Shown here piece after piece: positions 1 to 64,000 of a stretch of 64,000 bases of DNA. The notes under the pieces were generated by a model. That model searched no databases and was not told the origin of the DNA. It saw nothing but the letters and a program-made list of their open reading frames with translations. The position numbers and the translations under genes were made by a program. Every line of letters begins with the position of its first letter. The first letter of the stretch is position 1. The stretch comes from Bacteroidales bacterium (lineage in GTDB: Bacteria > Bacteroidota > Bacteroidia > Bacteroidales > WCHB1-69), in the NCBI GenBank assembly GCA_017540505.1, contig JAFYAW010000018.1, positions 21,286 through 85,285 of the forward strand, given 5' to 3'.

Positions 1-93
1 TCCGCGCAGCATGTTCATCCGCAGGGAACGGTAGCTTGGTGTGCTTTTCCGATAAAAATGATTTCAGGATGGTTTTTATTTTGAAAAAAAGTG

Positions 94-101
94 TATTTTT
101 G
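94..101 (+). promoter_or_regulatory. Bacteroidetes-type -7 box (TATTTTTG) for tRNA-Ser
   Basis: Matches TAnnTTTG 25 nt upstream of the tRNA 5' end. It sits in a ~30-nt context nearly identical to the tRNA-Met promoter at 62344. Confidence 0.6.
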
Positions 102-125
102 CCGCCGATTTCAAAAACGAAACCC

Positions 126-212
126 GGAGAGGTGGGTGAGTGGCTGAAACCAACAGTTTGCTAAACTGTCGATGGGGAAACCTATCCGCGAGTTCGAATC
201 TCGCCCTCTCCG
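126..212 (+). tRNA. tRNA-Ser (anticodon GCU), type II with long variable arm
   Basis: Acceptor GGAGAGG/CCTCTCC. Anticodon stem ACAGT/ACTGT with loop TTGCTAA. Long variable arm, T-arm GCGAG-TTCGAAT-CTCGC, discriminator G. CCA is not encoded. Confidence 0.92.
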
Positions 213-220
213 CAGAACCA

Positions 221-249
221 AAGGCAACGCGAAAAGCGTTGCCTTTTTT
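221..249 (+). terminator. Intrinsic terminator after tRNA-Ser
   Basis: 10-bp stem AAGGCAACGC/GCGTTGCCTT, loop GAAAA, then a T-run. Confidence 0.8.
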
Positions 250-260
250 GTTGCCGAAAG

Positions 261-434
261 CCTACGACTGCTCGCAGTCGGAAGGCAGGAGGCAACAAAA
301 AAGGGCATTGCGGAGCGATGCATTTTGTTATGCAAGGATGCCCGCGGCAGCGAAGAGATATTCAATCTCGCCGCCTACGGCTGCTCGCAGTCGGAAGGCT
401 GGAGGCAACAAAAAAGGGCATAGCGGAGCGATGC
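261..434 (+). repeat. Two ~61-bp direct repeats (261-321 and 374-434), 113-bp period
   Basis: Unit is CCTACG(A/G)CTGCTCGCAGTCGGAAGGC(A/T)GGAGGCAACAAAAAAGGGCAT(T/A)GCGGAGCGATGC. The copies differ at about 3 positions. No convincing ORF. Confidence 0.8.
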
Positions 435-486
435 GAAATTTTTCATGACATTTAAATAAAAAACACTTTGTATTATTGGATTTTTA

Positions 487-494
487 TATCTTTG
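487..494 (+). promoter_or_regulatory. -7 box TATCTTTG (with TTTG at 467-470)
   Basis: TAnnTTTG 35 nt upstream of the ATG at 529. Confidence 0.55.
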
Positions 495-528
495 CAGCAA
501 CCTTAATTTGTATTAACCATAAAATCCA

Positions 529-2274
529 ATGCGTATGAAAAAACTTGTATTCTTTTCATTTCTGATGCTTGCCGCTGTGTCCTTCGGTGTGTCGCAGACT
601 GTCGTGTTCAGCGACAATTTCGACACCTACACGGTTGGCAGTCATCTGGCCCAGAGCAATTCTGCTTGGACTACCTGGACTAACGATCCGGGTTCAGATG
701 AAGATGGTGTGATTACCAACACGCAATTCTCATCGGCACCAAACTCACTGCTCGTTTCGGGCGCCGTTGACCAGGTGTATCCCTTCGGCAACTACACCTC
801 GGGGCATTACACCGTCACATTCAACATGTACGTCCCCAGCACGGGCAACGGGGCCTATTTCAACATCCAGCACGAATTGCTGACACAATGGTCTTATGAG
901 TGCTACTTCTACAACAACGGCACGGGATATCTCACCGTGGGTGGTACGGATATCAATTTCACGTATCCCTCCAACACATGGTTCCCAGTGGTGATGGATG
1001 TGGACCTGGATAATGACCAGACATCATTGACTATCAATAATGCAGTAGTGAATACGTGGCCCTTCCACTATACTGGGGAATCTACCACTGGCGGCTCCAA
1101 CAAATTGGCGGGCATTGACCTTTATGCCGGTGCACCCAATAGTCTGTCCGGAACCTACTATGTGGATGACTTCATCGTGACGGAAGTGAATGCTGCTCTG
1201 GTGGGAGAATTCGCTGTAAACCCCACGACATTGTCGGCCACCTTTGCCCCCAACACGACAGGCACCCTTAGCCTTGACTTCTCCAATCCGGGAACCAACG
1301 TCACCGATTACAAGATTGTAACCACATACGATATTCCCAACCCCGACAACACCTCAACTGGTGAAACCACCATGATGTATTGTAACCAGCCTGAAACGGC
1401 TATCGGCTTCACCTCCGCTACACAATATGACCTTGCGGTAGGATTCCCGGCGGACATGCTCCAAGCACATATTGGCAAAACCCTCCGGACGATTGCAATA
1501 CCTTTGACAAGCGATATCACAAATGCCAAAGTCAGGGTGTGGGGCATGAGTAACCCCCTTTGGGCAGAAGGCCCGGGTGAGTTGCTGTACGAGCAGACAT
1601 TCACTCCCACGGATGATTGGAACTACATTAACCTGTCCACCCCGGTTGTTATCGATGGCAGCGATCTCTGGATTGGTGTTTGGATTGACCAGCCGGATTC
1701 CATTTACCCCATTTACATGGATGTTTACTCTGCCAATAACTATAGCGCATGGTATAGAACTTCAAACACTTGGCACAATCAGTTCACCAATTACGAGTAT
1801 AACCTTTGTATTGTAGGCTACATTGACGGCACGCCCATCACGCCGTGGCTGTCGGCAAACCCGACCGTGGGCACCATCAATGCCGGCGGCAGCCAGTCGC
1901 CCACCGTCACCTTTAACAGCCAGGGAATGGCTTTGGGCGAGACCCACACCGCCAAGCTGCACTGCTACTCCACCGACTTCAACAACAAAGAGGTGGTGGT
2001 GCCGGTGTCGCTGAGCATCACTAACGTGGAGGTGGATGAGCACAACCGCATCGCCGTGTCGCTCTACCCGAACCCGACGGTGGACCAGGTACAAATCTCC
2101 GCCGACCGTATCCTGCGGGTGGAAGTCTTCAACCTGACCGGCCAGAAGATGCTGGACAACGAATACAGCGACAGCCATGTTGTCCTTGACGCCAGCAGTC
2201 TCCCTGCCGGCACCTACATGGTGACCGTCACGACCAGCACCGGCAAAACCACAAAGAAAGTGGTTGTCCGGTAG
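529..2274 (+). CDS. Secreted protein with T9SS C-terminal sorting domain (CTD)
   Basis: N-terminal signal peptide (MKKLVFFSFLMLAAVSFGVSQ). The last ~75 aa (VSLYPNPTVDQVQI...LPAGTYMVTVTTSTGKTTKKVVVR) fit the Por/T9SS CTD pattern. Confidence 0.8.
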   Translation: MRMKKLVFFSFLMLAAVSFGVSQTVVFSDNFDTYTVGSHLAQSNSAWTTWTNDPGSDEDGVITNTQFSSAPNSLLVSGAVDQVYPFGNYTSGHYTVTFNMYVPSTGNGAYFNIQHELLTQWSYECYFYNNGTGYLTVGGTDINFTYPSNTWFPVVMDVDLDNDQTSLTINNAVVNTWPFHYTGESTTGGSNKLAGIDLYAGAPNSLSGTYYVDDFIVTEVNAALVGEFAVNPTTLSATFAPNTTGTLSLDFSNPGTNVTDYKIVTTYDIPNPDNTSTGETTMMYCNQPETAIGFTSATQYDLAVGFPADMLQAHIGKTLRTIAIPLTSDITNAKVRVWGMSNPLWAEGPGELLYEQTFTPTDDWNYINLSTPVVIDGSDLWIGVWIDQPDSIYPIYMDVYSANNYSAWYRTSNTWHNQFTNYEYNLCIVGYIDGTPITPWLSANPTVGTINAGGSQSPTVTFNSQGMALGETHTAKLHCYSTDFNNKEVVVPVSLSITNVEVDEHNRIAVSLYPNPTVDQVQISADRILRVEVFNLTGQKMLDNEYSDSHVVLDASSLPAGTYMVTVTTSTGKTTKKVVVR

Positions 2275-2327
2275 GCCTATACGATACGGTGTGATATGCC
2301 TGTAAAGGCATATGAAATCCAAGATAA

Positions 2328-2360
2328 GGAGACGCCACTATGTGGTGTCTCCTTTTTTTT
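2328..2360 (+). terminator. Intrinsic terminator
   Basis: GGAGACGCCA/TGGTGTCTCC stem (one G-U pair) followed by T8. Confidence 0.8.
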
Positions 2361-2394
2361 GACCGAATATAGAAAAAGACAGGCAGTTTTTTCG

Positions 2395-2402
2395 TACCTT
2401 TG
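2395..2402 (+). promoter_or_regulatory. -7 box TACCTTTG
   Basis: TAnnTTTG 21 nt upstream of the pcm ATG. Confidence 0.5.
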
Positions 2403-2422
2403 CATCCTCTAACGCAAAGACG

Positions 2423-3067
2423 ATGACCGACAATTATCTTTTATTGGGAGCAAAGAAACGGCTGATTGAGGAGCTGCGCGAGAAGGGTATCTCTGATGAG
2501 CAGGTGCTGCAGGCCTTTGACAAGGTGGAACGCCACCGTTTCGTGGAGTCGTTCCTATGGCCGAAAGCCTACCAAAATGTGGCCCTCAAGCTGCTGAACG
2601 GGCAGACTATCTCGCACCCCTATACCGTGGCCTTCCAGTCGCAACTGCTGGGTATTTCAAAGGGCGACAAGGTGTTGGAGATCGGCACGGGCTCCGGATT
2701 CCAAGCGGCCATCCTCAGTGCCATGGGTGCCAAGGTCTTCACGATTGAGCGCCAGGAGCTTCTCTTCCGCAAGACCAGCAAGCTGTTAGAGAGCCTTGAT
2801 GGCCGTATTCTCACCTACTTGGGCGACGGTTACCGCGGCCTGCCGGAGATCGCCCCCTTCCAGAAGATCATCGTCACCTGTGGTGCCCCTGACGTGCCTC
2901 CCGCCTTGCTTGACCAGCTGGCCGTTGGCGGCAGGATGGTGATTCCCGTGGGCGACGCGTCGCACACCATGAAGCGCATCACCCGCGTTGATGATCAATC
3001 GTTTGAGGAAGAGACATTTGGAGACTTTCTGTTCGTCCCCATGCTCAAGGAAGTTGTCCGAAAATAA
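2423..3067 (+). CDS. pcm: Protein-L-isoaspartate O-methyltransferase
   Basis: SAM motif VLEIGTGSGFQAAIL; length 214 aa; overall Pcm-like sequence (ISHPYTVA, VIPVG). Confidence 0.88.
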   Translation: MTDNYLLLGAKKRLIEELREKGISDEQVLQAFDKVERHRFVESFLWPKAYQNVALKLLNGQTISHPYTVAFQSQLLGISKGDKVLEIGTGSGFQAAILSAMGAKVFTIERQELLFRKTSKLLESLDGRILTYLGDGYRGLPEIAPFQKIIVTCGAPDVPPALLDQLAVGGRMVIPVGDASHTMKRITRVDDQSFEEETFGDFLFVPMLKEVVRK

Positions 3068-3072
3068 GCCCG

Positions 3073-4143
3073 CTATTCCTGTTTGAAGACGATGCTCCCC
3101 GGATTCACTCCAACGGGGAACGAGAATTTCTTTTTACCTTGGTCAGAAAAACAATACACATCACCCGTCACGGTGAAGTTGTAGGCATCGGAGATATATA
3201 CGTCGCCGTTGATGGGGTTGACGGTGATGCAGTAGGGAGCATCCAATGAGGTGCCGTCCGTGATGAAATCCTCCGTGGAAAGCTGGTCGTTCAGCAGGTT
3301 CAAGGTGCGAATCCACGAGTCGCCGTTGTTGTAATCGTAGCTGTAGATGTATGCGGTATGCTGATGGATGGCCATTCCTAATACGTTGATATTATAGGTT
3401 TTAATAACGTTGTCGCTGTAGGTGTCTATCTTTTGCAGGTTATATGGGATGCTGCCGTAATTGCCACGGGATTGTACAAACACATAGCGGTCGTTGTAGG
3501 GGATCACTAAGCAGGGGTTGATACCTACCGGGATGGTCTTGATGACGGAGAAGCTGTTGAGGTCGATGACGGTGACGGTGGAGTCGTAGTTCGGATAGTT
3601 TAGTCCGCCGGAGTTGGCCACGTAGAGTTTGTCGTTGCACACGCAGATGCCTTCGGGATTGTTGCCGCTGTGCACGGTGCCGTCCACCGTCAGCGTGGCG
3701 GTGTCGATGCGCACCACGTCGCCGTCAAAGCAGCTGACGTAGGCTTTGCCCTCGTGAAAGGCGATGCTGCGCGGCGATTTGCCCGGCAGGGAGATGGCCT
3801 GGATGGATTTCAGGTCCTTGACGTTCATCACCTCCACACGGTGGGAGTTGTTCACTACGCAATAGAGCTTGGAACCGTAGATTTTGAGGTCGTTGCCCGT
3901 GTCGCCAAGACCGCGTCCGTTGGTTGCCAAGAAGGCGTCATCCGTGATCAGGCCGGTAGCGATGTCGTAGAAGGTGATGGTACTGTTGTTGAGTTGGAAA
4001 TTCCCCTGGTTCAAAACCAAAATACCCGTGGTGATGGGGTTGATAGGCGGTTGGGGCGGATTGCAGGAGGAACAGAGACCGAAGAAGGCTGTGAGGAGTA
4101 GGATTGTCTTTAATAAAAGATGGTGTAGATTGTATTTCATCAT
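3073..4143 (-). CDS. Beta-propeller (YVTN/YncE-like, DUF5074-like) surface lipoprotein
   Basis: Lipoprotein-type signal (LCSSC). Repeated YVxN/GxNP blade-like motifs. Lies immediately downstream of a TonB-dependent receptor. Confidence 0.6.
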   Translation of the reverse strand: MMKYNLHHLLLKTILLLTAFFGLCSSCNPPQPPINPITTGILVLNQGNFQLNNSTITFYDIATGLITDDAFLATNGRGLGDTGNDLKIYGSKLYCVVNNSHRVEVMNVKDLKSIQAISLPGKSPRSIAFHEGKAYVSCFDGDVVRIDTATLTVDGTVHSGNNPEGICVCNDKLYVANSGGLNYPNYDSTVTVIDLNSFSVIKTIPVGINPCLVIPYNDRYVFVQSRGNYGSIPYNLQKIDTYSDNVIKTYNINVLGMAIHQHTAYIYSYDYNNGDSWIRTLNLLNDQLSTEDFITDGTSLDAPYCITVNPINGDVYISDAYNFTVTGDVYCFSDQGKKKFSFPVGVNPGSIVFKQE

Positions 4144-4152
4144 AGTAAAAAA

Positions 4153-6648
4153 TTAGAATTCAATGGAGAATTTGACATTTATCAGTCTTCCGGTCAGATA
4201 GTTGGGTACGGCGAACTGTGAGCCGCTGATGTCGGTGACCCAGAAATGGGAGGATATGTTGGAGGTGCCCAGCAGGTTGAAGACTTCAATATAGACGCCG
4301 GCGTTTTTGATGCTGCGCACGAACTTGGACTTGTTGCGCATACGGTCGCGGCTCTGTTCGAGGAACATGAACGAGCAGCCAAGGTCCACGCGGCGGAACC
4401 ATGTGTCGCGTAGCACGCGCATGTAGGCAGGGGCGTTAGGTGCGCCGTAGGGGAGGCCCGAGGCGAAGACGAAGTTCAGATGCACGCGGAACTGCGGGTA
4501 TCCGGGGATGTGGTCCTGGAAGAAGAGGTTTAAGGCTACGCGCTGGTCGGTGGGGCGCGGGATGTAGCCTGGCTCGACGCGATTGCCGTCTTGGTCGATG
4601 TAGTAGTCGCCGATGATGTCCTCCGCCGTCTTCATCAGCGATACGGAGAACCAGGATTCGAGGCCGCGCACAAACTCGCCGCTGATTTTCAGATCCAGTC
4701 CCGCGGCATAGCCTTTGGCGTCATTCTCCCCGCTGTAGATGATACGCACGTTGTCCACTGTGTAGGAGATGAGGTGGTCCATGTACTTGTAGTAGGCCTC
4801 GGCGGTGAACTTGAAGGGTCGCCGCCAGATCAGGAAGTTGTATTCCGTGCCGGCCACCACATGGACAGAGCGTTGCGACTTGATGTCGCGGTTGAGGCTC
4901 CCGTCGGGGCGGCGCATCTCGCGGTAGAAGGCCGGCTGGTAGTAGAGGCCGGTCTTGACGATGAACCGCCAGTCATGCTTCCAGTGCGGGTCGTAGGTGA
5001 AGGCGAGGCGCGGCGAGGCCGTGAACTCCTTCTTGTTGAGGGTCCAGTAATGGAAGCGCACGCCGGCATTGAGGATGTAGTGTGGTAGGGTGTCGTCGTC
5101 AATCTTCCAGACATCCTGCACGAAGCCGGTGAAACGGACGGTGTTGAGCAGGTTGTCGCATTTGAGGTAGTCGTGTTCGCCGAAGGCGAGAATGCGCGAC
5201 GGGTCGTCAAGAGGGACTGTCACGCCAGGCGTGTTATGCGTCATCGGCAGCGTGTAGCCGGAGGAGTCGCGCATGGTCCACTCCTTGATATGGTCGTTGA
5301 TGTATTCGTTCTGCGCCTTCACCCCCCAACTCAGCAGGTTGGAGTGGGGCAGCTTGTGCTCGCCAAGGATGTTGGCCGCCGACACCACCGAGGTGATGGC
5401 GTTGCGGGCATGCTCCAGATAGGTGCCGTAGGCCCGGATGGAGACCTCCTGCGCTATCTCACCATCTTCGTTGCCAAGGTCCGCTTCGATGTCGCTCAGG
5501 AAATACTGGCTTTGGATGTCGTAGCGTTCACTCTCCTTGGCAAAATAGGAGGAGAGGATGAGCCTCAGATGGGTCTTGTCGTCGGGACGGTAGTGGAAGG
5601 TGAGGCCGCCGAGGTAGTTCTCGTAGCGGTCCAGCTCCTGTCCGTCGTAATAGACGGTCACGCGCTTCATGTTCTCGATGGAGCCCCAGGTGGTGGTCCG
5701 GTCTTCCGGCTGGTAAAGGTAGCTGTTGATGGAGAAATTACCCAACAGGCTGATGCTGAATTTCTTGCTGATGTCCCAATTGAGGAGCATCTGCGTGTCG
5801 AAGAATCGGGGTTTGAAGTCGCCATGGGTCTCCAGCGATTTCAGCAGGTAGGCGTTGGAGTGGAAGCGCAGGCCCACCAGGAAGGAGAAGGTGCTGTCCA
5901 CCTTGCCTTCCGCGTGTGCGGTGGCCCCTAACATGCTGGCGGACACGGACCCGCCGTATTGCGTGGGCGTCTTGTACTGCACGTCCAGCACCGACGACAT
6001 CTTGTCGCCGTATTTGGCCTCGAAGCCGCCGGCGGAGAAAATGACGTTGCCGGTGAGGTCGGGGTTTATGAAGCTCATGCCCTCCTGCTGGGCACTCCGC
6101 ACTAAGAAGGGACGGTATATCTGGATGTCGTTGACAAAGATGAGGTTCTCGTCGTAGTTGCCGCCGCGCACGTTGTACTGGGTGCTCAATTCGTTGGTGG
6201 AGGAGATACCCGGCATCATCTTGATCAGCGACTCCATGCCGCCACCCGGGGTGGGCATCTGGAAGGAGAGTTTCGGGTTGACCTGAATGTATCCCGCTTC
6301 CGATTTTCCTCGTATGTTGACCTGCTGCAGCCGGTTGCCGACAGTCTGCAGGGTGATGCTCAGGTTGCGCGTCTCCTTCGATTTCAGACGAAGTGCAATG
6401 ACCGTGTCTCTGTGGCTGATGTGCTGGATGAGGATGTTCAGGTCGGTGTTCTCCGGCACGGCGAGTGTGAAACGCCCGTAGTCGTCCGTGATGGTCTGCA
6501 GGTTGTGGTCCAGCACGTGCACAACGGCATTCTCAACAGCCTGACCTTCCGTATCATACAAAACACCCTTGATGGTGGCCCTTTGGGCATGGGAGATGCC
6601 GAAGGTCAGAATCAGCAGACATAATATCAGAAAGGAGCGTGTGTTCAA
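4153..6648 (-). CDS. TonB-dependent receptor (CarboxypepD_reg N-domain + plug + barrel)
   Basis: Signal peptide; IKGVLYDTEGQAVENAVV carboxypeptidase-regulatory-like domain; plug motifs (NVRGG, ENLIFVNDIQIY); C-terminal F. Confidence 0.85.
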   Translation of the reverse strand: MNTRSFLILCLLILTFGISHAQRATIKGVLYDTEGQAVENAVVHVLDHNLQTITDDYGRFTLAVPENTDLNILIQHISHRDTVIALRLKSKETRNLSITLQTVGNRLQQVNIRGKSEAGYIQVNPKLSFQMPTPGGGMESLIKMMPGISSTNELSTQYNVRGGNYDENLIFVNDIQIYRPFLVRSAQQEGMSFINPDLTGNVIFSAGGFEAKYGDKMSSVLDVQYKTPTQYGGSVSASMLGATAHAEGKVDSTFSFLVGLRFHSNAYLLKSLETHGDFKPRFFDTQMLLNWDISKKFSISLLGNFSINSYLYQPEDRTTTWGSIENMKRVTVYYDGQELDRYENYLGGLTFHYRPDDKTHLRLILSSYFAKESERYDIQSQYFLSDIEADLGNEDGEIAQEVSIRAYGTYLEHARNAITSVVSAANILGEHKLPHSNLLSWGVKAQNEYINDHIKEWTMRDSSGYTLPMTHNTPGVTVPLDDPSRILAFGEHDYLKCDNLLNTVRFTGFVQDVWKIDDDTLPHYILNAGVRFHYWTLNKKEFTASPRLAFTYDPHWKHDWRFIVKTGLYYQPAFYREMRRPDGSLNRDIKSQRSVHVVAGTEYNFLIWRRPFKFTAEAYYKYMDHLISYTVDNVRIIYSGENDAKGYAAGLDLKISGEFVRGLESWFSVSLMKTAEDIIGDYYIDQDGNRVEPGYIPRPTDQRVALNLFFQDHIPGYPQFRVHLNFVFASGLPYGAPNAPAYMRVLRDTWFRRVDLGCSFMFLEQSRDRMRNKSKFVRSIKNAGVYIEVFNLLGTSNISSHFWVTDISGSQFAVPNYLTGRLINVKFSIEF

Positions 6649-6711
6649 ATACGGATTTGTTAAAATGACGAACTATATACGGACAACTATGTAAATTATT
6701 GTATGGGTAAA

Positions 6712-6750
6712 ATAAAAAAAAGCTGCTGTAATAGTTTTACCACAGCAGCT
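6712..6750 (-). terminator. Intrinsic terminator of rpmB
   Basis: 9-bp stem AGCTGCTGT/ACAGCAGCT followed by T8 on the minus strand. Confidence 0.8.
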
Positions 6751-6772
6751 TGTAGTTCACGTTGGGGATGGA

Positions 6773-7006
6773 TTATAAGATTCCCTTTTCAGAGGCTTCC
6801 ACTAAGCATTTGTAAACGCCCTTCTTGTTGATGTTGCGCATACCGTGGGCGGAAACTTTCAACCAAACCCATTCGTCCAGCTCCGGCACATAGAATTTCT
6901 TGGTGTGCAGGTTGGGGTGGAATCTTCTCTTGGTTTTGATATTAGAGTGGGAAACATTATTACCAACCACCGTCTTTTTTCCTGTAATTTGACAAATTCG
7001 TGACAT
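6773..7006 (-). CDS. rpmB: 50S ribosomal protein L28
   Basis: [11 protein letters not shown]...[19 protein letters not shown] is a canonical L28 sequence; 77 aa. Confidence 0.93.
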
Positions 7007-7054
7007 GTTCTCTATCGTTTTTTAATGATTAATAATCCTTTTTAATTTGGGCGG

Positions 7055-7062
7055 CAAAAGTA
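7055..7062 (-). promoter_or_regulatory. -7 box TACTTTTG (minus strand) for rpmB
   Basis: Reverse complement of CAAAAGTA, 49 nt upstream of the rpmB ATG. Confidence 0.55.
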
Positions 7063-7116
7063 CAAAAAAATTCATTCAATCCCAACGTGTTGGTTATTAT
7101 TTTTTTCAACTTTCCC

Positions 7117-10100
7117 TTATTCCTCTAAAATGCAGCGTATCGAGTAGCCGAAATTATCCGCATCCTCCTTTTCTTCCAGTTTGTGGCAGGGGAATGTCAT
7201 GGAGAAGAAGAGCGTGTTTTCGGAGTTTTCGTCGCCGGAAGTGGACCAGAAGCGTGTTTCGCCGAGCAGGTTCTCGAAGCGTTTGCGGGTGCCGTTGTAG
7301 AAGCCGGCGGGCAGTGCCGAGAACTGCGTGCTGTTGTTCCCGCCGCTGTCGTTGATCCAATAGAGGGGCGAGCGCAGGGCGTAGGCCCCGTACAGGCTCA
7401 GTGCTTCATACTGCTCCCGCTCGGGCAGATACCAGCCGTCGGGGCAGATGCCCGGATGGTGGCCTCCGGCGGTGAGGCTGTCTTTCTTCAGGCTGTCCAT
7501 GGCATCGCGCCACGTGTAGAGGCACCCGAAGATGCGGATGTTCTCCAGCGTGTCGGGATACATGTCGGAGGCATATCCCATCACGCGGGGGATTTTCCGC
7601 CCGTCGGCGTAATGCTGCGATTCCAGATTGCGCTGTGTCCAGCAATAATGGCCGATGCGCACTGCCGGATAGATGTTGCCGTCGTAATCCACGGCGTCGG
7701 GGCAGGGCAGGTTGACCCATGGGTCCTGGATGCGCACCAGCACGCTGTCGTGCAGGATGCCGCACCCGCTGCCGATAATGTCAATATGGTACATTCCTTC
7801 ATCAGTCAATGACAATAGTAGATTCACGTCCCGCTGTTGGCTTTCAAATCCGTTGGGCCCTGTCCAGTGGTAGGTGAACTCCTCCATCGCCAGTCCGTGC
7901 AGGTGGCAGGTGTCGCCCACCTCATACCCGACGGTCGCCTCCCCATCCTCCAGCCAGCATTTCCGGATGGATTCCATATCGCTGACACGGAAATTGGTTA
8001 GGAAGTGTGCGTTGCAGGCGTCTTCCATCTGTACGGACATGTTCTGCATGAAACGCAGCGGCACATCCTCGAAATAGCCCGTGCTGTTTTGGGCAATCAG
8101 GGGTCCTTGGCCGTCCGGCTGTGCAAAGAGCCGGTAGATGTAGGGTTCGGAGCCGCCCCGCGCTTTGGAGTGCACGAAGCCTGTGGTATCGGCACTGTTG
8201 CACACATACGAATACAAGTACTTGAAATCCAGCGTGGCCCCGTCCCAATGGATGATGGTGTCCACATGAAAGCAGGGGTTCGTTGGAAGATAGGCATCGC
8301 CGCCTTGCGGCAGGGTGTACATGCTGAGCCGGTAGTCGCCGGCCACGCCCACGAGCAGGGGCTCCCCCTTGACGACGGCGTTGGCGGAATGGATGATGGA
8401 ATCTCCCAAATAGACTTGGAAATAGGTCTGCAGATTCTGGCCTCCCTTGGCGAACTGGCCCGCTATGGGCGTGATTTCCAATCGGGTGCACTGCTGTCGG
8501 AACTGGTAGGCAGGTGGCTCTGCTATCTCCGGCGACTCGCGCAAGAAGTCCTGCACGAGGGTGTCTTTGCTCCGATTGCAGGCCGAGGTGACCACCCACG
8601 TGTACCGCCCGTTGGGCAAAGCGGTGTCACTGAGCAGCAGTAATGGCCGGTTGGACCCGTTATGTTTGTAGGGGATGATTTCAATGTTGGCATGGTTGTC
8701 GGTATTCTGCCGATGGGTGGTTAGGTGGCCGATAGAATCCGTATGTGTGGTGAAGTTGTAGAAGTTGTTCCGCGGACTGCCAACCAACTCTACGGTAACA
8801 TCCCGATACGAGGCTTTGCGTGTGCCGTCCTCGGCACGGGAAAGCCCGTAGGCACCATTGATCTGAAACACGCCGACACCATACCGTCCGTCGGGACAGT
8901 ATTCTTTGAAGTCTTGGGTGGTGGTCGCCCAATCATAATTCCGGTAGTATGAGGCGATACCTCCTCCCGGTTCGGGTTTATATACAATCGTAGTGGCGTG
9001 AACCGGACATCCGTGTGCATCCACTATTTCCACAATCAAGGTGTCGCCAGCATTCACACCAGAGGTGACGTTGGACGATAAGATCCAGGAATAGTCGAGT
9101 GTGGACTCCATGTCGCTGAAAAGCACGGTGTCAGTGGTGGCGTTTGTAACCTTCCATGTTACGGGCAGCGTGACGTAGCTGTGGTACTGCATCCCGACGG
9201 TGCTGTTTGGGATGCCACCCTCCTCAGTCATTAGTGTGTATGCCTTGTCGCTGGGGTGGTTCAGCGAGTCGGCAGGCATGTAGATGTTGACTGGGATAAT
9301 ACGTTGCGAAAACAGTTTCAATCCTGTGATTACATTTTCGTAGCGGGCGGTCTGGTATCCGCAGGTGTCGTAGTATTCTTGTGTTGCCAACACCAGCCGG
9401 TTTACGGGGAGGAGATTGTCTGTTATCTGCCCTTGGGGATAAATGGTAAAATGAAACTCTACCAGTGTGTCTTCGCAGGCTTTGGGTCGTACTTGCATCG
9501 TGATGGGTTTGAACCAGATATTGCAGTAGCAGTTGGCTTGTGACACGGTGTCGCGGATGAAAGTGCCTTGGGTGGATGACGGCGGCAGATTGTACCAGGA
9601 GGTGGTGTCCGGCCCTGTGAGGACGGCGGGATTGAGGAAACGGTATTCGTAAATGGCCTCCCCGGAATAATGGTAGTAGTCGTCGTTGCTTTCGGAGGAA
9701 TATGCCTCTATCAGCATGTTCTTGATAGTGATGACATTATGCGAATAGATGTCGCCGCTGCTGTTTCGGAGCAGGAATTTCTGATTGCGAAGGTTATAAC
9801 GGACCTCTGGTACTGGGGCGGTCAACGCGGGCGTATGATATCCGCACGCGTCGTGGCACAGGAAACGGTATTCGCCCACGGGCAGACTATCTATAGTATA
9901 ATAGTCGCGGAAATCGTAGCGCAGGGGGTCGTCGCCGGTGTGCTGCGGTGATGTGAAGGTGACGCTTCGCCAGAAGAGGGTGTCGCTGCCGCTTATACGG
10001 CTGATTTCCACCGTGTAAGGTAGGGTGCCGCGCTCGATTTTAAGCTGGATCTTGCCGGTGGGCTTGCATCGCAGGGATGGTACGGTGCCGTAAGGGTGCT

Positions 10101-10563
10101 CTCTGGTGAACAGCGGGTATATCACGCCGCTGACAGGGTGCTCGTAGTCGCTCTCCACAAGGACATCCTCCACGGAGTCGGATACCAGGGTGTAGGCGTC
10201 GCCCTGCGACAGGCCGGTCTGGCATAGGGCCGTCACCCGCACTTTGTAATGTCCGGGCCAGAGATGTGTGACGGAGGGGAGTGTGCTCTTCAGGATGGAG
10301 TCCTCGCCTGCGAGCGGGATGTACGCGTAGCGGATCTGTGACAGGCGTGAGCCCGTCGTGTCGTGCAATGTGCAGTGGATTTCACCATCGGCTTGGCATT
10401 TGGCTGGGATAGTGCTGATTTCCAGCCGTATAGGACAGTTTTGCCCCAATAGGCTGCCGATGCAAAATAAAGAATTAATTGTTAAAAATGCACGAAAAAA
10501 AACGGAGAGCCTTTTGACTCTCCGTTTCGTGCTCTTGCCGTTTTGTGATTTTGGTGGGACCAT
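7117..10563 (-). CDS. Large secreted multi-repeat protein with C-terminal FISUMP (Fibrobacter succinogenes major paralogous) domain
   Basis: Signal-like N-terminus. Repeated xxDxxGC modules (DACGYH, DAHGCPV, GSGCGIL). The C-terminal ~200 aa carry YDGNIYPAVRIGHYCWTQRNL...CPDGWYLP...FSALPAGFY...FWSTS...GYSIRC, typical of TIGR02145. Confidence 0.75.
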   Translation of the reverse strand: MVPPKSQNGKSTKRRVKRLSVFFRAFLTINSLFCIGSLLGQNCPIRLEISTIPAKCQADGEIHCTLHDTTGSRLSQIRYAYIPLAGEDSILKSTLPSVTHLWPGHYKVRVTALCQTGLSQGDAYTLVSDSVEDVLVESDYEHPVSGVIYPLFTREHPYGTVPSLRCKPTGKIQLKIERGTLPYTVEISRISGSDTLFWRSVTFTSPQHTGDDPLRYDFRDYYTIDSLPVGEYRFLCHDACGYHTPALTAPVPEVRYNLRNQKFLLRNSSGDIYSHNVITIKNMLIEAYSSESNDDYYHYSGEAIYEYRFLNPAVLTGPDTTSWYNLPPSSTQGTFIRDTVSQANCYCNIWFKPITMQVRPKACEDTLVEFHFTIYPQGQITDNLLPVNRLVLATQEYYDTCGYQTARYENVITGLKLFSQRIIPVNIYMPADSLNHPSDKAYTLMTEEGGIPNSTVGMQYHSYVTLPVTWKVTNATTDTVLFSDMESTLDYSWILSSNVTSGVNAGDTLIVEIVDAHGCPVHATTIVYKPEPGGGIASYYRNYDWATTTQDFKEYCPDGRYGVGVFQINGAYGLSRAEDGTRKASYRDVTVELVGSPRNNFYNFTTHTDSIGHLTTHRQNTDNHANIEIIPYKHNGSNRPLLLLSDTALPNGRYTWVVTSACNRSKDTLVQDFLRESPEIAEPPAYQFRQQCTRLEITPIAGQFAKGGQNLQTYFQVYLGDSIIHSANAVVKGEPLLVGVAGDYRLSMYTLPQGGDAYLPTNPCFHVDTIIHWDGATLDFKYLYSYVCNSADTTGFVHSKARGGSEPYIYRLFAQPDGQGPLIAQNSTGYFEDVPLRFMQNMSVQMEDACNAHFLTNFRVSDMESIRKCWLEDGEATVGYEVGDTCHLHGLAMEEFTYHWTGPNGFESQQRDVNLLLSLTDEGMYHIDIIGSGCGILHDSVLVRIQDPWVNLPCPDAVDYDGNIYPAVRIGHYCWTQRNLESQHYADGRKIPRVMGYASDMYPDTLENIRIFGCLYTWRDAMDSLKKDSLTAGGHHPGICPDGWYLPEREQYEALSLYGAYALRSPLYWINDSGGNNSTQFSALPAGFYNGTRKRFENLLGETRFWSTSGDENSENTLFFSMTFPCHKLEEKEDADNFGYSIRCILEE

Positions 10564-10599
10564 TTTTTTGATATTGGTTAATAGATTTTAATTTCGCGG

Positions 10600-10607
10600 C
10601 AAAGATA
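10600..10607 (-). promoter_or_regulatory. -7 box TATCTTTG (minus strand)
   Basis: Reverse complement of CAAAGATA, 37 nt upstream of the ATG at 10563. Confidence 0.55.
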
Positions 10608-10704
10608 TAAAAATAATTTAAAATACCATTTTATTTGATGAAAAATTTATATAAAATAGTCAAATTTAACAATTAATAGTTAAAAATTCGATTTTTTGTT
10701 GGAA

Positions 10705-10900
10705 GATTAGAGATTGGAGTTTAGAGTTGAGGGAGAAACGTTAAAGTGTTATGGGTCAACAGCTATATCAGGCCATTAAAAAACTAAGAAATTAAGAAGT
10801 TAAGAAACCAAAAACCAATGCTAACAGCCAAAAGCTAATGGCATGTCGTAATCGAAAACCGCAAACCGCAAATCGTAAATCGCAGACTCCAAGCCTACAT
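10705..10900 (-). repeat. Heptanucleotide-phased drifting tandem array (about 28 units), inverted relative to the other arrays
   Basis: Reads in one 7-nt phase: GATTAGA GATTGGA GTTTAGA GTTGAGG ... AACTAAG AAATTAA GAAGTTA AGAAACC AAAAACC AATGCTA ACAGCCA AAAGCTA ... TCGAAAA CCGCAAA CCGCAAA TCGTAAA TCGCAGA. The reverse complement gives the TCTAATC/TCTAAAC/CCTCAAC units seen at 14256 and 53277. Confidence 0.8.
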
Positions 10901-10915
10901 TCTGCCGAAAAGTTG

Positions 10916-10923
10916 TATTTTTG
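10916..10923 (+). promoter_or_regulatory. -7 box TATTTTTG
   Basis: TAnnTTTG 54 nt upstream of the ATG at 10977. Confidence 0.5.
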
Positions 10924-10976
10924 CCGTATGAGATAATTATTTTTAACGTATTATAAGACAATAAGATAAAACAAAA

Positions 10977-12479
10977 ATGAGAAAGTTCTGTTCCCTCTTT
11001 TTTCTGATTCTGACAACGTTGTCATCGTTATTCGCCCAGGAACCGTTGGATGAGCTGCTGGACGGTGGGTTGTCAGGGGTGCCGTTGCACAGCCATTTTG
11101 CCAGTATCGATAACAACCATTATGTCATCTTCTCCAGCGCCTATTTGAATCAGGATGTGTTGGTGACCCTTCCTGAAAATGACGGGAAAGGGTCGCAGGT
11201 GCAGCAGCAACACCCCACAGACTATGTTTTGCTGGTGGCCTACGAAGACGCGAATAACATTCATGGCATTTATAAACATTACAATTACAAAACCCAAACA
11301 TACGGTCTGTACCTGAACTCGTACCAAAAAGCCGCTGCTTCCGCCGAGTGGAAACCGGAAAACCTCATTTCTGTCCCGCTTGACAAGTCGGAGGACATCC
11401 GCGTGCGCAGTGCCGTTTCTCCCGACAGGAGCAAGGCCGCCGTGGCCCTGTTTCTCACCAATTTCAAGGCCAACAGTTTGAAAGGCTCGCTGGTGCTGGC
11501 CTTCGATGAGAACGGCATGCGTTGGAAAAACCCCTTGGATTTGGAATTTGAAAACAATACCATCCAGATTCTCGATTTTGCTGTCAGCAACAATATGAAA
11601 GCTTATACCTCCATTCTCTCGTTCGATAAGGACAAAGATGGGAAACAGCGTGAAAACGAGGTTCTGCATCTATACGAAAGCGGTGAGTATGGGGAACTTA
11701 ACAACGCCGAATGCGCGATAGAGTTCGGCAGTCTTTCGTGCGGACGATTGCTGATGACCAGAAAGGGTGGCGTGATGATGGGCGGCTATTACGCCCCGGA
11801 ACCGGAGAAGAAAGAAACAGGCTGTTACATGGTGCATTATGGTATGAGCCCGCTGGAGTGCGCCAACATCAGTCACGAGGACTTCCCGGAGACCTATTAT
11901 GCGTATGTGCATACCTCAGCAGGCAAGAAGGCAAAGGACTTCTCGGTCTATCCGATGGCTTTCTATGAATTCGCGGACGGCAATGTGGCACTGCTGGGCG
12001 ATATGTACACCACATACAATCTTACCATGACCTTTTCTGCCGGTGGCAACATTGTTATTCACATGGCCGACAGTCGCGGTGACATCACCCAGTTCAAGAC
12101 GGTGGGCAAAATGCAGACCTCGGTGATGGTCTCCCCGCCGGCAAGTCTGAACAAATATTTATTCTCCTATCATGCTTTAATGCACAATGACAAAATACAT
12201 ATCTTTTTCTCGGATAACATCAAAAACTACCAGGGAGGGTCCGGCCAGAACAGTTTCGTGGACGTGAGTATGATGGGGAAAATGCTTTATAAGGGTCATT
12301 GTGCTGCACATTGCACACTGGACCACAATGGGGAGGTCTCCAAACCGGAATTGCTGATGGATTATGCCGACTATGGCGGATATATGATTGCTCCTTTATA
12401 CGTGGAGGACGATGGCTTTGTGTTTTTGAAAACGGGTAAGAAAGCCAGACAAATTGCCAAATTGAAACATTCTTTTTGA
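10977..12479 (+). CDS. Hypothetical secreted protein
   Basis: Signal peptide MRKFCSLFFLILTTLSSLFAQ. Long ORF with backbone-like composition. No family recognised. Confidence 0.6.
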   Translation: MRKFCSLFFLILTTLSSLFAQEPLDELLDGGLSGVPLHSHFASIDNNHYVIFSSAYLNQDVLVTLPENDGKGSQVQQQHPTDYVLLVAYEDANNIHGIYKHYNYKTQTYGLYLNSYQKAAASAEWKPENLISVPLDKSEDIRVRSAVSPDRSKAAVALFLTNFKANSLKGSLVLAFDENGMRWKNPLDLEFENNTIQILDFAVSNNMKAYTSILSFDKDKDGKQRENEVLHLYESGEYGELNNAECAIEFGSLSCGRLLMTRKGGVMMGGYYAPEPEKKETGCYMVHYGMSPLECANISHEDFPETYYAYVHTSAGKKAKDFSVYPMAFYEFADGNVALLGDMYTTYNLTMTFSAGGNIVIHMADSRGDITQFKTVGKMQTSVMVSPPASLNKYLFSYHALMHNDKIHIFFSDNIKNYQGGSGQNSFVDVSMMGKMLYKGHCAAHCTLDHNGEVSKPELLMDYADYGGYMIAPLYVEDDGFVFLKTGKKARQIAKLKHSF

Positions 12480-12496
12480 CGCATCCCCTTTTTTTG

Positions 12497-12504
12497 TATC
12501 TTTG
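12497..12504 (+). promoter_or_regulatory. -7 box TATCTTTG for glnS
   Basis: TAnnTTTG 37 nt upstream of the ATG. Confidence 0.55.
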
Positions 12505-12540
12505 CCGCTTGTTTTTCAAAACTCATAAAACACAGGCCCT

Positions 12541-14172
12541 ATGAATTTCATTGAACAAATTATTGAAGAAGACATACGTAACAACAAGAACGACGCCAAG
12601 GTGCACACCCGATTCCCTCCGGAGCCGAACGGGTATCTTCACATCGGACACGCCAAATCCATCTGCCTGAACTTCGGCATGGCGCAGAAATATGGCGGCA
12701 AGTGCAACCTGCGCTTCGACGACACCAATCCCGTGAAGGAGGACACCGAGTATGTGGACTCCATCCGCGAGGATATCCAGTGGTTGGGTTTCCAGTGGGC
12801 GGCAGAATACTATGCTTCCGATTATTTTGATCAATTATATGCTTGGGCTGAACAGCTGATACAGGAAGGACTTGCATACGTGGACGATCAGACGCAGGAA
12901 GAAATCAGCAAAGGACGTGGCGTGCCTACCGCACCCGGTGAGGAGAGTCCCTATCGCAACCGTACGCCGGAGGAGAACCTCGACCTGTTCCGCCGTATGC
13001 GCGCGGGCGAGTTCCCGGATGGCAGCCGCGTACTCCGGGCCAAGATCGACATGGCCTCCCCGAATATGCACTTCCGCGACCCCATCATGTACCGTATCCT
13101 ACATGCCACCCATCACCGTACCGGCGACAAGTGGTGCATCTACCCCATGTACGACTTCGCCCACGGCCAGAGCGACTCCATCGAGGGCATCACACATTCC
13201 ATCTGCACGTTGGAGTTCGAGGTGCATCGTCCGTTGTACGACTGGTTCTGTGAGGCGTTGCGCATCCATCATCCCCAGCAGATTGAGTTCGCACGGTTGA
13301 ACCTCAACTACACCATTATGAGCAAGCGGAAGCTTTTGCAATTGGTGAAGGAGGGCTATGTGAACGGTTGGGACGATCCGCGCATGCCCACCATCTGCGG
13401 CTTGCGTAGAAGAGGTTACACGGCTGCGTCGCTGCGCAATTTCGCAGAGACCGTAGGCGTGGCCAAGCGCGATAACATCATCGATGTGTCGCTACTGGAG
13501 TACTGTGTGCGTGAGGACCTCAACAAAACCGCCATCCGTACCATGGCTGTGCTCGACCCGGTGAAGCTCATCATCGACAACTATCCCGAAGGGCAAGTGG
13601 AGGAGATGACCGCTGTGAACAACCCCGAGGACCCCGAAGCCGGCACCCGCACCGTGCCCTTCTCCAAGGAACTCTGGATTGAGCGCGCCGACTTCCGCGA
13701 AAACGCCGACAAGAAATTCTATCGCCTCTCCATCGACCGGGAGGTCCGCCTCAAATACGCCTACATCATCAAATGCACCCATATTGTGAAAGATGATGCC
13801 GGCAACATTACGGAAATTCATTGCACTTACGACCCGATGACCAAGAGCGGCATGCCCGACAGCAACCGCAAGGTGAAAGCCACCATCCACTGGGCCTCTG
13901 TGCAACATGCCCGCAAGGCTGAAATCCGCCTTTTCGACCGTCTCTTCAGTGTGCCCGATCCCGACAACTGCGAGGAAGGACAGACGTTCCTCGACCATCT
14001 CAACCCCAACTCCCTCGTGGTGCAAGAAGGCTGGATCGAACCCACCCTCACCCTCGACAAGGCCATGCAGATTCAGCACTTCCAGTTCGAGCGTCTCGGC
14101 TATTTCTACGCCGACCCCGACTCCACGGAAGAACGTCTCGTGTTCAACAAGACCGTAAGTCTGAAGCAGTAA
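12541..14172 (+). CDS. glnS: Glutamine--tRNA ligase
   Basis: Class I HIGH motif ([14 protein letters not shown]), KMSKS-type motif (IMSKRKL), GlnRS-like C-terminal domain. Confidence 0.92.
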
Positions 14173-14178
14173 TTGTCC

Positions 14179-14290
14179 ATTGGGATTTGGGTATTGTGGA
14201 ATTAGGCTTTGGCCATTAGCCGTTAGCTATTGGCTTTTAGCTTTTAACTTTTAACTCTAAACTCTAATCTCTCAACTCTAAACTATTAAA
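14179..14290 (+). repeat. Heptanucleotide-phased drifting tandem array (16 units) filling the glnS-downstream spacer
   Basis: ATTGGGA TTTGGGT ATTGTGG AATTAGG CTTTGGC CATTAGC CGTTAGC TATTGGC TTTTAGC TTTTAAC TTTTAAC TCTAAAC TCTAATC TCTCAAC TCTAAAC TATTAAA. Confidence 0.85.
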
Positions 14291-14295
14291 CAGAC

Positions 14296-14715
14296 ATGCA
14301 CTGCCTCACCGATTACGACACCAAGGTGCTGCTCGCCTTCAATCTGAGCTTGCAGGGCGACCGGAAATTCAGTGATTTCCTGATGCAGAACGGGTATCCG
14401 GAGTTGGAGGCGTTGTCGTCGTCCATCCATTCGAACATTGCGGCCCAGCAGTGGCTGTTGGACAATGGGTATCCGGAGTTCGCCGTGTTGAGCAATGCCA
14501 TCGACGACGAGCCGGAGGCTATTGACTGGTTGGAGAAGTACCATTGCGACTTCCTATCCAGGTTTGCGGCGGCGTGCCGGAAGGACCCGGCGGCCATGAA
14601 GTGGTTCGCGGCCAACGACTTGAAACTCTTCGTTATCATCATCAGCAATATCCAGAACATCCTGATGTACCAGTCGTGGGATGCCTCCGACATCCACAAG
14701 TTCCGGCGGAGTTGA
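14296..14715 (+). CDS. Hypothetical protein with internal NGYPE(L/F) repeats
   Basis: 139-aa ORF with a repeated ...(F/W)L(M/L)(Q/D)NGYPE(L/F)... motif. No signal peptide. Family not recognised. Confidence 0.5.
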   Translation: MHCLTDYDTKVLLAFNLSLQGDRKFSDFLMQNGYPELEALSSSIHSNIAAQQWLLDNGYPEFAVLSNAIDDEPEAIDWLEKYHCDFLSRFAAACRKDPAAMKWFAANDLKLFVIIISNIQNILMYQSWDASDIHKFRRS

Positions 14716-14734
14716 TGCTGTAATGGGATTTTTT

Positions 14735-15337
14735 CTAATGATAAAATATCACGCCGAAGTAGAAGCGTGGACCAGTGGGCTTTATCCATCCTGCCCGTGA
14801 AATGCTGTTCATCCAGTCGGCTTTCAATGTCAGATGCACGGCCTTGGTGAGGATGAAATCGCAACCCACAAAAGGAGTGATGGCACAGAAGCCTTGCTTG
14901 TGGAAGACGCTCTCCTGCTCGCTGGTCCAGTCGGTGGCGCTGCCGTCGAGTAGCAGAAAGGTGGTCTGCGTGCCGCCACCTATCGTCAGTCCCACGTAGG
15001 GCATGACATGTTTGAAAGGCCAGTAGAACTCGCCTAACAGACCGCCCCATCCGTATTTGATATAGCTTCCGTTGCGCAGTTGGCGCAGTGTGGATACGTA
15101 TCCCTCGCCTCCGACCATCCAATGGCGGCCCAAGGCTACGCGGATGACGCCGCCTAGTCCGAAGGGTGCTCCCTGTGCGTGGTACCCGATTTCCGGTAGC
15201 GTGCCCTGCAGATAGCCGGTATGGACCATCATGCCGCCATTGAAGCCCGCCACCACCTTCGGCTGTGTTGTCTCCTGACCTTGCAGGGAGAACAGACAAA
15301 GGAAACATATCAAACCTAATAGAAAAAGACGCCTCAT
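14735..15337 (-). CDS. Small outer-membrane beta-barrel-like protein
   Basis: Signal peptide; alternating hydrophobic/Gly-rich strands; aromatic-rich C-terminus. Confidence 0.55.
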   Translation of the reverse strand: MRRLFLLGLICFLCLFSLQGQETTQPKVVAGFNGGMMVHTGYLQGTLPEIGYHAQGAPFGLGGVIRVALGRHWMVGGEGYVSTLRQLRNGSYIKYGWGGLLGEFYWPFKHVMPYVGLTIGGGTQTTFLLLDGSATDWTSEQESVFHKQGFCAITPFVGCDFILTKAVHLTLKADWMNSISRAGWIKPTGPRFYFGVIFYH

Positions 15338-15347
15338 TTTCTAACGA

Positions 15348-17579
15348 TTACATGTAACTGTGCATACCGCCCAAGATGAGGTTCACGCCGAAGTAGGTGA
15401 TGACCACACTCAGGAACGCCACGATGCAGTAAATGTGGAAGAACATCGGCTTGCGGAAGGATTCCCAGACCGTATTGTGCAGCGGGGCGGCGTATATCAG
15501 GAGCGTGATCAGTGCCCACACCTCCTTCGGGTCCCAGGCCCAGTAGCGGCCCCACGAGATGTTGGCCCACACCGCCCCGATGATGATGCCTGCCGCCAGC
15601 AACACCACTGCCGGGTATAACATGATCCGGCTGATGTCCTGCAAACGCTCTATATAGGAGCTGTTTCCCGGTTGAGCGCATCGCACTACCACCGCACTGA
15701 TGCCGTTAAGCATGATGAAAAACAACAAGGCGTAGGCTATCATGATCACGGTGACGTGAAGGCTGAGCAGGGGAGAGGTGAGCACCGGCATCAGATAGGT
15801 CACCGGCGGGTTGGCACCGCCCATCATCTGTACTAACAGCACGAAGCCGGTCATCAGCAGGCCTGCAGGCAGGGCGAACTCATATTTTTTTGCCATTATC
15901 AAGGTGATGATGGCGATACTTAAGGCCAAAAGATTCATCGAATCGAAGCTGCCGGCCATCGGCACGTGGCCGCCGGCAATCCAGCGCAGGACGAACAGGA
16001 TGGCCAAGAAGAGAGCCAATAGCGTCATCCACACCAAAGCTAACCGTCGTACGGGTGTGTGAAGTTTTTTGCCCCTCCCCATGCAGTAGAGGGCCAACGC
16101 AAAACAGAACAGGCCTAATGTGATGTTGAGGATGGCTAACCATTTACCCGCGGTCAAGCGGTTGTATAGCCGCTCGGCCCGGTACTGCGTTTTAGAGGGC
16201 ACATTTCCCAAAGCGTATTTTTCCTGATAGATCCGCGTTTTCTCGAAAACCTCATTCAAGGCGTCGAAGTCGCCTTTCACCACATATTCCTGGCAAAGGC
16301 TCAGCTGTTTGCGGATGAAGAGGTATTCGTCATCGGAAATTTCAAGCGGTAGTTCGTCGTTTTGCGAATACCAGGTGATGTTGCCGGTGCTGTCGGCGTG
16401 GGGGAACATCTTGAGCAATTTGCCGTTGTACAGCATGTTGATGAGTTGGAATTTCTCATCGGCGGACCTGTACTTCTTGCGCAGGGGGTCGCCCATGGGG
16501 AGTGACTGCACCTTGCCATCAAGTTTGTACTGTCCGTAGTTGTCGCTGAAATCGCTCAGGCGGGCGTATCTGCCGTCCGTGCCGAGCGTTTCGCGCACGG
16601 CGTCGCCTTTGATTTTGAAAACGGGCTCATTCTGCCAGTCGTAGGCATAGAACAACCAGCCGCTGAATACCTGCTCCGGTGAGTAGCCGCGGTAGCGGGC
16701 GTTGCCGCAGAGCTTGGTGGTGAAATCCTTGGCCAACGTCTGCAGCGGGCAGACGCGTCCCTTGTACATCACATACATCTGTCCCATCTTGTCGGCACTT
16801 TCCCGGGGTAGCACGCGGGGCTTTCCGCTGGCCGCGTATGCGGGAGTTGTCATGCCAAGCATCAGCACGCAGGCGAGCAGCACGGCCGTGGGGGTGCTGA
16901 CTTTCCGCAATAGGGTGCGGAACTGTCCGTTGTGTTCGAAAAACAGCCATCCCATAGCGATGAGCAGCAGGATGTAGCCTGCGTAGGTCACGCCCGTGCC
17001 CCAGGGATCGTGAGCCACCGCGAGCACTGAGTTGCCCTCCTCGTCGTAATCGCTCTGATAGAAGCGGTAATGACGGTATTTCAAAATGTGGTTCATGGAA
17101 ATCCGTGCGTCGTAGAGGAATTTCCCGTCGGTGATTATGAGGTAGCTCACAAAGTCCATGGGCGAGCGGGTGCCGGGGTATGTCTCTACCTCGAAGCGGT
17201 CGAGGGTGAGAGTGAAGGGCAACTGCGCTTCGCCGCTCCCGTCTTTTTGCTCAAGGGTGAAGCAGTCGGCGGCCACGCCCGGATGCAAGGTCATCTCCCC
17301 GTGCTGGCCGGTGAGCTTGGTGAGCAGGGCGCCGAGCAGAATCAGCAACACGGCAAGGTGCAGGGTGCAGACGGCTGGCCGCCGCCAGGATTTCCCGGTC
17401 AGCAGCATGACCACCATGCCGGCGGCGGCCAGGGCCAACAGCACGGCAAACCACCAAGAGCCATATACGTGCGCCAGCGCGTAGTCGGAACCGTGGAATT
17501 TTTCCACAACGGTGCCTGCCGCCAATACGGCTATCAGGGAAACCATCAGGATGGTGAGGATATGTCGGAGCTTCTTCAT
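15348..17579 (-). CDS. ccsBA: Cytochrome c biogenesis system II synthetase, fused CcsB-CcsA
   Basis: Multi-pass membrane protein. The C-terminal part carries a WWD-type motif (WGRYWAWDPKEVW) and conserved His residues. 743 aa fits a fused CcsBA. Confidence 0.8.
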   Translation of the reverse strand: MKKLRHILTILMVSLIAVLAAGTVVEKFHGSDYALAHVYGSWWFAVLLALAAAGMVVMLLTGKSWRRPAVCTLHLAVLLILLGALLTKLTGQHGEMTLHPGVAADCFTLEQKDGSGEAQLPFTLTLDRFEVETYPGTRSPMDFVSYLIITDGKFLYDARISMNHILKYRHYRFYQSDYDEEGNSVLAVAHDPWGTGVTYAGYILLLIAMGWLFFEHNGQFRTLLRKVSTPTAVLLACVLMLGMTTPAYAASGKPRVLPRESADKMGQMYVMYKGRVCPLQTLAKDFTTKLCGNARYRGYSPEQVFSGWLFYAYDWQNEPVFKIKGDAVRETLGTDGRYARLSDFSDNYGQYKLDGKVQSLPMGDPLRKKYRSADEKFQLINMLYNGKLLKMFPHADSTGNITWYSQNDELPLEISDDEYLFIRKQLSLCQEYVVKGDFDALNEVFEKTRIYQEKYALGNVPSKTQYRAERLYNRLTAGKWLAILNITLGLFCFALALYCMGRGKKLHTPVRRLALVWMTLLALFLAILFVLRWIAGGHVPMAGSFDSMNLLALSIAIITLIMAKKYEFALPAGLLMTGFVLLVQMMGGANPPVTYLMPVLTSPLLSLHVTVIMIAYALLFFIMLNGISAVVVRCAQPGNSSYIERLQDISRIMLYPAVVLLAAGIIIGAVWANISWGRYWAWDPKEVWALITLLIYAAPLHNTVWESFRKPMFFHIYCIVAFLSVVITYFGVNLILGGMHSYM

Positions 17580-17604
17580 TTCTCGATTGGGGATTAATGT
17601 TTTG

Positions 17605-17612
17605 CAAATATA
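17605..17612 (-). promoter_or_regulatory. -7 box TATATTTG (minus strand) for ccsBA
   Basis: Reverse complement of CAAATATA, 26 nt upstream of the ATG at 17579. Confidence 0.5.
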
Positions 17613-17649
17613 AAAAAAATGTTGAGACGCAAGACTTTGCGTCTCAACT
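17612..17649 (-). terminator. Intrinsic terminator after the di-haem gene
   Basis: 10-bp GC-rich stem GTTGAGACGC/GCGTCTCAAC followed by a T-run on the minus strand. Confidence 0.8.
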
Positions 17650-17650
17650 G

Positions 17651-19210
17651 TTAAATAGCATTGATGAATTTGACAATGGCATCGCGGTCTGCCTTGCTGA
17701 GGTTGCGGAATTGCTCGACCGAACGGCGGGCGTCACTCTGGACGTTGCCATGCCACATGATGGCTTCAATGACATTGCGTGCGCGGCAGTCGTGCAGACG
17801 GTCGGCGGAGCCTGTGCAGATGGCGGAGAGTCCTCGCCCCCACAGAGGGGTGGTGCGGCACCAGCCGGTGCGGATGTCGTTTTGCATGTGCAGCTGGTGC
17901 TGAATCATGTCGGTATAAGGCCATATCTTCTGGTGAGGATAGCTCGGCAGTCGGCGGTCGCCGGTTGTGAAGAAACCGTTAGGGTCGGTGAAGCGGTCCG
18001 GGCCGGTGGTCCAGCTGGGCCGGTGGCAGTGGGCGCAGCCGATTTCGCGGAAGAGCCTACGGCCGCGTTGGATGACGGTGTCGCTCAGGTTGCGTGCGGC
18101 GGGTACAGCCAGACCACGGTGCCAAACCATGAGGTTCACGTAGTCGTCGTTGCTCATCTCCACGGGCAGGTCGCGGCCCATCAGGTAGTTATAGATGTCA
18201 GCCTCCACATCACCGGTGTTGTATTGGGGATAATATTGGTAGAAATGGGCCTGCACATTGGGGTCTTGGGAGGCCACGCGGGCATACGTCGCGGTCATGT
18301 AGTGGTAACGGCGGTCGCCGCGGGTGACGTTGGTGATGTTCCAGATGGCGTTGGCTCCAGGACCATCCTGCAGGGGCCCGCGGGTACATGCGTACGTGAA
18401 GCGCTTGGGATGTCTCGTGTTGCCGTAGAGTCCGCTGGGAGCCCAGTCGGAGCCTGCCCACATGGCCGGGTTGAGGTGCACGCCGGCGCGATGCTCCCGC
18501 TCATATTGGGCTTTCAGGGAATCGTCCGGAATGGCATCCAGCAGACCGGTGCCGTAGATGCCGATGGTGGACTCTAAGCGCACAATCTCACTACCGTAAG
18601 GTATGGTGGTGCCGTTGACCTCCAGCGGGACATAGTAGGCCGATGCGGGAATGGAGACTTGCGGGTAGATTAGGCTGTAGCTTTCTCCGTCAGGAAAATG
18701 GTTTCCCCACTCGTCAACGTAATCCAACCAGCTGATTTGAATCTGCGATTCGTCAATGGGTGCCGTGAAAGGCGGTGTGGCCTTGGTCTGCGGCATGCCC
18801 GTCAGGGAGGAGATGTAGTTGTCGTTCTGGTCGGTGACCACCAGCAGGTAGCCGTTACCCCAATCGTTGGCCGCATAGCGGTCCATACGTTTGCCGTGGC
18901 CGTAGCCCGGATGGCAAGCAATGCAGGAGCTTCGGATGTAGAGTGGCCCTAACCCGCTGAAGGGCGGCGTGTTGATGTTGAAGTCACGCTCGAAGAGATA
19001 CTCGCCATATTTGAAGGCGGCAATGTCGTTGACGGCAGGAGCGGGATCCTCGTATGCGGAGGAGGAGCTGTTGAACGTGGTACCCAGTTTGCCGCCGGCG
19101 TAGGTCTCCTCTTCCAACCAGTCCGGATCTTCAATCTGACGGTGGCACCCCGACAGTATCCCTGTTATTATAAAGAGCGAACCGATAAGGATAAAAAACG
19201 ATTTTTTCAT
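17651..19210 (-). CDS. Di-haem cytochrome c lipoprotein (DUF1111 / cytochrome-c-peroxidase-like)
   Basis: Lipoprotein signal (LSGC). Two CXXCH haem-binding motifs (CIACH, CAHCH). Lies next to an imelysin-like gene. Confidence 0.7.
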   Translation of the reverse strand: MKKSFFILIGSLFIITGILSGCHRQIEDPDWLEEETYAGGKLGTTFNSSSSAYEDPAPAVNDIAAFKYGEYLFERDFNINTPPFSGLGPLYIRSSCIACHPGYGHGKRMDRYAANDWGNGYLLVVTDQNDNYISSLTGMPQTKATPPFTAPIDESQIQISWLDYVDEWGNHFPDGESYSLIYPQVSIPASAYYVPLEVNGTTIPYGSEIVRLESTIGIYGTGLLDAIPDDSLKAQYEREHRAGVHLNPAMWAGSDWAPSGLYGNTRHPKRFTYACTRGPLQDGPGANAIWNITNVTRGDRRYHYMTATYARVASQDPNVQAHFYQYYPQYNTGDVEADIYNYLMGRDLPVEMSNDDYVNLMVWHRGLAVPAARNLSDTVIQRGRRLFREIGCAHCHRPSWTTGPDRFTDPNGFFTTGDRRLPSYPHQKIWPYTDMIQHQLHMQNDIRTGWCRTTPLWGRGLSAICTGSADRLHDCRARNVIEAIMWHGNVQSDARRSVEQFRNLSKADRDAIVKFINAI

Positions 19211-19242
19211 ATTACAATATTATTATAAATTTCAAAACAATC

Positions 19243-20418
19243 TTATTTGCTGGTTATAGCCTCCTTGACTTCCGAGAGGATGTCGTCGAGATTCTGACAG
19301 GCGGTGATGGCTTCCGCGTTGGCGGGGTTGGCATAGTTGCGTACAAATGGCACAGGCATGGCATTGATCTTAGCCTTGGCGTTGTTGATGGCTTCCACCA
19401 CGCGGCTGTCAAGATCGGCATCCACAGCCTTCACGTAGCCGTGCAGGGAATATTTCTCGCTTTGGCTTCCCTCCACGCCGCCATAGTATGCATGTTCGAT
19501 GCTTACGATGTTGTTATAAAAGTCCTCGATGGATTTCTGGCTGTAGGGTGATTCGATGTAGGTGGGGTCCTCGCCGTTGTAAGGCTTGCCGATCTTGGAG
19601 GTGCCCACCTCATCGGCGATGGTCTTGCATCCGTCCACGATGGCTAAAAGGCCCTGCACGGTGCTGATGTAGGTGCTGCCGGCGTTGCCCGCCTTCATCA
19701 GGTTGTCGCCATAGCTGTAGCTGCCGCCGTTGACAGTGGTGTTGAGTTCCAGCTCTTCCACTTTGTCGCGGTGCGACTTGGCGGCATTGTCGCCAATCCA
19801 GCTTACCTCCAATTGGAAACAGCGGTTGCGGAGGTCGCCGGCCACGGCGATGGCATATACCAGTTCGGTGTTCGTGATGGCCTCTGCGCTCTTTGGCTGA
19901 CCGTCAGCAAAGAGGATGTATTCAATGCCGTGGAAGCCGAGAAGCGAGTTGCCGAGTTGCTCGCCGGCCACCACATCGCCGTCTTCGCCCCCGAGGGCAG
20001 CCACCATGTTCGGACTGCTCATCAGATTGAGGAAGGCATCCTCATCCAATGGCCAGGAGTCGATGTGCGGGTCGATGCCGAAGTCGGAGGCGGCACCGAA
20101 GAGGAAGGCCTCGCTCTTCTCCCACCAGGAACGGGCGGTAAGGAAAGTGGCGCAGACCTGATTGAGGTTGCCCTGCGTGGGACTGGCCTTGAAGGTCTTG
20201 AGTTCCGTCACCAACTGGTCGGTGTAGTTGGCCAGATGGGTGTATGTGGGCTGGATGGTGTTTTCCACATATTGTTTCAGGATAGCCGTTTGGGTTTCAT
20301 CTTTCAGATAGTTGCCTCCATGATGGCAGGAGGTGGCAAGCACTGCAATAGCGCAAAGGGCAAAACAGAGAATTTTGGATACGTTTTTCATTTTGTTGTG
20401 ATATTTAATGTTATACAA
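19243..20418 (-). CDS. Imelysin-like (peptidase M75 family) lipoprotein
   Basis: Lipoprotein signal (LATSC) and a GIDPHIDSWPLDE-type motif. An alternative start is MKNVSK at 20391. Confidence 0.65.
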   Translation of the reverse strand: MYNIKYHNKMKNVSKILCFALCAIAVLATSCHHGGNYLKDETQTAILKQYVENTIQPTYTHLANYTDQLVTELKTFKASPTQGNLNQVCATFLTARSWWEKSEAFLFGAASDFGIDPHIDSWPLDEDAFLNLMSSPNMVAALGGEDGDVVAGEQLGNSLLGFHGIEYILFADGQPKSAEAITNTELVYAIAVAGDLRNRCFQLEVSWIGDNAAKSHRDKVEELELNTTVNGGSYSYGDNLMKAGNAGSTYISTVQGLLAIVDGCKTIADEVGTSKIGKPYNGEDPTYIESPYSQKSIEDFYNNIVSIEHAYYGGVEGSQSEKYSLHGYVKAVDADLDSRVVEAINNAKAKINAMPVPFVRNYANPANAEAITACQNLDDILSEVKEAITSK

Positions 20419-20445
20419 TAATTTTAATAAGGGGAAAAACAGGTG

Positions 20446-21804
20446 CTACCGCGATTTTTCTTTGGTGAAATCATGTTTGAAGAAGGCAGCCCAGGTGATG
20501 CCAAGGGCCATCCAGGGCTCGTGGTTGTATTGCGATTTGAGCAGCCGTACGCCCGCCTCGGCCTTGACGGTAATTTCGGGTATGGGCCGGTAGTTGATGC
20601 CGCCGCTCACACAATGGCGGTCACTCCATTGGTAATCAATGAGTCCCGGAGCGGGGATGTAGGAATCGTAGTATTCGTAGCGGGCGAAGACAAAGAAGTT
20701 GTGTCCCCGCAGGCGGGAGCTCTCTTTTGCGAGTCGGAAAAAATCGAAGCCCACTTCCCCGCCGGCGGTCCAGGCGGCCATGCCCACCAGTGTGTGCGGG
20801 TAGGGCGATTGGCTGCTGTTGGAAAGTGTGGCGTTGAAGGAGGATACCATGGCGGCATCTGTGAGATAACCGTAGAGGCCACTGCCCCGCAGGATCAGGC
20901 CTCCAGTCTGGTAGCTGAAGTCCAGTCCCCCGATGGCTACGGTGCCGCGCACATCGGCGTAGCGAGTGGAGTGCTCGTCGGTGATGATGTCGTTGCGGAA
21001 ACAGTTGCCCACATAGCCGCTGACCCCCACATGCAGGCCTTTGACGCTGTAGTTGTCCACACGGGCGGCCACGGCCAACTTGTTGGCCACGCGGAACTCG
21101 TAGGGGGATGCGGATCCGTTGTGTACCCATCCCGACACGTTGAAGAAACTGGAGTTGAGGGCGGGGATGAGCATCACATCGTAGCGCCATCCCTTGATGC
21201 GGCCCCAGAGTTCGATGCCGTTCTCGTGCCAGGTGCAGGGGATGATGGTGTTCTCGCCCTCGGGACGATACACGCCGAAGAACTCATTGGGCAGGTGGGC
21301 GTTGTTGGTGCCGCCCACCGGCACCACGATGTGTCCGGCCCGGATGTTGATTTTGGAGCCGAGGAAGGACTTCTGCAGCCAGAACTGTTCCAAGGCCACC
21401 TCGCCGCCCCGTTCCGTCTCCTGCTCGAACTCTCCCGACTCCTCGGCCTCCACTTCCACGGCGGATTCCGTGCCGCCATGCTCGAATTCCACCTCCGTGT
21501 TGAACGTCCAACCATGCCCGAAATCGTAGCCCAACAGGAACACGGCGTGCGGAAGATCCATGCGACCATGTCCCTTGGATTGGGTGTAGCGATCCGCATG
21601 GGAGTAGCGGAACACATTGTCGCTGTAGAAATTGTATTTGTAAACGCCCTCGCCATATCCGCCGATGGTCAGCCGGCCACGGGAGCGCACCGAATCGGTG
21701 TCCGCTTTTTTGGCCGATAGGGAATCAGCGCTGGAAGCGGCGTTAACAAATTGAAATCCAAATAAACAGGTTAGAAATAAGAGTAAAAAGGAAATTCTTC
21801 GCAT
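20446..21804 (-). CDS. Outer-membrane porin-like beta-barrel protein
   Basis: Start moved to MRRISFLLLF (signal peptide), because the -7 box at 21824-21831 lies downstream of the longer ORF's ATG at 21861. Beta-strand-rich with an aromatic C-terminal region. Confidence 0.6.
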   Translation of the reverse strand: MRRISFLLLFLTCLFGFQFVNAASSADSLSAKKADTDSVRSRGRLTIGGYGEGVYKYNFYSDNVFRYSHADRYTQSKGHGRMDLPHAVFLLGYDFGHGWTFNTEVEFEHGGTESAVEVEAEESGEFEQETERGGEVALEQFWLQKSFLGSKINIRAGHIVVPVGGTNNAHLPNEFFGVYRPEGENTIIPCTWHENGIELWGRIKGWRYDVMLIPALNSSFFNVSGWVHNGSASPYEFRVANKLAVAARVDNYSVKGLHVGVSGYVGNCFRNDIITDEHSTRYADVRGTVAIGGLDFSYQTGGLILRGSGLYGYLTDAAMVSSFNATLSNSSQSPYPHTLVGMAAWTAGGEVGFDFFRLAKESSRLRGHNFFVFARYEYYDSYIPAPGLIDYQWSDRHCVSGGINYRPIPEITVKAEAGVRLLKSQYNHEPWMALGITWAAFFKHDFTKEKSR

Positions 21805-21823
21805 AGACAATTTTTTTAACGCA

Positions 21824-21831
21824 CAAAAATA
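21824..21831 (-). promoter_or_regulatory. -7 box TATTTTTG (minus strand) for the porin/imelysin/di-haem operon
   Basis: Reverse complement of CAAAAATA, 20 nt upstream of the ATG at 21804. Confidence 0.55.
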
Positions 21832-21926
21832 GTATGCGCTTTTTCGGTGTGGTGTAACCAAAAATAGGGAAAAAGAGGAAAGGGTATAATTATAAATGAG
21901 GATGTGGTTTTTGCGTTGATTTTTTT

Positions 21927-21934
21927 TATCTTTG
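21927..21934 (+). promoter_or_regulatory. -7 box TATCTTTG at the left edge of AT-rich island 1
   Basis: TAnnTTTG about 210 nt upstream of the lipoprotein ATG at 22144, which implies a long leader. Confidence 0.45.
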
Positions 21935-22143
21935 CAACGTTAAATTAATATACTATTTGTTGTCATGAAAACTTTTGACAGGAAGATACCTTTTCCATAT
22001 AAGTCAGAAGCCCTTTTGAGGGCGTGCCAGAACAAGTCTCCCGGTGTTTGGGATTCCTCCTGTCGAAACAAAGGATCCCTGTGCGGGAGGAATGGAATGG
22101 GACAATACAATACAAATTTATTCATCCAAAAAAACAAAACGTT

Positions 22144-23724
22144 ATGAAATTTTATAAATTAATATTATTAGTAGTTCTTCTATTTGTTGCCAGCTCTTGT
22201 AAAAAGGAAGATGTGTTTGGCTATAAATTCTTAAATTACGAATTATGTCTCGATAATCCTCTTTTTGAAAGTATGCTTGATGAAATTAACCAGTATGACA
22301 CGTATGTGAATAATGATGGTATCATGGTGTTTGACAATAGAGAGGCATTGAAAAATACGATCGAAATACTTGAAACATATTGTGACTCTATTATTGCTTC
22401 CGACACTTCCTTGTCGTATGGTGATATTCTTAATGCATTTGGTTGTGCTTACCATTTTCAATCTTTATATACAAAGATTGAAAATCAGATTGAATATTTG
22501 GAACAGAATGAACTGCTTTCAGAACAAAATGACCCAGACATTCACTTTATAGGTAATATTTTCCTTCGAGCAATACTAACTCCAGATTGTGAGATAATTG
22601 TTGGAGATACATGGTATATACTTCAGGACGGTTTTACTTTAGGAATTATGAACCACGATGCAGAGGCAAGAAGTGATTTGTTGGAGCTTATTCAAAACAA
22701 TGGTTCAAAGGAAAATTTTTTCTTTTACTGTAATACACATAAAAACGCATTCATAACTTCATATGGAGAAGCAGATGTGAAACCTGAATTTGTTTGCCAA
22801 GTGTCATCTTCCAATCTGTTAAATTATTCTTTCATTAACATGACATCGTGTGAGGAATACACAGGTGTGACCTATTTGTGGACTTTTGGTGACGGTTATA
22901 CATCTACTTTGTCCAATCCATCACATACTTATTCTATTGCAGGAACTTATACTGTACGTCTGACAGCAAGTTATAATGGGGTTAGTAAAATGTGTGAGAA
23001 AGTCCTAAATGTGGGAGGAGAAAGCGCAAATTTTACCTATAGTAAAGATCAAGATGGTGTTTTTTATTTCTCTGCACAGATAAGTGATACCAATATTGTC
23101 GTTGTAGGATATGAATGGGATTTTGGTGATGGAACAGTTGTTCAGACAAATGAAGGGAATTGTACACATGTATTTAGCGATGAGGAGGAAACATACCACG
23201 TTAGTCTTTCGATTATTAAACCGTTGGAAAATACAATATTGCATGAAAAGAACCTTTCGGATTTGTGGCATCCATACTGTCGGCCTTTAGCCTGTTGTTA
23301 TTCTGGGACATCAGCATATCCACATAGACATCTTGGTGATAATTATTATGCTAAGACTGCAATTTCAGTATATAATTCTTATATTCTTCATAATATAATG
23401 ACCAGAACGATTTATCTTAAAAAAAGGAACAATGGGACTTATAGAAGAATAAAAGCCGAAAAAATAGGAACAAAAATGCAAGGTGCAATATACGTACCTT
23501 GGAATAATAGTGACAATGGTAGTGATTGTGGTATAGAAGAATATATTAGTTTGCCCAAAATAAAATACAATCAAAGGGAAGTGGTTAAATCATTGGTCCT
23601 TTATTATGAAACATATTTTAAGGTTGCATATTTGAGTTTAGCTGCTTCGTCTTGTATTAATGAAGGTGATTTTCATTTGGGTGTGATTGTCCATAACCAT
23701 GAAAATCAATCTGTTAACCCTTAA
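22144..23724 (+). CDS. Lipoprotein with two PKD-like domains
   Basis: Start chosen at MKFYKLILLVVLLFVASSC (lipobox). PKD signatures WTFGDGYTSTLSNPSHTYSIAGTYTVRL and WDFGDGTVVQTNEGNCTHVFS...YHVSL. The gene is AT-rich. Confidence 0.7.
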   Translation: MKFYKLILLVVLLFVASSCKKEDVFGYKFLNYELCLDNPLFESMLDEINQYDTYVNNDGIMVFDNREALKNTIEILETYCDSIIASDTSLSYGDILNAFGCAYHFQSLYTKIENQIEYLEQNELLSEQNDPDIHFIGNIFLRAILTPDCEIIVGDTWYILQDGFTLGIMNHDAEARSDLLELIQNNGSKENFFFYCNTHKNAFITSYGEADVKPEFVCQVSSSNLLNYSFINMTSCEEYTGVTYLWTFGDGYTSTLSNPSHTYSIAGTYTVRLTASYNGVSKMCEKVLNVGGESANFTYSKDQDGVFYFSAQISDTNIVVVGYEWDFGDGTVVQTNEGNCTHVFSDEEETYHVSLSIIKPLENTILHEKNLSDLWHPYCRPLACCYSGTSAYPHRHLGDNYYAKTAISVYNSYILHNIMTRTIYLKKRNNGTYRRIKAEKIGTKMQGAIYVPWNNSDNGSDCGIEEYISLPKIKYNQREVVKSLVLYYETYFKVAYLSLAASSCINEGDFHLGVIVHNHENQSVNP

Positions 23725-23736
23725 ACCGATGTTGTT

Positions 23737-24285
23737 ATGAAAAAATCAGTCTTTATTTTTATGTTATTGATTATCTGTTTGTTGTCGTTTTCACAAACAG
23801 ATAATGTAGAATCAACAAAAAAAATACAATATTATCATTCGATAGATTTAGGGTCAGGTTTTGAAAAATGGAAACCAGGAGTATCAACTTGGGGAGTGTC
23901 CATTCGGGAAACACATGGGATGCTGATTAAACAGCACGTGGTGGTGGGTTTGAATTTGGAATTTTTGTATGCCAATATTTATCGCAATGATGGGGAAGGT
24001 TGTGATGTGCTTGCATTTTCGAGTGGTTTGGATTTGCGGTATTTTATTCTTAAAAAATATAAATGGACACCTTTTTTAATGTTCAAATGGAATGTGGGAT
24101 TAACGATAGTGGGCAAGACTCGTAATCGTCCGATGGAGTATGCGGACGTATATCCGTTATTTGACAATATATCATTTTTTGTGGGTTGTAATTATTCATT
24201 TAAAGAGAAAAAGAGTGTTTATATGGCTTTAGGGTGCGATATGATATATCCAGGTCCGGCTTTCCGTATCGGGGTGCGGTTTTAA
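23737..24285 (+). CDS. Small outer-membrane beta-barrel protein
   Basis: Signal peptide; alternating strands; C-terminal ...FRIGVRF. Lies 13 nt after the PKD gene. Confidence 0.6.
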   Translation: MKKSVFIFMLLIICLLSFSQTDNVESTKKIQYYHSIDLGSGFEKWKPGVSTWGVSIRETHGMLIKQHVVVGLNLEFLYANIYRNDGEGCDVLAFSSGLDLRYFILKKYKWTPFLMFKWNVGLTIVGKTRNRPMEYADVYPLFDNISFFVGCNYSFKEKKSVYMALGCDMIYPGPAFRIGVRF

Positions 24286-24312
24286 GATATCCCGATGGAA
24301 CATATAAACGTT

Positions 24313-24344
24313 AAGGCTGACCTGTTATGGGTCAGCCTTTTTTT
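24313..24344 (+). terminator. Intrinsic terminator
   Basis: 10-bp stem AAGGCTGACC/GGTCAGCCTT followed by T7. Confidence 0.8.
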
Positions 24345-24394
24345 CTATATCCGGCGAATACTTAACGACTACACCGGACAAATATACAGAGATT

Positions 24395-24592
24395 ATGTAC
24401 AAGACACCGAACAACTTCAAGCTCGCATTTTTTTATGACACAAAAGACAAAAATCCGTCATGGAAGTTGATAATGCAAATAAAGGATTACACATACAGGT
24501 CTCTCGTTGAGATTGACAAGGATGACATATCAGTGCTTGTTCAAGATTTTGAAAGTGCATACAATAGAATAAAATCAGCCATTGGGGAATAG
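24395..24592 (+). CDS. Small hypothetical protein (65 aa)
   Basis: AT-rich ORF. Its last codons lie in the 5' arm of the 24572-24609 hairpin. No homology recognised. Confidence 0.3.
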   Translation: MYKTPNNFKLAFFYDTKDKNPSWKLIMQIKDYTYRSLVEIDKDDISVLVQDFESAYNRIKSAIGE

Positions 24593-24609
24593 TCCTCAAT
24601 GGCTGATTT
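24572..24609. terminator. 13-bp palindromic hairpin, candidate bidirectional terminator
   Basis: AAATCAGCCATTG / CAATGGCTGATTT with a 12-nt loop. T-rich tails are present on both strands. Confidence 0.6.
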
Positions 24610-24853
24610 GTTTGTTTAACACAAGCGCTCTCGATACTCCTTTTACATTGAAGGTGTACACGTTGCGATTGACATCAATATGGACGCAGTCTTTTCGCTC
24701 TATCCTATTCATTAAGGACAGAACCTCTGTAAGGTCAACTTGTTGGTAGCTGTCAAGCGTCCTCGTGTTGAGCGGCATGACCTTGAAGCCAACAGGCAGG
24801 TCTATGATTAGCATTGGTCGGTCTTTCACGTAATTATTGCCTTCTTCGGTCAC
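24596..24853 (-). CDS. Small hypothetical protein (85 aa)
   Basis: AT-rich ORF convergent with 24395..24592. Its last codons lie in the 3' arm of the same hairpin. Confidence 0.35.
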   Translation of the reverse strand: MTEEGNNYVKDRPMLIIDLPVGFKVMPLNTRTLDSYQQVDLTEVLSLMNRIERKDCVHIDVNRNVYTFNVKGVSRALVLNKQISH

Positions 24854-24918
24854 AAACTACGGACTTCCTCCCTTGCCGACAACAGCGTCACCGCCAGAGT
24901 GGTGGCTCGTTCCTTCCG

Positions 24919-25253
24919 GTTTTAAAACAATCGTATTTATGCACCCTAAAAACTCGAAACGTGCAACCCCATACGGGGTTGTGGGTTCGGCTGGGAATGC
25001 CCTCGGCTACAGATAGGGAACCCCTAGCGGGGTTCAGCGGAATTCGGAAACAAAACAAGATTCCGGCATCAACCGATACACCGCAGACACCCGCATTGGG
25101 CTTAAATGCAATACTGTGCCGGAGGAGGCGGTGGTGAGGTAAAGTGAGGTGAGGTATGACGAGGTAAGGTAAGACGACTGTCTGTAGCAAACGGATGCCA
25201 CACGTGGTTTTCAAATCTCCGTAGGAGATTCATATTCAACGGCTAATGGACGG
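24919..25253 (+). repeat. Copy A of a ~335-bp palindrome-rich repeat element (3' arm partly degenerate)
   Basis: The 123-nt core 24953-25075 differs at only 2 positions from 26220-26342. Hairpins at 24964-24981, 25018-25035 and 25215-25229. CTACAGATAGG box at 25007-25017. Confidence 0.85.
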
Positions 25254-25289
25254 GTCTCCCGTTTAAAACAATTGTATTTTTTGCACCCT

Positions 25290-25351
25290 AAAAACATTGT
25301 AGGAGCATTCTCACAGGAGATCCTGCCTCCTTTCAAATGCTCCTACAATGT
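25290..25351 (-). terminator. Intrinsic terminator downstream of hicB
   Basis: 15-bp stem ACATTGTAGGAGCAT/ATGCTCCTACAATGT (25294-25308 / 25337-25351) followed by T5 on the minus strand. Confidence 0.65.
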
Positions 25352-25388
25352 GCGTCCGAAAACGACACGGCAAAAATACAAAAAACAA

Positions 25389-25793
25389 CTATAAGAGTTG
25401 TACCGCGGCCAGTTCTCTTCCAATCTTGTGAATCGCGGTCTGAATCTTTGACACTTGCTTTTCCGACACATACTGGCCGTGCTTGTATTGGCGCATCAAA
25501 GAGGGGTTGATGCCGGCATATTTTGCAAATTGTGTCATATTCAGTATTTTGTAATAGCTCAAGAAAGAAGGCATATCATATTTATATACGAATGTCGTGT
25601 TTTTCAAATCGTCGGGATCGGGTTTTCCCGTTTCCTCAAACACTTCTATAAATTCCCTAACTGAATTTTCAAAATCGGCTTTAGCCTCGGCGACAGTGCT
25701 GCCGTTTCCAAACATAACGGATTTTGTGTCAGGAGAGAACACACCGAATGTTCCGTCTTTGCCAATTTCTATTAATGCGACTTTCTTTTTCAT
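25389..25793 (-). CDS. hicB: HicB-family antitoxin with C-terminal HTH
   Basis: N-terminus (KVALIEIGKDGTFGVFSPD...GSTVAEAKADFENSVREFIE) is HicB-like. C-terminal XRE-like HTH (MTQFAKYAGINPSLMRQYKHG). An alternative start lies at 25829. Confidence 0.75.
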   Translation of the reverse strand: MKKKVALIEIGKDGTFGVFSPDTKSVMFGNGSTVAEAKADFENSVREFIEVFEETGKPDPDDLKNTTFVYKYDMPSFLSYYKILNMTQFAKYAGINPSLMRQYKHGQYVSEKQVSKIQTAIHKIGRELAAVQLL

Positions 25794-25818
25794 AATTCTA
25801 TGCTTTTGTTGATTTCTA

Positions 25819-26001
25819 TTAAAAACCAATCAATTTCTTCAACTTGCAATACAATCCGTACTTTATTTCCTGCGAACCATGACGTTCAATTTTCAAAAGT
25901 TCATTCTTTTCTGCGTGGGCATATATGTCATGATTAGCACCATTTCGCAAAAGATACCATCCTTTAGATTCGGCTATCCGTCTGAGTTCGCTCCATTTCA
26001 T
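25819..26001 (-). CDS. hicA: HicA-family mRNA interferase toxin
   Basis: MKWSELRRIAESKGWYLLRNGANHDIY...ERHGSQEI fits the HicA/YcfA pattern. The internal start is supported by the -7 box at 26026-26033, which lies inside the longer ORF. Confidence 0.75.
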   Translation of the reverse strand: MKWSELRRIAESKGWYLLRNGANHDIYAHAEKNELLKIERHGSQEIKYGLYCKLKKLIGF

Positions 26002-26025
26002 ACTCCACTGCTTTTGACCATGCTG

Positions 26026-26033
26026 CAAACATA
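26026..26033 (-). promoter_or_regulatory. -7 box TATGTTTG (minus strand) for hicAB
   Basis: Reverse complement of CAAACATA, 25 nt upstream of the hicA ATG at 26001. Confidence 0.45.
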
Positions 26034-26187
26034 TAACTTTTTTGCAATATACCAATACTCTTTAAAAAAATTATTTCTCCCTATCCATCAATTATTTACA
26101 TACTTTCTATAAATATAATTGCTGAAACTGTGCTGCAATATCAAAAGTTTTTTCCAAGACTATTGTATTTATAGAGTTTGCCATTTA

Positions 26188-26530
26188 GTTTTAAAACAAT
26201 CGCATTTACACAATAAAAACTCGAAACGTGCAACCCCATACGGGGTTGTGGGTCCGGCTGGGAATGCCCTCGGCTACAGATAGGGAACCCCTAACGGGGT
26301 TCAGCGGAATTCGGAAACAAAACAAGATTCCGGCATCAACCGCCACGCCGCATACACCCGCATCGGACTGATATGCAATACCGCGCCAGAGGAGGCGGTG
26401 GTGAGGTAAAGTGAGGTGAGACGAGACGTGGTACAACATCCCCGTAGGGGATGCCTATCTGTAGCAAACGTATTCCACACGTGGTTTTCAAATCTCCGTA
26501 GGAGATTCATATTCAACGGTTCATGGACGG
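26188..26530 (+). repeat. Copy B of the ~340-bp palindrome-rich repeat element (most complete copy)
   Basis: Hairpins at 26231-26248, 26285-26302, 26437-26453 and 26492-26506. GCTACAGATAGG (26273-26284) is a perfect complement of CCTATCTGTAGC (26454-26465). Confidence 0.85.
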
Positions 26531-26609
26531 CCTATTCCCACATCAGGAAAACAAAAGACAGCTCGTTGAGAGAACAAGGGTGGAAAGAACCACAAACGAT
26601 AATTTTTCG

Positions 26610-26617
26610 TATTTTTG
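26610..26617 (+). promoter_or_regulatory. -7 box TATTTTTG for trpS
   Basis: TAnnTTTG 23 nt upstream of the ATG at 26640. Confidence 0.6.
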
Positions 26618-26639
26618 CACCCCTAAAAATTATCGTAAA

Positions 26640-27635
26640 ATGGATAAAGTAGCAAGCGGCATACGGCCCACCGGTTTCCTCCATCTCGGCAACTATTTCG
26701 GTGCCTTGAGGAATTTTATCAAAATGCAGAATGAGAACAACTGCTATTTCTTCATCGCGGATTACCATTCCCTGACCACCCATCCCAACCCGACGGACCT
26801 GCGCACCAACGTGCGCAACGTGCTGATCGACTATCTGGCGGCCGGTCTGGATCCGGAGAAGGCCACTATCTATGTGCAGAGCGATGTGCCCGAGGTGTGC
26901 GAGCTGAGCCTGCTGCTCTCCATGAATGTGTATGTGGGTGAGCTGCAGCGCGTGGCATCCTTCAAGGAGAAGGTGCGCCGCCAGCCCAACAACGTCAACG
27001 CCGGCCTGCTCAACTATCCCGTGCTGATGGCTGCCGACATCCTGCTGCACCGCGCCGACAAGGTGCCCGTGGGCAAGGACCAGGAACAGCATCTGGAGAT
27101 GACCCGCGACTTCGCCCAGCGCTTCAACCACATCTACAAACACGAGTATTTCAAACTGCCCGTGGCCTACAACTTCGGCAACGAGTTGGTGAAGATCCCT
27201 GGCCTGGACGGCTCCACTAAGATGTCCAAGTCCGACAATGAGGGCTCCTGCATATACCTCTCCGACGCGCCCGAGGTGGTGCGCAAGAAGATTATGCGTG
27301 CTGTCTCCGACAGCGGCCCGACGGAGCCCGGTCAGCCTAAATCGCAGGCGGTGGAGAACCTCTTCAGCCTGATGAAGGCCGTCTCCACGCCGGATACGGT
27401 GCAATACTTTGAAGACCAGTACCAGGCCTGCCAGATCCGTTACGGGGATATGAAGAAACAGTTGGCCGCGGATATGATTGCGTTCATACAGCCTATATAT
27501 GAGCGCATTATAGAACTGCGTTCCAAAGACGAATACATTAGCAAAGTGGCCCGCATGGGTGCGGAAAAGGCCCGCGAAAGCGCTTCCAAGACCGTGCGCG
27601 AGGTGCGCGAAATCATCGGATTCAAGGCTTTGTAA
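26640..27635 (+). CDS. trpS: Tryptophan--tRNA ligase
   Basis: Start at MDKVASGIRPTGFLHLGNYFGA (HIGH-type). KMSKS motif present (KMSKSD). 331 aa. Confidence 0.92.
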   Translation: MDKVASGIRPTGFLHLGNYFGALRNFIKMQNENNCYFFIADYHSLTTHPNPTDLRTNVRNVLIDYLAAGLDPEKATIYVQSDVPEVCELSLLLSMNVYVGELQRVASFKEKVRRQPNNVNAGLLNYPVLMAADILLHRADKVPVGKDQEQHLEMTRDFAQRFNHIYKHEYFKLPVAYNFGNELVKIPGLDGSTKMSKSDNEGSCIYLSDAPEVVRKKIMRAVSDSGPTEPGQPKSQAVENLFSLMKAVSTPDTVQYFEDQYQACQIRYGDMKKQLAADMIAFIQPIYERIIELRSKDEYISKVARMGAEKARESASKTVREVREIIGFKAL

Positions 27636-27647
27636 TCTCCCTGCATC

Positions 27648-29744
27648 ATGGCATTGCTGACCGAATACCCACTCTGGCTCATCATTTTCATCATCCTGCT
27701 CGGTGCAGGATACGCCTGCTTCCTCTATTTCCGGAACAATACCGTTGTTTTCGAGAAAGTCCCGAAAATCATTATGGCTTGCCTGCGTGGCGTGGCCATG
27801 TCGCTGCTCGCCTTCCTGCTGCTCGCCCCCATGCTCAAGATGGTTCGGAAGCAGGTGGACAAGCCCCTCATCCTCGTGGCCGTTGACAACAGCGAGTCCG
27901 TGGCGTCGGGCAAGGATTCCGCCTACTACCGGACGGAATACGCCAAGCAGGTGCAGAATATGATTTCCGAGCTGGGCGATTCTTACGAGGTGAAAACCTA
28001 TAAGATCGGGGATGAAGATGCGCTGATAGGAGATGACGAACAGCTTAATCTGGACTTCTCCGACAAATCCTCCAATCTGGCCTCCCTGTTCGATCAGGTG
28101 GACATGGTATATGCTAACCGCAATATTGGGGCGATGGTCCTGCTGACGGACGGTATCTTCAATACGGGTACCAATCCTTATTATAAAGCTGAAAAGGCTG
28201 ATTATCCGGTTTATACGGTGGGATTGGGTAATACGGAGCTGACGACGGACTTCTTCATCGCCGGTATCAACCACAACAAGCAGGCCTTGAAGGGGAACAT
28301 GTTCCCGGTGGAGATCAAGTTGGCCGCCAACCGCCTCTCCGGACGCGCCGCCGAGGTGACCGTCATGGAGGGTTCCGAGCAGATCTACAGCAAAAAGCTC
28401 ACCCTGAGCGGCAACCGCTATTTTGAGACCGTCAAGTTCAGCGTGGAGGCGAAAAGCACCGGCATCCATCATTACAAGGTGGATATCACCGAGTTGGACG
28501 GCGAGGTGACCCACAAGAACAACCACACGCAGTTCTTCGTGGAGGTGGTGGACTCCCGCGAGAAGGTGGCCATCGTCTATAACTCGCCACATCCCGACAT
28601 TGCGGCTATGAAGGAGGCTTTAGAGCTGACCGACAACTACGACGTGCAGGTCTCGTCCATCGCTGAGTTCTCTGGTAAGCCCAGCGACTATAGTTTAGTG
28701 ATCCTGCACCAGCTGCCCTCCACCACCAACTCGGCCGCCAACCTGTTGACCCAGATCCGCCAAAGCGGCACCTCCGCTCTCTACATTTTAGGTCCGCAAA
28801 CTAACCTCACCACCTTCAACGGGCTGAATGTGGGTATGAGTGTGGTGCAAAGCAAATCGCTGACCAACAATGCGATGCCATCGTATAATGACAATTTCAC
28901 CTCCTTTACATTCTCAGAGGATTCCCGCCAGATGCTCTCCAAGTTCCCGCCCATCAAGACTATTTTCGGCAATTACAAGACATCGGTTTCGGCCAATGTC
29001 TTCCTGTATCAGAAGATCAGCGGGGTGGACACCAAATACCCGTTGGTGGTCTTCAGCAGCCATAATGGAGCGCGGAGTGGGGTGGTGGCCGGCACCGGTT
29101 TCTGGAGTTGGAAGCTGTACAACTACATGCACGCCGGCAACCACGATGCCTTCAATGAGGTGATTGACAAAACGGTGCTCTATTTAGCCGCCAAAGGCGA
29201 CAAGAGCCAGTTCCGCGTGCAGCACGCCGCCATCTTCGCCGAGAATGCGCCGGTGGAATTTGCGGCAGAGCTCTACAATGACAGCTATGAGTTGATTAAC
29301 GAGCCGGACATCAAGATGGTTATCAAGGGCAGTGGCGACACCACTTACGAGGCGCAGTTCTCCAAGCAGAACAACGGCTATTACCTGAATGTGGGCGAGC
29401 TGCCCGTAGGCAATTACACCTGGACGGCCACCACGCAGGTGGGCAAGCGCAAAATGGAGAAGTCGGGACGTTTCTCCATCCAGGAGGTGATGCTCGAAAC
29501 CGCTAATCTTGTTGCCGACCACGACCTGCTGAAGAGCATCTCCACCGCCACCAACGGCCAATTCTTCCCGAAGGAGAACATCGACCGTATTGTCAAGGAA
29601 ATCAAGCAGAACGACCAGATAAAGCCTATAGCCACCTACCGTAAGCACTATTCCATGCTGCTCAACTCCTACTGGTATCTCATCGCCATCGTATTGCTGT
29701 TAGGCATCGAGTGGTTCCTGCGCAAGTGGAATGGAGGGTATTAG
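27648..29744 (+). CDS. Membrane protein with N-terminal double-TM segment and vWA-like domain (BatA-like N-terminus)
   Basis: Two N-terminal TM helices followed by LILVAVDNSESV (a vWA MIDAS-like DxSxS). C-terminal TM anchor. Confidence 0.55.
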   Translation: MALLTEYPLWLIIFIILLGAGYACFLYFRNNTVVFEKVPKIIMACLRGVAMSLLAFLLLAPMLKMVRKQVDKPLILVAVDNSESVASGKDSAYYRTEYAKQVQNMISELGDSYEVKTYKIGDEDALIGDDEQLNLDFSDKSSNLASLFDQVDMVYANRNIGAMVLLTDGIFNTGTNPYYKAEKADYPVYTVGLGNTELTTDFFIAGINHNKQALKGNMFPVEIKLAANRLSGRAAEVTVMEGSEQIYSKKLTLSGNRYFETVKFSVEAKSTGIHHYKVDITELDGEVTHKNNHTQFFVEVVDSREKVAIVYNSPHPDIAAMKEALELTDNYDVQVSSIAEFSGKPSDYSLVILHQLPSTTNSAANLLTQIRQSGTSALYILGPQTNLTTFNGLNVGMSVVQSKSLTNNAMPSYNDNFTSFTFSEDSRQMLSKFPPIKTIFGNYKTSVSANVFLYQKISGVDTKYPLVVFSSHNGARSGVVAGTGFWSWKLYNYMHAGNHDAFNEVIDKTVLYLAAKGDKSQFRVQHAAIFAENAPVEFAAELYNDSYELINEPDIKMVIKGSGDTTYEAQFSKQNNGYYLNVGELPVGNYTWTATTQVGKRKMEKSGRFSIQEVMLETANLVADHDLLKSISTATNGQFFPKENIDRIVKEIKQNDQIKPIATYRKHYSMLLNSYWYLIAIVLLLGIEWFLRKWNGGY

Positions 29745-29790
29745 CAGTTAGCAATTGATAACATTCTGAACACCATAAAATTATCATACA

Positions 29791-30381
29791 ATGAAAAAAT
29801 TCGACCTTTTATCCCTGCCATACGCGGCGAACGCCCTGGAACCTGTCATTTCCGAAAAAACCATCGGATTCCATCATGGGAAACATCTTCAAGGGTATGT
29901 CAACAATCTGAATGCAGCCATTGAGGGCACGCCCTTCGCGGACATGGAGCTGACGGAAATCGTCAAGAAAGCAACCGGCGGTATGCTGAACAACGCCGGT
30001 CAGATTCTGAACCACAATCTCTATTTCCTGCAATTCAATGCGCCGAAGGCCGACAACAAGCCCGTTGGCCAGCTGGCGGAGGCCATCCATAGCCAATTCG
30101 GCTCCTTCGAGGAGTTTCAGAAAGCCTTTGTGCAGGCTGGTGCCACCCTGTTTGGTTCCGGCTGGGTATGGCTGTCTGCCGATAATGAGGGGAAATTGGT
30201 GATCTCGCAGGAGGGAAACGCCGCCAATCCGGTGCAAAAGGACCTGACCCCGCTGCTCACCTTCGACGTGTGGGAGCATGCCTACTATTTGGATTATCAG
30301 AATCGCCGTCCCGACCACCTGAACGCCCTGTGGCAGATTGTGGACTGGAACGTCATTGAAAAACGCTACCTGAACCGATAG
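29791..30381 (+). CDS. sod: Fe/Mn superoxide dismutase
   Basis: LPYAANALEP...HHGKHLQGYVNNLN and the DVWEHAYYLDYQNRR signature. Confidence 0.93.
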   Translation: MKKFDLLSLPYAANALEPVISEKTIGFHHGKHLQGYVNNLNAAIEGTPFADMELTEIVKKATGGMLNNAGQILNHNLYFLQFNAPKADNKPVGQLAEAIHSQFGSFEEFQKAFVQAGATLFGSGWVWLSADNEGKLVISQEGNAANPVQKDLTPLLTFDVWEHAYYLDYQNRRPDHLNALWQIVDWNVIEKRYLNR

Positions 30382-30398
30382 AATTGGCGCAAACGGCG

Positions 30399-31709
30399 TC
30401 AATTATGGACGTTTTCTGATGTAATTCTTTCTTCTTGACCTGTCTGCGGTTTCTTTTTCACCGAGAGAAGCCATAATAGGACATTGATGATGGCGAAGAA
30501 CTGCACCCCGGCCCGTATCTCGAACATTGATTCCACCAACAAATTGAAAATCAGAATTATTGCGAAAGAGAGATACAACATATCCTTTTTCCGGATGGAG
30601 AAATACAACGGGTAAAAACAGTAGGTGAGCAATATAATCAGTCCGGGAATGCCGACAGTGAGCAGTGTTTGCAGATATTGGTTGTGCGCGTTGAAATGAT
30701 GCCCGATGAGGTTGGTGTAGTTTTTGTGGATGGCGTTCAGGCAAAGCTCGTCCGTGGCATCGCCGGTACCCACCCCCCAGGGCAGGTTCTTGCGGATAAT
30801 CTCCAGCGTGGACTTCCATACCGTGAGGCGTATCTCGCTGCTGCCATGGCCATAGGGTTTCTCCTTATGGTGCTGAACCTGCGTGATAGTTTCCTGCAAG
30901 CGGTTGACCGGCAGCACATCCGTGCGGAAGACCAAGAGCCCTAATCCGACAGTAAGTGCCAGAAACAGAGCTCCCCAAGCTAACTTATAGCGCACATGGC
31001 AAATGAAATACACGAACCACATGACGGTCAGTATGGCAAACACGATTAACCCTGCTTTGGATTGCAACAACACAATCAAGGCAAGCAGAATGATAAGCGA
31101 CAAGATGATGGCGATCACACTGGGCAGCGAGATAATCTTTTTATAATGATGTATAAAATACAACAATAGGAAAAACGTGAATGTGGAATACATGGCCACA
31201 TAGGAAGGATGCCGCAGGAATGAGAGTTTCATATAGTAAAATGCACCAGTGTCGCCCGTCTTCAGCAGGCGATAGGTGGCGGTGCCCAACAGGATACACG
31301 CATGCAAAATCGTGGAGAAGGCAAAGTATTTGAGGATAATCCGGATACGCCGGTTGGTGAACAATTCCGGATCGTAGGTTAGACAGCAGACCGGTGCCAC
31401 TAAAAACCAGAGATAGCAGTCGAAGCAGCTCATGGCGCGACCTTTATTAAAGGACAATATCAAGCCTATAAAGGGAATCAGGTAGAGAGACAGGAAGATG
31501 AAGAACGACGGGATGGCCTTATGCTGCCGTATGTTCTGCCATTTCTGCCGCCAGTTCCATTCCACCACGACATTCAGGAGCATGAGGATGGCGATGGGCA
31601 GCATGAGGAAGGTGGTCATCGGCAAGGTGACCGCCGCCAGCAGGAGCAGCGCGTAAAAGACATTGAAATGTCCGTTTTTCGTGAAAATATCCTGTAGAAT
31701 TTTCATCAT
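30399..31709 (-). CDS. O-antigen ligase (Wzy_C) family membrane protein
   Basis: About 10 TM helices with a periplasmic loop carrying HNQYLQTLLTVGIPG. Confidence 0.65.
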   Translation of the reverse strand: MMKILQDIFTKNGHFNVFYALLLLAAVTLPMTTFLMLPIAILMLLNVVVEWNWRQKWQNIRQHKAIPSFFIFLSLYLIPFIGLILSFNKGRAMSCFDCYLWFLVAPVCCLTYDPELFTNRRIRIILKYFAFSTILHACILLGTATYRLLKTGDTGAFYYMKLSFLRHPSYVAMYSTFTFFLLLYFIHHYKKIISLPSVIAIILSLIILLALIVLLQSKAGLIVFAILTVMWFVYFICHVRYKLAWGALFLALTVGLGLLVFRTDVLPVNRLQETITQVQHHKEKPYGHGSSEIRLTVWKSTLEIIRKNLPWGVGTGDATDELCLNAIHKNYTNLIGHHFNAHNQYLQTLLTVGIPGLIILLTYCFYPLYFSIRKKDMLYLSFAIILIFNLLVESMFEIRAGVQFFAIINVLLWLLSVKKKPQTGQEERITSENVHN

Positions 31710-32383
31710 TTGTTCAAAAGATCAGGTCTTCGGGCTTGGGTTCGTTGCATTTGCTGTTCCATCTTCCATTCGGCGATGAGCTTGTCGTTGCCGGAGAGCA
31801 GCACGTCGGGCACACGGTGGCCGCGGAAGTCAGCCGGACGGGTATAGACCGGTGCCGACAGCAGGTCGTCCTGGAAGGAGTCGGAGAGGGCTGAGGTGCC
31901 GTCGTTGATGACTCCCGGGATGATGCGGGCCAGCGCGTCGGTAATGGCCATGGCCGCAATCTCGCCCCCGGAAAGCACGTAGTCGCCGATGCTGATATCT
32001 TCGGTGACGAACAGTTCGCGCACGCGCTCGTCCACACCCTTGTAATGCCCGCACAGGAGCATGATGTTATCCAGCATCGACATCTGGTTGGCCTTGTGCT
32101 GATTGAAGGGCGTGCCATCGGGAGCCATCAGGTATATGGCGTCATATGTGCGCTGGCTCTGAAGCTCTTCGATACAGCGGGCGATGGGCTCAATCATCAT
32201 GACCATACCGGCACCCCCGCCAAACGGATAGTCGTCGGCCTTGTGGTGCTTGTCGGTGGTCCAGTCGCGGATGTTGTGCGTGTGCAGCTCCAGCAACTGC
32301 TTGTCCACGGCGCGTTTCAGAATCGAATTGCCGAAAACGCCGGTGAACATGTCGGGGAAAAGGGTGAGTATATCTATGCGCAT
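31706..32383 (-). CDS. trmD: tRNA (guanine37-N1)-methyltransferase
   Basis: MRIDILTLFPDMF... and a YVLSGGE motif; 225 aa. Confidence 0.92.
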   Translation of the reverse strand: MRIDILTLFPDMFTGVFGNSILKRAVDKQLLELHTHNIRDWTTDKHHKADDYPFGGGAGMVMMIEPIARCIEELQSQRTYDAIYLMAPDGTPFNQHKANQMSMLDNIMLLCGHYKGVDERVRELFVTEDISIGDYVLSGGEIAAMAITDALARIIPGVINDGTSALSDSFQDDLLSAPVYTRPADFRGHRVPDVLLSGNDKLIAEWKMEQQMQRTQARRPDLLNK

Positions 32384-32385
32384 GG

Positions 32386-33036
32386 TTATTGTTTTTCTAT
32401 CATCATAATTCCGTCACGGAAAGGCAGCAGCATATTCCGCACGCGGTCGTCCTGCTGCACATAATTGTTAAATTCCATAATGGCTTGCGTGTCGCGGTCG
32501 TGACGCAACACTTCTTGGGTCACCTTGCCATTCCATAACACATTATCAACCAATATGAAACCGCCCTGTCGGATGCGCGGAAGCACTTTGTCATAATAAG
32601 AACGGTAGTCCTCCTTCTCCGCATCGATGAAGACCAGATCCCATACAGGCTCCAACGTGGGCACCACCTCTTTGGCGTCCCCGATGTGCAGCACGATACG
32701 ATCGCCCACCGGCGATTGGGCCAAATACTCCCGGATGCGATCCTCGTATTCGGGATTCGATTCGATGGTGTGCAGCTCGCCGCCGTCGGCAAGACCGGAA
32801 GCCAAGCAGATGGCCGAATAGCCCATGAATGTGCCAATTTCCAAAATGAATTTCGGACGCATCATCTTGGATAGGAATGTGAGGAACTGCCCCTGCAAAT
32901 GCCCGGAGCACATCCGCGGGTTGATGGTCTGCAGGTATGTCTGACGGTTCAGACGGTACAACAGGGCATCCTCCGGGGTGGTGTGTGCCTCGCAGTATTC
33001 CTCAATGTCTTGGGCTATCAGGTCGAAGGTGGACAT
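32386..33036 (-). CDS. Class I SAM-dependent O-methyltransferase (family 3, YrrM/TrmR-like)
   Basis: ILEIGTFMGYSAICLA SAM motif and DLVFIDAEKEDY motif. Confidence 0.8.
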   Translation of the reverse strand: MSTFDLIAQDIEEYCEAHTTPEDALLYRLNRQTYLQTINPRMCSGHLQGQFLTFLSKMMRPKFILEIGTFMGYSAICLASGLADGGELHTIESNPEYEDRIREYLAQSPVGDRIVLHIGDAKEVVPTLEPVWDLVFIDAEKEDYRSYYDKVLPRIRQGGFILVDNVLWNGKVTQEVLRHDRDTQAIMEFNNYVQQDDRVRNMLLPFRDGIMMIEKQ

Positions 33037-33037
33037 G

Positions 33038-33232
33038 CTACGACAGTTCGGCTATGGTTTTATTCACCTCCTCCTCGGTTTTGGTGAGCTTGTCACGGCA
33101 AATCTTGATCAGCTTGGAGGCCTTCTTGATATTCTCGGAAAGGTCGTCCACGCTGATGTCCGCATTTTCCATCTGGGTGACGATGGTCTGCAGCTGCTCA
33201 AAGGCTTCAGTATAGGTAAGTTCTTCTTTCAT
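33038..33232 (-). CDS. xseB: Exodeoxyribonuclease VII small subunit
   Basis: 64 aa; TYTEAFEQLQTIVTQMEN...L is the typical XseB helical hairpin. Confidence 0.85.
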   Translation of the reverse strand: MKEELTYTEAFEQLQTIVTQMENADISVDDLSENIKKASKLIKICRDKLTKTEEEVNKTIAELS

Positions 33233-33238
33233 GGGACT

Positions 33239-33886
33239 TTAATATAAAAGACCGACGCGTACACCGGCAAAATGATACAGTTGGTTTTTCTTGATGTCGT
33301 CCGTTAGAATGGAGGCATAATCCATGTTGGCCGGATTGGAGGTGTAACGAATGGAGGTTACCTGAAGCTTGTACAATGCGGTGAACATGATGGATAACCG
33401 GTTTTTGAAGCGAATGCGCAGACCGATAGCCGCCTCGCCCATCGGACCCGGATCGGAGCCGTGGATGACATGCGTCACCGCTTCCGGCGTGGACTGCATA
33501 TACCATTTGAAACCGTAACCGAGATTGAGGGTGAAGACCGGTGCCACACGCTTGTCAAGCATGATGACATTCATACCCAAATACAACGGGATGAAGGCCG
33601 TACGCTTCCAAATGTCAATGCCGGCCCCAATACCCAATTGGAAATTGTTATTGAATTGGTACCCAATAAATTGGTGTATCATCACATTGGTGTTCTTATT
33701 GATAACCACCATCCAGTCCTCCACCGTGCGGGTGTAGTCGGGCAGCTTTAATGAGCCGGCTCCGCTGGCAAAGCCTATGGAACTCATGAATACGAACCTC
33801 TTCTCCTGACGGTCGCTTCGGTGCTGGGCGTTAATTGTTGGCAGAATAATACCCAATAAGCAAATAATCAATATGATACGTTTCAT
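33239..33886 (-). CDS. Small outer-membrane beta-barrel-like protein
   Basis: Signal peptide; alternating strands; C-terminal ...GVRVGLLY. Confidence 0.55.
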   Translation of the reverse strand: MKRIILIICLLGIILPTINAQHRSDRQEKRFVFMSSIGFASGAGSLKLPDYTRTVEDWMVVINKNTNVMIHQFIGYQFNNNFQLGIGAGIDIWKRTAFIPLYLGMNVIMLDKRVAPVFTLNLGYGFKWYMQSTPEAVTHVIHGSDPGPMGEAAIGLRIRFKNRLSIMFTALYKLQVTSIRYTSNPANMDYASILTDDIKKNQLYHFAGVRVGLLY

Positions 33887-35574
33887 AATGTCGTGACATT
33901 AAGGGGTTGGGTGATGGTGTCGTGAAGCATTTCCCGTGCTGTGGTCAGGGCCGCCTCTGACTGTTCATTGCCGCTCAACATGCCGGCAATGGTCCTCACA
34001 CGGGCATCGCCGTCCAGCTGGCGGATATTCGTAATGGTTTGATTTTCTGTGTTTTCTTTGTAAACAAGCAGATGCTGATTTCCACGTACCGCTATCTGTG
34101 GCAGATGCGTGATGGTGACCACCTGATGGTTTTCTGCCAGCAGGCGCATCACTTCGCCGACGCGGTTGGCGGTTTCTCCTGAAATGCCCGTGTCGATCTC
34201 ATCGAAGATGACCGTCGGCAGGAGACGGCTGTCGGTGATGATGGACTTCAGTGCGAGCATCACGCGCGACAGTTCGCCGCCGGAGGCCACCTTGCCAAGG
34301 TCCGCAGGCGCACTGCCACGGTTGGCGGAGAACCAGTATTCCACCTTGTCGGCACCGTTCGCCATCAGCTCGCCACTGTCTGTCAGGAGGATTTCGAACT
34401 TGGCATCCGACATGCCCAGTTGTACGAGCCGTGCATCCACGTCCGCGCTCAGGTTGTCCAGCACTTCTTTGCGCCGCTCGGAAAGCTGGCGGGCCAGGTC
34501 CAGAGTAGCTGACCGCAGCTCATCAATCCTATTGGCCAGGGTGGCCAGCAGCTCCCGATTGTCCTGATAGGCTTCGCTTTCCCGCTGCAGTTTGCTCAAG
34601 ATGTCCAACAGCCCTTGGATATTGTCCACCTGATACTTGTGTTCCAGCGTGTAAATGAGGTCCAAGCGTTCCTGCACCCGCTCCATCTCCTGTGGGTTCA
34701 CATCCACAGCGTCGTATTTTCGGGAGATTTCGTAGGCGATGTCCTGTAATTCCGATTGGGTGCTTTCCAGCCGGTCGCACAGCTCGCGGTACTCTGGTCC
34801 GATGTCGGACAAAGCACGGCATTCGTGCAGTATCTCTTTCAGTTTCAGTAAAATATTGTCGTTATCCTGTTCCGACAACAGCTGGGCGGCCTGGTACAAA
34901 TGGGCCTTGATGTCGCCGGCATGCGTGAGGGTGTTCAGATTCTGCTCCAACAGTTCCTGTTCGTCGGACTGCAGCTGGGCGTTCTCAATCTCCTGAATCG
35001 TAAAGGTATGGAAATCATGTTCCAGCGCAGCTTGCGAGCAGGCTTCCTTGAGGCGTTTCTCTTCCAGAATCGTGTTCTTCAACTCCGTAAGGGAGGATTT
35101 GTAAGATGCCAACAGGGATTGGGTTTTGGCATACTGGTCGATGATGTCCATTTGGAAACCGGAATCCTGCAACAGCAGGTTCTGATGCTGCGAGTGGATG
35201 TCAATAAGTTGGGAGGCCAGTGCTTTGAGCGTGGTGAGATTGACGGGCGTATCGTTGATGAAGGCACGCGACTTGCCGTGCTCGTTGATTTCACGCCGGA
35301 TGATGGTCGTTTCCTGATAGTCCAGATCGTGCTGTTCGAAAAAAGTCTGCATTTCGGGGTTGTCCAGACGGAAGACACCCTCCACGATGCACTTGCGGTT
35401 TTTGTCGTAGAGCACGTCTGTGTCGGCGCGGTTGCCGAGAATGAGTGCCAGAGCCCCTATGAGAATGGATTTCCCCGCGCCGGTCTCACCGGTAATGACC
35501 ACAAAACCCTTGTCGAAACGAATCTCAAGGGCATGTATGAGGGCATAATTCTCAATTTTCAGGGATTGTAGCAT
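33883..35574 (-). CDS. recN: DNA repair protein RecN
   Basis: N-terminal Walker A (ITGETGAGKS), long coiled coil, C-terminal SMC signature (SGGELSRV) and Walker B (IFDEID). Confidence 0.92.
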   Translation of the reverse strand: MLQSLKIENYALIHALEIRFDKGFVVITGETGAGKSILIGALALILGNRADTDVLYDKNRKCIVEGVFRLDNPEMQTFFEQHDLDYQETTIIRREINEHGKSRAFINDTPVNLTTLKALASQLIDIHSQHQNLLLQDSGFQMDIIDQYAKTQSLLASYKSSLTELKNTILEEKRLKEACSQAALEHDFHTFTIQEIENAQLQSDEQELLEQNLNTLTHAGDIKAHLYQAAQLLSEQDNDNILLKLKEILHECRALSDIGPEYRELCDRLESTQSELQDIAYEISRKYDAVDVNPQEMERVQERLDLIYTLEHKYQVDNIQGLLDILSKLQRESEAYQDNRELLATLANRIDELRSATLDLARQLSERRKEVLDNLSADVDARLVQLGMSDAKFEILLTDSGELMANGADKVEYWFSANRGSAPADLGKVASGGELSRVMLALKSIITDSRLLPTVIFDEIDTGISGETANRVGEVMRLLAENHQVVTITHLPQIAVRGNQHLLVYKENTENQTITNIRQLDGDARVRTIAGMLSGNEQSEAALTTAREMLHDTITQPLNVTTL

Positions 35575-35579
35575 GGGCC

Positions 35580-36494
35580 TTACTTGTTGGTCGCGGCATT
35601 GATGGCATCGTAACGGGAGGAGTTGGTGGGGTCGATCTGTTTCATGATGTTGATCACCTGTGTTTTCTCGCTGGGCATTCCCTCCTTGAAGATATTGACA
35701 ATCTCATCGCACTTGGTGGAGGCAATGACCTTCACCATCGACAGGCCGGATTTCTGGGCATTCACCTGCTGCAGCAGACGGAGGCTCTCTAAGATGACGG
35801 CGCGTCCGGCATCGGGTGTTTCGTTCATCACATCCAATCCGAGCCGGTGGTACTGGTAGAAGAACTCGTGCAGTTTGCTGTACTGGCTGTTGGTGAAATT
35901 CTCAATGATCCAATAGCGGTTGCTCTGACCGTTGTCGGCTACACTCCAGCCCTTCTCTTTGGAGGATTGGTTCAGATTCACGATGGACTGGCAGTTGCTA
36001 TAATAGACGGCACCACCGTTCGGTGCAAAGCTGTCGAATTCCACCGCAAGGAACAGGTTGAGGTAAAAGGCAATCAGGGAGGTGAACTGCGAGAGGTTCA
36101 TGTTGTCAGAATACTCCAGCGGGTCGCCCTCGGCGTAGGTGAACTGGATGTGCTTGTCTTGGAAATTCAGTAGGGTGGTCTTATAGCTGGCCTTATAGAC
36201 CGGACGCTGGAGCAGGATGTTCATGGAACCTTCCATCACATCGCCCGACACTTTTGTCAGCGTGATCTGCAGTGCGCACTCGATGCGCTCGTTGGTTTTC
36301 AGCTTGTACTGGCACCATTTGCGGTCATGGATGAACTGGTACAGCTTCTGCTGCAGGTCATTGTACCGCTGCTGGCTGGATCCGCCAGTCACCGCATTGG
36401 CGTTGATGGACACCTGGCACTGGAAGTCCTGGGCATACAGTCCGCCGCAGACGAACGCACACAATAGGATGAGGAATAGCCGTTTCATTGTCAT
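35580..36494 (-). CDS. DUF4835-family protein (conserved between recN and coaBC in Bacteroidota)
   Basis: Signal peptide. The call rests on the conserved gene neighbourhood and size (~300 aa). The family assignment comes from memory of that neighbourhood, not from a search. Confidence 0.55.
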   Translation of the reverse strand: MTMKRLFLILLCAFVCGGLYAQDFQCQVSINANAVTGGSSQQRYNDLQQKLYQFIHDRKWCQYKLKTNERIECALQITLTKVSGDVMEGSMNILLQRPVYKASYKTTLLNFQDKHIQFTYAEGDPLEYSDNMNLSQFTSLIAFYLNLFLAVEFDSFAPNGGAVYYSNCQSIVNLNQSSKEKGWSVADNGQSNRYWIIENFTNSQYSKLHEFFYQYHRLGLDVMNETPDAGRAVILESLRLLQQVNAQKSGLSMVKVIASTKCDEIVNIFKEGMPSEKTQVINIMKQIDPTNSSRYDAINAATNK

Positions 36495-37705
36495 TATTCT
36501 ACTTCGTGAGTCATTATTTTATACACCAGATTCAGGATGTCGTCGGCGATTTCGCGTTTGCTCTTCAGCTCGCTGGTTTCCGTATGGTTGCCTTTGGTCA
36601 TCATCATCACCTGGTTGGTGGCGGTCTTGAAGCCTGCGCCCTTGGTCCGCAACGAGTTCAAAACGATGACATCGGCGTTTTTATTATGCAGTTTGGTGCG
36701 GGCGTTCTCAATTTCATTCTCCGTCTCCAAGGCGAAGCCCACCAGTATCTGGTCGTCGCGCTTCTGCTTTCCGATGCTGGCCAGGATGTCCTTGGTCTTG
36801 CAGAGGTGCAAGTCCAGCCCTTCGGCGTGCTTCTTGATCTTCTCAGGTGCGGGGTTCTCCGGTGTATAGTCGGCCACAGCTGCCGACATGATGCAGATAT
36901 TCTGCTCGTCCACCACATCCATGCAGGCCTGGTACATCTCGGCGGCGGTGGTCACATCACAGCGGTGGATGGCGGGATGCTGCGTCTGCAGGCTCGTGGG
37001 CCCCGTGACCAGCGTGACCTCTGCGCCCTGTTCGGCGGCGGCCTCCGCTATGGAGAAACCCATGAGACCGGAGGAGTGGTTGCCGATGAAGCGGACGGGG
37101 TCGATGGGTTCGTACGTGGGACCGGCGGTGATGAGGATTTTCTGACCGGCAAACCGCTGTTCGGCGGTAAGGTGTTGATTTACTATAGTGAAGATGCGGT
37201 CAGGCTCTTCCATTCTACCGGTGCCCGTACTGCCGCAGGCGAGGAATCCGCTCTGCGGGTCGATGATGTGGCAGCCCCGCTCCTTGAGGAGGCTGATGTT
37301 GTGCTGCACGGCGGCGTTCGCGAACATCTTGTCGTTCATGGCCGGAGCGATGAAGACTGGGCATTGCAGGGCGAGCAGCAGCGTGGACAAGGCGTCGTCG
37401 GCGATGCCGTTGGCGTATTTGCCGATGATGTTGGCTGTGGCCGGTGCCACCACCATGCAGTCGGCCCAGTCGGCCAGGCTGATGTGGTGGGTGTCACGAT
37501 GTTCCGTGGGGTCGAACAGGTCGGCGTACAACTTGTTCTGCGACAGGGTCTCTATCGTCAGCGGCGTGACGAACTCCAGGGCGTGCCGTGTGGCCACCAC
37601 CCGCACATCACAGCCGTTGCTCTTGAACAAGCGGATGAGGTACAGCGACTTATAGGCTGCAATGCCGCCCGTAATCCCGATGACGATGTGTTTGCCGTTC
37701 AGCAT
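36494..37705 (-). CDS. coaBC: Bifunctional phosphopantothenoylcysteine decarboxylase / phosphopantothenate--cysteine ligase
   Basis: N-terminal flavoprotein motif ([15 protein letters not shown]...APATAN) and C-terminal CoaB domain ([22 protein letters not shown]). Confidence 0.92.
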
Positions 37706-37717
37706 GTTAGCGGTGTT

Positions 37718-38047
37718 TTAGTCCACGTCGGGATCCTTGAAATAGACCTGGTTGTTCTCAAACTCGTACAGGGCGATCTGCGTGGGTTTGGGAAGCTGTT
37801 CGTAGAATTTGGACAATTCGATCTGTTCGCGGTTTTCGTACACCTCCTCCAACGACTCGTTCGTCGGGGAATATTGCTGGGAACTCTCCTGGAACTCCTG
37901 CTTCAGGTCAGAGGCTATCTGATCCGCCCGCTTCGACATGATGACGATGCTCTTGTAGAAATTACCCGTCTCCTTGTCATACTGTCTGATGTCTTTCGTC
38001 TTTGCAAAGAGATCAATTTTAAGTTTTTTGTAATCAGCTGCTTTCAT
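37718..38047 (-). CDS. rpoZ: DNA-directed RNA polymerase subunit omega (Bacteroidota type)
   Basis: 109 aa; N(F/R)YKSIVIMSKRADQI motif; conserved position between bamD and coaBC. Confidence 0.75.
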   Translation of the reverse strand: MKAADYKKLKIDLFAKTKDIRQYDKETGNFYKSIVIMSKRADQIASDLKQEFQESSQQYSPTNESLEEVYENREQIELSKFYEQLPKPTQIALYEFENNQVYFKDPDVD

Positions 38048-38066
38048 TAAAATATTATTTGGTTTG

Positions 38067-38978
38067 TTAATTGTATTTCTGTAACTGTTTCTGAACGTCG
38101 GCGGCTATTTTCTCCACCTCCTTGGTATATTTCGTCTCCCCATAGTTCAGGGTGAGGCGGTTGCAGGCATCCAGGCACGCGCGATAACGCTCGGCCTTCT
38201 TTTTCTCCACACTCTTTCTGGCAAATTCGTAATTGTTCAGCACCAGATAATAAATCGCCTCCGGCATCAGCGGAGAGTAGGCATATTCATTGAAGAAGTT
38301 CTTTGCCGCAATCTGACAGGCTTCGTAATGGTCTGTGTTATAATATAGTTTCAAAATCTCCAAATCCTTGCGGGCCAGTTTCAGACGCAATGCGTCCAGC
38401 ATCACGTTGCACTCCTCCACATGTTTCGAATTGGGATAGGCGATCAGGAATGCCTTGATTTGCTCGATGGCGTACTCGGTGTTGCTCTGGTCCAGATTGT
38501 AGTCGGCACTGGACTTGTTGATGGCGGAGATGCAGTAGTAGAAAGCGTCCTCCGTGCGGTCGCTGTTGGGGTAGCGCTTCACATAGTCGCGGAAATGGAA
38601 GGCGGCCATCGTGTAGTCGGTGTTCATGTAGTAGCAATGGGCGAAGAGGAAGAGGATGGTGTCGGCGCGGGGCGTGCCCAAGGAGAGGGGATACAGATCT
38701 TCAAAAAGGCCGGCAGCGGAGAGATACTGTTGGTTGTTATAATACCGCATGGCCCTCGCGTAGTTGGCCTCGAAGCTCTCGAATGTGACCTTCTTGGCAC
38801 CCTTGGAGAGGCGCTCCTTTTTGGGCTTGGCAGCCTTCTGCGACGGCTTAGAGGTGTCCTGCACCGACAGCACCGTGTACGGGTTTTCGGAGAAAACAGC
38901 CGTAAAATCCGCGGCACAAACGTCCACAGAAGCAGCCAACAGTATTATTATCAATAACTTACAACTCTTCTTAACCAT
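38067..38978 (-). CDS. bamD: Outer membrane protein assembly factor BamD (TPR lipoprotein)
   Basis: Signal peptide; TPR-like repeats (YYNNQQYLSAAGLFEDL, YMNTDYTMAAFHFRDYVKRYPNS); conserved synteny. Confidence 0.75.
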   Translation of the reverse strand: MVKKSCKLLIIILLAASVDVCAADFTAVFSENPYTVLSVQDTSKPSQKAAKPKKERLSKGAKKVTFESFEANYARAMRYYNNQQYLSAAGLFEDLYPLSLGTPRADTILFLFAHCYYMNTDYTMAAFHFRDYVKRYPNSDRTEDAFYYCISAINKSSADYNLDQSNTEYAIEQIKAFLIAYPNSKHVEECNVMLDALRLKLARKDLEILKLYYNTDHYEACQIAAKNFFNEYAYSPLMPEAIYYLVLNNYEFARKSVEKKKAERYRACLDACNRLTLNYGETKYTKEVEKIAADVQKQLQKYN

Positions 38979-38994
38979 AGTAAATCAAACGTTG

Positions 38995-39002
38995 CAAAGA
39001 TA
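38995..39002 (-). promoter_or_regulatory. -7 box TATCTTTG (minus strand) for the bamD operon
   Basis: Reverse complement of CAAAGATA, 17 nt upstream of the ATG at 38978. Confidence 0.55.
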
Positions 39003-39046
39003 CAAAAAAAGATACAAAATATTTCCGATGGATGTTTCATTTTTTT

Positions 39047-39054
39047 TATTTTTG
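39047..39054 (+). promoter_or_regulatory. -7 box TATTTTTG
   Basis: TAnnTTTG 53 nt upstream of the ATG at 39107. Confidence 0.55.
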
Positions 39055-39106
39055 CAACCTGAAAATCCTTCAACCCAGTACCCGTTGATTTAGCAATCGT
39101 AGCAAA

Positions 39107-41569
39107 ATGTCAAACACCCACCGCATCCTGCTCCTGCTGGCGTTCGCCTTTTCCATGTCGGCCCTGTTCGGGCAGCGCACCTACACGCTGCACGGTGTGG
39201 TGCTGGATAGTGCCAGCCACAGCCGGGTGGCCTTCGTCAATGTGGGCCTTTTTACGGCGGACTCTACCCGCACGATGGCGGGAGCCGCCGTCACCGACCA
39301 GAACGGGCGTTTCACCATCGCAGACGCGCCGGCGGGCGACTACCTGCTGAAGCTGTCGCTGATAGGCTATGACGTGCGTACCGTGCCTGTCACTGTGGGC
39401 GGGGAGGAGGCGCATGTCCGTCTCCGACCGGTGGCCCTGAAGAAAGGGAACACCACGTTGGGCGAGGTCAGCATTGTGACTGAAAGGCCCGTATTCATGG
39501 TGGAGGGGGAGAAGACCATGTACAACGTGTCGGACGACCCGACCATACAGTCGGGCACCGCCTCCGACGCCCTGCAGAACACCCCGGGCGTGGAGGTGGA
39601 CATTGAGGGCAACATCACCCTGCACGGTGCTTCCTCGGTGGAGATCTGGATGAACGACAAACCTTCCAATCTCACGGAGGACAACCTCAAGAACTTCATC
39701 CGCCAGCTGCCCGCCAACGCGTTGGAACGCATTGAGGTAATTAACAATCCGTCAGCTAAATACAATACGGAGGCCGATGCTATCATCAACATCGTTTTAG
39801 CGGGCAACATCAAAAAGAACAGCTTCATCAGCTTCGGCGTGACGGGCTCCTCCCGACCGGAAGTCAACCCGTGGGTGTCATACGTGTGGGCCAACGAGAA
39901 GCTGTCGCTGAACTTCTACCTCAGCGGGCGTTACAACTTCCAGAACAGCATCAGCGAATCCTACGCCACCCGTTTCAATCACGAGGGCGACACCTCCAGC
40001 AACGGCCATGGCAGCGGCCAGTCCATAACGCACAATTTCTCAACCTCTTTCAGTTTCAACGGCAGCTACACATTCGACACTTTGAATACGATGAGCTTCT
40101 GGGCGGGCACCTATCCGTCGTGGAGCCGCTACAGCAACGATCAGAATGTGTTCCGTCGGGAATATCTGGAGCCTTCGGCGGGCCTCTACGCCTACATCAC
40201 CGACGCCGCCAACCGGTCGTTCTCAGCGGGTGCCTACGGGGGAATGTGGTTCCTCCATCGTTTTGACCGCCAGGGCCATGAGCTGAAAGCGAACATGTCG
40301 GGCAATTTCAACCGAAGCCAGTCTTTTTCGGAAGAAATCCGCGACTATATGTTGCAGGATTTTATGGATTATCATAAAAAGAAAACCAACAACGGGCTCA
40401 ACTACAGCGTTCGTGCCAGCCTCGACTACTCCCGTCCCTTTGCCCGCAACCATGAACTGTCGGTCGGGATGGAGGGCAGCTACCGGCAAAACAGCGGCTT
40501 GAGCTCATCGGACACGTTGGTGATGAACACGGCGGACGTGTTCCTGCTGGACTCTCTGCGCTTGAAAGACACGCGCACCCAAAACGGTGGGGTCAGTGTT
40601 TTCGCCACCCTCCAGCACAAGTTCGGCAACTTCACTGTGAAAGAGGGCCTCCGTATCCGATACAACCATGAGGTCTATCAGATTTTCAACTCCCCGAAAG
40701 ACAATGTCATACAGAACAAGCTGAGTTATTTCCCCTCCCTGCATTTGAGCTACCGGACAAAATCCATGCACAACTTCCGGCTGAGTTACACTTATCGCAT
40801 CAAACATCCCGATGCCTCCAGGCTCAGCCCGTTCATCAGCTATGGGGAGGATTCGTACAGCATGGGGAATCCTGAGCTGGACGCCACCCAGACGCACAAT
40901 GTGGAGTTCAACTGGACCAAATTCGTGAAAAAATTCGGAAATCTCGGACTCTCGGCCTATTTCAAGCATACGGGACAGAAGGTGAACACGTTGACGGACG
41001 TGGCCTACAGCGACATTTTCGGGCGCGTGGTCACGTTCACCATGCCGGTGAATGCGGGCACCACCTTGAACACAGGGGCCTCGTTCAACATGAACTACCG
41101 GCTGAAGACCTTCATGAGTATCCGCTTTTACGCCAACATCTACTACGAACATTCGGAATACCGCTTCCGCAACGAGCCCGATCCGCGCATCTTCTCCCAT
41201 GTGGGATATAGTTTCCGCCTTAACTATTGGGCCAAGCTCTGGAAGGTTTTAGAGGTGTTCGCCTCCGCCAACTACCGATCCAAGAGTGTGTCGCTGTTCA
41301 CTACTACGAGGCCTCGCTACTCCATCGATTGCGGCCTTCGGGCGGATCTGCTGCAGCGTAAAATCTCGCTCCATCTGAATGTGAGCGACATCTTCAATTG
41401 GAACCGGTCGGCCACAGCGGAGGACAACCCCTATTATGTTGTCCGTTCGTCCACTAAGTACAACAGCCGTTTCATCAGTGCGGGCATCACACTGCGTTTC
41501 GGAAAGATGGAATTGGAAAAGAAGGCGCAGAACAGCGGGCCGTCCGAGATTGAGGAAAGCGACGAATAG
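39107..41569 (+). CDS. Outer-membrane beta-barrel family protein (TonB-dependent receptor-like)
   Basis: Signal peptide; CarboxypepD_reg-like domain (LHGVVLDSASHSRVAFVNVGL); plug-like segment (TPGVEVDIEGNITLHG); long beta-barrel. Confidence 0.8.
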   Translation: MSNTHRILLLLAFAFSMSALFGQRTYTLHGVVLDSASHSRVAFVNVGLFTADSTRTMAGAAVTDQNGRFTIADAPAGDYLLKLSLIGYDVRTVPVTVGGEEAHVRLRPVALKKGNTTLGEVSIVTERPVFMVEGEKTMYNVSDDPTIQSGTASDALQNTPGVEVDIEGNITLHGASSVEIWMNDKPSNLTEDNLKNFIRQLPANALERIEVINNPSAKYNTEADAIINIVLAGNIKKNSFISFGVTGSSRPEVNPWVSYVWANEKLSLNFYLSGRYNFQNSISESYATRFNHEGDTSSNGHGSGQSITHNFSTSFSFNGSYTFDTLNTMSFWAGTYPSWSRYSNDQNVFRREYLEPSAGLYAYITDAANRSFSAGAYGGMWFLHRFDRQGHELKANMSGNFNRSQSFSEEIRDYMLQDFMDYHKKKTNNGLNYSVRASLDYSRPFARNHELSVGMEGSYRQNSGLSSSDTLVMNTADVFLLDSLRLKDTRTQNGGVSVFATLQHKFGNFTVKEGLRIRYNHEVYQIFNSPKDNVIQNKLSYFPSLHLSYRTKSMHNFRLSYTYRIKHPDASRLSPFISYGEDSYSMGNPELDATQTHNVEFNWTKFVKKFGNLGLSAYFKHTGQKVNTLTDVAYSDIFGRVVTFTMPVNAGTTLNTGASFNMNYRLKTFMSIRFYANIYYEHSEYRFRNEPDPRIFSHVGYSFRLNYWAKLWKVLEVFASANYRSKSVSLFTTTRPRYSIDCGLRADLLQRKISLHLNVSDIFNWNRSATAEDNPYYVVRSSTKYNSRFISAGITLRFGKMELEKKAQNSGPSEIEESDE

Positions 41570-41587
41570 CGGAGTCCTAATTACTGA

Positions 41588-42232
41588 TTACTGGCAGAAG
41601 ACGTATTGGAGAATGTTGGCACCCATCTGCAGGGCTTTGGTGCGGGTGGCTTCCGAGTCTTTGTGCACGATGTAGTCCTCCCAGCCGTCGCCCAAGTCGC
41701 ACTCATACGTGAACAGGAACACCATGCGTCCCTCCCAGAAAAGAGCGAACGCTTGGGGCGGCTTGTTGTCGTGCTCGTGGATTTTAGGTAATCCGTTCGG
41801 GAATTTGTATTTCTGATGGAAAATCGGATGGTTGAAGGGCAGTTCCACGAGGTCGAGTTCCGGGAACACCTTCTTCATCTCCTTGCGGATGAAGGTGGAG
41901 AGTCCGTAGTTGTCGTCCGCGTGCAGGAACCCGCCCGACATGAGGTAGAGGCGCAGGTTTTCGGCCTCAGCCTCGCTGAAGACCACGTTGCCGTGTCCGG
42001 TCATGTGGACGAAAGGGTATTGGAAGATGTCGGCACTGCCCACCTCCACGGTGGCGGGTTTGAGGTCGAGCGACATGCCGAGGTTGATATTGCAGAACTT
42101 GATCAGGTTGGGCAGCGAGGTGGGGTTGGCGTACCAGTCGCCGCCGCCGTTGTACTTGAGCAGGGCAATCTGCTGTGCGGGGGCCGTGAGGCACAGGACG
42201 CAGTACATCAGTCCGAAGAGATATTTTTTCAT
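41588..42232 (-). CDS. DUF4159 domain protein
   Basis: Start at MKKYLFGL, because the -7 box at 42258-42265 lies downstream of the longer ORF's ATG. LLKYNGGGDWYANPTSLPNL motif. Confidence 0.7.
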   Translation of the reverse strand: MKKYLFGLMYCVLCLTAPAQQIALLKYNGGGDWYANPTSLPNLIKFCNINLGMSLDLKPATVEVGSADIFQYPFVHMTGHGNVVFSEAEAENLRLYLMSGGFLHADDNYGLSTFIRKEMKKVFPELDLVELPFNHPIFHQKYKFPNGLPKIHEHDNKPPQAFALFWEGRMVFLFTYECDLGDGWEDYIVHKDSEATRTKALQMGANILQYVFCQ

Positions 42233-42257
42233 ATTCAGGGTATCCAAAAAAAGCCTG

Positions 42258-42265
42258 CAAAAGTA
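42258..42265 (-). promoter_or_regulatory. -7 box TACTTTTG (minus strand)
   Basis: Reverse complement of CAAAAGTA, 26 nt upstream of the ATG at 42232. Confidence 0.55.
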
Positions 42266-42324
42266 CATAATTTTTGGAAAAGTGGAAAAGAGTCAAGCTG
42301 AAAGTGGGGTGTGCAAAAAAGTGT

Positions 42325-42332
42325 TATTTTTG
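42325..42332 (+). promoter_or_regulatory. -7 box TATTTTTG
   Basis: TAnnTTTG 44 nt upstream of the tsaC ATG. Confidence 0.55.
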
Positions 42333-42375
42333 CGGCTGCAAATCTTTGGTTTGCCATTGCTAATGAACTACTGAT

Positions 42376-42939
42376 ATGGAACAAGAAATCGAACGGTGTG
42401 CGGCGTTGCTGCGTGAGGGCAAAGTGCTGCTTTATCCCACCGATACGGTGTGGGGCATCGGGTGCGACGCCACCAACGAGGAGGCCGTCGCGGCCATTTA
42501 CCGCATCAAACAGCGTAATGAGAAGAAGAGCATGATCATCCTGTTGGACTCGGCGGAGCGTCTGCCCCATTATGTGGAGCAAATCCCGCTGATTGCCTGG
42601 GACCTGATCCCGCACATCTCGCGCCCCACCACCTTCATCTATCCCACTGCCAAGAATCTACCCGCCAAGCTGGTCCATGACGACGGCACCATTGCCATAC
42701 GGATTACAAGCAACGAGTTCTGCCGTAAGCTCATCCGCGCTCTCGGCAAGCCCATCGTCTCCACCTCCGCCAATATCGCCGGCGAGCCCACCCCCAAGAC
42801 CTTCGAGGACATCTCCCCGGAAGTCATCCGCCAGATGGACCATGTGGTGCCGCACGAGCTCGCCAGCTCCATCGACTACAAGCCCTCCCGCCTGATCAAA
42901 TTCCTTGACGACTACAATTTCACCATCCTCAGAGACTGA
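42376..42939 (+). CDS. tsaC: L-threonylcarbamoyladenylate synthase (YrdC/TsaC type)
   Basis: LLYPTDTVWGIGCDATNEEAV, KQRNEKKSMIIL and STSANIAGEP motifs; 187 aa. Confidence 0.88.
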   Translation: MEQEIERCAALLREGKVLLYPTDTVWGIGCDATNEEAVAAIYRIKQRNEKKSMIILLDSAERLPHYVEQIPLIAWDLIPHISRPTTFIYPTAKNLPAKLVHDDGTIAIRITSNEFCRKLIRALGKPIVSTSANIAGEPTPKTFEDISPEVIRQMDHVVPHELASSIDYKPSRLIKFLDDYNFTILRD

Positions 42940-42944
42940 TTATT

Positions 42945-43409
42945 ATGAAAAATATAGCTTTGTTCGCCGGTTCCTTCTGCCCTTTCACCAAAGGACACGA
43001 GGATATTGTTCGGAAAGCCCTGCCGCTCTTCGATCATCTGTACATTGCTCTCGGCCACAACCCCGCCAAAGTGGACATTTTTCCTGTGGAGCAGCGTCTC
43101 CAGTGGATCCGTGACCTGTACAACGGGGAACCGAAGGTGACCGTCATGGCGTATGAGGGACTTACCACGGACCTCTGCCGGCAGCTTGGGGCCAACTATC
43201 TGGTGCGGGGTGTGCGCAACGCCACCGACTTCGCCGCCGAAGAGGAGCTGCGTCGGATTAATCTGACCCTGAATCCCGAGGTGGAGACCATCTTCATCCC
43301 ATGCTCCCCCGAGTGGGCCATTGTATCCTCCTCGCTGGTGCGGGAGTTGTGGTCCCTGCACGCCGACTACTCCGCCTTTCTATCCTACAAACTTCCAGAA
43401 AAATCCTGA
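42945..43409 (+). CDS. coaD: Pantetheine-phosphate adenylyltransferase
   Basis: ALFAGSFCPFTKGHEDIV (HxGH-type); ISSSLVRE-like motif; 154 aa. Confidence 0.9.
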   Translation: MKNIALFAGSFCPFTKGHEDIVRKALPLFDHLYIALGHNPAKVDIFPVEQRLQWIRDLYNGEPKVTVMAYEGLTTDLCRQLGANYLVRGVRNATDFAAEEELRRINLTLNPEVETIFIPCSPEWAIVSSSLVRELWSLHADYSAFLSYKLPEKS

Positions 43410-44857
43410 TGCCCACCCAGTCAAATATATACAAGATACCGTTTCTGCTCATCCTGATATGCGTTGGGATGCGGGTTTTTGCGCAGCAGCCTGTGGTCAT
43501 CACGGGCGAGGCCCCGTTTGCCCGCAATGAGGAGATCCGTCTGTTGGTGTTTGACGACCTGCTTAACAATATCCCCACCGTGGCGGCCCACGACAAGATT
43601 GACAAGAACGGGCGTTTCAAGCTCTCGTATTCCACCACCGACATTAAGCTGGTGCAGCTGGCCATCCGCACCACCAAGGCCGAATTTTTCATCGTGCCCT
43701 TCCACAATTATCATTTCCATATCAGTGCCGACACCCTGCTCTTCAACCTTATTAACCCGGAGACCTACGGCGGTTTCCTGCAAATCACTACAGATGAAAC
43801 CGACACCGCCGACCTCAACTACAAGATTAACAGGTTCTCCCGCTATTTCAGCGGTATCACCGACCGTTATGCCTTCCGGATTACGTACGACCACGATCCA
43901 AAGGCGTTCGACACCGTTTCCACTCTGCTTTCCGAGCGGTTCCCGATCCGGTATAATCCGGAAAATTTTTACGAATCCTACATCTACTATACGTATGGTT
44001 TGTTGGAAATCATGCTCGACCGCAGAGCCATCTATTCCAAGTATTTCGATCACGACAAGGTGCTTTACAATAACCCTGCCTACATGGCACTGTTCAACCA
44101 GTTTTATGGGAACTATCTATACAATTCACCTCGTGTCTCCAAGGACTTGCTGGCTCGCACCATCAACGAGCAGCCCGACTATCTGACTCTTTTCAACGAG
44201 GTGGGTCGGGACCCCCAGCTGGTGAACGAGCGTATCCGCGAGCTGGCCATCATCCGCAATCTGGACCAGTGGATGGACAACGAGGAGTTTGACCGTGGAA
44301 ACATTATTAAACTGCTGCAATACATCCAAGTGTCCACGCATTTTCCGGAGCATCAGCCGTTTATTGCCCATGCCCTTGAACGCGCCCTGCCTCCGGCACA
44401 GAAAGCAGATATTCCCGTGTTTGAAAACGAGAAAGGCAAACACGTCCGTTTAAACCAATTGGGTGACAAACCTATCTACGTGCAGTTTTTGCAGTCCGAC
44501 TGCATTGATTGTATCCGGGAGATGGTTTTATTAAACGAGTTTTATCAGAATTTTCAGGACAGAATCCAGTTTGTGAGCGTCTGTGCAGACCCTGGTCGCA
44601 AAACGTACGAGCAGTTCTGCAAGACCTACGGAGGGATGGTGACATGGCCAATCCTGCATCTCAACGGCAACTACGACTGGCTGATGCGCATGGGCGTGGA
44701 AACGCTGCCCGACTATATGATTCTGGGGGCTGACGGGCGGATTCTCAACCGCTACGCGCCCTCTCCCGACAATGGGCTGATCCAATATCTGAACACCCAT
44801 TTTCCAAAAGAAGAACAGGAGTTAGAAAATCCACTTTTTATCAATAGAAAAAATTAA
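43409..44857 (+). CDS. Secreted protein with C-terminal thioredoxin-fold (TlpA-like) domain
   Basis: Start at MPTQSNIYKIPFLLILICVGMRVFAQ, overlapping the coaD stop (ATGA-type). CXXC motif (CIDC) in the C-terminal domain. Confidence 0.65.
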   Translation: MPTQSNIYKIPFLLILICVGMRVFAQQPVVITGEAPFARNEEIRLLVFDDLLNNIPTVAAHDKIDKNGRFKLSYSTTDIKLVQLAIRTTKAEFFIVPFHNYHFHISADTLLFNLINPETYGGFLQITTDETDTADLNYKINRFSRYFSGITDRYAFRITYDHDPKAFDTVSTLLSERFPIRYNPENFYESYIYYTYGLLEIMLDRRAIYSKYFDHDKVLYNNPAYMALFNQFYGNYLYNSPRVSKDLLARTINEQPDYLTLFNEVGRDPQLVNERIRELAIIRNLDQWMDNEEFDRGNIIKLLQYIQVSTHFPEHQPFIAHALERALPPAQKADIPVFENEKGKHVRLNQLGDKPIYVQFLQSDCIDCIREMVLLNEFYQNFQDRIQFVSVCADPGRKTYEQFCKTYGGMVTWPILHLNGNYDWLMRMGVETLPDYMILGADGRILNRYAPSPDNGLIQYLNTHFPKEEQELENPLFINRKN

Positions 44858-44871
44858 AAAAACACCGTATT

Positions 44872-45393
44872 ATGAAAAAAAGAATCCTATCCATCCTCTG
44901 TGTGCTGGCCTTCTGCTTGCCGGTCATTGCCCAGAACGACGATACCAAACCCCAGCATCTGGCCAAAATACCCGCCATTGATATCCAGACCTTGGACGGA
45001 CAGGTTTTCAACACCGCTAACATCCAGAATGACGGAAAGCCCATCATCATCAGCCTGTGGGCCACTTGGTGCAGACCCTGCATCAATGAACTTATGGCCA
45101 TTGCCGACGAGTATGAGGAGTGGGTGGAGGAGACGGGAGTCAAGTTGTACGCCATCTCCATCGACGACTCGAAGACCTCCGCACGCGTGGCGCCGTTCGT
45201 CAACGGGCGGGGCTGGGAGTACACCGTCCTGCTGGACGTGAATTCCGACTTCAAGCGGGCCATGAACGTGAACGATGTGCCGTATCTCTGCATCCTCAAC
45301 GGCAACGGCGAGATTGTGTGGCAGCATACCTCCTACGCGGCCGGCGGCGAAGAGGAAGTCTATGAAATCATCAAGAAAATGGTCGGGAAATAG
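44872..45393 (+). CDS. TlpA-family thiol:disulfide oxidoreductase
   Basis: Signal peptide and a WATWCRPC active site; 173 aa. Confidence 0.85.
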   Translation: MKKRILSILCVLAFCLPVIAQNDDTKPQHLAKIPAIDIQTLDGQVFNTANIQNDGKPIIISLWATWCRPCINELMAIADEYEEWVEETGVKLYAISIDDSKTSARVAPFVNGRGWEYTVLLDVNSDFKRAMNVNDVPYLCILNGNGEIVWQHTSYAAGGEEEVYEIIKKMVGK

Positions 45394-45417
45394 TCCGACA
45401 GAACAAGATTCCTGAGT

Positions 45418-47139
45418 ATGAGAAAATATCTACCTCTAATAATTTCATTTTTACTGCTGTTTCCGATGACGACTCTCTTCGGGCAGCACCAGTTCGGCAA
45501 CAGCCGCATCAGTGGCGACTTCGGTTTCAGCGGCATGTATTATATGCCGGATTCCCTCATCGGAGCGGAAAAGGTGGACTCCAAGGTTCGGGCCAATGCC
45601 TTCATCAATCTGCTTTATTCGAATGGCGGCTTTTCCGCCGGTGTGCGCTACGAGTATTATCAATTCCCGCTGATCGATTTCGAGAAAATCCAGTACCAGG
45701 GTCAGGGCGTGCGCTATTTTTTCGCCGATTATAAAAACAAGTTCATCCAGGTCACCGCCGGCAACTTCTACGAGCAGTTCGGCAACGGGCTTGCGCTGCG
45801 GGCGTACGAGGACCGGCAGTTGGGCATTGACAACAGTCTGCTTGGTGCCCGCGTGAAGGTGACCCCGTACAAGGGCATCACCATCAAAGGCGTGTGGGGC
45901 ATCGAACGGTTCAATTTTGAAAGCTATTTGGGACGGCGCGACTTCGTGCGGGGCCTTGACGGCGAAATCGCTTTGGGCGAGCTTATCCCCAAGATGCAGG
46001 AGAAGGGTTTCACCACGAACATCGGGGCCTCCTTCGTGAGCAAGTTCGAGAAGGCCGACGAGCCCATCAACACCAGCCTGTATTCCGGCACCAGCAGTAT
46101 TTGTTCCGCCATAATTCCCTCCGAGAAGATTCCGCAGAACATCCCGATATGGGCCACGAGGCTGAATTTCGGGTACAAGGGTTTCCGTTTTGATGCCGAA
46201 TTCGCCCAGAAGATGCAGGACCCGAACGTTTCCAACGACTTCATCTACAAGAAAGGCGATGCGCTCTTCCTTTCGGCCACATACTCCATGAAAGGCTTTG
46301 GTGTGGCGGCCTCGTTCATCCGTTCCGATAACATGGATTTCCGTTCGCAGCGCATGGTCTCGCAGAACAGCTGGTTGGGTATTAACAACATTCCGGCCAT
46401 CAACCGGCAGTATTCGTACCAACTCATCAGCGATTACGGGTTCGCCAGCCAGCCCAACAGCCAGATTGGCGTCCAGCTTCAAGTCAACTACAAGATACCC
46501 AAGAAGACGAAATTGGGCGGCAAGTACGGTACGGACCTGACCTTCAACTTCTCCCGTTTCCACAATACCGACCAGCAGCCCGTGGCGTTGGCCCTGGAAT
46601 ACGGCACCCCCACTGGAACTGAGGGCTACACCTCCTCGTTCTTCAAATTCGGCCCCGACCTCCTCTATCAGGACATCGGACTGGAAATCAGCCATCGGTT
46701 CACCAAATCCTGGAAATGGACGTTAGCCTACAATTTCATCTCCTACAATCTTGAAATCCTGCAAGGCCATGAAGGCATGATGCGTGGGCATCTGGTGGCT
46801 TCCGATCTCCAATGGAAGATCACATCCAAGCACGCTCTGCATCTGGATCTCCAGCATTTATACACCAAAGATGACGACGGCAGTCATATCTATGGTATGC
46901 TGGAATATTCCATCAGTCCGAAATGGTTCATCTCTATCGGTGACGACTGGAATTACGGCAATCCAGATCCTTCCCGTCGGCTGCATTATTTCAATATTGC
47001 CGGAGCCTTTGTGTGGAACACCACCCGCATTGCGCTCAACTTCGGCAAGACCAAAGAGGGTATCCTCTGCATCGGAGGCGTTTGCCGTGCCGTACCCGCC
47101 TCCTACGGTGTGGGCCTTTCCATCACCACATCCTTTTAA
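45418..47139 (+). CDS. Hypothetical outer-membrane beta-barrel protein (DUF6029-like)
   Basis: Signal peptide; beta-strand periodicity; C-terminal ...LSITTSF. The family name is tentative. Confidence 0.55.
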   Translation: MRKYLPLIISFLLLFPMTTLFGQHQFGNSRISGDFGFSGMYYMPDSLIGAEKVDSKVRANAFINLLYSNGGFSAGVRYEYYQFPLIDFEKIQYQGQGVRYFFADYKNKFIQVTAGNFYEQFGNGLALRAYEDRQLGIDNSLLGARVKVTPYKGITIKGVWGIERFNFESYLGRRDFVRGLDGEIALGELIPKMQEKGFTTNIGASFVSKFEKADEPINTSLYSGTSSICSAIIPSEKIPQNIPIWATRLNFGYKGFRFDAEFAQKMQDPNVSNDFIYKKGDALFLSATYSMKGFGVAASFIRSDNMDFRSQRMVSQNSWLGINNIPAINRQYSYQLISDYGFASQPNSQIGVQLQVNYKIPKKTKLGGKYGTDLTFNFSRFHNTDQQPVALALEYGTPTGTEGYTSSFFKFGPDLLYQDIGLEISHRFTKSWKWTLAYNFISYNLEILQGHEGMMRGHLVASDLQWKITSKHALHLDLQHLYTKDDDGSHIYGMLEYSISPKWFISIGDDWNYGNPDPSRRLHYFNIAGAFVWNTTRIALNFGKTKEGILCIGGVCRAVPASYGVGLSITTSF

Positions 47140-47168
47140 CCTCATACCATAATTATATTATTGTAAAA

Positions 47169-48020
47169 ATGGAAAAAATGAGAAACATCATCATAGCATT
47201 GTTCATCGCGGCGGGCCTTATGGCTGCCTGCGACCGCATTGAAGGCCCCTACATCATCCCCAGTGAAGTGGAGGATGTGACGGTGGAGTTCCCCCCTCTG
47301 GATCAAAGTAGTGTTTTCCGCAAACTGCTGATTGAAGAATACACGGGTCATTATTGTCCGAACTGTCCGGATGGCCACGAAGAATTGGACCGACTGCATA
47401 CGGTTTTCGGCGACACCTTAGTGATGGTGGGCATCCATGCTGGAGCTTTGGCGGCCCCGCAGTCGGGAATTCCGGCGTTTTCCTACGATTTCCGTACGGA
47501 TGTCGGGAATGAATTGCGCACTTTCTTCAATATCGACGGCATCCCTGTTGCCATCATCAACCGTCATCAGAACATTGTGTCGCCCGCTCGCTGGCAATCG
47601 AAGCTGGAGGCTGAAAGCCGCACTCCGATGGCTGCCATCCAACTCATCAACCAATATGGCACCATGCAGCCGGATGTCCTGAAAGTGAACGCCAAGGTCA
47701 CCATGTTAGCGGATTATCCCAACGCTCTGCGACTCTCGTTGTTCCTTATAGAGGACAACGTCATTAAGCCGCAGCTCAAACATACGGAAACCATTATGGA
47801 ATACACGCACAAGCATGTGCTGCGTGCGGGATTGAACGGCACCTTCGGCGACCTGCTGTCCAGCGACGGCGTCTTGCAGAAAGATTCTGCCTACATGTAT
47901 GGGCGATCCATTTCCTTTGCGGGACACGACTGGAATCCTGACAACTGTTCGGTGGTGGCCATCCTGCACGACAAGGCTAACGGGAAAGTGCTTCAGGTGG
48001 AGCAACTTCGTGTCAAGTAG
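47169..48020 (+). CDS. Omp28-related lipoprotein with thioredoxin-like CXXC
   Basis: Start at MEKMRNIIIALFIAAGLMAAC (lipobox). EEYTGHYCPNCPDGHEEL motif. Confidence 0.65.
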   Translation: MEKMRNIIIALFIAAGLMAACDRIEGPYIIPSEVEDVTVEFPPLDQSSVFRKLLIEEYTGHYCPNCPDGHEELDRLHTVFGDTLVMVGIHAGALAAPQSGIPAFSYDFRTDVGNELRTFFNIDGIPVAIINRHQNIVSPARWQSKLEAESRTPMAAIQLINQYGTMQPDVLKVNAKVTMLADYPNALRLSLFLIEDNVIKPQLKHTETIMEYTHKHVLRAGLNGTFGDLLSSDGVLQKDSAYMYGRSISFAGHDWNPDNCSVVAILHDKANGKVLQVEQLRVK

Positions 48021-48047
48021 AATTTTTATAATAAAACATTTAACTAT

Positions 48048-48962
48048 ATGAAGATTGTAGCTGTAGAACCTATCGGCATCAGCGAAGAGCGAGCCACCTA
48101 TATTGCATCCGATTTGGCCGCTAAAGGCCATGAGTTCATCTGCTACCGCGACCGTAAGGAGGATGCGGAAACCCTTATCGAGCGGATGAAGGATGCGGAG
48201 GAGGTCGTTGTGTCCAATATTAAAATTGGGAGCGACATACTGTCGCAATGTCCTAAGCTGAAGAAACTCAACGTCGCCTTCACAGGCTTGGACCATATTG
48301 ATTTGGAATACTGCCGTGCACATGGCATCGAGGTGGTGAATGCCTCCGGCTATGCCACGGAGGGTGTGGCGGAGTTGGCCATCGGGCTGATGTTGGATGT
48401 GTATCGGCGCATCACGGCGTTGGATGCCGACATCCGTCGTGGGGGCACGCGCAACAACTTCTTAGGTCGCGAGCTGCGGGGCAAGCGTGTGGGCATTGTG
48501 GGTACGGGTGCCATCGGGCGGCGCACGGCCCTTCTGCTCCAGGCTTTCGGCTGCGAGGTGGTGGCATGGAGCCGCTCCGAGTACGACGACCTTGCCGCGC
48601 AAGGCATCGTCTATCTTCCCTTGGAAGAGCTGATGAAGACCAGCGACATCATCTCTCTGCACGTGCCGCTGACGGCCGAGACGCACCATCTTATCAGCCG
48701 CGAGCGGTTGGCGTTGTGCAAGCCCACGGCCGTCATCATCAATACCGCCCGTGGTAACGTGGTGGACATCGATGCCTTGGCCGACATGCTGAAAGCGGGT
48801 GCGATTGCCGGTGCCGGCTTTGACGTGTATGAGAAAGAGCCGCCTTTGGCGGAAGACCATCCTCTTTTCAACGCACCCAACTGTGTGCTCGTACCCCACG
48901 TGGGCTACGCCACCCGCGAGGCCTTCGACGACCGCATTGACATTGTACTCAGTCACATATAA
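48048..48962 (+). CDS. D-isomer-specific 2-hydroxyacid dehydrogenase (NAD-binding)
   Basis: GIVGTGAIGRRTA Rossmann motif and the catalytic-region pattern NTARGNVVD...VPHVGYAT. Confidence 0.85.
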   Translation: MKIVAVEPIGISEERATYIASDLAAKGHEFICYRDRKEDAETLIERMKDAEEVVVSNIKIGSDILSQCPKLKKLNVAFTGLDHIDLEYCRAHGIEVVNASGYATEGVAELAIGLMLDVYRRITALDADIRRGGTRNNFLGRELRGKRVGIVGTGAIGRRTALLLQAFGCEVVAWSRSEYDDLAAQGIVYLPLEELMKTSDIISLHVPLTAETHHLISRERLALCKPTAVIINTARGNVVDIDALADMLKAGAIAGAGFDVYEKEPPLAEDHPLFNAPNCVLVPHVGYATREAFDDRIDIVLSHI

Positions 48963-48977
48963 AACTTCCAGCACTCC

Positions 48978-50330
48978 ATGTTCCAAAAAATCATCAACGC
49001 CTGCGTCCGAGTGGTGCAACGCTACCTGCCGGAGCCGTTCATTTTCGCCATTCTGCTCACCTTTGTCGCCGCCCTGTTGGCGATGCCCATCTGCCATCAG
49101 ACTCCTTTGGAGGTGATGGAGCATTGGGGCAACGGTGTGTGGGGCCTGTTGGCCTTCGCCATGCAGATGGCGTTGGTGTTGGTGTGCGGTTCCACGTTAG
49201 CTGCCGCTCCTGTCATCAAAAAGGGTATCAGCCGGTTGGCGGGCATTCCCAAGACCCCTGCCGGAGCCATCGCTCTTGTGACGGGCGTGTCGGCAGTGGC
49301 TTGTTGGCTCAACTGGGGCTTCGGCCTGATTGTGGGGGTGATTTTCGCCAAGGAGATCGCCCGCAAGCTGTCGGGGGTGGACTACCGTCTCCTGATAGCC
49401 TCTGCCTATAGCGGCTTCGTTGTGTGGCATGCGGGTCTGTCCGGATCCATCCCGCTGACGATGGCCACGCCCGGGGAGGCGCTCACCAAGGCCACCAACG
49501 GCATCCTCACCGAGCCCGTTCCTGTGACGCAGACCATCTTGGATCCGCACAACCTCATCATGGTGGCACTCACCATCGCCGCCATCGTGGTGGTGAATGC
49601 GCTCATGCACCCGCATCCCGAAAAAGTGGTGGCTATCGACCCTGCCCTGCTGGCGGAAGAACAACCCCAGCCGGACATCGTACCCTCCACACCTGCCGAG
49701 AAGTTGGAGAACAGTCGTATTCTGAATTGGTTAGTGGCCATTTTGGGACTTGGATATCTGATTGTTAAAATCGGATTCCGGGGAGGTTCGTTAGATCTCA
49801 ACTCGGTAATCATGCTGTTCCTGTTTATCGGCATCATCCTGCATGGAACGCCATTGGCCTATGTCCGGGCTTTCACCAAAGCGGCTTCCGGCGCGGCGGG
49901 TATCATCCTGCAGTTCCCATTCTACGCCGGCATCATGGGCATTATCACGGGCATCGGTCATTCCGGCATCTGCTTCGGCACCGTCATCAGCAACGCCTGC
50001 ATCTCCATTTCCACCCCCACCACCTATCCGCTGCTCACCTTCCTGTGTGCTGCGGTGCTCAACATGTTCGTGCCTTCGGGCGGCGGTCACTGGGCCATCC
50101 AGGCGCCCATCATGTTCGCCGCCGGTGCCAACTTGGGGGTGGATCCGGGTTTGACGGGCACCGCCATCGCGTGGGGTGATGCGTGGACCAATCTCATACA
50201 GCCCTTCTGGGCCATCCCCGCATTGGCTATCGCCAAACTCAACGCCAAAGACATCATGGGCTTTTGCCTCATTGATTTAGTGGTCAGTGGGTTTATCATT
50301 TGCGGCGGCCTCTTGATTTGGGCATTATAA
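48978..50330 (+). CDS. atoE: Short-chain fatty acid transporter (AtoE family)
   Basis: N-terminus VQRYLPEPFIFAILLTF... resembles AtoE. About 12 TM segments; 450 aa. Confidence 0.7.
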   Translation: MFQKIINACVRVVQRYLPEPFIFAILLTFVAALLAMPICHQTPLEVMEHWGNGVWGLLAFAMQMALVLVCGSTLAAAPVIKKGISRLAGIPKTPAGAIALVTGVSAVACWLNWGFGLIVGVIFAKEIARKLSGVDYRLLIASAYSGFVVWHAGLSGSIPLTMATPGEALTKATNGILTEPVPVTQTILDPHNLIMVALTIAAIVVVNALMHPHPEKVVAIDPALLAEEQPQPDIVPSTPAEKLENSRILNWLVAILGLGYLIVKIGFRGGSLDLNSVIMLFLFIGIILHGTPLAYVRAFTKAASGAAGIILQFPFYAGIMGIITGIGHSGICFGTVISNACISISTPTTYPLLTFLCAAVLNMFVPSGGGHWAIQAPIMFAAGANLGVDPGLTGTAIAWGDAWTNLIQPFWAIPALAIAKLNAKDIMGFCLIDLVVSGFIICGGLLIWAL

Positions 50331-50361
50331 TGATTTTACAATAATAAAACATAGAAAAAAC

Positions 50362-51954
50362 ATGATGAAACCTTTGTTCACCCTTTTGTTCCTTGCGGCT
50401 GTCAGCGTGGCTGTCGCCCAAACCGATTACGATCCCATGACCGAAGGCATGGAGTGCACCTCCATTACCATCGGCAAGAAGGCCTCCGCTGATGGCTCTG
50501 TCATGACCTCGCACACGGATGACAGTCATCGTTCGCGTACCAACATTATGGTGGAGCCGGCCATGGACCACCAGGCGGGCGAGACTGAGGGTATGTACTG
50601 GCGTCGCTGGGCCAAGAAGGTCCCTGGCCAGATGGCCCGTTACGAGAACATCCTCATCGGCGAGATCCCGCAGGTGGCGCACACCTACCAGTTCCTGAAC
50701 ACCGCATATCCCTGCGTGAACGAGAAACAGCTGGCCATCGGCGAGTCCACCTTTGGCGGGCGGTCGGAGCTGAAATCCGACAGCGGACTGATTGAGTGCC
50801 AGACTTTGTGCCGTCTCATGGTGCAGCGTTGCACCACCGCCCGCCAGGCCATCCGCATGGCTGGTGAACTCCTCAAGGAGTACGGCTGGCGCGATGCGGG
50901 CGAATGTCTCACCATCGCTGACAAGAATGAGGTGTGGCATCTGGAGATCCTCGGCCCAGGTAAGGACAAACGTGGGGCTGTATGGGCAGCCCAGCGCGTA
51001 CCCGACGACCATGTGGCCGTCAATGCCAATGCCTCTACCATCCGCGAAATCAACCTGAAAGACAAGGACTACTATATGGCCTCCGACAATGTCTATTCCT
51101 TGGCTAAGGAGAATGGCTGGTGGGACGGCAAGTCCACGTTCCAGTTTGCATACGCCTACGCGCCGCAGACGCGCACGATGATTGCCTGCCGGCGTCGCGA
51201 GTGGCGCGTCTTCGATCTGCTCGCGCCGTCACTCAAGTTGGATCCCAATGCTGAGAATTACCCCTTCTCGGTCAAGCCCGACACCTTGGTGACCATTGAG
51301 AAGATGATGAGCATCTTCAAAGACTACTATGAGGGTACTCCTTACGATATGCGCAAGACGTTGACGGTGGCCAACAAAGAGGGCAAACAGGTGATTTCCC
51401 CGATGGCCAATCCCTTCATGAAGGCCGATGAGCTGAAGCTGCATCGCATCAACGGCGGATGGAACGAGCTAGGCGAGCGTAACATAGCTGTACATTTCAC
51501 CGTTTACGGCACCATTATCCAATGTCGTGCCGACCTGCCCGACGAGGTGGGTGCACTTTGCTGGTTTGCCCTTGACAACGTGGCATCCTCCATTTATGTG
51601 CCCATCTATGCCAACGTCACTGACCTGCCCACCACCTACAAGACCGACGGCCGTATGACGGGCTTCAGCAAAGAGGCCGCGTGGTGGGGCTTCAACCGTG
51701 TGGGCAGTTTGGCCTGCCAGCGTTGGGGCGACATGCACATCGTCATTGACAAGACGTGGGAACCTTTGGAGAAACAGTTTATTGACGAGCACAAAGACGT
51801 TGAGCAGAAGGCGTTACAGCTGTTGAAGAGCGGCAACCGTCAGGAGGCCATCCGCACATTGACGGACTTCACCAACCGTTGCGGCAATACTGCTGTGGAG
51901 ACCGCCTGGAAGCTCGGCGACCGCATCTGGACCGACTTTGACGGGATGTGGTAG
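50362..51954 (+). CDS. Peptidase family C69 dipeptidase
   Basis: Signal peptide, then CTSITIGKKASADGSVMTSHTDD (an N-terminal nucleophile Cys context typical of C69). Confidence 0.8.
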   Translation: MMKPLFTLLFLAAVSVAVAQTDYDPMTEGMECTSITIGKKASADGSVMTSHTDDSHRSRTNIMVEPAMDHQAGETEGMYWRRWAKKVPGQMARYENILIGEIPQVAHTYQFLNTAYPCVNEKQLAIGESTFGGRSELKSDSGLIECQTLCRLMVQRCTTARQAIRMAGELLKEYGWRDAGECLTIADKNEVWHLEILGPGKDKRGAVWAAQRVPDDHVAVNANASTIREINLKDKDYYMASDNVYSLAKENGWWDGKSTFQFAYAYAPQTRTMIACRRREWRVFDLLAPSLKLDPNAENYPFSVKPDTLVTIEKMMSIFKDYYEGTPYDMRKTLTVANKEGKQVISPMANPFMKADELKLHRINGGWNELGERNIAVHFTVYGTIIQCRADLPDEVGALCWFALDNVASSIYVPIYANVTDLPTTYKTDGRMTGFSKEAAWWGFNRVGSLACQRWGDMHIVIDKTWEPLEKQFIDEHKDVEQKALQLLKSGNRQEAIRTLTDFTNRCGNTAVETAWKLGDRIWTDFDGMW

Positions 51955-51962
51955 TTTTTCGC

Positions 51963-51970
51963 TATTTTTG
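51963..51970 (+). promoter_or_regulatory. -7 box TATTTTTG for tsaE
   Basis: TAnnTTTG 25 nt upstream of the ATG at 51995. It lies inside the longer ORF, which supports the internal start. Confidence 0.55.
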
Positions 51971-51994
51971 CAGCATAAAAAAACGGAAAGGAAA

Positions 51995-52405
51995 ATGCAA
52001 CAGATTACGGCAAACGAGCAGCAGCTGGCCGGGGTGGCGGATGCCATCCTGAAGGCATACCCCCGGGAGCGTGTTTTTGGCTTTTACGGGGAAATGGGTG
52101 TCGGGAAGACGACGCTGATAAAAGTGATGTGTCGCGTGCTTGGCGTGTGCGACATCACCTCATCGCCCACGTTTGCCATTGTCAATGAATATTGGACCGA
52201 ATCGGGCCAGCCGGTGTATCATTTTGATTTCTACCGTATTGACGAGCCTGCGGATGCCACCCGAATCGGCTTTGAGGAGTATCTGGCCAGCGGCGCGTAC
52301 TGCTTTATCGAGTGGACGGAGAAGGTGGAACCCATCCTCGGGGATGACTTCATCCCGGTACGCATTGAACGGGAGGATGACACGACGCGCAACATTATTT
52401 TCTGA
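51995..52405 (+). CDS. tsaE: tRNA t6A biosynthesis ATPase TsaE
   Basis: Walker A GEMGVGKTTL, SPTFAIVNEY and YHFDFYR motifs. Confidence 0.88.
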   Translation: MQQITANEQQLAGVADAILKAYPRERVFGFYGEMGVGKTTLIKVMCRVLGVCDITSSPTFAIVNEYWTESGQPVYHFDFYRIDEPADATRIGFEEYLASGAYCFIEWTEKVEPILGDDFIPVRIEREDDTTRNIIF

Positions 52406-52420
52406 TGAAACATCACTGAA

Positions 52421-53134
52421 ATGGGTACAACAGGAATGATATGGGATGATGCGTCGCCGGTGACGTTGGAAAAGCCGGCGGCGGTGGAGATTGTGCATCA
52501 TGGTGTGTCCGTGGCCCTCATTGCGGATGATATGCCTCTTGGCGATTTCGCGTGGATTACGCCGAACGCGGTCCGCACGTTAGTGGAGAATCATGTCAAA
52601 GTCTATATGCAGCGCGGCTTTGCGGAACATTCGCCCTACTCGGATATGGATTATGCCGATGTGGGGGCGGAGTTCGAGGACGAGTTTGTGCGGTTGGCGG
52701 CAATGTCGCCCCTGTTAGTGAAGTTCATGCCGTTCACGGAGGAGCAGATCGGGCAGATGCGCGAGGGGCAGATCATCCTCTCCACGCAGCAGGCCGCGCA
52801 GATGAGCCTCCCGCAGGTGGAAATGCTTCTCCGCAAGAAAATCTCCGCGTTGGCCATGAATCTGATACGCGATGCGCAGGGCCTCTCCGTCACCGACAGA
52901 ATACTTTCGGAGACCATCACCCCGGTAGGGTTAGGCATCGCATTGTCCAATTTTGTGCTTCCGATGATTTTGAACATCCTGTTCAGTCCGCGCTTCCGCT
53001 TCGCCCTGCAGCGCACGCCAGCCCTGATGCAGAGCGTCTATTGCTACGACGGGCACCTGTGCAACGCGGAAATGGCCGAACTGCTCGGCCTGCCATGGAA
53101 GGACATCGTAACGCTTTGCTGGGATTTGAATTAG
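52421..53134 (+). CDS. Hypothetical protein (weak resemblance to an alanine dehydrogenase/PNT N-terminal domain)
   Basis: 237-aa ORF directly after tsaE. The N-terminal half is weakly AlaDH/PNT-N-like and the C-terminal half is hydrophobic. The call is tentative. Confidence 0.45.
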   Translation: MGTTGMIWDDASPVTLEKPAAVEIVHHGVSVALIADDMPLGDFAWITPNAVRTLVENHVKVYMQRGFAEHSPYSDMDYADVGAEFEDEFVRLAAMSPLLVKFMPFTEEQIGQMREGQIILSTQQAAQMSLPQVEMLLRKKISALAMNLIRDAQGLSVTDRILSETITPVGLGIALSNFVLPMILNILFSPRFRFALQRTPALMQSVYCYDGHLCNAEMAELLGLPWKDIVTLCWDLN

Positions 53135-53136
53135 AA

Positions 53137-53318
53137 TTGGCTGTTGGCCGTTAGCTGTTGGCTATTGGGATTTGGGATTTATGTTAATGCCTGAATAAGG
53201 TTGACCGTTGGTCACTATTCACTGATCACTATTCACTGATCACTGATCACTGGTCTTAGTTCCTTAACTCCTCTCAACTCTAATCTCTAAACTCTCAACT
53301 CTAATCTCTCACCTCTTA
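53137..53318 (+). repeat. Heptanucleotide-phased drifting tandem array (about 26 units) filling a convergent intergenic spacer
   Basis: TTGGCTG TTGGCCG TTAGCTG TTGGCTA TTGGGAT TTGGGAT TTATGTT ... GTTGACC GTTGGTC ACTATTC ACTGATC ACTATTC ACTGATC ACTGATC ACTGGTC TTAGTTC CTTAACT CCTCTCA ACTCTAA TCTCTAA ACTCTCA ACTCTAA TCTCTCA CCTCTTA, all in one phase. Confidence 0.85.
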
Positions 53319-54844
53319 ATCGGCAGATAGATGACGAATGTGCTGCCCTTGCCCTCCTCGCTCTGCACCTGGATTTTGCCTTTGTGCAAGGAGACGATTT
53401 TCTTCACATAGCCAAGTCCGAGGCCGTAGCCCTTCACGTTGTGCACGTTGCCTTTGGGCACGCGGTAGAAGTTGTCGAAAATGTTGGCGATGGCCTTCTT
53501 GGGGATGCCGATACCCTTGTCGGTGACCGAGAGCAGGAAATACTTCTCGTCCGACTGCGTGTTGATAAGGATCTCGGGTGCCCCTTGCGAGTATTTGATG
53601 CCGTTTTCCACCAAATTGACAATCACATTGGCCAAATGGGAGCGGTCGCCGAAGATCTTGTAGGTGTCGGCGTTCAGGGCCAAGGAGAGCGTCCCGTTGG
53701 TGGATGAGATCTGCAGGGCGATGTTGTCCGAAACCTTGTGGATGAGCTCGTGCATGTCCAAAAGCTCGATGTTCATCTTCACCTGTCCTTTTTTCAGTTG
53801 AGCAATCTGTAAGATGTTGTTGACCATGTTTTTGAGACGGTCGTTTTCGTCACGGATGATGGAGACATAGCTCTCTAAGATGTCGGCGTCGTTGCGCATG
53901 ACGGGGTCGGTGAGTGCCTCGCAGGCTAACGAGATGGTGGAGATCGGGGTTTTGAACTCGTGGGTCATGTTATTGACGAACTCGTTGGTGACCTCCGACA
54001 GTTTTTTCTGGCGGTACAGGGAGAACAGGGCGGTGAAGGAGATGGTGAAGCAGATGATCAGGAAGATGAGGATGAGGCCCACGATGGTGCTCATACGCTG
54101 GAGGAAGATGCCGCGTTCGGCGGGGAAGTGGAGGATGATGTAGTGCGGCGCGCTCACTTTCTCGTTGAATTTCAGACGGAAGACGTAGTCGCTCTTGAGC
54201 ATCTGCTCGGGCTGGGTGAATTCCGGCTCAACGACGAAGTCGGTGGTGAAGGCGTTGTAAAGGGCGAAGTCGAAGCGTGCGGTGATGTTCTCGGCGGCCA
54301 AGGCATTCTCGATGACCTCGTGAAGGAATTCGGCGTTCAGCAGGGCCACGGTCTGGCTGTCGAGCTGGATGAGGTTGGCATCGCGGGTGTTGTTGATCAG
54401 CAGGGTAGTAGATTTGGTGTTCTTGGGTGACCACGGATCGTTGTTGACGGGGAAGAGCTGCCGGTAGGACTCGCTGAAATACTCGGTGTCGCACTCCATA
54501 AGCCGGGAGTTGTTCTCCTTGACGAAGATGACCGCCTTGATGACGCCGATGGGCTGTTGCGTTACGGTGTCGAGCAGGAATTTGCGGGTGTGCATGGTGG
54601 AGACCACATCCGTGGTGTCGGCGGCGGTGAGCTTCCCTACGGCTTCCGCCATGGCCACTGTGTCGTTGAGGATGGTGGCGTCAATCTGGTTGACGATGGC
54701 ATCGCCGGCCGTCAGCACCTCGTTGACGAAAATGCTCCGCTGCACCTTCTCCGCTTCCGTGTAAAGCTTGAAAATGGACAGGATCAGCGGGATGGAGGTG
54801 ATGCCGACAATGAAGAACAAGGCTACGATGATACGTTTTTTCAT
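53309..54844 (-). CDS. Sensor histidine kinase
   Basis: Two TM segments; H-box (NMTHEFKTPISTI); N, G1 and G2 boxes (NLVENGIKY, DKGIGIP, GYGLGL). Confidence 0.88.
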   Translation of the reverse strand: MKKRIIVALFFIVGITSIPLILSIFKLYTEAEKVQRSIFVNEVLTAGDAIVNQIDATILNDTVAMAEAVGKLTAADTTDVVSTMHTRKFLLDTVTQQPIGVIKAVIFVKENNSRLMECDTEYFSESYRQLFPVNNDPWSPKNTKSTTLLINNTRDANLIQLDSQTVALLNAEFLHEVIENALAAENITARFDFALYNAFTTDFVVEPEFTQPEQMLKSDYVFRLKFNEKVSAPHYIILHFPAERGIFLQRMSTIVGLILIFLIICFTISFTALFSLYRQKKLSEVTNEFVNNMTHEFKTPISTISLACEALTDPVMRNDADILESYVSIIRDENDRLKNMVNNILQIAQLKKGQVKMNIELLDMHELIHKVSDNIALQISSTNGTLSLALNADTYKIFGDRSHLANVIVNLVENGIKYSQGAPEILINTQSDEKYFLLSVTDKGIGIPKKAIANIFDNFYRVPKGNVHNVKGYGLGLGYVKKIVSLHKGKIQVQSEEGKGSTFVIYLPIKR

Positions 54845-54853
54845 AAGAATGGA

Positions 54854-55774
54854 TTAAACGAGGTGTTCCAAAAATGTGAGGGTGTATTCTGCTGGATTGG
54901 CTTGTAGTAGAGGCCTTTCTGTATAATAGGTGTAATGGACTACGGCCACCGGCGGGAAGTCGTTGTCGCTCTCGCGGAAGAGGAAGGTGCCGGCATCCAT
55001 GTAGGGTTGTCGGCTCATAAGATGGATGGCTTTCTGGTATTCTAAGTGGTTGAGGAAACGGTTGTGGGTGGATAGCGGAAGGCTGGCATCCTGCAGACAT
55101 CGGAAGAGGGGTTGGAAGTCATAGCCTTGTGGCACAAGCAGTTTCCGGATGGCCTTCGGTCCCCGCCCGAAATAGGTGCAGATACCGTGTGCCGTTTGCC
55201 GCAGGGCAAGGTCGTATTCCTTTCCGGTAAGGATGGTGGTGCGCCCTTTCCGGATGCGGAGCAGATGCGGTTTCCCATTAAAATATTGGTCAAATGTGTC
55301 GAGTTGGTCCGGATTCACGTCAGCGATGAAGGCATCCGCATCGGTGATCTTGTCCGCAAAACGGATACGTTGTGCCCATGCAGGCTCTGTTTCGGTCAGC
55401 ATCTGGACGATGATGGGCAGCAGGAGGTTGTCGTCCGAGTCTTGCCGGCATTGGAGACGGTGTCCAGTGAGCAGGATATGCAGCAGGTCGGGGAAGGCTT
55501 GCAGCGGCATATCGCCGGCAGCCACAAGGGCGATGTCAAGGCCGGTGGGGTGGGGCAGGGAGGGATGATCCCGCATCAGCGCAAGCAGGGTGTCCTCTTC
55601 CAGCAGGCGGGCAGTTTCCGTCAGGGCTTGCTCACAGCATTCAGGGGTGAACCAGGGGTTGCGCTGGTGTTGCACACGGATGGCCTCCCCGAAGCGTTGG
55701 CGGAGGATGTCCGGCTGCCGTAGCTGCTGGCCCAGCCGGAGAAAGGGGCGTATATTTGCTTCAGCGGTGATCAT
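54854..55774 (-). CDS. LuxC-like acyl-CoA reductase family protein
   Basis: N-terminal ...FLRLGQQL...NPWFTPE... pattern typical of Bacteroidota proteins annotated as acyl-CoA reductase. Identified from memory only. Confidence 0.5.
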   Translation of the reverse strand: MITAEANIRPFLRLGQQLRQPDILRQRFGEAIRVQHQRNPWFTPECCEQALTETARLLEEDTLLALMRDHPSLPHPTGLDIALVAAGDMPLQAFPDLLHILLTGHRLQCRQDSDDNLLLPIIVQMLTETEPAWAQRIRFADKITDADAFIADVNPDQLDTFDQYFNGKPHLLRIRKGRTTILTGKEYDLALRQTAHGICTYFGRGPKAIRKLLVPQGYDFQPLFRCLQDASLPLSTHNRFLNHLEYQKAIHLMSRQPYMDAGTFLFRESDNDFPPVAVVHYTYYTERPLLQANPAEYTLTFLEHLV

Positions 55775-57234
55775 GAACGCACGGCCTCGCAGGCTTCCCG
55801 CACGATGCGGCGGATTTCCTCCTCGGGAAATTCTTGGATGAACCCCTGCTGTTCGAAGAGACGGGCCAGGGTGTGCGTCTCGTCAATGTCGTGCTTGGCG
55901 ATGTCATAGACCTCCTGCCAGGTGCGCGTCTTGCGGGCCACGCCATCGTGGATGGCCTGCATGGCCACATCGGCAGCCACGGTCGGGAAGAGGTCGCTGT
56001 CCATCATGGTGGGCATGATGTGCTCGGTGCTAAGACCTTGACGTTCTGCGAAGTCGGCGATGGAGTGTGCGGCGCGGATGGCCATGCTGTCGGTGATCTT
56101 GCGGGCCGACACTAACAGCGTGCCCTTGAGGATGGAGGGGAAGCATACGGAGTTGTTGACCTGGTTGGGGAAGTCGCCGCGTCCGGTGGCCACGATGTAG
56201 GCGCCGGCCTCCTTGGCCTTGTAGGGGTATATTTCCGGCACGGGGTTGGCGCAGACGAAGACGATGGACTTGTCGGCCATGAGGGAGATCCATTCCGGCT
56301 TGATGGTGTCGGGGCCGGGTTTGGAAAGGGCAATCAGCACGTCGGCATCCTTGAAGGCCTCTTCGTGGGTCTCGATATGTTGCGGGTTGGTGGAGAGGCA
56401 TAATTCCCATTTGCGGTAGAATCGTTTGTCCTCGCGGTATTGGGTGCGTCCGCTGTGGAGTGTGCCTTTGGTGTCGAAGATGATGATGTTTTCGGGCTTC
56501 ACGCCGTCGGTGATCATCAGGCGGGCGATGGTGGTGTTGGCGGCTCCCGCACCGTAGAGCACGGCCTTGATGTCGGACATCTTCTTGCCGGTGATTTTCA
56601 GCGCGTTGATAAGGCCGGCCAGCGTCACGCAGGCGGTGCCTTGCGCGTCATCGTGCCACACGGGGATGTCGCAGGCCTCGCGCAGGGTGTCCAGCACGCG
56701 GTAGCAGTTGGGCTGCGAGATGTCCTCCAGATTCACGGCGCCGAAGCTGTGCTGTACCATCTTCACGAACTCGATGAGCTTGTCGGCTTGGTGCTCGCCG
56801 TTCTCGTCACGGCTGTCGATGCAGAGGGGTACAGAGTCCACCCCGCCGAGATATTTCATCAGCATGGCCTTGCCCTCCATGACACCTAACCCGCCGGGAG
56901 GTGTGCAGTCGCCGTCGCCCAACACGCGCGTGCTGTCGCTGACGACGGCCACCAAGTTGGAACGGTTGCTGAGCTCGAAGGAGCGGTCGTTGTCATCCCG
57001 GATGGTGGTGGACACCGCCGACACACCCGGCGTGTACCACACGTTGAACCAGTTGAAACCATAGATGGGCGCCTTGGGCAGCGTCTGCATCTTGCCCCCG
57101 TAAAACTGATGGGCGGCAATGGATATTTTTTTGTAAAACAGCGTCTTGGCTTTGGCAATCTGCTCTTCGGTGAAATCGTTCGGAAACAGTTCCTCGATGT
57201 GGTCTAATGTTTGGATGTCGTTCATTGGAATCAT
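55771..57234 (-). CDS. NAD(P)-dependent malic enzyme (no phosphotransacetylase-like domain)
   Basis: VAVVSDSTRVLGDGD, GKAMLMKYLGGVD and VLYGAGAANTTIARL (NAD-binding) motifs. Confidence 0.85.
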   Translation of the reverse strand: MIPMNDIQTLDHIEELFPNDFTEEQIAKAKTLFYKKISIAAHQFYGGKMQTLPKAPIYGFNWFNVWYTPGVSAVSTTIRDDNDRSFELSNRSNLVAVVSDSTRVLGDGDCTPPGGLGVMEGKAMLMKYLGGVDSVPLCIDSRDENGEHQADKLIEFVKMVQHSFGAVNLEDISQPNCYRVLDTLREACDIPVWHDDAQGTACVTLAGLINALKITGKKMSDIKAVLYGAGAANTTIARLMITDGVKPENIIIFDTKGTLHSGRTQYREDKRFYRKWELCLSTNPQHIETHEEAFKDADVLIALSKPGPDTIKPEWISLMADKSIVFVCANPVPEIYPYKAKEAGAYIVATGRGDFPNQVNNSVCFPSILKGTLLVSARKITDSMAIRAAHSIADFAERQGLSTEHIMPTMMDSDLFPTVAADVAMQAIHDGVARKTRTWQEVYDIAKHDIDETHTLARLFEQQGFIQEFPEEEIRRIVREACEAVRS

Positions 57235-57248
57235 TTTTTATGAGGATG

Positions 57249-57256
57249 CAAAAATA
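57249..57256 (-). promoter_or_regulatory. -7 box TATTTTTG (minus strand) for the malic-enzyme operon
   Basis: Reverse complement of CAAAAATA, 15 nt upstream of the ATG at 57234. Confidence 0.5.
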
Positions 57257-57336
57257 CAAAAAAAGAAACGTTTTTATTAAGAAAATGATGTTTACAATTC
57301 TCTTTCCGCTGCAAGAAACGCCCCTAGAATTTTTCC

Positions 57337-57344
57337 TACATTTG
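57337..57344 (+). promoter_or_regulatory. -7 box TACATTTG
   Basis: TAnnTTTG 39 nt upstream of the ATG at 57383. Confidence 0.5.
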
Positions 57345-57382
57345 CCCGTTTATTATAATCTAAAATAAAAGAAGCCTGATAT

Positions 57383-60300
57383 ATGAAACCTTTTAGAATT
57401 TTAGCCTTCGTGTTTCTTCTGGGATGCTGGATGCCGCTGGCCGGATGGGCGCAGCGCACGGAAAATTACAAATCCCCGCAGTACGAGTACAAGGTGGCTA
57501 TGGACCTTTTCCAGAATGAGAAATACGGTTCCGCACAGCAGTATTTCAAGTATGTCTTTGAAAAGACGGACGATATGCAGCAGGATATCAAGACCAACTC
57601 CTTCTTCTACATGGGTATCTGCGCGGCCAAGCTCGACAACCCCGATGCCGCCTACCTGTTGCAGTCATTCATCGACCGCTATCCGGTGCATTCCAATGTG
57701 ACCGAAGCCCATTTCTATCTGGGCCGTTATTATTTCAGCCGTAAAAACTGGAAAAAGGCCATTCCTCATTTTGAGGAGATTATGGACAACGAGATCCAGC
57801 CGGAGAACCGGGCAGAATACTGCTTCAAGAGAGGGTATTGCTATTTCATGCTCAACGACTACGACAAGGCGAAGTCCTATCTCAACCAGGCTCGCGAGGA
57901 GTCGGGTCCGTATCAGAAGCACGCCATCTACTATCTGGCCTATCTGGCCTACCAGAACGGGCATTATGAGGCGGCGTTGGAGGATTTCCTCCTGCTGAAG
58001 GACGATCCTGAATATCGCGATGACGTGCGCCAGTACTTGACGCAGATCTATTTCAAGGAGGGACAGTATGAGAAGGTGTTGCAGACGGCACCGACGCTTA
58101 CCGATTCCAAGGATCCCGCCCAGCTGCAGGCACTCCGCTGCGTGGCCATCTCGCAATATAATCTCAACCAGTACGAGCAGGCCGCCGACAACTTCGACAA
58201 GCTGCTGGCCGCCGACAAGATTACCCTTGACAGCAACGACTATTTCGCCGCCGGCTTCACCTACTACCGTGCGCAGGCGTATGACAAGGCCATCGAGAAT
58301 TTTTCCAAGGCCATCAACCCCAAGAATCCCACCGCCACCACGCAGAACTGCTACTATCTGCTCGGCGACTGCTACCGCCGGACCAACCAGAACAATCTGG
58401 CCATCCAGAGCTTCAAGGAGGCTTCGAAATATGATTTCAACAGCGATATAAAGGAGGATGCTCTTTACAATTATGCCAAACTCCAGTGCCAGACCTCTAC
58501 CAGTCCGTTCAACAACGGCATCCAGGCCCTGCAGGAGTACATGAACACCTACCCGCACTCTTCCCGTAGCGAGGAGGTGTCGGCCTATCTCTCCAAACTG
58601 TATCTCTCCACTAAAAACTACCAGACTGCCATCGCCTCCATTGAAAAGTTGAGCAACAAGACCCCGGCGATACTGAAGGCCTACCAGCGTTGCACCTATT
58701 TCCGTGCGTTAGAGCTTATCAACAACCGCAGCCATAAGGAGGCGTTGCAGACGTTGGCGAAAACCCTCTCCGCGCCGGTTGACAAGGATATGAACCTGAG
58801 TGCGTTGTACTGGAAAGGGGAATCCCAATACCGCAACGAGCAGTACTCCGACGCTTATTATACGTTGCAGAACTACCAGCGCACGGCCGGTGCCTCGTCC
58901 AATGAGTTCTACCGCCAGTCCTACTACACGCTGGGCTATGCGTCGCTGAAGATCAAGCGCTACCGCGATGCCGCCCGCTACTTCAAGGAGTTCCTGAATG
59001 GCGACGTGGAGAGTCCGGCGGAGCGGGCGGATGCCACCGCACGATTGGCCGACTGCTATTTCATGCAGCAGGACCTCAATTCCGCCATCCAGTATTACAC
59101 CCAATGTGAGAATCTTGGCCAGTCCAACGCCGACTATGCCATCTACCAGTCGGCGAAATGCTATGGCTACCAGAAGAACAATGCGAAGAAGATTGCCGCT
59201 CTGAACCGTCTGACGGACAACTACTCGCAGTCGGCCTACTTGGACGATGCGGAATATGACCTGGCGGTGACGTACCACACGCGGAACGATTACGCGCAGG
59301 CCATCGCCGCCTACAAGGACTTCATCGCCCGCCATCCGAAGAGCAAGTACGTGCGGCAGGCGCACACCCGTCTGGCCCAGGCCTACCTGAACAGCGACAA
59401 TGTGCCGATGGCCATCTCCACCTACAAGTATGTGGTGGAGACCTACCCGGGTTCGCAGGAGGCCAAGGATGCGTTGGCCAACCTGGAGAACATCTACACC
59501 GAGGAGGGCAACACCAGCGAGTTCTTCGACTATGTGCGCACCAAGAATATGAACATCACCGCCGACCGGCAGGATTCCATTGCCTTCCGTGCCGTGGAGA
59601 GCAAATACAACCGCGGCGACTGCGAGGCCTCGATACGGAGCTGCGGCGACTATCTGCGCCAGTTCCCGAACGGCTCGTTTGTGGCCAAGGCCCGCTTCTA
59701 CCGTGCCGAGTGCGAGTACGGACAGCGCCGCTACTCGGAAGCCCTTGCCGATTATGAGGCTATTATCAAAAACTTCAAGACCGAATACAATGTGACCGCC
59801 CTGCATAAATCGGCCTCCATCCTCTATAACGACAAGGAGTATGCCCGTGCCTTGAATTATTTCAACAAGCTGATAGAAAGCACGTCGGATGAGGATGAAC
59901 TTATCTTTGCCAACAATGGGGTGATGCATTGCGCCTACTTCCTGAAGGAGTATCCCAAGGCACTGAACGCCGCCGCCAACATTGTCAGCTCCAACCAGAC
60001 GGATGCCGACCTGCTGAATGAGGCGCTGCTCATCGCCGGCAATTCCGCCAAGAACAACGGCGAGTATGCCAAGGCCAAGGATTATTACAGCCGATTGGTG
60101 AAGCGAGGCAGCAACGACCTTTGCGCCGAAGCCGCCTACCACCTGGCCGACATCGCGCTCAATCAGGAGAACGACCTGGCCGCCTGCGAGACCCGCATCC
60201 GCGCCATCCTCGGCAGTGACTACTCTTCCGAATATTGGTACGCCCGCACCTTCATCCTCTATGGTGACCTCTACAAGGCGAAAGGCAATTATTTCCAGGC

Positions 60301-60409
60301 CCGTCATACCTACCAGAGTATTGTGGACAATTACGAAGGCGAGGAACTGGTCAACATGGCCAAGGCCCGCATTGCCGAGTTGGATGCTTTGGAAAACAAT
60401 CAGGAATAA
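57383..60409 (+). CDS. Large tetratricopeptide-repeat (TPR) protein, secreted or lipoprotein
   Basis: Signal peptide (possible lipobox LLGC). Many 34-aa TPR-like repeats (A..Y..G.CY....Y..A pattern) across 1008 aa. Confidence 0.75.
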   Translation: MKPFRILAFVFLLGCWMPLAGWAQRTENYKSPQYEYKVAMDLFQNEKYGSAQQYFKYVFEKTDDMQQDIKTNSFFYMGICAAKLDNPDAAYLLQSFIDRYPVHSNVTEAHFYLGRYYFSRKNWKKAIPHFEEIMDNEIQPENRAEYCFKRGYCYFMLNDYDKAKSYLNQAREESGPYQKHAIYYLAYLAYQNGHYEAALEDFLLLKDDPEYRDDVRQYLTQIYFKEGQYEKVLQTAPTLTDSKDPAQLQALRCVAISQYNLNQYEQAADNFDKLLAADKITLDSNDYFAAGFTYYRAQAYDKAIENFSKAINPKNPTATTQNCYYLLGDCYRRTNQNNLAIQSFKEASKYDFNSDIKEDALYNYAKLQCQTSTSPFNNGIQALQEYMNTYPHSSRSEEVSAYLSKLYLSTKNYQTAIASIEKLSNKTPAILKAYQRCTYFRALELINNRSHKEALQTLAKTLSAPVDKDMNLSALYWKGESQYRNEQYSDAYYTLQNYQRTAGASSNEFYRQSYYTLGYASLKIKRYRDAARYFKEFLNGDVESPAERADATARLADCYFMQQDLNSAIQYYTQCENLGQSNADYAIYQSAKCYGYQKNNAKKIAALNRLTDNYSQSAYLDDAEYDLAVTYHTRNDYAQAIAAYKDFIARHPKSKYVRQAHTRLAQAYLNSDNVPMAISTYKYVVETYPGSQEAKDALANLENIYTEEGNTSEFFDYVRTKNMNITADRQDSIAFRAVESKYNRGDCEASIRSCGDYLRQFPNGSFVAKARFYRAECEYGQRRYSEALADYEAIIKNFKTEYNVTALHKSASILYNDKEYARALNYFNKLIESTSDEDELIFANNGVMHCAYFLKEYPKALNAAANIVSSNQTDADLLNEALLIAGNSAKNNGEYAKAKDYYSRLVKRGSNDLCAEAAYHLADIALNQENDLAACETRIRAILGSDYSSEYWYARTFILYGDLYKAKGNYFQARHTYQSIVDNYEGEELVNMAKARIAELDALENNQE

Positions 60410-60421
60410 TTTTAAAGTCGG

Positions 60422-62308
60422 ATGATTATGAGATACAATAATAATATAAGACGAATGGCCGTGGTGGCCGCATTATGTTGCTGTGCTCTCGGAATGAGCG
60501 CCCAGGTGGTGGATTCCGCGCATCTGCTGATACAGTATGTCCCCAAACTGATCAACTCCAACAAAATCAACCGTTCTGCCGTCATCGTGGACACCGTACA
60601 GGAGGAGGTGAAATACACCTATTCGATCAGTCCGCAGAAGCCGGAGGTCACATTCAACGCTGCTGAAATGAAGGTGACCAAGCTGAATCCCGAAATCAGC
60701 GAGCTCTACTACCGGAATTACATTAAGTTGGGCTTCGGTTACCCGATCACGCCGTTAGCGGAGCTGTCGATGCACAACTGCCGCAACCGCAAATATTCCT
60801 ACGGCTTGAATTTCCATCATTTCTCCTCGTGGGCGGAGCCGATAGGCAAAATCCAGAAGCAGTATGCCTACGCGCCCACCAGCGACACTCGCGTACATCT
60901 TTTCATGAACCGCTTTTTCAAAAATTACACCCTGTACACCTCGTTAGGCTACAACCATGAGATGGCTAACCTGTATGGGTACAACAAGAGTTGGGGTATC
61001 GATCCTGTTTATTATGAAAAAGATTATCGTGACAGTATTCACAATAATTTCCACCATCTGAAAGCCGAATTGGGCATCCGTTCCAATTATACGACCGAAG
61101 ACAAGCGTGTGAAAGAGGATGTGCGCTTGAATTACGATTTTATCCATACCTATTGGAAAGATATGGAGCACACGGTGGGTCTGAAATCCTTCATTGCGTA
61201 TGATGAACGTTTTCTGAAGATTTCCGGTTACCAGCATTATCAGTTGGATTTCAATGTGGAGTATTATAACAACCATTGGAATGATTCCATTTATAATGCG
61301 GGTACCCAGCATAATGTGGCAAGTCCCAATGTTGACAACAGCTTCAAAATTGAGTTCCGTCCGCACATGAACTTCACGATCAAGGAGTACCACATCTTGT
61401 TGGGTGTGGGTGTGCCGGTGCTGATGGCCAACGAGCAGCTGAGGTGCCCAGTCTATCCCATCGCCGAGTTGCAGTTGGGTTTGGTGCGTGGGTTGCTCAG
61501 CATCTATGCCGGTGTGGACGGCCGTTCCGAATACAACTCGTTGAAGAACATCCTCTATGAGAATCCCTACGTGAAACCGCAGCTCGACAGTCTCCGTTTC
61601 AACCGGACGCAGGTCAGCATCTACGGAGGTGTGAAGGGTAATCTCTTCAAGAAATTCAACTACCACATTTCCGCACGTTACTCTTACAGCAAGGATATGC
61701 CCTTTTATGTGCTGGATACCAACAGTATGCTGAAAAACCAGTTCGACATTGTGTATGCCGAGAAGGTAGGGCACCTGAACGTGTGCGCCAACCTGAGCTG
61801 GGAGGCCATCGATCATCTCTATTTGAATCTGAACGCCAATTATTGGGGCTACTATTTCAGTCGCAAATCGCAGCATCCGGAGCACGCCTGGTACAAGCCC
61901 ACGTGGGAGATCGGCTTCGAGGGCAAGTATGTGCTGAAACAGAAGTTCATCTTCGACGTTAACGCCAAAGTGGGCTTCGACCGTTGGGCTCTGATGCCGG
62001 TCACGGGCGTGGATGAGGCGGGCAACACCGTCATCACCGGCTATCGCACGGTCAATGACATCCGCAAGGATTATGACATGCGCGATGCCGATGGCAAGAA
62101 GGTCTTCAAGCCGATACTCAATTTCGGTGTGGGATTCGAATACATCATCACCAAGCATTTTGCCGCCTTCGCACAGGTCAACAACATCGGGTGCCAGTAT
62201 GCGTCCGAATATTTGAATTTCAACAATTTTGGGGTGAATGCATTGGTGGGTGTGACCTATTCTTTCGGCAATGAGCCGTTGAAGCCTGCCAAGAAAAAGA
62301 AACAGTAG
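60422..62308 (+). CDS. Putative porin / outer-membrane beta-barrel protein
   Basis: Signal peptide (AVVAALCCCALGMSAQ); beta-strand periodicity; GVTYSFG near the C-terminus; paired with the TPR gene. Confidence 0.55.
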   Translation: MIMRYNNNIRRMAVVAALCCCALGMSAQVVDSAHLLIQYVPKLINSNKINRSAVIVDTVQEEVKYTYSISPQKPEVTFNAAEMKVTKLNPEISELYYRNYIKLGFGYPITPLAELSMHNCRNRKYSYGLNFHHFSSWAEPIGKIQKQYAYAPTSDTRVHLFMNRFFKNYTLYTSLGYNHEMANLYGYNKSWGIDPVYYEKDYRDSIHNNFHHLKAELGIRSNYTTEDKRVKEDVRLNYDFIHTYWKDMEHTVGLKSFIAYDERFLKISGYQHYQLDFNVEYYNNHWNDSIYNAGTQHNVASPNVDNSFKIEFRPHMNFTIKEYHILLGVGVPVLMANEQLRCPVYPIAELQLGLVRGLLSIYAGVDGRSEYNSLKNILYENPYVKPQLDSLRFNRTQVSIYGGVKGNLFKKFNYHISARYSYSKDMPFYVLDTNSMLKNQFDIVYAEKVGHLNVCANLSWEAIDHLYLNLNANYWGYYFSRKSQHPEHAWYKPTWEIGFEGKYVLKQKFIFDVNAKVGFDRWALMPVTGVDEAGNTVITGYRTVNDIRKDYDMRDADGKKVFKPILNFGVGFEYIITKHFAAFAQVNNIGCQYASEYLNFNNFGVNALVGVTYSFGNEPLKPAKKKKQ

Positions 62309-62343
62309 GCGATGGCCTGTTGCGGCAGTGTCAAAAAAAAATG

Positions 62344-62351
62344 TATTTTTG
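62344..62351 (+). promoter_or_regulatory. -7 box TATTTTTG for tRNA-Met
   Basis: TAnnTTTG 30 nt upstream of the tRNA. The extended context AAAAAAA(A/G)TGTATTTTTGCCGCC..TTTCAA is shared with the tRNA-Ser promoter. Confidence 0.6.
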
Positions 62352-62380
62352 CCGCCACTTTCAAGACTACACGATAGTCG

Positions 62381-62454
62381 GGTCCCTTAGCGCAGTTGGT
62401 TAGAGCAACTGACTCATAATCAGTAGGTCCTTGGTTCGAGCCCAAGAGGGACCA
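62381..62454 (+). tRNA. tRNA with CAT anticodon (Met elongator, or Ile2 if lysidinylated)
   Basis: Acceptor GGTCCCT/AGGGACC. D-arm GCGC-AGTTGGTTA-GAGC. Anticodon stem ACTGA/TCAGT with loop CTCATAA. T-arm CTTGG-TTCGAGC-CCAAG. Discriminator A. Confidence 0.9.
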
Positions 62455-62466
62455 CATAAGACAGGC

Positions 62467-62501
62467 AAGCACTTGCAATATGATTTTGCAGGTGCTTTTT
62501 T
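62467..62501 (+). terminator. Intrinsic terminator after tRNA-Met
   Basis: 12-bp stem AAGCACTTGCAA/TTGCAGGTGCTT (one G-U pair) running into T6. Confidence 0.75.
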
Positions 62502-62540
62502 ATTGTGGCGCTGGGAAAGGTGAAATTTCCACCAATTGTC

Positions 62541-62638
62541 GTTTGGGAATTGGAATTTGCGGTTTCGGTTCCCGATTCTATGTTCTCAGTTCTTAGGTCT
62601 CCGTTCTATGTTCTTTGTTCTTCGTTCTTTATCCCCCA
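62541..62638 (+). repeat. Heptanucleotide-phased drifting tandem array (14 units)
   Basis: GTTTGGG AATTGGA ATTTGCG GTTTCGG TTCCCGA TTCTATG TTCTCAG TTCTTAG GTCTCCG TTCTATG TTCTTTG TTCTTCG TTCTTTA TCCCCCA. Confidence 0.8.
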
Positions 62639-62674
62639 AAACGCCGTAGGCGTTTCATATCTGTAGAAATAGGG
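62639..62674 (+). repeat. Solitary copy of the element's 3'-arm module (GTA-loop hairpin + CATATCTGTAG box)
   Basis: AAACGCC-GTA-GGCGTTT followed by CATATCTGTAGAAATAGGG. Compare CATCCCC-GTA-GGGGATG + CCTATCTGTAG at 26437-26464. Confidence 0.7.
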
Positions 62675-62749
62675 CCGACGCACACACCATCGCGGCGTGG
62701 CAGGCGCGTGCCACAGAGAACGGGATGGAACCGCCGCGAAACGACGACA

Positions 62750-62790
62750 CGCTGAAAAGAGGTATCTTATCCGAATACGAAGGATAGATA
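62750..62790 (-). terminator. Candidate terminator of the island-2 operon
   Basis: Stem TATCTTATCC/GGATAGATA (1-nt bulge) abutting the stop codon at 62791-62793. It is followed on the minus strand by CCTCTTTTC. Confidence 0.45.
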
Positions 62791-63324
62791 TCATTTTTCT
62801 CCAACATAAAACAAATCCTTAATGGATTCGGTAGTAACTACTCGAAATTTCAGCATCCTAGATCCAATAAAAACATTTTTTCCGTTCACTGAGAATTCAA
62901 ATGTCCTGTCTAAATAGTTACTCCTCCATAGAATATCATTGTCTCCCACCGACCTTAATCGTAAATCATACCAAGTTCCTATTTGAAGAGGGGTGCTGCA
63001 ATCAAGAGTGTCTTCAAAAAAGGTTACTATAGTGAACATGAATTGTCCGGTTTTGTCCGCGACATGTATTAAATTGAATTTCTTGAAATCTTCTTTAAAA
63101 TTCCAGGGATTTGTATCTATTGCAACTACTATATAACTACAGAGGACAGAGTCATACACGGCTTCTTCAAAAATGACTGTGTCAGGAATATAATCTCTTA
63201 TCCAGTATACTTTTTCTGTATTCAGGTAACAGGTGTCAGACGTTTGCGCGGAACAGGGCCGTACACACACAAACAGCAATGTCAAAACGAGTAACGCCAA
63301 ATATTTCAACAGAGTTTTTTTCAT
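62791..63324 (-). CDS. Hypothetical secreted protein (177 aa), AT-rich island 2
   Basis: Signal peptide MKKTLLKYLALLVLTLLFVCVRPCSAQ. 4-nt ATGA overlap with the upstream gene. No family recognised. Confidence 0.55.
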   Translation of the reverse strand: MKKTLLKYLALLVLTLLFVCVRPCSAQTSDTCYLNTEKVYWIRDYIPDTVIFEEAVYDSVLCSYIVVAIDTNPWNFKEDFKKFNLIHVADKTGQFMFTIVTFFEDTLDCSTPLQIGTWYDLRLRSVGDNDILWRSNYLDRTFEFSVNGKNVFIGSRMLKFRVVTTESIKDLFYVGEK

Positions 63325-64000
63325 CGTATTAATATCCCAGGGCTTTCATTTTGATTGTTTTTTCTGGGGAAAAATCGTATCAAACAAACATAGTTTGGCG
63401 TGTTGTAAAAAGTATAAACACCTTCCTCATTGGTAGGTATTCTTAAGATGTAAATACCGCACTCATCCATCTCAACATCCAACGGCAATAGATAACAACG
63501 ATGCCCAAACTGATACAATCTAGCCACATGTATATCTTGTGGGAACGTGTAAATCATAGTTAAAATAGAATCTTTCCCGATTTTTTCACCGCTGCATGTA
63601 GTTAAGCATTCTCCATGCAAAGAGTTTGCCGTCACCTCTTTACCTAAAAAAGTTCTACTGTCAGAATAACATCTGACACCTATTTCTATTGTGGAGTCGC
63701 CAATCTCATTCATGAACACATGCTGGCTCTGGCCTGTTTCACGACACCAATCCCAAAGCGTTAATGCAAACGATGCACGATATGCATTTCTTTGGTTTTC
63801 ATAACCTTGGATACAGGCGATTGTATGCTGATTTATTTCAGCCATTTCTTCTTGACAAAGCAACGCATCACTCACTTTGATGAAGCTGTTTGTGTCCTCA
63901 TCAAATAAAGATGGTCCTTTTATCCGGTATTTTTGAGCATCCATTCGCGACAAATCTCTTTCATTCTGGCCAAATAGAGGAAAATACCCAACCCCAAAAA
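63321..64000 (-). CDS. Hypothetical protein, possibly 5'-truncated by the window edge
   Basis: The first Met in the track is at 63953, but the frame stays open to position 64000 (..FGVGYFPLFGQNERDLSRMDAQ..). Cys-rich and AT-rich. No family recognised. Confidence 0.5.
   Translation of the reverse strand, partial: FGVGYFPLFGQNERDLSRMDAQKYRIKGPSLFDEDTNSFIKVSDALLCQEEMAEINQHTIACIQGYENQRNAYRASFALTLWDWCRETGQSQHVFMNEIGDSTIEIGVRCYSDSRTFLGKEVTANSLHGECLTTCSGEKIGKDSILTMIYTFPQDIHVARLYQFGHRCYLLPLDVEMDECGIYILRIPTNEEGVYTFYNTPNYVCLIRFFPRKNNQNESPGILIR

Follow-up and report, generated by a model that had tools for sequence, protein, structure and literature searches.

What kind of sequence fills the space between two converging genes near 53 kb of the window, by which we mean the whole 64,000-nucleotide stretch of Bacteroidales DNA that was analysed? 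The spacer is 174 bp long (53135-53308) and is filled by an array of 7-nt units. Records of heptamer arrays in bacterial intergenic DNA go back to 1990, without an established origin or function for them, and this one could be read as a signal, as a mobile sequence or as a satellite. Our best reading is that the array belongs, as one copy among several, to a dispersed family of composite 7-nt arrays, which fills many of the longer spacers in an uncultured genus of ruminant-gut Bacteroidales. The array is probably a hypervariable heptanucleotide satellite, in which slippage or unequal exchange biased toward 7-nt steps, together with ectopic and homologous recombination, acts on tolerated spacer DNA.

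Across the 182 bases 53137-53318, self-identity is 62.9% (0.63) at lag 7, 56% at lag 14, 49% at lag 21 and 45% at lag 28, against 21-30% (about 0.24) at the remaining lags among 1-29; in 10,000 mononucleotide shuffles the maximum over lags 3-15 was at most 0.42. Within the three repeat blocks (Table 1), lag-7 identity is 0.73-0.77, against 0.08-0.39 at lags 6 and 8. Tandem Repeats Finder places arrays of period 7, 14 or 21 at 53165-53180, 53212-53252 and 53271-53321. An earlier note had described about 26 in-phase heptads here. The period is real, and the array does fill the spacer and reach the kinase stop codon, but the count is too generous, since five of the 26 units are not repeats. Twenty-one heptads match a neighbour at five or more of their seven bases; the others make up the linker (53179-53199, three units) and the transition (53256-53269, two units). 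The single phase that the note drew through the middle units would depend on the register between different unit families, which is arbitrary.

Table 1. Flanking genes, blocks of the 53-kb array, array copies in the window and alleles of the 53-kb spacer
Feature	Coordinates	Strand	Description
Upstream AlaDh_PNT_N-domain gene	52421-53134	+	Pfam PF05222, E=7.7e-16; stop TAG 53132-53134
Convergent histidine kinase	53309-54844	-	HisKA + HATPase_c, 511 aa; stop TGA 53309-53311
Block 1	53137-53178	+	Six heptads TTGGCTG TTGGCCG TTAGCTG TTGGCTA TTGGGAT TTGGGAT; lag-7 identity 0.77
Linker	53179-53199	+	TTATGTTAATGCCTGAATAAG, 21 nt, non-repetitive; lag-7 identity 0.14
Block 2	53200-53255	+	GTTGACC GTTGGTC, then six ACTATTC/ACTGATC/ACTGGTC units (ACTRWTC); lag-7 identity 0.73
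Transition	53256-53269	+	Units TTAGTTC CTTAACT, unlike their neighbours
Block 3	53270-53318	+	Seven heptads CCTCTCA ACTCTAA TCTCTAA ACTCTCA ACTCTAA TCTCTCA CCTCTTA (NCTCTMA); lag-7 identity 0.76
Copy A	10690-10905	-	Between two divergent Bacteroidetes-type promoters
Copy B	14173-14295	+	Fills the spacer that separates the GlnRS stop from the start of a conserved 139-aa gene
Copy C	53137-53318		Between converging gene ends
Copy D	62520-62650	+	TTGGGAA, ATTTGCG and GTTCTYW units; flanked by the terminators of tRNA-Met and of the next minus-strand gene
-14 allele (160 bp)	53168-53181	.	GGATTTGGGATTTA, two units, lost in register; L006, L010, L012 (three samples)
+7 allele (181 bp)	53182-53188	+	TGTTAAT tandemly duplicated in the linker; L004, L009 (two independent samples)
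L032 allele	53-kb spacer		231 nt, all heptads: GATTTGC, TTGGGAA, TATTRGC, TTCTCTG/GTCTTAG, AACTCCT, TCTCAAC
L002 allele	53-kb spacer		TTRGCY arm, non-repeat core with perfect hairpin CCCCTTCTT-AA-AGAAGGGG, CTCTAAY arm
L033 and L037 alleles	53-kb spacer		AATTAAY left, CACTATT/CACTGAT right; L037 adds a CCCCTGT run

The blocks belong to different unit families. Block 1 is G+T rich and of the TTRGCY/TTGGGAT family, which is also found at 14179-14240 and, on the minus strand, at 10818-10850. Block 2 is of the TCACTRW family and has a 14-nt higher-order repeat (period 14, 92% matches in Tandem Repeats Finder). Units of the TTAACTC type, as in the transition, also join the two halves of the 14173-14295 array. 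Block 3 contains 0% G and 39% C, has a 21-nt higher-order repeat, and recurs at 14253-14289 and as a reverse complement at 10707-10735. Neighbouring units in the array differ by one or two substitutions, which fits duplication followed by divergence. Hidden coding in the spacer was not found, each of the six frames having 3-10 stops.

On its left side the array begins 2 nt past the TAG stop of the AlaDh_PNT_N-like gene, whose longest open reading frame is 237 aa and which gene callers set at 232 aa. The earlier note had read the last codons of this gene as a TTGGGAT-like array unit. The TGGGATTTG in those codons belongs to a protein end (WDLN*) that is conserved in relatives, and it is kept also in relatives whose spacers carry quite different heptads; it is therefore conserved coding sequence, outside the array. 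On the right side, the note had correctly placed the kinase stop inside heptad units: block 3 takes in the TGA together with the final two codons, AGG (R) and AAG (K), and its second 21-mer copy (53292-53312) holds the stop codon. It had also suggested that alignment of C-termini might reveal codons rewritten by array expansion. Protein lengths proved constant (the kinase is 511 aa in all relatives examined, ending LPIK[K/R]), and the kinase differs only in its stop and last residue, with LPIKR and TGA in the window lineage against LPIKK* and TAA in L033 and L037. Rewriting of the gene ends by array growth is thereby ruled out. Judged from the aligned sequences, the kinase stop and last residue are the only coding parts that lie in repeat-derived sequence in the window lineage.

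Scaffolds of ruminant gastrointestinal metagenomes contain matches 100% identical to stretches of the window. For the comparison of strains we used contigs that encode exactly the same 232-aa flanking protein, with at least 99.5% DNA identity over 3.0-6.7 kb aligned, from independent ENA, NCBI and Logan assemblies. Among these near-identical strains the spacer is 160, 174 (window) or 181 bp long. The TGTTAAT duplication of the longest allele falls at a non-repetitive site without flanking microhomology, and its 14-mer has no other occurrence in the analysed sequence. At the sister array 14173-14295, the unit CTTTTAA is present once, twice or three times among strains (alleles of 116, 123 and 130 bp, -7/+7), so the unit-number polymorphism that had been predicted is found at two arrays. 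All four independent indel events in the two arrays are multiples of 7, with a chance probability of (1/7)^4, about 4e-4, if lengths were spread evenly over residues modulo 7. One indel per 174-bp array is seen against two to four substitutions in 6.7 kb of flank; by this count the array is hypermutable relative to its flank. Assembly artefact was rejected as a source of the alleles, since the same ones recur in independent ENA, NCBI, JGI and Logan assemblies. A +7 duplication in non-repetitive DNA without microhomology is not predicted by classical slippage, which would have favoured a 6-nt slip at this site, with 2 nt of homology.

Period-7 arrays are found in four spacers of the window, and a fifth, a reverse complement of the block 2 family, lies just beyond the window end (L118 20365-20432). 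Arrays at different loci have many 11-mers in common, where we estimate a chance expectation of about 0.01; block 1, for example, shares 11-mers with 14173-14295. In its L002 allele the 53-kb spacer has a 16-mer, CCATTAGCCGTTAGCT, in common with locus 14213, and copy A, on the minus strand, is colinear with the L032 allele, with which it shares the 18-mer TGCGATTTACGATTTGCG. The units of copy B run in the order TTGGGAT, TTRGCY, TTTAACT, CTCTAAY. (The 139-aa gene beside this copy is confirmed, since L038 conserves it and a 2-nt indel disrupts the competing antisense open reading frame.) When arrays at non-orthologous loci were aligned, heptad-permuted controls did as well in 0 of 300 trials; z was 8.2 for copy A (minus strand) and 4.4 for copy D against the L032 allele, while copy B gave 4.0 against the window allele and 4.9 against the L032 allele. 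With the L032 allele, nhmmer found 10701-10885 (E=2.8e-7), 62515-62641 (1.4e-3) and 14180-14284 (1.7e-3); the heptad arrays had no nhmmer match in 80 distant Bacteroidota loci.

Because they have 11- to 18-mers in common and keep the same order of unit families, we read the arrays as dispersed copies of an element. The four in the window look like copies, or mutually converting relatives, of a lineage-specific polar composite element, which runs from GATTTGC, TTGGGAT and TTRGCY units through a variable core to TTAACTC and CTCTAAY units. The likeness could also come from a small vocabulary of units together with a common gradient in composition, but this is less likely, and the long exact matches between arrays speak against it. 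Instability is not general to the copies: a relative 92% identical carries copy D free of indels, so that degenerate copies can be stable. Convergent, divergent and tandem spacers all hold arrays in a wider sample; a tie to one spacer type was rejected on these grounds, and the occurrence of copies in all spacer classes favours a DNA-level phenomenon over a transcript signal. Neutral slippage alone fails to explain the same unit families in the same order at unlinked loci.

The 53-kb spacer itself has five architectures in the clade whose kinase gene is 90-99.9% identical, and blocks can be completely different between lineages that are about 3% diverged in the flank. Blocks 1 and 3 of the window are shared with L002 and L032. 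Block 2 is common to more distant relatives, its family being present in the spacers of L033 and L037 (about 90-93% identical). L032 is practically identical to the window over 20.7 kb save for a tract of 4.8 kb (about 48.4-53.27 kb) with some 9-49 mismatches per 500 bp, the right edge of which falls inside block 3. The allele difference therefore arrived by homologous recombination, from a donor diverged by a few percent. The earlier note's proposal that the array grew by duplication of whole units followed by point divergence agrees with the indels in steps of seven and with the close likeness of neighbouring units. Purely local growth does not account for the array, as unit families and their order recur in three other window spacers and in other alleles of the 53-kb spacer, whole blocks differ between alleles and a recombination tract ends inside. 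A heptad array is present at the orthologous spacer in every relative examined, with no empty site seen, which could reflect selection. That a TCACTRW block is kept in the spacer across species about 90% identical is also left unexplained by neutral slippage alone.

If the array is a satellite of this kind, its unit number would change through replication slippage or unequal exchange, with steps of 7 nt strongly preferred. Behind this preference may stand the unexplained bias by which heptamers outnumber other long simple repeats in many bacteria. Sequence would pass from one array to another by gene conversion or ectopic recombination. The 53-kb array would be mainly tolerated spacer DNA between gene ends, not a sequence-specific signal, and any role in termination would come from an unstructured, C-rich, G-poor transcript and not from a hairpin.

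The colinear copies also allow a more active scheme, which we consider unlikely: a polar composite element, with a TTRGCY/TTGGGAT left arm, a TTAACTC/CTCTAAY right arm and an exchangeable core, would be copied actively between spacers and grow by an enzyme-defined, microhomology-free 7-nt duplication. If this were true, enzyme-defined addition of heptads could underlie heptamer arrays in Bacteroidota, cyanobacteria and Xanthomonas.

Could the array instead be the remnant of a hairpin? No terminator-like site was found by consensus scan in 52900-53500 on either strand, and the window allele has no inverted repeats or palindromy. RNA folding of this allele is marginal (z of -1.7 to -2.0 on the plus strand and -1.1 to -2.0 on the minus strand), and Rfam has no match for the array at gathering score or at E up to 1. 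An intrinsic terminator was rejected, there being neither a G+C-rich stem-loop with a T run nor inverted repeats, and a structured RNA family was rejected for want of an Rfam match and given the marginal fold. Other alleles differ. In those of L033 and L037 the left arm, TTAATAG, is complementary to a right arm of CTATTAA or CACTATT, and both alleles fold beyond shuffles on the kinase strand (z -4.6 and -3.2), and the L002 allele has a perfect hairpin at mid-spacer (Table 1). A 19-mer of block 2, TCACTATTCACTGATCACT, had one match in a scan of viral contigs, and this contig carries inverted heptad arrays around a GC hairpin (-70.5 kcal/mol, z -6.0); the 50 viral-contig matches of a 15-mer, CTCAACTCTAATCTC, are at about chance level, judging by the approximate size of the collection. 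TTRG opens both block 1, read on the plus strand, and block 3, read on the minus strand. These features would suit a decayed inverted-array element, with opposite heptad arrays around a loop or GC hairpin, serving as a bidirectional terminator or as an RNA-stabilising 3′ structure. Set against them are the state of the window allele and the lack of excess folding in the L032 allele and in copies A, B and D (z -1.4 to +1.0), and we regard such an origin as doubtful. An inverted-array hairpin may be one form of such elements, though not that of the present window allele.

Termination might also be achieved by Rho-type factors, each transcript crossing a G-rich half of the spacer and then an unstructured C-rich, G-poor half that loads Rho. 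The composition is suitable: on the plus strand, 53212-53318 is 33% C and 6% G, with no G in block 3, and the minus-strand transcript ends in CCCAAAT/AGCCAAC units. A plus-strand transcript of this make-up would be compatible with factor-dependent termination. Neither gene has a hairpin terminator, while other spacers of the window have obvious ones. As an account of the array, a bidirectional termination zone is nevertheless quite unlikely. Transcription probably does not reach copy A, which is set between divergent promoters, or copy D, which is enclosed by two intrinsic terminators; copy B extends to a start codon, the L033 allele consists of A and T only and is not rich in C, and the 7-nt period is left unexplained.

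The period would be accounted for by binding sites for a protein that reads a 7-nt register, as a post-transcriptional or a chromosome-structuring signal. In many units a TAG, TGG or TAA triplet recurs in constant position with the 7-nt period, and unit families are reused across loci. The protein might be a single-strand binder of the cold-shock or S1 type, or else a ring-shaped protein that binds RNA in the manner of HutP, a reader of UAG-N4 repeats. For TAACTGA repeats (PMC4679880), and likewise for Nostoc heptamers (bioRxiv 10.1101/2022.06.06.494920), proteins that might bind the heptamer have been put forward. There are, however, at least eight unit families in one genome, and close relatives use unrelated units at the same site, which is hard to reconcile with one specific binder; we find this reading decidedly unlikely.

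A MITE-like mobile element, or insertion and excision footprints with a 7-bp target duplication, would fit copies that stay colinear at unlinked loci, their arms conserved and their cores variable, as well as the 7-nt duplication without microhomology. Terminal inverted repeats, target-site duplications and defined ends are lacking, no relative examined has an empty site, and no array-linked transposase was found within the window. Excision footprints that retain a duplication are not typical of bacterial IS elements. Such an element is very improbable here, and a mobile repeat of the MITE or REP type was rejected because inverted repeats, defined ends, target duplications (in copies A to D) and empty sites are missing. 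A phase-variable contingency switch, with a neighbouring gene expressed according to unit number, can practically be dismissed in spite of the variation in unit number among strains, since both neighbours end at 53137-53318, with no promoter or start codon to modulate, and the variable sites (53168-53188) lie outside both reading frames.

With a heptanucleotide satellite as the preferred reading, the window provides a natural series in public metagenome assemblies: -14, 0 and +7 alleles on identical flanks, a newborn 7-nt duplication, a recombination tract and colinear copies. Why the step is 7 nt, and whether arrays exchange sequence, become approachable questions with existing long-read and metatranscriptome data. 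In practice, heptad arrays can break short-read assemblies, shift the calls of gene ends and serve as strain markers for ruminant Bacteroidales.

The arrays are part of a broader pattern. In 580 kb around the GlnRS genes of 80 diverse Bacteroidota we found 16 period-7 arrays, against at most seven for any other period among 4-12, and the density of period-7 arrays in the window is about three times that of this sample. In the literature heptamers are described as the most abundant long simple repeats in many bacteria, intergenic and attributed to polymerase slippage, with a proposed link between their length and the length of DNA held by the polymerase (Mrazek et al. 2007; PMC4679880, PMC4692102). 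Such repeats vary in length and sequence between close relatives (PMC4692102, PMC4679880). The long simple repeats of this class are pure, whereas the array here is imperfect, made of several families and related to arrays at other loci.

In heterocystous cyanobacteria, the canonical units of the short tandemly repeated repetitive (STRR) sequences are CCCCAGT, TTGGTCA and CAACAGT. STRR heptanucleotides are recorded from Calothrix, Nostoc and Anabaena (Mazel et al. 1990, as given in PMC4692102), with three heptanucleotide families in Calothrix according to work cited in PMC4692102. The likeness lies in tandem 7-nt units that are intergenic and form many dispersed arrays, with several unit families per genome. 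A strict cyanobacterial STRR was rejected, as the host is a Bacteroidales metagenome-assembled genome, the units differ and TTGGTCA occurs once, isolated and not in tandem (53208-53214); moreover, the 53-kb array joins several families in a fixed order.

Arrays of GGGAATC in Xanthomonas and GGGGA(T/C)T in Nostoc keep the same gene neighbours across related species while varying in length and sequence (Rehm et al. 2015, PMC4692102). Some of them are inverted pairs in convergent spacers, and the TTGGGAT and TTGGGAA units here resemble GGGAATC. Those arrays form G-quadruplexes, which require at least four closely spaced G3 tracts, whereas the 53-kb array has only two, adjacent to each other (53167-53169 and 53174-53176), and most of its units are unable to contribute; a G-quadruplex heptamer was rejected on this count.

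Direct repeats of TAACTGA are known from Beggiatoaceae, cyanobacteria and five Bacteroidetes, sometimes beside other heptamers (MacGregor 2015, PMC4679880). They resemble the present arrays as intergenic heptamer direct repeats that include Bacteroidetes, and the block 2 units TCACTGA and TCACTAT are nearest, one base off. The sole TAACTGA of the window is at 25658, outside the arrays, and the 53-kb array is not upstream of a start codon, so this repeat was rejected as an identity. In Nostoc, reporter data give a hint that heptamers lying before recF and recO have a regulatory effect (bioRxiv 10.1101/2022.06.06.494920).

The REP/BIME repeats offer an analogy, in that they are dispersed intergenic mosaic repeats, often at gene 3′ ends or in convergent spacers, and variable among strains. 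REPs of enterobacteria are palindromic units of about 35 bp that form hairpins, and the array here is without palindromy.

Among these systems, the 53-kb array falls with the heptanucleotide long simple sequence repeats and STRR-like satellites, having 7-nt tandem units, non-coding dispersed arrays and variation in unit number. It brings a new host lineage to a known class, the intergenic heptanucleotide satellites, and is not a new kind of system. What it adds to this class is the colinear copies of a composite element, the exchange of blocks by recombination, the intact gene ends and a de novo 7-nt duplication without microhomology.

A 4.8-kb tract diverges by 2-6% between the window and L032, which carries another allele of the spacer near 53 kb, as against near identity over the rest of the 20.7-kb alignment, and the right end of this tract falls within the heptad array that separates the AlaDh_PNT_N-like gene from the convergent histidine kinase gene. 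The tract looks like one imported by recombination. In a relative (L037), the AlaDh_PNT_N-like protein shares just 65% identity with that of the window, as against 95% for the adjoining kinase, and the upstream synteny, with a ribosomal protein operon, is unlike the window's. This pattern looks like either a gene-specific replacement or a recombination boundary adjoining the array.

Coordinates of the features discussed (window positions unless another sequence is named)
Feature	Coordinates	Sequence or composition
Divergent tract, L032 vs window	48400-53270	
AlaDh_PNT_N-like gene, window	52421-53134 (+)	
AlaDh_PNT_N-like gene, L037	L037 9800-10501	
Array past the window end	L118 20365-20432	TAGTGAA TAGTGAT TAGTGAA CAGTGAA
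Period-8 block	10775-10807	ATTAAGAA, GTTAAGAA, ACTAAGAA
Spacer allele with core	L002 2112-2293	CCCCGGCCTGCGGCCACCCC; perfect hairpin CCCCTTCTT-AA-AGAAGGGG
Viral arrays	L171 3850-4020	AGATTGCR, AGTGGYT, TCACTRW
DHOR/cytochrome c-like gene	L015 15111-16645 (window ~18519)	
Hairpin terminator spacer	17580-17650	GTTGAGACGCAAGACTTTGCGTCTCAAC
Low-G+C island	22024-26522	GC 0.34-0.43; two largest ORFs, GC3 0.27-0.34
Second foreign patch	62791-63953	GC3 ~0.37 in two minus-strand ORFs
CTTTTAA array	14173-14295	
139-aa gene	14296-14715	

Heptad arrays also occur beyond the window. Among 80 Bacteroidota GlnRS loci (L038-L117), period 7 was the commonest of the short periods (n=16, vs <=7 for any other of periods 4-12), and an array lies <=150 nt downstream of GlnRS in four lineages (L038, L053, L057 and L074), its units differing among them (e.g. 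GTCACCC in L057). About 3.7 kb past the window end, a further array, whose units are the reverse complement of the family in block 2 of the main array, extends over the 3′ end of IspD and terminates at the start codon of the next gene.

Within the divergent-spacer array of the window, a short period-8 block has period-7 blocks on either side; registers besides 7 are therefore occasionally present. One allele of the spacer near 53 kb (L002) carries a non-repeat core, with a hairpin, between the usual heptad arms. A viral contig (IMG/VR IMGVR_UViG_3300029828_000035), which has a 19-mer in common with block 2, holds period-8 units along with period-7 arrays in inverted orientation (AGTGGYT to one side, TCACTRW to the other) around a GC hairpin; together these fold into a long stem (-70.5 kcal/mol, z=-6.0).

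Strains differ elsewhere in the window. In one of them (L015), a 25-bp deletion leaves two ORFs (270 and 223 aa) in place of the intact DHOR/cytochrome c-like gene of 519 aa, which is probably a pseudogene there. Divergent sequence replaces the short terminator spacer in L014, L016 and L017. The low-G+C island, which includes a PKD-domain protein, was probably acquired horizontally; it is strain-variable, similarity to L014 being lost after 21912 and regained at 24350-25281. Another compositionally foreign patch directly follows array D (GC3 in most other window genes, 0.65-0.8).

Downstream of GlnRS in the window, the CTTTTAA units number one, two or three depending on the strain. This number might alter the promoter of the conserved 139-aa gene, since the TAGCTTTT/TAACTTTT boxes that the units make, 45-60 nt 5′ of its ATG, are similar to the Bacteroidetes -7 promoter element TAnnTTTG.

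Follow-up and report, generated by a model that had tools for sequence, protein, structure and literature searches.

The sequence that follows the tRNA-Met gene in the stretch of DNA analysed here (the window, 64,000 nt in length, with a base composition of 52% G+C) combines an array of heptads with a hairpin and a conserved box. The array is a degenerate member of the known heptanucleotide simple-repeat class, and the hairpin together with CATATCTGTAG constitutes a REP-like module of the RTAG-box hairpin family. The explanation that we favour, giving it a probability of roughly two in three, is that these are two known kinds of repeat, a REP-like module and a heptanucleotide repeat, which were joined as a lineage-specific composite and neither of which needs the other. 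The composite forms the inverted border (F') on the downstream side of a two-gene cassette beside tRNA-Met. The coordinates of the features discussed below are collected in Table 1. The window derives from an uncultured Bacteroidales bacterium living in ruminant guts, and its sequence is present in sheep, goat and other gut metagenomes.

Table 1. Features of the window, with their coordinates (position 1 is the first nucleotide of the 64,000-nt stretch) and the basis on which each was delimited.
Feature	Coordinates	Strand	Description and basis
335-bp element, copy 1	24919..25253	+	same layout as copy 2, no H1 hairpin before CTGTAG; H2 25215-25236, inverted module 25003-25035
335-bp element, copy 2	26183..26530	+	alignment of copies, R1 matches, lag analysis
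Heptad arrays and one octad array without module	10699..10899	.	between divergent genes; period scan, TRF
Heptad array without module	14179..14299	.	between convergent GlnRS gene and 331-aa ORF; period scan, TRF, Pfam
Heptad arrays without module	53128..53327	.	between convergent genes; period scan, TRF, Pfam
tRNA-Met (CAT)	62381..62455	+	ARAGORN; Rfam tRNA 65.6 bits; ancestral neighbour of the composite
Intrinsic terminator of tRNA-Met	62467..62507	+	12-bp stem (62467-62497), then T run TTTTTATT; terminator scan and sequence
Heptad array, 14 in-phase units	62541..62638	+	lag-7 identity; TRF period 7/21
REP-like module (H1-box)	62639..62670	+	7-bp stem, GTA loop, then CATATCTGTAG(AAAT); covariance model R1
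GC-rich tail	62667..62774	+	CGCGGCG...GTGGCA-GGCGCG-TGCCAC...CGCCGCG; BLAST and alignments
Composite dispersed repeat (array, H1-box and GC-rich tail)	62541..62774	+	similarity to paralogous copies with different flanks
AT-rich cassette genes	62791..63953	-	177 aa, and at least 210 aa (about 270 aa) towards the window end; ORFs, gene calls in L164-L169

The earlier note on this DNA quoted fourteen in-phase heptads, which match positions 62541-62638 exactly; the abutment that it described was confirmed as well, the array running without a spacer into the hairpin AAACGCC-GTA-GGCGTTT (62639-62655), downstream of tRNA-Met and its terminator. Four G/T-rich units (62541-62568) are followed by ten pyrimidine-rich units of the TTCTNNG type (62569-62638), with 11 different sequences among the 14 units and homogeneity confined to the TTCTNNG core. 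Identity within the array is 0.63 at a lag of 7 nt and 0.58 at lags of both 14 and 21 nt, the remaining lags giving about 0.25-0.37. The highest lag-7 value obtained in 2000 dinucleotide-preserving shuffles was 0.48 (z = 6.9 for the array), and TRF called periods of 7 and 21 at 62576-62630. The composite as a whole faces the 3' end of the convergent 177-aa ORF.

The array changes its length by whole units. Measured from anchor to anchor, six copies are 55, 55, 55, 48, 76 and 69 nt long, all of them equal to 6 modulo 7, and the differences correspond to whole TTCTNTG units in the homogeneous middle of the array. Gain and loss of units are confined to this part, and the junction between array and hairpin is invariant among the copies compared. 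Head-to-tail 7-nt units well above chance and whole-unit length variation between relatives are properties of LSSR/STRR-type repeats that were found in this array; judged by the strict LSSR definition, which asks for near-identical units, its units are too degenerate.

When the window was scanned for periods of 2-15 nt, six segments were found at period 7, four at period 14 and at most one at any other period. The period-7 segments form four loci (10.7-10.9, 14.18-14.30, 53.13-53.33 and 62.54-62.64 kb), all of them intergenic and three situated between convergent genes; the hairpin-box abuts only the array at 62.54-62.64 kb, and the other three loci have no module. A collection of loci from many phyla (607 kb) yielded 50 period-7 segments against at most 9 for each other period that is not a multiple of 7, and 362 kb of metagenome loci yielded 15 against at most 5. 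Multiples of 7 aside, period 7 is thus the sole enriched period in the window and in both collections. For most of the 65 period-7 segments in these other loci no module adjoins the array. Heptad units drift stepwise along each array and differ from one array to another.

The composition of the arrays is asymmetric as well. Across all DNA examined, 11 of 76 period-7 arrays are G-rich at first and become C-rich further along the strand, with no array (0 of 76) doing the reverse; of the 20 that measure 90 nt or more, 14 have the higher G content in their left part and none has it in the right. Because a G-to-C switch is identical when read on either strand, it is independent of orientation. With respect to gene ends, the G-rich strand of the arrays has a weak bias (31 vs 18 and 17 vs 11).

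The module itself is composed of the hairpin at 62639-62655 and of CATATCTGTAG at 62656-62666. An RTAG-type tag is located 7 nt 3' of the H1 stem (GGCGTTT-CATATCT-GTAG), and a second GTAG spans the loop and the stem. H1 does not have the form of an intrinsic terminator, its stem being followed by CATATCTGTAG and not directly by a U run, and a terminator scan selected the terminator of the tRNA and a G.U hairpin at 62543-62575 instead. The exact pattern CCGTAGG-N5-CMTATCTGTAG was searched in 185,579 species genomes, one genome per species, and was found at 83 loci, against an estimate of about 35 expected by chance. These loci represent at least six phyla and include Bacteroidales, Chitinophagales, Cytophagales, Ignavibacteria, Kapaibacteriota, Verrucomicrobiota (among them Akkermansia) and Acidobacteria. 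Several copies of the module occur in some MAGs, with a maximum of 8 matches in one of them, and about 74 of 98 modules are intergenic according to crude ORF calls. The usual unit is a double hairpin, consisting of H1, the box, about 25 nt, and H2 followed by CATA, and such units were found as singles, tandem copies and inverted doublets.

A covariance model, R1, was trained only on modules that flank Y1 transposase genes in metagenome loci, using the subset with a 3-nt loop. Its best match in the window is 62639-62670 (37.5 bits, E = 1.8e-6), followed by 26437-26468 with 30.6 bits; altogether, the window holds two full and four partial copies of the module according to this model. The hairpin at 62639-62655 is identical to one that lies beside a Y1 gene in another locus, L088. 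Within the searchable library of papers, a literature search for REP/RAYT in Bacteroides returned no description of hairpin-box modules, and a full-text search for the box sequence gave unrelated primer matches only.

The connection between this module and a Y1 enzyme is seen in an Akkermansia locus (L020), where a module directly precedes the ORF of a 155-aa Y1 transposase and an inverted hairpin follows the gene. The protein matches Pfam PF01797 (E = 7.7e-26) and the NCBIfam IS200 model (72.5 bits, cut-off 55), and with the RAYT model NF047646 (REP_Tyr_transpos) it reaches 32.9 bits, below the cut-off of 80. A PF01797 Y1 gene adjoins the module in 10 of the 83 scan loci, namely in L020 and in nine others with homologues that are 48-80% identical, in four phyla; the module-flanked family was also found in loci of Verrucomicrobiota, Ignavibacteria and Chitinophagales. 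This single-domain transposase of about 153 aa contains the motifs DH[ILV]H, WQ and YIENQxxHH, which are the signature of subclass 1.2 of Quentin, and it was therefore placed there. Subclass 1.2 was described previously as low-copy, present in Cyanobacteria and Bacteroidetes, and devoid of associated REPs or typical terminal hairpins (PMC6006769).

In the reverse test, 80 metagenome loci were chosen by the protein alone and scanned with a strict hairpin-plus-box finder, whose background on shuffled sequence was about 4 matches per 128 kb. A module was present within 200 nt upstream of the gene in 40 of 75 loci, in 35 of them on the strand of the gene only, and within 200 nt downstream in 45 of 72 loci, here in 35 on the opposite strand only. 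The strand counts define an arrangement in which the gene stands between a module and an inverted module, with the box on the side of the gene. A RAYT flanked by inverted REPs is arranged in this manner, whereas an IS200 element is not; the module family is identified by its association with the Y1 gene, and its geometry around that gene is fixed. No Y1 gene was detected by tblastn in the 64,000-nt window, and the nearest Y1 genes with flanking hairpins of the ACGCC type are those of L074, from another rumen Bacteroidales MAG, and L088.

That the array and the module are copied together in this genus is evident from the paralogues of the composite, in which similarity to the window copy starts at 62543-62600 and ends at 62711-62774. 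The most repeated part is the GC-rich tail: in four gut metagenomes, contigs cover 62678-62719 at 5-20 times the depth of the flanks, and BLAST relatives of the tail were found in L019, L022 (two copies), L026, L049, L063 and L072. The recurring order is G/T-rich heptads, TTCTNNG heptads, ATCCCCCAAAACGCC-GTA-GGCGTT-CATATCTGTAG and the GC-rich tail. In two sister species, whose DNA is 93% and 90.6% identical to the window over shared genes, array, module and tail recur in this order with four different left flanks, which are the tRNA-Met locus (L063, L068), a position before orphan RHS-tip genes (L026, L049 and the left copy of L022), L019, and the context shared by L072 and the right copy of L022. 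Heptads are present in five of the six contexts of the ACGCC-type hairpin.

In contigs of the same species, inverted modules bracket the two-gene cassette (2961-2992 vs 4655-4686 of L164). The far border of the cassette, which lies outside the window, consists in L164 of a module at 2908-2940 and then, at 2961-2992, of an H1-box of the ACGCC type that has the same GC-rich tail; no heptads abut the modules of this border (2908-2992), and their orientation is opposite to that of the window copy. Neither of the two cassette genes, with products of 177 aa and about 270 aa, had a Pfam match. Positions 63338-63999 are 93% identical at the DNA level to an ORF within the orphan RHS-tip cassette array of L022, an array that is itself bracketed by inverted composites. 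In distant relatives, with 68-74% identity in the upstream 626-aa protein, this gene, tRNA-Met and the terminator are kept, and other genes follow the terminator directly, with no array or module at this place. Thus, the array, the module and the cassette are additions in this genus, and the locus is an acquired one. We also considered L168 as an example of the cassette in a new context, and rejected it: its breakpoint lies inside the 3' end of tRNA-Met, where foreign DNA with a resolvase gene is joined in this one strain, which makes it a separate integration event with no bearing on mobility of the composite.

A separate problem is the 335-bp element, in both copies of which the earlier note had described the same juxtaposition of heptads and hairpin. 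The heptads claimed there, at 25131-25180 and 26398-26425, were not recovered, as lag-7 identity (0.30-0.33) equals the shuffle mean (P = 0.6). What the purine tract of the element does contain is a periodicity of 5, with lag-5 identity of 0.55-0.70 (P <= 0.001) and lag-15 identity of 0.6-0.7, and TRF reported periods of 5 and 15. The two copies of the element are 91% identical in the alignment. The hairpin exists in copy 2 (CATCCCC-GTA-GGGGATG, 26438-26454, before CCTATCTGTAG) and is lacking in copy 1, which reads GACGACTGTCTGTAG at this place. In copy 2, an inverted module pair (minus strand, 26270-26302) is followed by about 140 nt that contain the period-5 purine tract, by the H1-box (26437-26468) and by H2 (26492-26513), and R1 gave scores of 30.6, 19.3 and 11.3 bits in this copy, the H2-type hairpins of the element scoring 19.3 bits. 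As a short-period simple-sequence tract lies 5' of the hairpin of copy 2, a looser form of the claim holds.

The composite might, alternatively, act at the level of RNA, with the hairpin blocking 3' exonucleases or pausing RNA polymerase, and with the pyrimidine heptads providing a site of Rho loading or an array for a single-strand-binding protein. REPs stabilise mRNA 3' ends in E. coli. The composite is situated between convergent transcription units, its pyrimidine heptads are predicted to be unpaired, and modules are oriented with the upstream gene about twice as often as against it (35 vs 16, crude ORF calls). Contigs of three metatranscriptomes cover the region of the composite at 100% identity, from 62597/62599 to 62776..62838; being unstranded, of low depth, possibly containing DNA, and stopping where repeated 31-mers begin, they indicate presence only. 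However, predicted folding does not support a structured RNA: energies calculated for the arrays and the composite on both strands were like those of shuffles, with the exception of 53195-53325 on the plus strand (z = -2.9). In Rfam, only tRNAs were found at the gathering threshold in the window and in 14 related loci, and no credible match appeared over 62300-62900 at E <= 10. Moreover, tRNA-Met already has its own intrinsic terminator, and modules occur in either orientation and also enclose genes as inverted pairs, which fits a DNA-level element. We consider an action at the RNA level unlikely. Pairing of the G-rich half of an array with its C-rich half as a bidirectional terminator was considered too, and the folds gave no support to it.

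The earlier note proposed that the recurrence links the two repeat classes into one architecture. Such a link does exist as a composite in this genus, in its sister species and in a second lineage, but it does not extend to a general architecture. The second lineage, an unrelated one within Bacteroidales (Go_SlDig_bin_369, STF1_159), has AATTCTW heptads that run into a hairpin-box of its own; one to four heptads accompany seven module copies at about five or six loci, inside a larger conserved repeat, and the length of this family also varies by whole units. In L013, heptads of the TTTTCGA type occupy the equivalent position 5' of the module. Of the 94 modules found by the motif, 14 are preceded by 56 nt whose lag-7 identity reaches 0.5 or more, compared with 0.5% of random windows; other periods upstream account for 2% or less, and lag 7 downstream for 1 of 94. 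After paralogues were collapsed, period 7 was present upstream in 5 of 39 clusters and downstream in 1 of 39, and the Wilcoxon test on the 39 clusters gave P = 0.05 when other lags served as the reference and P = 0.15 when the downstream side did. In the set obtained through the protein (194 modules in 49 clusters) there is no lag-7 excess, with about one cluster reaching the threshold. The check proposed with the claim, a search for period-7 arrays upstream of hairpin-box modules, therefore yielded a weak, lineage-bound association in the first set (5/39) and none in the second (about 1/49). In one genus the pairing is common with a single type of hairpin; it occurs in a few other lineages and is absent from most of the family.

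These data bear directly on the possibility of a mechanistic coupling, in which heptads would be made at the 5' foot of the hairpin, by Y1 nicking and rejoining or by polymerase stalling, or in which the array would be a preferred landing site for the module. Arrays reach the 5' foot of H1 at a distance of 0-3 nt in three independent lineages (with units of the TTCTTTG, AATTCTW and, in L013, TTTTCGA types), which exceeds what co-residence in spacers would give and keeps a mechanistic link standing. The excess of period 7 on the upstream side (5 of 39 clusters vs 1 downstream) and the heptads in five of six ACGCC-type contexts point in the same direction, as do other short-period tracts 5' of H1 (of period 5 in the 335-bp element and of period 8 in L004 and L053) and the fact that Cyanobacteria and Bacteroidetes are named in the published ranges of both subclass 1.2 and heptamer repeats. 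On the other hand, a coupling of this kind is difficult to reconcile with the protein-found set, where 194 modules in 49 clusters are without a lag-7 excess 5' of the module, and with the many arrays that stand without a module, at three of the four loci of the window and in most of the 65 segments elsewhere. Units are gained and lost in mid-array while the junction stays invariant, and heptanucleotide repeats are common also in Burkholderia and Xanthomonas, genera not known for the Y1 enzyme, according to work as it is cited in PMC4679880. Coupling appears to us about as unlikely as the action through RNA.

That two unrelated repeats of the spacers lie side by side by chance at this one locus, without forming any composite, would agree with the restriction of both repeat kinds to intergenic DNA, with the weakness of the general association and with the copy on the far side of the cassette, which has no array. 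Nevertheless, it is largely refuted by the ordered recurrence of array, module and tail at several loci with different flanks in sister species, and by the second lineage, which repeats the pattern at about five or six loci; we regard it as very improbable. Least probable of all is that the heptads are iterated double-stranded DNA binding sites for a repressor or a partition protein, like the omega heptads of plasmid pSM19035: period 7 with its period-21 overtone would amount to about two helical turns, and the array at 53212-53252 reads (T/G)ATCACT, near to what we take to be the omega heptad, WATCACW, but the stepwise drift of units and the differences between arrays would be intolerable for a sequence-specific binder, and no candidate protein was found nearby with Pfam.

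Returning to the joining of two independent repeat kinds as the preferred explanation, a course of events may be proposed. By analogy with REP/RAYT and IS200/IS605 systems, a Y1 enzyme would recognise the folded hairpin in single-stranded DNA and cut near the RTAG box, and in this way modules would be spread or maintained. The array, one of many heptad repeats in this genome, grows and shrinks by whole units, most simply through replication slippage. In this genus, array, module and GC-rich tail are copied as one composite of about 230 bp, which marks the borders of variable gene cassettes and which would spread either with the modules or through recombination between cassette borders. What looks like copying as a unit could be ordinary recombination between cassette borders instead of transposition. 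The position of the modules at such borders suggests a role in cassette turnover.

One more extensive proposal, which at present we hold to be quite improbable, would make the Y1 enzyme of subclass 1.2 the missing partner of a REP-like system in Bacteroidota, Chlorobi-Ignavibacteria and Verrucomicrobiota, where it would move modules and units bracketed by inverted modules, including cassettes of the toxin-immunity type; in some lineages, heptad arrays would be started or lengthened by its nicks at the 5' foot of the hairpin. If this were true, the long-unexplained heptamer repeats of Cyanobacteria and Bacteroidetes would be tied to a specific enzyme.

With respect to known systems, the heptad array alone is an ordinary simple repeat of an already described kind. 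Intergenic heptamers were reported in Cyanobacteria, Beggiatoaceae and some Bacteroidetes (MacGregor 2015, PMC4679880), and heptamers are the commonest long simple repeat in most prokaryotes, for which polymerase slippage was proposed, according to Mrazek (2007) as quoted in the same paper. The arrays resemble the LSSR, STRR and TAACTGA repeats (PMC4679880) in being intergenic tandem heptamers of mixed unit types per spacer, in Bacteroidetes, that vary in length by whole units. They differ from LSSR/STRR in the degeneracy of their units (lag identity of about 63%) and in the stepwise drift of these units, and one type of array in this genus is fused with a REP-like module and is copied along with it.

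The module, in turn, works like a REP, yet it departs from two of the defining features of REP/RAYT, the position of the tag and the clade of the enzyme. As in REP/REPIN-RAYT systems, it is a short hairpin, rich in G+C and marked by a conserved (G/A)TAG tag, has many dispersed intergenic copies as singles, tandems and inverted doublets, and in relatives (the window itself has none) a low-copy Y1 HUH gene stands between inverted copies, as in a REPtron. REP and REPIN elements are reportedly associated with RAYT (TnpA-REP) tyrosine transposases, a relationship ascribed to Nunvar in 2010 and to Bertels and Rainey in 2011. Their tag, GT[AG]G, lies at the 5' foot of the REP, whereas that of the module is placed 7 nt 3' of the stem, with the second GTAG in the loop, and the basic unit of the module, unlike that of REPs, is a double hairpin (H1, box, about 25 nt, H2). 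The module-flanked enzyme has YIENQxxHH, unlike the Y---NP of class 2 RAYTs (32.9 bits vs the cut-off of 80).

A Y1 HUH transposase is also the enzyme of the IS200/IS605 family. In this family hairpins are located near the ends of the element, and at the right end of IS608 a short conserved sequence occurs about 10 nt 3' of the hairpin; the hairpins described here, with a short conserved sequence on their 3' side, are similar in this respect. However, IS200/IS605 hairpins have the same orientation, without inverted repeats, whereas the modules flank genes in inverted orientation, greatly outnumber the gene and occur without it, and because of this the module falls outside the IS200/IS605 definition. 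Neither is there a Y1 gene inside the pair that concerns the window, whose inverted modules bracket two unrelated genes.

GTAG repeats were reported in Proteobacteria, Cyanobacteria, Chloroflexi and PVC, and not in Bacteroidetes (Di Nocera 2013, PMC3733652). The nearest published description of the module system is that of the enzyme, TnpA-Y1 subclass 1.2 (Quentin et al. 2018, PMC6006769), a subclass for which no associated repeats were reported and with which the module-flanked protein shares a length of about 150 aa, the motifs DH[ILV]H, WQ and Y-x3-Q-x2-HH, low copy number and occurrence in Bacteroidetes. In contrast to that description, 53-62% of the genes chosen by protein are accompanied on each side, at a distance of up to 200 nt and in fixed polarity, by a strict-hairpin module, and the modules that flank the gene are also dispersed elsewhere in the genomes. 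A Y1 clade published as repeat-free does, then, sit between inverted hairpin-box modules that are dispersed across several phyla, and the REP/RAYT idea of a domesticated transposase with miniature hairpins is extended to another branch of enzymes, in gut Bacteroidales and Akkermansia. For annotators, the composite accounts for a recurrent repeat of about 230 bp at which metagenome assemblies break on cassette borders. In the present case, what the inverted modules enclose is cargo genes and not the transposase, and they also edge variable cassette arrays of the RHS toxin-immunity type.

Inverted modules, each consisting of a REP-like hairpin and an RTAG-type box, flank more than half of the Y1 transposase genes that show the signature of subclass 1.2 in loci L084-L163, which were picked by protein alone and bear the Y1 gene on the plus strand in each case. 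No associated repeats are listed in the published survey of this subclass (PMC6006769). Y1 transposase genes also adjoin homologues of the 335-bp element in the comparison loci L015, L037 and L052. Between the two copies of this element in the window, there are two small ORFs on the minus strand (25389-25829 and about 25830-26010), which by eye look like a hicA/hicB toxin-antitoxin pair.

In L164, a contig of the same species, what the inverted modules enclose is not a transposase gene but a two-gene cassette (2908-4686, the counterpart of the window from 62639 to about 64420), with a Bacteroidetes-type promoter, TGTATTTTTGCC, after the upstream module. Orphan RHS-tip ORFs (containing FSAKEKDAETGLSYFGARYY) sit between inverted composites of heptad array, module and GC-rich tail in L022 (2592-5293), and downstream of composites in L026 and L049. 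The genes accompanying them are presumed to be immunity genes, and the minus-strand window ORF at 63321-63953 shows 93% DNA identity to one gene of this group. A conserved 44-aa ORF (MAKSSTRRVIIYINGKKAEVFIKQIRSKMNKFVNEQNRKVIR), convergent on the composite, was found beside the GC-rich tail in L019, L063 and at the right end of L022; in L063 it is broken after a poly-C run.

The window stretch 62597-62838 is covered at 100% identity by contigs from three gut metatranscriptomes, which are unstranded, of low depth, and have ends coinciding with the start of repeated words; none of these contigs covers 62456-62596.

The same 31-nt stretch, AAAAAAA(G/A)TGTATTTTTGCCGCC..TTTCAA, which includes the Bacteroidetes -7 promoter motif, precedes both tRNA genes (84-114 and 62334-62364). 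Each of the 62-nt repeats following tRNA-Ser contains CTAC and GACTGC-TC-GCAGTC, so that on the minus strand GTAG stands immediately at the foot of a hairpin; these repeats may represent a second REP-like type. In another strain of the same species (L168, about 2010-2760), the junction with foreign DNA bearing a resolvase (serine recombinase) gene falls within the 3' end of tRNA-Met, the arrangement to be expected if an integrative element had this tRNA as its attachment site.

Repeated features in the window and in comparison loci
Feature	Locus	Position	Remark
62-nt direct repeats (two)	window	260-321; 373-434	95% identity; after tRNA-Ser
335-bp element (two direct copies)	window	24919-25253; 26183-26530	91% identity
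G-rich to C-rich array	window	14178-14301	
G-rich to C-rich array	window	53127-53328	
G-rich to C-rich array	L037	3094	
G-rich to C-rich array	L042	4506	
G-rich to C-rich array	L062	2395	
G-rich to C-rich array	L022	6227	
G-rich to C-rich array	L049	4697	

Where a heptad array changes in composition along the strand, the G-rich part always comes first and the C-rich part second (11 versus 0; 14 versus 0 for arrays of at least 90 nt), a pattern that is identical when read from either strand. Within an array, units also drift by single-base steps.

The 335-bp element has a REPIN-like layout, in which an inverted pair of modules is followed, after about 140 nt, by a forward pair. The window heptads TCACTGA and TCACTAT (53212-53252) differ by one base from the TAACTGA repeat, described from Beggiatoaceae, Cyanobacteria and five Bacteroidetes (PMC4679880).
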